The position numbers and the translations under genes were made by a program. Positions 1-15,220 of a stretch of 15,220 nt of DNA are shown piece by piece. The notes under the pieces are model-generated. The model saw only the letters and a program-made list of their open reading frames with translations. It did not search any database and was not told the DNA's origin. Positions within the stretch are counted from its first letter, which is position 1. Every line of letters begins with the position of its first letter. This DNA comes from Candidatus Rokuibacteriota bacterium (lineage in GTDB: Bacteria; Methylomirabilota; Methylomirabilia; Rokubacteriales; CSP1-6), in assembly GCA_016184305.1 (NCBI GenBank), contig JACPCX010000140.1, forward strand, positions 1 to 15,220, written 5' to 3'.

Positions 1-339
1 GACCGCACGAAGGACCTCATCAAGTCCGGCGGCGAGTGGATCTCGAGCGTGGACCTCGAGACGACCATCATGGGCCACCCGAAAGTCCTCGAGGCCGCCG
101 TCATCGCGGTGCCCCACGAGCGCTGGCAGGAGCGGCCGCTGGCCTGCGTGGTGCCGAAGCCCGAGCACAAGGACTCGCTCACGGCCCAGGAGATCCTCGA
201 CTACCTCGCCCCGCGCGTGGCCAAGTGGTGGCTGCCCGACGAGGTGACCTTCATCGAGGCCGTGCCCAAGACCAGCGTCGGCAAGTTCGACAAGAAGGTC
301 CTCCGCGAGCGCTTCAAGAGCTGGAAGCCGAAGGCGTGA
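1..339 (+). CDS. Long-chain fatty acid/acyl-CoA ligase (ANL adenylate-forming family), C-terminal part, 5' truncated by window edge
   Basis: Frame 1 is open from base 1: [20 protein letters not shown]...[26 protein letters not shown]...[11 protein letters not shown], the A8-A10 motifs of AMP-binding enzymes; TGA at 337-339. Confidence 0.95.
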
Positions 340-352
340 GCACGGGGACGGG

Positions 353-580
353 ATGCGCAGCCTAGCCGACGAGCTTCGCGCCGAAGACCGCCGGGCGCTG
401 CACGCGCTCGGCGCCGCCGAGCGCGTCGCCCTCGCGCTGGCCCTGGGGAAGCGCGATCTGGAGCTCTTCCGCGCGGCCCGGCGCCCGCCGCTCTCCCGTG
501 CCGAGGCGAGACGGCTCCTGGACCGCCAGCGTCAGCGCGGCCGGCGGCGCTCCGGCTGCATCGACGCGTTGCTGGCGTGA
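353..580 (+). CDS. Small helical hypothetical protein (75 aa), probable partner of the downstream nucleotidyltransferase-like gene
   Basis: ATG preceded by GGGGACGGG. Its stop overlaps the next GTG (GTGA 577-580). The ERVALALAL motif resembles small proteins found upstream of minimal nucleotidyltransferase genes (recalled, not verified). Confidence 0.6.
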   Translation: MRSLADELRAEDRRALHALGAAERVALALALGKRDLELFRAARRPPLSRAEARRLLDRQRQRGRRRSGCIDALLA

Positions 581-829
581 GCCTGCTTCCGGGGGCGGTG
601 GCCCTGTTGCGCGCGCGGGACGTCCTTCGCGGTGATAGGCGCCGCCCCGATCCTCCTCAAGCTCTACGCGGGAGGGCCCCAGGACGCCTGGGACATCCAC
701 CAGCTGCTGGGCGACGCGGAGCGCGCCGCCACCGTAGCGGCCGTCGAGAGCCGCCTCCCCGCCCTGCCCCGCGAGTGCCGGGCGCTGTGGGCTCGTGTCC
801 TCGGCGGCCCGGGCGACCGCGGGGGCTGA
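577..829 (+). pseudogene. Nucleotidyltransferase-like (pol beta superfamily) gene, frameshifted and internally deleted
   Basis: MSLLPGAVALLRARDV (577-624), then one out-of-frame C at 625, then FAVIGAA (626-646) fused directly to PILLKLYAGGPQDAWDIHQLL...LWARV. The N-terminal FAVIG and C-terminal LKL..G.PQD..DI motifs are present; the catalytic D-x-D core is missing. Confidence 0.6.
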
Positions 830-912
830 CCCCGCGCGTGGTTGCCCTGTCCCTCGAGAAGGTGGCTGCCCTCGACCGGGCCCTCCGCTTCGCCCTCGCC
901 CTGCCGGAGTGA
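826..912 (+). pseudogene. C-terminal remnant of a MazF/PemK-like toxin
   Basis: Frame 1 reads LTPRVVALSLEKVAALDRALRFALALPE*, resembling the terminal helix (LS.E.M..VD.AL..AL.L) of PemK/MazF toxins; no N-terminal part is present. Confidence 0.5.
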
Positions 913-957
913 TTCCCGGCACCGGCCCCCCGCCTCGCCTTCTCCACTGCCGGACGC

Positions 958-963
958 CATAAT
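958..963 (+). promoter_or_regulatory. Putative -10 box (CATAAT) for a leaderless GIY-YIG transcript
   Basis: AT-rich hexamer ending 5 nt before ATG 969; no Shine-Dalgarno in between. Confidence 0.45.
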
Positions 964-968
964 CCGAA

Positions 969-1310
969 ATGCCCTTCGTCTATATCCTGCGCTGCCGGGA
1001 CGGGTCGCTCTACACGGGGAGCGCGAAGGACATCGCCCGCCGCCTCGCGCAGCACGCGAGCGGGCGCGCCTCGCGCTACACGCGCTCGCGGCTGCCGGTG
1101 ACGCTCGTCTGGACGCGCCGGGTGCGCTCCTGGAGTCGCGCCCTCAAGGAGGAGCGCCGGATCAAGGGGCTCACGCGGGCGCAGAAGGACCGGCTCCTGC
1201 GAGCCGCGGGCGCGGGCTCATCTGGGCCGCTCGGCTCATGCTTCCGGCGCCGAAATTTGCTATCGTCAGTGTCGCGTCGGAAGCGTCCGGATCGGGGGAT
1301 GGAGGACTAA
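969..1310 (+). CDS. GIY-YIG nuclease family protein (UPF0213/YhbQ-like)
   Basis: FVYILRCRDGSLYTG...RRLAQH..G.ASRYTRSRLPV.LV...ALKEERRIK.LTRAQK; the last ~30 aa look non-conserved. Confidence 0.92.
   Translation: MPFVYILRCRDGSLYTGSAKDIARRLAQHASGRASRYTRSRLPVTLVWTRRVRSWSRALKEERRIKGLTRAQKDRLLRAAGAGSSGPLGSCFRRRNLLSSVSRRKRPDRGMED
1258..1266 (+). promoter_or_regulatory. Putative extended -10 (TGCTATCGT) for the CBS-fprA pair
   Basis: TGn-TATCGT in an AT-rich patch ~85 nt upstream of ATG 1350; SD GGAGGG precedes the ATG. Confidence 0.4.
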
Positions 1311-1349
1311 CGGACCGGAGGGGGCCCGGCGGCTCCCGGAGGGTATGCC

Positions 1350-1784
1350 ATGAGCATCGCGCATCTGCTGGCCGGGAAGGGCCGCGGGGTGGTCACGATC
1401 CAGCCGGAGGACAGCATCCGGCAGGCGCTCGGCCTCCTTGCTCAGCACAATATCGGCGCCCTCATCGTGGTGGACAGCCGGCAGCAGCCGGTGGGGATCC
1501 TCTCGGAGCGCGACATCGTGCGCGAGGCGGCGAGGAATGAGGGCGTGTTCACCCAGCCCGTGAGCGCGCTCATGACGAGGGACGTCGTCATCGGCGGGCC
1601 CCAGGACGACCTGCATTCCGTCGCGCACACGATGATCGAGCGGCGGATCCGCCATCTCCCGGTGATGGATGGTGGGGCGCTGGTCGGGATCGTCTCGATC
1701 GGCGACGTGGTGAAGGCGCAGCGCGACCAGTATCAGGGCGAGGTGGAAACCATGCAGACCCAGCTCCTGGCCAACAAGACCTGA
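1350..1784 (+). CDS. CBS domain pair protein
   Basis: HNIGALIVVD...VGILSERDIVR and MTRDVV...RRIRHLPVMDGGALVGIVSIGDVVK; SD GGAGGG upstream. Confidence 0.95.
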   Translation: MSIAHLLAGKGRGVVTIQPEDSIRQALGLLAQHNIGALIVVDSRQQPVGILSERDIVREAARNEGVFTQPVSALMTRDVVIGGPQDDLHSVAHTMIERRIRHLPVMDGGALVGIVSIGDVVKAQRDQYQGEVETMQTQLLANKT

Positions 1785-1794
1785 GAGGCGTTCA

Positions 1795-3195
1795 ATGACC
1801 CAGCCCGGAACCGAGGCTCACCCGCTCCGCGTCGCCATCGTGGGCGCAGGGCCCACGGGCTTCTACGCCGCCGACCAGCTCCTCAAGCAGCAAGGAGTCG
1901 TCGCCCAGGTGGACATGTTCGACCGCTTGCCGACTCCCTACGGCCTGGTGCGCGCCGGCGTGGCGCCCGATCATCAGAAGATCAAGTCCGTCACGGCCGC
2001 CTTCGAGAAGGTGGCCGCCCACCCGCGCTTCCGCTTCTTCGGCGGAGTCGAGCTCGGCAAGCACGTGACCGCGGCCGACCTCCGGCAGCACTACCACCAG
2101 CTCTTCTACTGCACCGGCGCCCAGACCGACCGGCGCATGGGGATCCCGGGCGAGGACCTCGCGGGCAGCCACCCGGCCACCGAGTTCGTGGCCTGGTACA
2201 ACGGGCACCCCGACTACCGCGATCTGCACTTCGACCTCTCGCAGGAGCGGGCGGCGGTGGTGGGCGTGGGCAATGTCGCTGTGGACGTGGCGCGCATCCT
2301 CTGCCGGACGCCCGAGGAGCTGGTGGCCACCGACATCGCCGACCACGCCCTCGAGGCGCTGCGCAAGAGCCGCATCAAGGAGGTGTACCTCCTCGGCCGG
2401 CGGGGCCCCGCCCAGGCGGCGTTCACCAACCCCGAGATCAAGGAGCTGGGGGAGCTGGCCGACGCCGACATCGGCGTGCGGCCGGAGGAGGTCGCGCTGG
2501 ACGAGCTGAGCCGCGGGGCCCTCGAGCGCGACCCGGATCGCGCCACGACCAAGAAGGTGGAGATCCTCCAGAGCTACGCGCTCCGCAGGCCCAGCGGCAA
2601 GACACGGACGCTGACGGTGCGCTTCCTGGTCTCTCCGGTGGAGCTCATCGGCAACAGCGCCGGCGAGGTGGTGGCCATGCGCCTCGTGAAGAACACGCTC
2701 CGGGCCACGGCGACCGGGACGCTGCAGCCGAAGCCAACGGGCGAGTTCGAGGAACTGCCGGTGGGCCTGGTCTTCCGCTCCGTGGGCTACCGGGGCGTGC
2801 CGCTCCCGGGCGTGCCCTTCAACGACTCCTGGGCGGTCATCCTCAACGAGAAGGGGCGGGTCCTCGATCCCGGGACGAAGCAGCCGCTCGTCGGCGAGTA
2901 CACGGGGGGCTGGATCAAGCGCGGGCCCACCGGCGTCATCGGCACCAACAAACCGGATGCCGCCGAGACCGTGGCCTGCATGGTCGAGGACCTGGCGCAG
3001 GGGCTCACGCTCCATCCCGCCGCGCCCAGCGGCGAGGCGGCCGAGCGGCTCATCCGGGAGCGCCAGCCGCGATTCTTCTCGTTCCAGGACTGGCTCAGGC
3101 TCAACGAGCTGGAGGTGGGTCGCGGCCGGGCCATGGGCCGGCCGCGCGTCAAGTTCACGCGCGTCGAGGAGATGCTGCAGGCCCTCGGCCGCTAG
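1795..3195 (+). CDS. fprA: Ferredoxin/adrenodoxin-NADP+ reductase (FprA-like)
   Basis: VAIVGAGPTG (FAD), PTPYGLVRAGVAPDH, FVAWYNGHPD, GVGNVAVDVAR (NADP), GRRGPAQAAFT, GWIKRGPTGVIGTNKPDA. Confidence 0.93.
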   Translation: MTQPGTEAHPLRVAIVGAGPTGFYAADQLLKQQGVVAQVDMFDRLPTPYGLVRAGVAPDHQKIKSVTAAFEKVAAHPRFRFFGGVELGKHVTAADLRQHYHQLFYCTGAQTDRRMGIPGEDLAGSHPATEFVAWYNGHPDYRDLHFDLSQERAAVVGVGNVAVDVARILCRTPEELVATDIADHALEALRKSRIKEVYLLGRRGPAQAAFTNPEIKELGELADADIGVRPEEVALDELSRGALERDPDRATTKKVEILQSYALRRPSGKTRTLTVRFLVSPVELIGNSAGEVVAMRLVKNTLRATATGTLQPKPTGEFEELPVGLVFRSVGYRGVPLPGVPFNDSWAVILNEKGRVLDPGTKQPLVGEYTGGWIKRGPTGVIGTNKPDAAETVACMVEDLAQGLTLHPAAPSGEAAERLIRERQPRFFSFQDWLRLNELEVGRGRAMGRPRVKFTRVEEMLQALGR

Positions 3196-4307
3196 CCGCA
3201 GATGCGCCGGATGTCGGCCCAGTCGTAACCGTCGAGGAGCTTCCGTGATGACGCCGGCACCGGCGCGCGGGCGAGCCGCGTGAGCCGGGCGACCCGCTCC
3301 TCCGGGGCCGGGTGGGTCGAGAGGTACTTGAGCAGCGGCCCCGCCTCGCCGCGCCGCTTCTCCATCCCCTCGAAGAACGCGATCATGCCCGCGGGATCGA
3401 TGTGGGCCGCGAGCAGAAGTCGCATGCCCTCGGCGTCGGCCTCCTCCTCCGCGGCGCGGCTGTAGCGTAGCGTGCCCAGCACGCGGGCGCTCTCGAGCCC
3501 GTAGGCCATGACGCCGCTCACGTCCCCGGTGAGAGCCGTGAAGAGAAGCCCGGTGGACACGTGCTGGACCAGCGCCTTCGTGGCGTGGCGCTGCAGCACA
3601 TGCTGGATCTCGTGGGCCAGCACCCCCGCCAGTTCCTCGGGCGTGCGCGTGCGCTCCAGGAGACCCCGGAAGACCACGATGAAGCCGCCGGGCGCCGCCA
3701 GGGCGTTGACCGTCGGATCGTCCACCACGGTGATGCGGAACGTGTAGGGTGTCCGGGGAAGCGGCGCGATCACGACCTTGACCATGTCGTCGATGATTCG
3801 CTGGCGCGTCGGCTCCGCGCACGCCTTCCCCGCCGGCACCAGATGCTCCACGATCGAACGGCCGAAGCGCTCCTCCCAGGAGACGGGCACGCGCGCAGCC
3901 GCCACGGCCGCCGCGGCAGGGATGCCCCAGAGATAGAGCCCCGCCGCGATGGCGACCACCGCGAGGGCCGCAAGAACCGTGAGCGCCACGCGCCTGCGGC
4001 GACGGCCGGGATCGTGGAAGCGCGACGCGACCTCCGGGGAGATCCCGTGAAGACTCGCCAGGAAGTCGGCATCCGCCACCAGCAGGGCCTCGGGCAAGTC
4101 CCCGCCTCGCTCGAGCCGCACCTGCTCTCCTGCGTAGGAGCCCTGGGTCTGACGGACCTCGCCGTAAGGCCACCAGAGCGTCGCGCCGCTCTCGGTGCTC
4201 ACCTCGAGCCCCCCGCGCATCAGCCGGATCTGCGCCCGCTGGCGCGCGGGCGTCCGCCCGTCGAGGTACACGCCCTCCCAGTCGCTCCTGACGCTAGCCG
4301 AGGTCAA
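3192..4307 (-). CDS. M48 family zinc metallopeptidase with N-terminal domain and single TM helix (YjgN partner)
   Basis: VNALAAPGG, EELAGVLAHEIQH (HExxH), YSRAAEEEAD, YLSTHP; TM segment VALTVLAALAVVAIAAGLYLWG. The TTG start is uncertain; the stop overlaps the fprA stop (CTAG 3192-3195). Confidence 0.9.
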   Translation of the reverse strand: MTSASVRSDWEGVYLDGRTPARQRAQIRLMRGGLEVSTESGATLWWPYGEVRQTQGSYAGEQVRLERGGDLPEALLVADADFLASLHGISPEVASRFHDPGRRRRRVALTVLAALAVVAIAAGLYLWGIPAAAAVAAARVPVSWEERFGRSIVEHLVPAGKACAEPTRQRIIDDMVKVVIAPLPRTPYTFRITVVDDPTVNALAAPGGFIVVFRGLLERTRTPEELAGVLAHEIQHVLQRHATKALVQHVSTGLLFTALTGDVSGVMAYGLESARVLGTLRYSRAAEEEADAEGMRLLLAAHIDPAGMIAFFEGMEKRRGEAGPLLKYLSTHPAPEERVARLTRLARAPVPASSRKLLDGYDWADIRRICG

Positions 4308-5241
4308 AACCGCCCCCCACGTCCAGCAGGCCGGCGAGCCCCTCTCCCGTCGCCGAGGCTGCCCGCGCGTCCTGCTGGATGGCGTCCAGATCCAGCGGCC
4401 CCTCGAGCGTCAGGTAGCGGAAGGCGAACCGGACGCTGCGCACCCTGGCCCAGGGCCAGGCGAGCCCCAGCGTCAGAACAAGCAAGAGGAGATTGCCTGC
4501 CATCAACCGGAGGAGCGGCCAGCCCGTCACCGTGGAGCGGAAGCGCGCCGCGCCGAAACAGGTATGCCCCCAGAAGTAGCGCCGCTTCCGCGCCAGGTAC
4601 CAGAACCAGATGAGCCCCAGCGTGAAGGGTGTCAGCAGGAGCGTCAGGAGGAAAGGCCCGAACAGGGCCCGGCCGGCACCGTCGAAATCGAAGCGCCGGG
4701 TGCCGAACCAGGAGTTGGCAGTCATGAACGCGTGGCGCTGGGCGTCGAAGAATGGGTAGTAGAGACCAAACGTGAAGGAGCTCGCCACCGATCCCACGAC
4801 GAAGATCTTCACGAAGTCCCGCGCCCGGCCGCGGAACGAAAAGCGGATCCCCCGCCACGAGGAGCGGCTCAGCCGGTAGCGGCGGGCCCCCACCGTCGCC
4901 AGCGGGATGAAGACCACGAGCAGGAGGTACACCAGCAGGCCCGCCAGCACCTTGAGCCCGATCCAGACATCGAGGACGTCGCGCACGACCGTGAGCACGA
5001 TGACTGGAACGACGAAGAAGAGCATGGCCTTGAGGAAGCCGATCAGGAGCTCCCGCCCGGTCCCGTGATAGGCGAAGCGGTCGCCCTCGATCTCCGACTG
5101 GCTCAGCACGTACTTCCGGACACGCACCTTCGCCCAGAAGTAATAGACGCCCAGCGTCACCAGCGTGAACAGGACGTTGACGATGTAGATGCCGAACAGC
5201 GAGCCACCGCTGCCGTGGAAGAAGAGCCGACGTCGCGGCAC
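4294..5241 (-). CDS. YjgN/DUF898 family inner membrane protein
   Basis: FHGSGGSLFGIYIVNVLFTLVTLGVYYFWAKVRVRKY, RFAYHGTGRELLIGFL, SRSSWRGIRFSFRG, LTLGLAWPWA. Confidence 0.92.
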   Translation of the reverse strand: MPRRRLFFHGSGGSLFGIYIVNVLFTLVTLGVYYFWAKVRVRKYVLSQSEIEGDRFAYHGTGRELLIGFLKAMLFFVVPVIVLTVVRDVLDVWIGLKVLAGLLVYLLLVVFIPLATVGARRYRLSRSSWRGIRFSFRGRARDFVKIFVVGSVASSFTFGLYYPFFDAQRHAFMTANSWFGTRRFDFDGAGRALFGPFLLTLLLTPFTLGLIWFWYLARKRRYFWGHTCFGAARFRSTVTGWPLLRLMAGNLLLLVLTLGLAWPWARVRSVRFAFRYLTLEGPLDLDAIQQDARAASATGEGLAGLLDVGGGFDLG

Positions 5242-5251
5242 CGCGCCGGTG

Positions 5252-5929
5252 TCAAGCAGGGCCCAGCCTCCTCTCCAGATGACGGGCGTAGCGCGACATG
5301 GAGTAGGTGCACACCCAGTAGATGACGGCGATGAAGAGGTACAGCTCGAAGGGGCGGATCTCGCGGTTGTTGACCACCTGGGCGGCCTTCGTGAGGTCCA
5401 TGAAGCCGATGATGGAGGCCAATGATGTGTCCTTGAAGAGGACGATGAACTGGGTGACGAGCGACGGGATCATGTTCTTCAGCGCCTGGGGGAGGACGAC
5501 ATGCCGCATGGTCTGCGCGCCCGTGAGTCCCACGGCCGTCGCCGCCTCCACCTGCCCGCGGGGCACCGACTGGATCCCGGCCCGCACGATCTCCCCGAGA
5601 TAGGCGGCCTCGAAGATGACGAAGGCCGCCAGGGCCACCCCGAACTCCGGGATGGCCGTCTGCAGCACGATGGGCATGATGAACCACATCCAGAAGATCA
5701 CCATGACCAGCGGCACGCCCCGGAAGAACTCCACGTAGAGGGTGGCGGGGAGGCGGATCCAGGCCTGCGGGGCGAGCCGGCCGAGGCCGATGAAGATGCC
5801 GAGGAGAAAGCCCAGGACGATGGCGGGGATGGCCAGCCGCAGCGTCCCGCCCACGAAGTTGCCGAATCCGAGGAACCCCTGGATCAGCAGGAACGGCAGG
5901 TTGCGCCAGACGACCCCGAAGTCCAGCAT
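5252..5929 (-). CDS. Polar amino acid ABC transporter permease (GltK/HisM-like)
   Basis: YVEFFRGVPL, EAAYLGEIVRAGIQSVPRGQVEAA, LFKDTSLASIIG. Start is ATG 5929 (MLDF) or ATG 5935. Confidence 0.95.
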   Translation of the reverse strand: MLDFGVVWRNLPFLLIQGFLGFGNFVGGTLRLAIPAIVLGFLLGIFIGLGRLAPQAWIRLPATLYVEFFRGVPLVMVIFWMWFIMPIVLQTAIPEFGVALAAFVIFEAAYLGEIVRAGIQSVPRGQVEAATAVGLTGAQTMRHVVLPQALKNMIPSLVTQFIVLFKDTSLASIIGFMDLTKAAQVVNNREIRPFELYLFIAVIYWVCTYSMSRYARHLERRLGPA

Positions 5930-6000
5930 TACCATGGCGCCGGCACCCGGACTGTCGTCCGCCCGCGCCCTGCGACTCGCTCCGCTCGTCCCCTCCCCAT
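5929..6000 (-). other. Repeat-encoded mini-ORF MGRGRAERVAGRGRTTVRVPAPW* (23 aa), overlapping both neighbours
   Basis: ATG 6000-5998 overlaps the previous TGA (TGATG); TAA 5931-5929 overlaps the permease ATG 5929-5927 (TAATG). Translation is not shown. Confidence 0.4.
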
Positions 6001-6034
6001 CACGCGGGCACCCGGACTGTCGTCCGCCCGCGCC
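5942..6034. repeat. Two identical 28-bp REP-like hairpin repeats (5942-5969, 6007-6034) separated by 37 bp
   Basis: GGCACCCGGACTGTCGTCCGCCCGCGCC occurs twice, with internal stem CGGAC-TGTC-GTCCG (5948-5961, 6013-6026) and an outer GCGGGC/GCCCGC stem in copy 2. Confidence 0.9.
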
Positions 6035-6062
6035 GAGCGCCCGGCCTCCGCGCGAGACTCAT
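6000..6062 (-). other. Repeat-encoded mini-ORF MSLARRPGARRGRTTVRVPA* (20 aa), overlapping both neighbours
   Basis: ATG 6062-6060 overlaps the permease TGA 6061-6059 (ATGA), with SD GGGGAG 6 nt upstream; TGA 6002-6000 overlaps the next ATG. Translation is not shown. Confidence 0.45.
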
Positions 6063-6784
6063 CGGCGCTCCCCACGGCCGCCGGTGATGAGCCCTGGAAT
6101 GGCCGTCCGCCGCTCCACCCACGCCATGATGGAGGCGATCGACACGCACAGGACGAGGTAGATGAGCGTGCCCGCTGTCAGCGCCTCGATGGCCTTGGCC
6201 GTGTAGGTCTCGATCTGGCGCGTCTGGAACGTCAGCTCCGCCACGCTGATCGTGAGCGCCACCGAGGAGTTCTTGAGCAGGTTCAGCGACTCGCTGGTGG
6301 CCGGGGGAATGATGAGCCGGAGCGCGATGGGCAGGATCACGTGGCGATAGGCCTGGGTCACGGTGAGGCCGGAGGCCACCGAGGCCTCGAGCAGCGTCCT
6401 CGGGATGGACTGGATGCCGGACCGGAGGACCTCGGAGAAGCGCGCGCCGCTGTAGACTCCCAGCGCGCAGACCGCCGCCCAGAACTCGAGGCTGTGGGCG
6501 AAGACCCAGTCCTGGAGGGCGCTCGGCAGGAGCGGTGGCACCCCGAAGTACCAGAAGAACATCCAGACGAGGAGCGGGACGTTCCGGAAGAACTCGACGT
6601 AGACCGTCGCCACCGCGCGCAGGGGCTTCCAGGGCGCCGTCCGGAAGGCGCCCGCGACGATGCCGAGCACCACGGCCATCAGCCAGGCCAGCACCGACAG
6701 CTCGAGGGTGAGGATCAGACCGCTGAGCAGCCATTGCCCCGACTGCCCGGTCCACAGCACCGACCAGTTGAACTGATACGTCAC
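6059..6784 (-). CDS. Polar amino acid ABC transporter permease (GltJ/HisQ-like)
   Basis: MTYQFNWSVLW, YVEFFRNVPLLVWMFFWYFG, SEVLRSGIQSIPR, LNLLKNSSVALTISVAELTFQTRQI. Confidence 0.95.
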   Translation of the reverse strand: MTYQFNWSVLWTGQSGQWLLSGLILTLELSVLAWLMAVVLGIVAGAFRTAPWKPLRAVATVYVEFFRNVPLLVWMFFWYFGVPPLLPSALQDWVFAHSLEFWAAVCALGVYSGARFSEVLRSGIQSIPRTLLEASVASGLTVTQAYRHVILPIALRLIIPPATSESLNLLKNSSVALTISVAELTFQTRQIETYTAKAIEALTAGTLIYLVLCVSIASIMAWVERRTAIPGLITGGRGERR

Positions 6785-6809
6785 GGGGACGCCCGCTCCC
6801 GGCGAGGCA

Positions 6810-8036
6810 TCAGCCGAGCACCGCGGCGAGCGGCACCGCGAAGAGGCGCGGGCCGAGCGCGGTGGCGGACGTGCCGCCGTAGGCCAGGATGGCGGCCCGG
6901 CAGCGCGGTGTCCGATCGAGGAAGGCGCGGAGCCCGGCGGTGTCGCGCTCGTCCCAGCGGCTCGACGCCTTCACCTCGACCGCCAGGCTCTCGCGCGCCG
7001 TCTCGATGACGAAGTCCACCTCGTGGCGCCCCTGCACGTGCCAGTAGGCGAGCCGCGCCTCCGGCCACCGCGCCTCGATGGTGGCGCGGATGTTCTGCGC
7101 GGCGTAGGTCTCCACCAGAGCGCCCCGGAGGGCCGAGTCGTCCAGGCGCTCCCGCACCGAGAGCCCACAGAGATGCGCCGCCAGCCCCGAGTCGCTCACG
7201 TAGAGCTTGGGCGACTTGATCAGCCGGCTTGCGCGGTTGCCCAGGAACGGCTCCAGCCGGTGGAACACGAAGGACGTCTCCATGAGCCCCAGGTGGCGCC
7301 CCGCCGTCGCGCTGCCGAGCTTCGCGTCACGCGCCAGCTCCGAGAGCTTGAGGACCTGGGCCGTCCGGAGCGCGGCCAGGCGCAGGAGCTGGCGGAAGGA
7401 CACGAGATCGGCGACAGGGGCGAGCTCGCGCACGTCCCGCTCCAGGTACGTCTGCTCGTACCCCCTGAACCAGAGATCGGCATCTCGCGCCCGATCCAGG
7501 CACACGGCCGGCATGCCCCCGCGGAGGACGTCCGCGTCGCCGAGCGGCGAGAACGTCTGCCCTCGGGGCAGGCGCTGCGTCTCGAAGAAGCGCTTCAGGA
7601 ACGGCTCCGCGCGCAGCTCCCCCGCGGCCTCGCGCGGGGTGAACGGCCAGAGCGTCAGGTACACTGCCCTCCCGGCCAGGCTCTCGGTGATGCTCCGGAG
7701 CAGCGCGAAGTTCGCCGAGCCGGACAGCAGGAAGCGCCCCGGACGGCGATCGCGGTCCACTTCCAGCTTGATCGCCGTCAACAGCTCCGGGCATTTCTGC
7801 GCCTCGTCGATCGTCAGGGGCGGCCCACCGCGCACGAAGGCCGCCGGGTCCCGCCGGGCAGCCTCGAGCTGCGCGAACTCGTCGAGGCTCAGGTAGAGGC
7901 GCCCGCCGAGCCCGGGCTCGTGCTGCAGGAAGGTGCTCTTGCCGGCCTGCCGGAGGCCGGTGACCACCACCACCGGCATCTCCGCCAGCGCCGCGCGTAC
8001 GGCCGCTCCCAGCTCGCGCCGACGGTAGCCTGTCAC
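6810..8036 (-). CDS. AAA+ ATPase, AAA_14 + DUF4143 (COG1373-like), with C-terminal PD-(D/E)xK-like motif
   Basis: Walker A GLRQAGKST, Walker B LTIDEAQK, FLLSGSA, ESLAGR, RGGMP, YLERDVREL, KSPKLYVSDSGL, HEVDFVIE...AVEVKAS. Confidence 0.93.
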   Translation of the reverse strand: MTGYRRRELGAAVRAALAEMPVVVVTGLRQAGKSTFLQHEPGLGGRLYLSLDEFAQLEAARRDPAAFVRGGPPLTIDEAQKCPELLTAIKLEVDRDRRPGRFLLSGSANFALLRSITESLAGRAVYLTLWPFTPREAAGELRAEPFLKRFFETQRLPRGQTFSPLGDADVLRGGMPAVCLDRARDADLWFRGYEQTYLERDVRELAPVADLVSFRQLLRLAALRTAQVLKLSELARDAKLGSATAGRHLGLMETSFVFHRLEPFLGNRASRLIKSPKLYVSDSGLAAHLCGLSVRERLDDSALRGALVETYAAQNIRATIEARWPEARLAYWHVQGRHEVDFVIETARESLAVEVKASSRWDERDTAGLRAFLDRTPRCRAAILAYGGTSATALGPRLFAVPLAAVLG

Positions 8037-8046
8037 GATACTTCAG

Positions 8047-8075
8047 ATCATAGCGTCAAAATGACACTACAACAA
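8047..8075 (-). promoter_or_regulatory. Sigma70-type promoter of the AAA ATPase gene with operator-like palindrome in the spacer
   Basis: TTGTTG (8075-8070), 17 bp, TATGAT (8052-8047); GTCA-AAA-TGAC palindrome at 8055-8065; AT-rich island in a very GC-rich background. Confidence 0.65.
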
Positions 8076-8116
8076 GTCTCACCATGACAGCCCTCGCCGG
8101 CGGGACGTCGCGGCGT

Positions 8117-8974
8117 CTACTTGGGCACCACCTGGTAGAGCATGAAGGAGCGGACCGCCGCGCTCATCGGATACGGCAGCTCGCCCCTGGGCCCGAACCA
8201 CTTGTCGTAGAGCTCGAAGAACTTGCCCGACTCGATGCCCTCGAAGAGGCTGTTGTTGACGGCGGCCCGGAAGTCGGCATCGCCCTTCCGCATGGCCATG
8301 CCATACGGCTCGTAGGAGTAGAAGTCGCCGACGATCTCCCAGTCGGCCGGGTTCTGCGCCTTGACCTTGAGTCCGGCCAGCTGGATGCCGTCGTTCGTGA
8401 AGGCGTCCACCTGCCCCTGCACGAGTGCCTGGAAGGCCGCCGGCTGGTCGGGGAACTCGCGGAGCTGGCCCGTCGGCACGCGCTCGCGCATGATCCTCGC
8501 GTTCGTGGAGCCCTGCTGGGCGGCGATGCGCTTGCCGCCGATGTCGCCGATGCCCTTGATGGGGCTCCCCTTCTTGACGAGGAACTGGGCGCCCGTCACG
8601 AAGAACGTGATGGAGAAATCCACGCTGTCCCGCCGCGTCCGCGTGTCCGTCATGGTGCCCGCGATGAGGTCCACGGCGTTGGAGGAGAGCAGCGGGATGC
8701 GGGTCGGCGGGGTCGACTCCTTCTTCACGAGCTTCACGGGCTTGCCGAGCTTCTTCGAGATGGACGGGACGATGAGCTGGTCCACCAGGTCGATGGAGAA
8801 CCCGACCCACTCATTCCTGCTGTTGACGTACGCGAAGGGCGGCGAACCCGTGCGGGTGCCGATGGTCAGCTCCCCGGTGCGGCTGATCTTCTCGAGCGTG
8901 GTCTCCGCCAGGGCGGGCACCACACCTGCCGCCACGATGGCGACGGCGAGCAGCAGGCCGAGCATCCTCTTCAT
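8117..8974 (-). CDS. Polar amino acid ABC transporter substrate-binding protein (GltI-like, SBP family 3)
   Basis: Signal peptide (MKR...ALA-ET), TLEKISRTGELTIGTR, PPFAY, VGFSIDL, TRIPLL, EPYGMAMRKGD, LYDKWF; SD AGGAGGAG at 8987-8980. Confidence 0.95.
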   Translation of the reverse strand: MKRMLGLLLAVAIVAAGVVPALAETTLEKISRTGELTIGTRTGSPPFAYVNSRNEWVGFSIDLVDQLIVPSISKKLGKPVKLVKKESTPPTRIPLLSSNAVDLIAGTMTDTRTRRDSVDFSITFFVTGAQFLVKKGSPIKGIGDIGGKRIAAQQGSTNARIMRERVPTGQLREFPDQPAAFQALVQGQVDAFTNDGIQLAGLKVKAQNPADWEIVGDFYSYEPYGMAMRKGDADFRAAVNNSLFEGIESGKFFELYDKWFGPRGELPYPMSAAVRSFMLYQVVPK

Positions 8975-8989
8975 GGTGTCTCCTCCTCG

Positions 8990-9727
8990 TTAGTGGGACA
9001 GGATCTTGGACAAGAAGTCCTTCGCGCGGTCGGACATGGGCGCGGCGAAGAACGCCGCCGGCGGCTGCACCTCGACCACCTGGCCGCCATCCATGAACAC
9101 CACCCGGTGCGCGACGCGCCGGGCGAAGCCCATCTCATGGCTGACCACCATCATGGTCATGCCTTCCCGCGCCAGATCGGTCATGACCTCCAGCACCTCG
9201 TTGATCATCTCGGGGTCGAGCGCCGAGGTGGGCTCGTCGAAGAGCATGATGCGCGGCTGCATGGCCAGGGCCCGGGCGATGGCCACCCGCTGCTGCTGGC
9301 CGCCGGAGAGGTTCGCCGGGTAGTGGTCGGCCTTGTCCGGGATGCGCACGCGCTCCAGCAGATCACGCGCGATCTTCTCCGCCCCCGCGCCCGGGAGCCC
9401 CTTCACCTTCAGCGGGGCCAGCATGACGTTCTCGAGCGCCGTCATGTGGGGGAAGAGGTTGAAGGACTGGAACACCATCCCCACCTCCGCCCGCAGCCGG
9501 GACAGGTGGACCCGCGGGCCCGTGATGGACTGTCCATGAACGACGATCTCCCCCTTCTGGATTACCTCGAGCCGGTTCACGCACCGGATGAGGGTGCTCT
9601 TCCCCGAGCCCGACGGTCCGCACACGACCACGACCTCCCCCGCCTCCACCGTCAGATCGACGTCCTGGAGGACATGCAGGGGCCCGAACCACTTGTTGAC
9701 GCCCCTGAACTCGATGGCCGCTGCCAC
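8990..9727 (-). CDS. Polar amino acid ABC transporter ATP-binding protein (GlnQ/GltL-like)
   Basis: GPSGSGKST, VFQSFNLFPH, LSGGQQQRVAIARALAM, MLFDEPTSALDPE, VVSHEMGFAR. Confidence 0.97.
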   Translation of the reverse strand: MAAAIEFRGVNKWFGPLHVLQDVDLTVEAGEVVVVCGPSGSGKSTLIRCVNRLEVIQKGEIVVHGQSITGPRVHLSRLRAEVGMVFQSFNLFPHMTALENVMLAPLKVKGLPGAGAEKIARDLLERVRIPDKADHYPANLSGGQQQRVAIARALAMQPRIMLFDEPTSALDPEMINEVLEVMTDLAREGMTMMVVSHEMGFARRVAHRVVFMDGGQVVEVQPPAAFFAAPMSDRAKDFLSKILSH

Positions 9728-9731
9728 GCCG

Positions 9732-10229
9732 CTACTCGATCACCACGAGGACGTCGCCCGGGTTCACCGCCTGCCCCACCTGCACCCGGATCTCGCGCAC
9801 CGTCCCCCGCCCGGTGGCGTCGAACTCGTTCTCCATCTTCATGGCCTCGAGGATGATCAGACCATCCCCGGGCTGGACCTCCTGCCCGACCTCCACCTGG
9901 ATGGCCGTGACCCGCCCGGGCATCGGGGCCTTGAGCACCTGGCCGCCGTGGACGGTGGCGCCGCCGCGGGTGCGAATGATGTAGCGCGTCTCCTCCTCCA
10001 CCCGGATGCGGTACGTCTCGCCGTCCACCTGGACCACGAAGACGCCGTCCTCCTCGCTCACGTCGGCCACCAGCGACTCGCCCCCGATCAGGAGCGACCA
10101 GATGCCCTCCGCCGCGCGCCGCGCGTCCACCTCCAGCATCCGGCCCTCGACAGTAACCTGGAATCGGCCGTCCTGTCCTGTCACATCCACGGGGACGGTC
10201 GCGCTGTCGAGCTGCGCCTCGAACTTCAC
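9732..10229 (-). CDS. Biotin carboxyl carrier protein (biotinyl domain with BT-like N-terminal region)
   Basis: LKAPMPGRV...ILEAMKMENE (biotin Lys). GTG 10229 (MKFEAQ) is preferred over 10238 because SD GGAGGG (10243-10238) lies 8 nt upstream. Confidence 0.92.
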   Translation of the reverse strand: MKFEAQLDSATVPVDVTGQDGRFQVTVEGRMLEVDARRAAEGIWSLLIGGESLVADVSEEDGVFVVQVDGETYRIRVEEETRYIIRTRGGATVHGGQVLKAPMPGRVTAIQVEVGQEVQPGDGLIILEAMKMENEFDATGRGTVREIRVQVGQAVNPGDVLVVIE

Positions 10230-10297
10230 CGGGCGCACCCTCCCTCTCCGTTCGAGGGAGAAGGCCGGGGTGAGGGTGGCGGCGGCAGCGGAATCAC
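10226..10297 (-). other. Mini-ORF MIPLPPPPSPRPSPSNGEGGCAR* (23 aa) bridging accC and the biotin carrier gene
   Basis: GTG 10297-10295 overlaps the accC TGA (GTGA); its TGA 10228-10226 overlaps the carrier GTG 10229-10227 (GTGA); GGAG lies 6 nt upstream of its GTG. Confidence 0.4.
10236..10278 (-). repeat. REP-like element of the CCCTCACCCC..CCCTCTCCC-N-GGGAGAGGG type
   Basis: Minus strand reads CACCCTCACCCCGGCCTTCTCCCTCGAACGGAGAGGGAGGGTG; inner stem CCTTCTCC/GGAGAGGG, outer stem CACCCT/AGGGTG. Confidence 0.8.
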
Positions 10298-11799
10298 CGC
10301 GGTCTCCGGCTCGGACGCCCGGCCTGCGTCCAGGGGCTCAGGCCCGCCGGGGGAGGCAGCGGCGCCCGCTTCCCCGCCTGCTCGTAGGCGGTCAGCGCGG
10401 CGGCGACCAGGGCCACGGTGCGGCGCCGGCCCGCCGCCTCGGCGCGATCCACCGACATCAGCCGCTCCATGAACGCGGTGGACAGGCGCCCGGCCAGGAA
10501 GTCGGGGTGGCGCATGATGTGCTGGAGCACGGGGATCGTCGTCCGGACGCCGGCCACATGGTACTCGCCCAGCGCCCGCGCCATCCTGGCGATGGCGGCA
10601 TCGCGATCCGCTCCCCAGACGATGAGCTTCGCCATGAGCGTATCGTAGAAGCGCGGGATGATGCAGCCCGCGTAGACGCCCGAGTCGTCGCGCACCCACG
10701 GCCCACCGGGGATGCGGAGGCTCGTGATCCGCCCAGGCGCCGGCATGAAGTTGGCGTAGGGGTCTTCCGCGTTGATGCGGCACTCGATGGCCCAGCCGCT
10801 CCAGGTCACGTCGTCCTGGGCGAAGCCGAGCTTCTCGCCGGCCGCGATCCGGAGCTGCTCCTTCACGAGATCGCGCCCGGTGACGAATTCGGTCACGGGG
10901 TGCTCCACCTGCAACCGCGTGTTCATCTCGAGAAAGTAGAAGTTCCGATCGCGGTCCACGAGGAACTCCACCGTGCCCGCGTTCACGTACGCGACGGCCG
11001 CCGCCAGGCGGCAGGCGGCCTCGCCCATCCGGCGGCGCATCTCGGGCGTCACGAAGGGTGACGGGCTCTCCTCGATGAGCTTCTGGTGACGCCGCTGGAT
11101 GGAGCACTCGCGCTCGCCGAGGTGGACCACATTCCCGTGGCTGTCGGCCAGGATCTGGATCTCGATGTGGCGCGGCTCCTCGACGAAGCGCTCGATGTAC
11201 ACGGAGGCGTCGCCGAAGGCCGAGGCTGCTTCCGAGCGCGCGCCCCGGAGCGCCGCGGCCAGCTCGGCGGGGGTGCGCACGAGCCGCATGCCCTTGCCGC
11301 CCCCGCCCATGGCCGCCTTGATCATCACCGGGTACCCGATCTCACCCGCCACGCGCGCGGCCTCGGCGTCGTCGGTGACGGGGCTCTCGGTGCCCGGCAC
11401 CACCGGGACCTTCATCCGTAGGGCGGTGCGGCGCGCCGCCATCTTGTCCCCCATGGCGCGCATGGCCGCGGCCGGCGGCCCGATGAAGGCGAGCCCCGCC
11501 CCGGCGCAGGCCTCGGCGAAGGCCGCGTTCTCGGCGAGGAAGCCGTAGCCCGGATGCACGGCCTCGGCCCCCGTGGCCCGCGCCGCCGCGAGGATCTTCT
11601 CGATGGCGAGGTAGCTGTCGGCCGGGGCCGGCGGTCCGAGGAAGACTGCCTCGTCGGCCATCATGACGTGAAGCGACTCCCGGTCGGCCTCGGAGTACAC
11701 GGCAACCGTGGCGATCCCCAGCTCGCGGCAGGCTCGGATGACGCGGACGGCGATCTCGCCCCGATTGGCGACCAGCAGCTTCCCGAAGGGCGGGCTCAC
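10294..11799 (-). CDS. accC: Biotin carboxylase subunit of an acetyl/propionyl/methylcrotonyl-CoA carboxylase
   Basis: KLLVANRGEIAVRVIRAC, HPGYGFLAEN, GGGGKGMR, GERECSIQRRHQK, EMNTRLQVEHPVTE, ECRINAEDP. Confidence 0.97.
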   Translation of the reverse strand: MSPPFGKLLVANRGEIAVRVIRACRELGIATVAVYSEADRESLHVMMADEAVFLGPPAPADSYLAIEKILAAARATGAEAVHPGYGFLAENAAFAEACAGAGLAFIGPPAAAMRAMGDKMAARRTALRMKVPVVPGTESPVTDDAEAARVAGEIGYPVMIKAAMGGGGKGMRLVRTPAELAAALRGARSEAASAFGDASVYIERFVEEPRHIEIQILADSHGNVVHLGERECSIQRRHQKLIEESPSPFVTPEMRRRMGEAACRLAAAVAYVNAGTVEFLVDRDRNFYFLEMNTRLQVEHPVTEFVTGRDLVKEQLRIAAGEKLGFAQDDVTWSGWAIECRINAEDPYANFMPAPGRITSLRIPGGPWVRDDSGVYAGCIIPRFYDTLMAKLIVWGADRDAAIARMARALGEYHVAGVRTTIPVLQHIMRHPDFLAGRLSTAFMERLMSVDRAEAAGRRRTVALVAAALTAYEQAGKRAPLPPPAGLSPWTQAGRPSRRPR

Positions 11800-11808
11800 G
11801 GCGCAGCG

Positions 11809-11837
11809 ATGATAGCAGGGCGCCCAGGATCAGGCAA
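11809..11837 (-). promoter_or_regulatory. Sigma70 promoter of accC (near-leaderless)
   Basis: TTGCCT (11837-11832), 17 bp, TATCAT (11814-11809) with extended TG; GTG start only 9 nt after the -10, no SD. Confidence 0.65.
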
Positions 11838-11890
11838 CGCGCGGGCCATCGGGGCCGGCGCGGACGGGCGGGTCGCCGGGTGCGCGCCCA

Positions 11891-11962
11891 TCAGCCGCCG
11901 AGCTGGCGGATGGCCTCCTTGACGAACGTGGGATTCACGATGTCCTTGATACCACACGCCAT
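11891..11962 (-). pseudogene. Short gene remnant (M-A-C-)GIKDIVNPTFVKEAIRQLGG*, resembling the C-terminus of an SsuA/NMT1-like solute-binding protein
   Basis: Host-typical codons (ATC AAG GAC ATC GTG ... TTC GTC AAG GAG GCC ATC CGC CAG CTC GGC GGC TGA) in an intergenic region; DIVNPTFVKEA resembles the D.SF..A tail of such proteins. Confidence 0.4.
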
Positions 11963-12015
11963 CTCTCGTCCGGGACCGGGGGAGAGGGATGCGGAGCGGG
12001 GCCGGACGCTTCGCG

Positions 12016-12024
12016 TGCTACTCT
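12016..12024 (+). promoter_or_regulatory. Putative extended -10 (TGCTACTCT) for the CMD-PPOX pair
   Basis: TGn-TAnnnT match ~48 nt upstream of ATG 12072; SD AGGAGG at 12061-12066. Confidence 0.4.
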
Positions 12025-12071
12025 CGGCTCACCCGGTTCCCACGCATGCACGAGAGTCCGAGGAGGCAGCC

Positions 12072-12464
12072 ATGGCCCAGAGTGAGATGTACCGGAAGGG
12101 CAGCGAGGTGCGGCGGCGGCTGCTCGGGGATGCCTACGTCGACCGGTCCGACACGACCACCTACGCCGACCCGGTGATGCGGAAGTTCATCGACCTGGCC
12201 ACCGAGACGGTGTTCGGCGCGCTCTGGGCGCGCCCGGGGCTCGATCTCAAGACGCGAGCCCTCGTCTGCGTGGTGTCCGACGCGGCCACCGGCCGCGAGC
12301 CCGAGCTGGCGATCCACCTGCGGATGGCCCGCGGCCAGGGCTGGACCGAGGAGGAGCTGACCGAGGCGCTGCTCCACATGTCCGGCTACGTGGGCCTGCC
12401 TCTCATCCGCGAGGCGCTCCTGACTGCCACCAAGGTCTTCGCCGAGGGCAAGGCGGAGAAGTAG
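12072..12464 (+). CDS. Carboxymuconolactone decarboxylase (CMD/AhpD-like) family protein
   Basis: MAQSEMYRKGSEVRRRLLGDAYVD...FGALWARPGLDLKTRAL...ELAIHLRMA...GWTEEELTEALLHMSGYVGLP; strong SD before ATG 12072. Confidence 0.92.
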   Translation: MAQSEMYRKGSEVRRRLLGDAYVDRSDTTTYADPVMRKFIDLATETVFGALWARPGLDLKTRALVCVVSDAATGREPELAIHLRMARGQGWTEEELTEALLHMSGYVGLPLIREALLTATKVFAEGKAEK

Positions 12465-12487
12465 CTCGAGAGCGCAGTCGGCGCACC

Positions 12488-12865
12488 GTGAGCGACATCA
12501 GCGATCTCGATCGGCATCGCTATCTGAGCCTTGGGACCTTCCGCCGGAGCGGGGCCGAGGTGACGACTCCCGTCTGGTTCGCGGCGGGCGATGGAAAGCT
12601 CTACGTCTTCACGGCTGGCGCGTCGGGCAAGGTCAAGCGATTGCGCCACTCGCCGCGCGCGCGCATCGCCCCCTCGGATGCGCGCGGCCGACCCCGCGGC
12701 GCCTGGCGGGACGCAACCGCAACCATCCTCACCGAGCCGGCGTCGATCGACCGGGCGCGCACGGCGCTCCGGGCGAAGTATGGCTGGCAGATGTGGCTGA
12801 CCGACCTCTTCTCGCGGCTCGCGGGGCGCATCCGCAATCGCGCCTGGATCGAGATCGAGGCCTGA
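12488..12865 (+). CDS. PPOX class (split beta-barrel) putative F420-dependent oxidoreductase
   Basis: YLSLGTFRRSG..VTTPVWFA...LYVFT...SGKVKRLRHSPR.RIAPSDARGRP...KYGWQ. Confidence 0.9.
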   Translation: MSDISDLDRHRYLSLGTFRRSGAEVTTPVWFAAGDGKLYVFTAGASGKVKRLRHSPRARIAPSDARGRPRGAWRDATATILTEPASIDRARTALRAKYGWQMWLTDLFSRLAGRIRNRAWIEIEA

Positions 12866-12891
12866 AGGCGGTGACGGCGCTGACCTTCAGG
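12861..12891. terminator. Hairpin between convergent genes, possible bidirectional terminator
   Basis: Perfect 8-bp inverted repeat CCTGAAGG (12861-12868) / CCTTCAGG (12884-12891) containing both stop codons; no U-tract. Confidence 0.45.
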
Positions 12892-15220
12892 GCCGTCCTT
12901 CTCCGTGCAGCGCCGCCCAGACGCGCTGCGGCGTCATCGGCAGATCGAGATGCCGAACGCCGCGCGGCGCGAGCGCATCGAGCACCGCGTTCACCGCCGC
13001 CGGCAACGACCCCGCCACGCCCGACTCCCCGACCCCCTTGACGCCGAGCGGATTCGTGGTGCATGCGACGCTGTGATGCCCGACCTTCATGTCGGGCATG
13101 TCGTCGGCTCGCGGCACCATGTAGTCCATGAACGACGCGGTCAAGAGCTGGCCGGTTTCGCTGTAGACCACGCTCTCGCCGAGCACCTGGCCGAGGCCCT
13201 GCGCGATCCCGCCGTGGACCTGGCCCTCGACGATGGCGGCGTGCACGATGTTGCCGACGTCGTCCACCGCGGCGTAGCCGACCACCGTCGTCACCCCGGT
13301 CGCCGGATCGATCTCGACCTCGCAGACGTGACAGCCGTTCGGGAAGCTCATCTGCGGCGAGATGAACTTCGCGGCGCTGTCCAGTCCACCCGCGAGATCT
13401 TCCGGCATCCCCGACATCGTGCGCGTGCGCCGCGCCAGATCGGAAATCCCGATCTCCCGGTCGGTCCCGCTGACGCGGAACCTGCCGTCTCGGAACTCGA
13501 CGTCGAACGGCGCCGTCTCGAACAGGCGTGCGGCGATCCGACGGCCCTTCTCGATCGCCGCGTCGCAGGCGAGCGCGGTCGCGCTGCCGGCCATCATCAT
13601 CGAGCGCGACGCCACGCTCGGCGTGCCCACCGGCACCTCGTCGCTGTCGCCCTGGATGAGTCGGACCGCGCTCGCGCCCACGCCGAGCTTTCGCGCGACG
13701 AGCAGCGGGAAGGTCGACAGGTGTCCCTGCCCGAGCGCCTGCACGCCGGTGCGCAGGGTGACCCGGCCGTCGTCCTCGAAGCGGAGGTCCACGGTCTCGT
13801 CGAGGATGCCTCCCGCCACCTCGAGGAAGCAGCACAGGCCGATGCCTCGCAGCCTGCCCGCCCGCTCCGACGCCGCGCGCCGCGCCGGGAAGCCCCGCCA
13901 GTCCGCCAGCGCCAGCGCCCTGCCCATCACCGTCTCGAACTCCCCGCTGTCGTACACCTGGCCGGTCGCCGTCCGGTACGGCATGGCAGTCGGTGGGATG
14001 AAGTTCCGCCGCCGGAGCTCCACCCGGTCGATGCCCATCGCCTGCGCGGCCGAGTCGATCAGGCGTTCGATGAGATAGAGCGCCTCCGGGCGGCCAGCGC
14101 CCCGGTAGGGCCCCAGCGGCGCCGCGTTGGTGAGGATCATCTTCACGTCGATCTGGATCGCGGGAAGCGCATACACGCTGGAGAGACAGTTCTTCGTGTT
14201 GTGGGTGGCGAAGATGGCCGCGTACGTCGAGACGTAGGCGCCGATGCCCACGAACGTGCGCACGCGCAGGGCGAGGAACTGGCCCTGCGCATCCAGAGCA
14301 AGCTCGCCCTCGAGCACGCCGTCGCGGCCGTGCGTGTCGGCCAGGAAGCTCTCGACCCGGGTCGCCCGCCACTTCACCGGGCGGCCGACCCGCCGCGCCG
14401 CCCAGAGCACCACGGCGTACTCCGGGTACGCCTGTACCTTCATGCCGAAGCCGCCGCCGACGTCGTACGTGAGCACGCGGATTTTCTCCGGCGGTACCTT
14501 GAACACGCCCTCGGCGAGCAATCGGCGCACCACCGCGACGCCCTGCGTGCCCGCGATCAGCGTATAGCGTTCGGTCGTCGCATCCCACTGCCCGATGGCG
14601 GCGCGCGGCTCCAGCGCCGCGGGGGCCAGGCGCGTGTCGAGCAGCCGCACGCGCGCGACGTGGGCGGCCCCCGTGAGCGCGGCCTCGACCGCCGGCGCAT
14701 CGCCGTCCGTCCAGTCGAAGGCGACGTTGTCCGGCGCCTCGGGCCAGATGGTCGGCGCGCCCGGTGCCATCGCCCGCTCGACGTCCGCCGCGGCCGCCAG
14801 CTCCGCGAGGTCGGCGACCACCGCCTCGACCGCATCCTGCGCCTGCGCGAGGGTCTCCGCCACGACGACCGCGATCGCTTCGCCGACGTACCGCACGCGC
14901 GCCGCCGCGAGCGGCGGCATCGCCGCGGCGAACATCGGCTTGCCGCCGCGCCCCGGAAACGACGCCACGGGGAGGATCGCGCCGAGCCCCTCGTCGGCGA
15001 GGTCCCTTCCCGTGAACACGCCGATCACGCCGGGCATTGTCCTGGCCTTCGACACGTCCACCCCGCGGATCCCCGCGTGCCCGACCGGCGCCCGCACGAA
15101 CGCCGCATGCGCCTGTCCGGGCACGTCGATGTCGTCGGTGAAACGTCCGCGCCCGGTGAGCAGCGGCTCGTCCTCGCTGCGCCGGGCGCCGCGGTCGCTG
15201 CCGAATCGCAGGATGTTCTC
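12887..15220 (-). CDS. Xanthine dehydrogenase family molybdopterin-binding subunit (CoxL/CutL form II-like), 5' end beyond window
   Basis: Frame is open to the window edge (ENILRFGSDRGARRSEDEPLLTGRGRFTDD); DVGGGFGMK, PYRGAGRPEA, QALGQGH, VEGQVHGGIAQGLGQ, NPLGVKGVGESG. Confidence 0.95.
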   Translation of the reverse strand, partial: ENILRFGSDRGARRSEDEPLLTGRGRFTDDIDVPGQAHAAFVRAPVGHAGIRGVDVSKARTMPGVIGVFTGRDLADEGLGAILPVASFPGRGGKPMFAAAMPPLAAARVRYVGEAIAVVVAETLAQAQDAVEAVVADLAELAAAADVERAMAPGAPTIWPEAPDNVAFDWTDGDAPAVEAALTGAAHVARVRLLDTRLAPAALEPRAAIGQWDATTERYTLIAGTQGVAVVRRLLAEGVFKVPPEKIRVLTYDVGGGFGMKVQAYPEYAVVLWAARRVGRPVKWRATRVESFLADTHGRDGVLEGELALDAQGQFLALRVRTFVGIGAYVSTYAAIFATHNTKNCLSSVYALPAIQIDVKMILTNAAPLGPYRGAGRPEALYLIERLIDSAAQAMGIDRVELRRRNFIPPTAMPYRTATGQVYDSGEFETVMGRALALADWRGFPARRAASERAGRLRGIGLCCFLEVAGGILDETVDLRFEDDGRVTLRTGVQALGQGHLSTFPLLVARKLGVGASAVRLIQGDSDEVPVGTPSVASRSMMMAGSATALACDAAIEKGRRIAARLFETAPFDVEFRDGRFRVSGTDREIGISDLARRTRTMSGMPEDLAGGLDSAAKFISPQMSFPNGCHVCEVEIDPATGVTTVVGYAAVDDVGNIVHAAIVEGQVHGGIAQGLGQVLGESVVYSETGQLLTASFMDYMVPRADDMPDMKVGHHSVACTTNPLGVKGVGESGVAGSLPAAVNAVLDALAPRGVRHLDLPMTPQRVWAALHGEGRP

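Follow-up and report, generated by a model that had tools for sequence, protein, structure and literature searches.

Short open reading frames as putative ribosome relays across opened gene junctions in an operon of Rokubacteria

In an operon of Candidatus Rokuibacteriota, an uncultured bacterium of soil and groundwater, three gene junctions carry different insertions, and each of the resulting gaps is spanned from the upstream stop codon to the downstream start codon by a micro-ORF or by a chain of two. On balance, the four micro-ORFs probably act as ribosome relays, on the principle described for the mycobacterial MIRUs; that they are translated is something we infer from the sequence. Four micro-ORFs with seven exact stop/start overlaps had been listed in a preliminary description of this DNA, and a check of the sequence bore them out. 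The three inserts also proved to be different, as described there: a hairpin repeat (CCCTCTCCC/GGGAGAGGG), a 25-nt junction derived from the insertion of a DUF4143 gene, and two REP-like hairpins spaced by 65 nt.

The window, that is, the whole stretch of 15,220 nt that was analyzed, comes from a genome of 70% GC. On its minus strand, genes follow in the order biotin carboxylase (BC, 10294..11799; Pfam CPSase_L_D2, Biotin_carb_N and Biotin_carb_C), biotin carrier (BT-BCCP, 9732..10229; Biotin_lipoyl and PCC_BT), ABC transporter ATPase (8990..9727; ABC_tran), solute-binding protein (SBP, 8117..8974; SBP_bac_3), AAA_14/DUF4143 ATPase (6810..8036; assigned by Pfam), permease 1 (perm1, 6059..6784; BPD_transp_1) and permease 2 (perm2, 5252..5929; BPD_transp_1). 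Judging from sequence comparison, the run from BC to perm2 is an old syntenic operon. Direct stop/start overlap is the usual layout for translational coupling, and the ancestral junctions of this operon would have been of that kind. The start of BT-BCCP, placed by the ORF lister at GTG 10238, was corrected by homology to GTG 10229, where the MKFE start conserved in relatives is found; this makes possible the GTGA overlap with micro-ORF 1 that the preliminary description needed. The start of perm2 at ATG 5929 corresponds to an MLD start kept in relatives, and another in-frame ATG is present at 5935 within the repeat.

At the BC>BCCP junction, the TGA stop of BC (10296-10294) shares bases with the GTG of micro-ORF 1 (minus strand, GTG 10297 to TGA 10226; 23 codons, VIPLPPPPSPRPSPSNGEGGCAR), which is joined by GTGA overlaps to both the BC stop and the BT-BCCP start. 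The inserted hairpin repeat (CCCTCACCCCGG-CCTTCTCCC-loop-GGAGAGGGAGGG; 10238..10276, minus strand) has related copies in three other intergenic regions by blastn and at about 10 loci by motif. Its 3' arm contains a GGAGG Shine-Dalgarno (SD) sequence 9 nt upstream of the BCCP start. Among 30 related loci, 23 show a -4 overlap at this junction; of the 5 gaps that measure 15 nt or more, 4 are tiled (fully spanned by one or more ORFs overlapping both neighbor genes). In addition, the gap is 64 nt in the genomes designated G000 and G001 and 16 nt in G002 and G003, which lack the hairpin, and it is tiled in all four. We also considered whether positions 10230-10293 might reflect a BC-BCCP gene that had been split or frameshifted, and rejected this because 30 of 31 relatives have a separate BT-BCCP gene and because of the -4 junction in 23/30 loci.

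Only G000, G001, G002 and locus L023 have the DUF4143 gene separating SBP from perm1; it is absent from G003 and from the other genera examined. Downstream of it, micro-ORF 2 (minus strand, ATG 6810 to TGA 6781; 9 codons, MPRRERASP) overlaps the DUF4143 stop through TGATG and the perm1 start through GTGA; in L023 it has equal length despite 5/25 substitutions. The gap at 8037..8116, upstream of the DUF4143 gene, has no bridge, in agreement with the preliminary description, and the junction following SBP is untiled in 8/8 genomes. It contains a strong palindrome (fold z=-3.2, equalled by 0/200 shuffles). The fresh promoter proposed for this gap stood up in part: a sigma-70 scan gave no site at threshold, whereas by eye a weak promoter-like TTGTTG-17 nt-TATGAT (8/12 positions) was found 13 nt upstream of the DUF4143 GTG, and it is kept in two relatives. 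The hairpins of the three tiled gaps folded no better than shuffled sequences (z -1.5, -0.3 and -0.25). In G001, the closest relative, an additional repeat occupies the ATPase>SBP gap of the operon, which is also tiled.

The perm1>perm2 gap is spanned by two chained ORFs. Micro-ORF 3 (minus strand, ATG 6062 to TGA 6000; 20 codons, MSLARRPGARRGRTTVRVPA) begins in an ATGA at the perm1 stop, and micro-ORF 4 (GTG 6003 or ATG 6000 to TAA 5929; 23-24 codons) overlaps it by TGATG and reaches the perm2 start with TAATG. The repeat search located two copies of a REP-like hairpin, family A, at 5932..6039 on the same strand (5932-5974 and 5997-6039, at 65-nt spacing). The copy number of this array is 1 in L023, 2 in G000 and G001 and 4 in G003, and the gap is tiled in all of them, in G003 by one 68-codon ORF spanning the four copies. 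Across species, just 4/16 perm1>perm2 gaps of 15-300 nt are tiled.

Not all seven overlaps were made with the inserts. The GTGA at BCCP, the TAATG at perm2 and the GTGA at perm1 are inherited from ancestral junctions or N-termini, the first two being found also in relatives without the insert, so that fewer coincidences are needed per gap than seven overlaps would imply. A GTGA at a stop is moreover cheap in this genome, because G occupies the third codon position in 43% of cases (A in 2.8%) and TGA is the main stop.

The frequency of tiled gaps was assessed genome-wide for co-directional gaps of 15-200 nt, using our own simple gene caller throughout. The preliminary description proposed that a rate equal to a permutation null would speak against a hidden layer of linker micro-ORFs; the rates are not equal. 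Tiled gaps numbered 68/888 against 47.9 for dinucleotide shuffles, 37.9 for permuted gaps, 35.4 for permuted flanks and 31.1 for 1-nt indels (null rates of 3.5-5.4% of gaps), an excess of about twofold that was reached by 0/200 replicates of each null. The excess was robust when starts were called differently and when gaps were divided by ribosome-binding-site class or by size, and it persisted in repeat-free gaps (52/771 tiled versus 25-36 under the nulls) and in other Rokubacteria (16/211 gaps at 50 loci versus 8.1 and 2.4 expected). Gap lengths modulo 3 were skewed towards the tile-compatible class (346:281:261 for classes 1:0:2). Where ATGA was present at both ends, 13/16 repeat-free and 10/12 repeat-containing gaps were tiled, about one third being expected by frame chance (binomial 1e-4; pooled, 23/28, 1.5e-7), and the ORFs in these gaps looked non-coding for the most part. 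The recurrence of the design within one gene run, by contrast with the genome-wide excess, did not hold as a signal in itself: three tiled gaps in one run are unique in the genome, and at least one such run appeared in 32.5% of 1000 label shuffles (P=0.33).

Two repeat families were characterized beyond the window. Family A, which was recovered through motif-seeded alignment (nhmmer seeded with the single 65-nt unit of the window returned only a self-match), comprises 52 copies in 34 arrays, oriented with and against the flanking genes in a 15:4 ratio. Its co-directional arrays are tiled in 1/15 cases against a null of 1.0, its periods modulo 3 are distributed 8:5:5 and it follows no ATGA rule; as a family it is not tile-prone. 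Its outer stem occurs in six fully complementary variants, with all 5 outer pairs holding in 23/34 parsed copies. Family B comprises 63 copies in 33 arrays, oriented with and against the flanking genes in a 24:2 ratio (p=1e-5); tiling is seen in 10/24 arrays, where the 1-nt indel null predicts 2.3. Its units have CCCGATGA at the beginning and often ATGA at the end; the first ATGA coincides with the stop of the upstream gene in 8/24 arrays, and in 11/24 no more than 10 nt separate the last unit from the downstream start. In other genera, 1/14 family B-like arrays satisfied the strict overlap rule. Stems of both families show compensatory changes, with many stem variants in family B. A hammerhead-like reading of the family B CCCGATGA-hairpin-GAAG arrangement was dropped on inspection by eye, since the core positions misfit. 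Searched against Rfam with a cutoff of E<=1, the window in its full length gave 0 matches. The repeats were found to flank no RAYT (Y1 transposase) gene: the sole PF01797 match, C13:34758-35081, is adjoined by no copy of family A or B. The genome is 88.8% complete, so that a cognate RAYT gene may be unassembled.

These observations suggest a mechanism. Insertions would have opened three junctions in this genus, the first by a small hairpin repeat, the second by the entire DUF4143 gene and the third by an array of REP-like units; in every one of these gaps one short ORF of non-coding-like composition, or two in a chain, reaches from the upstream stop to the downstream start. A ribosome done with the upstream gene would re-initiate at the overlapping start, traverse the structured insert while melting its hairpin (the SD-bearing one in the BC>BCCP gap), and terminate where the next gene starts, there to re-initiate once more. 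Such a relay would leave the insert with little cost to the downstream gene. Upkeep of the layout may depend partly on how the elements are built, as in the family with ATGA at both unit ends, and partly on which insertions and copy-number variants survive. The proposal in the preliminary description that this lineage tolerates, or selects for, insertions that keep the hand-off is favored in part: the genome-wide excess and the orthologous junctions, at which relatives keep the stop/start layout through independent inserts, are consistent with it, but neither the clustering in the window nor the behavior of family A supports it.

Three other explanations were weighed against the ribosome relays. 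Chance and inheritance could together account for the layout if frames that stay open and the common RTGA of a 70% GC genome, plus leftover ancestral overlaps, produced micro-ORFs without effective translation. The appreciable null rates, a window cluster without significance when set against the genome-wide rate, the null-like tiling of family A, the overlaps at perm2 and BCCP in insert-free relatives and the non-coding composition of the micro-ORFs are all as expected from this. However, no null reached 68 tiled gaps, and chance sits poorly with the 23/28 ATGA..ATGA gaps, with the 4/5 opened BC>BCCP junctions and with a REP array whose tiling persists through changes in copy number; we regard it as unlikely, if still of some weight. 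It is a rather improbable explanation that bridging is an automatic by-product of element movement, in which the ATGA of overlaps is targeted or duplicated and hand-off is not under selection. The architecture of family B units and the position of their ATGA motifs would fit such targeting, as would the enrichment of A before TGA stops in repeat-containing gaps (21/68, against the 2.8% of A at third positions), and duplication of a 65-nt unit with an internal stop/start overlap would by itself preserve tiling. Targeting nevertheless leaves unexplained why units have frame-compatible lengths (3n+2, or, where read through, 3n), the repeat-free excess and the 25-nt DUF4143>perm1 bridge, and it is at odds with the lack of an ATGA rule in family A and with a sole Y1 transposase gene flanked by neither family.

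That the micro-ORFs encode small functional peptides is very improbable indeed. A few tiled ORFs elsewhere are coding-like, for example those of 60 and 66 codons with GC3 of 0.90-0.91, but the four of the window score -0.15 to -0.42 per codon in log-likelihood ratio, with GC3 of 0.70-0.89, micro-ORF 1 being non-coding-like at -0.42 and 0.70. Their peptides vary freely among G000, G001, G003 and L023, and two of the four are translated repeat hairpin.

The relay idea is not new, as MIRUs are already so described in the account given in PMC12548453. According to that source, MIRUs (Supply et al. 1997, Mol Microbiol 26:991) are inserted at start codons and carry an internal ORF with -4 coupling, and their insertion is thought to be nearly neutral to downstream expression. 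By analogy, the layout described here is the MIRU architecture, now in Rokubacteria/Methylomirabilota. The likeness extends to short repeats (about 40-100 bp; families A and B and the hairpin family) at many intergenic sites, to their placement between co-oriented genes with a shared orientation (24:2 for B, 15:4 for A) and to tandem copies in variable number (1, 2 and 4 at perm1>perm2). For ORFs overlapping both flanks the picture is mixed: they are found in the array of the window and in 10/24 arrays of family B but in just 1/15 of family A. The differences are the phylum, the sequences, which appear unrelated, the existence of several families of which B alone is tile-prone as a family, and, in the window, the two-ORF relays together with a repeat-free bridge after the insertion of a whole gene.

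REP/BIME elements of enterobacteria and pseudomonads are present also within operons for ABC transporters, malEFG and hisJQMP among them. Classical REPs serve as mRNA stabilizers or attenuators; to our knowledge, bridging ORFs have not been described for them. The repeats reported here resemble them as GC-rich imperfect palindromes with compensated stems and many extragenic copies, often in tandem within operons, and differ in having no flanking RAYT gene in the available assembly. Short upstream ORFs, like synthetic bicistronic designs, deliver ribosomes by termination-reinitiation, as related in PMC12548453. There, as putatively here, the short ORF would serve only to pass a ribosome on to the following start by way of a stop/start overlap, melting local structure as it does so; the micro-ORFs of the window are, however, coupled also to the upstream gene and can be chained, which makes them bridges and not leaders. 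Our literature search found none on intergenic repetitive elements in Rokubacteria.

A broader proposal is offered only tentatively, and we hold it to be possible but doubtful: that relay micro-ORFs in Rokubacteria form a layer spread over the genome and kept by selection, exceeding chance by roughly 30 junctions or more in every 3 Mb, in which mobile intergenic repeat units have evolved an ATGA...ATGA build of 3n+2 length that is transparent to translation, operons absorb repeats or whole genes while keeping coupled expression, and the rule may decide more generally which intergenic insertions persist in high-GC bacteria. Comparison of tiled gaps with frame-breaking nulls provides a simple genomic statistic that can be applied to any genome, and for annotation there is a warning that tiled gaps need not be promoters or terminators. 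Should the ribosome relay itself hold true, gene callers systematically overlook short ORFs that are functional but non-coding, and operon expression in these uncultured bacteria relies on relay micro-ORFs. The MIRU solution, a mobile repeat with its own coupled ORF, would then have arisen outside the mycobacteria, and not in a single repeat family only, and translational transparency would be a general constraint on the survival of intergenic insertions.

The contig that forms the window (C86) belongs to an assembly of 3.2 Mb in 239 contigs with 70.2% GC. Pfam matches defined a single minus-strand gene run encoding biotin carboxylase (BC, 10294-11799), BT-BCCP (BCCP, 9732-10229), an ABC ATPase (8990-9727), a solute-binding protein (SBP, 8117-8974), an AAA_14/DUF4143 ATPase (6810-8036), permease 1 (perm1, 6059-6784), permease 2 (perm2, 5252-5929) and a DUF898 protein (4294-5241). 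Four micro-ORFs, one between BC and BCCP, one between the DUF4143 gene and perm1 and two between perm1 and perm2, had been described together with seven stop/start overlaps, and all matched the sequence exactly. Homology (MKFE) placed the BCCP start at the GTG at 10229, which gives a GTGA overlap; the first start of that frame lies at 10238. BC and BT-BCCP are encoded separately in the window (9732-11799), as elsewhere in the family; open frames of 618-881 aa hold the BCCP match of some order-level relatives, which suggests fused forms.

The insert sequences differed among the three bridged gaps, as the preliminary description had stated. The gap at 5930-6058 contains two REP-like hairpins of family A, spaced 65 nt apart. 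This family comprises 52 copies in 34 arrays in the genome (G000), and compensatory changes maintain pairing of its outer stem, of which six fully complementary variants occur; one compensated pair separates the window's own copies (CGGAC/GTCCG versus CGGGC/GCCCG). The gap at 10230-10293 carries a separate hairpin repeat, CCCTCACCCCGG-CCCTCTCCC...GGGAGAGGG, which recurs at about 10 other loci and whose 3' arm includes GGAGG, a candidate Shine-Dalgarno sequence for BCCP. The 25-nt gap at 6785-6809 is what remains as a junction where the complete DUF4143 gene was inserted. None of the three tiled gaps folded better than its shuffles. The order of genes from BC to perm2 was preserved throughout the family, and a DUF4143 gene between SBP and perm1 was present only in G000, its close relatives G001 and G002, and locus L023; it was found neither in G003, of the same genus, nor in the other genera examined. 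This bears out the proposal that the inserts entered an older operon.

Comparison of the same junctions in relatives indicated their ancestral form. Among 30 assessable loci, 23 joined BC directly to BCCP through a -4 overlap (NTGA). At perm1-perm2, about 60 of 78 assessable loci had a junction below 15 nt, one of them (L067) mis-assigned; these included 15 overlaps of 4 nt and seven of 1 nt. Therefore, TAATG at perm2 and GTGA at BCCP are inherited rather than new, and fewer coincidences are required per bridge. When the BC-BCCP gap reached at least 15 nt, it was tiled, i.e. spanned by ORFs overlapping the upstream stop and the downstream start, in four of five cases; within the genus it measured 16 nt (G002, G003) or 64 nt (G000, G001), a difference of 48 nt, and both forms were tiled. 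The perm1-perm2 REP array was tiled by one ORF when present in one copy (L023), by two ORFs when in two copies (G000, G001) and by one 68-codon ORF when in four copies (G003); across species, just 4 of 16 perm1-perm2 gaps of 15-300 nt were tiled. The 25-nt bridge between DUF4143 and perm1 differed in L023 by five substitutions, yet its length, start and frame were unchanged. Between the ATPase and SBP genes, the 15-nt gap of G000 has received in G001 a unit of a second, MIRU-like repeat family (family B), and is there tiled by two ORFs, the last stop falling on the SBP start. In L019 (G016:C6), a 337-codon ORF (4869-5884), which by eye looks like an alpha/beta hydrolase, lies between perm1 and perm2 with an ATGA overlap at each end; the junction therefore accepts a coupled gene. 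The same junction of L017 (G006:C44, 4891-5159) holds an untiled, MITE-like insert of 265 nt with long terminal inverted repeats.

The frequency of tiling was assessed genome-wide with a simple, purpose-written gene caller combining codon log-likelihood, ribosome-binding-site and start-codon terms, which yielded 3046 genes (coding density 87.6%). Co-directional gaps of 15-200 nt were scored as tiled when each ORF start shared bases with the preceding stop, and each stop with the next start. Tiling was found in 68 of 888 gaps (7.7%), a number reached in 0 of 200 replicates of each of four nulls: dinucleotide shuffling in place (47.9 ± 4.1, mean ± sd), permutation of gaps among pairs (37.9 ± 4.4), permutation of flanks (35.4 ± 4.7) and a 1-nt indel placed within the gap (31.2 ± 4.1). 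The observed frequency was thus not that of the nulls (31-48 over the four), the comparison by which the preliminary description proposed to be judged. The excess remained with most-upstream starts (53/694 versus 29.6 and 20.5), persisted with strong (42/423) and weak (26/465) ribosome-binding sites, and was seen in all three gap-size classes. Both repeat-containing gaps (16/117 tiled, 6-7 under nulls) and repeat-free gaps (52/771, 25-36 under nulls) contributed to it. Other Rokubacteria, represented by 50 high-GC loci, had 16 tiled gaps out of 211 versus 8.1 ± 2.4 and 2.4 ± 1.2, these loci being syntenic and their gaps non-independent.

Tiling stood out most sharply where ATGA marked both ends of a gap: 13 of 16 such gaps without repeats and 10 of 12 with repeats were tiled, against an expectation of about one third from frame alone. 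Most ORFs tiling them were non-coding in composition; a few tiled ORFs, with GC3 of about 0.9, resembled real small genes or gene fragments. Bridges were completed in 29 of 82 ATGA-started versus 30 of 162 GTGA-started gaps (Fisher p=0.0045), the base before the TGA stop was A in 82 of 538 such gaps versus 2.8% of third codon bases, and gap-length classes (346:281:261) favoured the tile-compatible one. A 63-nt gap at C120:55276-55345 holds about five units of a 14-nt tandem repeat, GTGAGGACCCCGAA, and is tiled by five ORFs of 4-5 codons with GTGA at each join; a third repeat, GGCGAGGTGCAGCCGAAGGCGAGCCGAGCGGA..., occurs in tiled co-directional gaps at C182:13423 and C168:15641 (strand coordinates). 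The 66-codon tiled ORF at C168:62695 (strand coordinate), of coding-like composition and by eye thiolase-like in its C-terminal sequence, probably represents part of a split or frameshifted gene rather than a linker.

Family B contributed strongly to the excess. Its 63 copies form 33 arrays (C215:70316-70501, C197:7876-7936, C3:3699-3759, C85:12377-12437 and 29 more), none of them in the window. The unit of about 62-69 nt begins with CCCGATGA, a covarying hairpin and GAAGAGGCC...TTCAGGCG..., often with ATGA at its end, and its first ATGA often supplies the stop codon of the upstream gene. Arrays were oriented as the flanking genes in 24 cases and oppositely in two; 10 of 24 were tiled versus 2.3 under the indel null, and one formed three consecutive ORFs of 21 codons each. 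The core motif gave 61 and 97 matches in genomes of the same genus and 17, 9, 7 and 6 in two other genera, and was at control level in the remaining genomes of 81 sampled across the phylum. The strict overlap rule held in 1 of 14 family B-like arrays of other genera; by eye, several had a stop 0-2 nt ahead of the start. The sole Y1 (IS200/IS605-type, PF01797) transposase-like gene of the assembly (C13:34218-35072, 285 aa) was flanked by neither family.

The gap at 8037-8116, upstream of the DUF4143 gene, had been described as lacking a bridge and containing a fresh promoter. The former held, the gap following SBP being untiled in 8 of 8 genomes; the latter reduces to a weak promoter-like match (TTGTTG-17-TATGAT), 13 nt ahead of the DUF4143 GTG. 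A strong palindrome, CTGTCATGGTGA...TATCGTGACAG, nested around GTAGTGTCA-TTT-TGACGCTAT (fold z=-3.2), overlaps it on the minus strand; this arrangement, which resembles an operator on a near-leaderless gene, is preserved in G001 and G002. The hairpins carried by these untiled gaps after SBP are consistent with a junction at which coupling would be unwanted.

The proposal that insertions are tolerated or selected when ribosome hand-off is kept, with ribosomes that would restart at every overlap and thereby pass along the genes across the insert, was partly supported. The observed layout is real: its anatomy, the excess over nulls, the biased orientation and the retention among variants are established, the last three speaking for the proposal. 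Against it, tiling affected 1 of 15 co-directional family A arrays, the window's own, versus 1.0 under the null, and family A periods had no mod-3 bias (8:5:5). Exactly one gene run of the genome, the window's, had three tiled gaps; at least one such run arose in 32.5% of 1000 shuffles of tiled labels among gaps. The fold comparison of the three tiled gaps, the low tiled share of perm1-perm2 gaps across species, the untiled insert of L017 and the 1 of 14 family B-like arrays in other genera also count against it. The pattern can arise through element design, with ATGA ends and a fitting unit length, as well as through survival of only those insertions that are frame-compatible, and the data fit either route.

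There is a precedent for coupled repeats. As outlined in a 2025 review (PMC12548453), which cites Supply et al. 1997, MIRUs are mobile repeats with start codons as their insertion sites and an internal ORF coupled at -4 to the gene, the effect on expression of the coupled gene being minimal. The architecture observed in G000 matches that outline; here it lies in another phylum, involves several repeat families and includes chained bridges. Our literature search returned no account of such repeats in Rokubacteria. The kind is thus already known from MIRU-like elements, and the Rokubacteria case adds to it.
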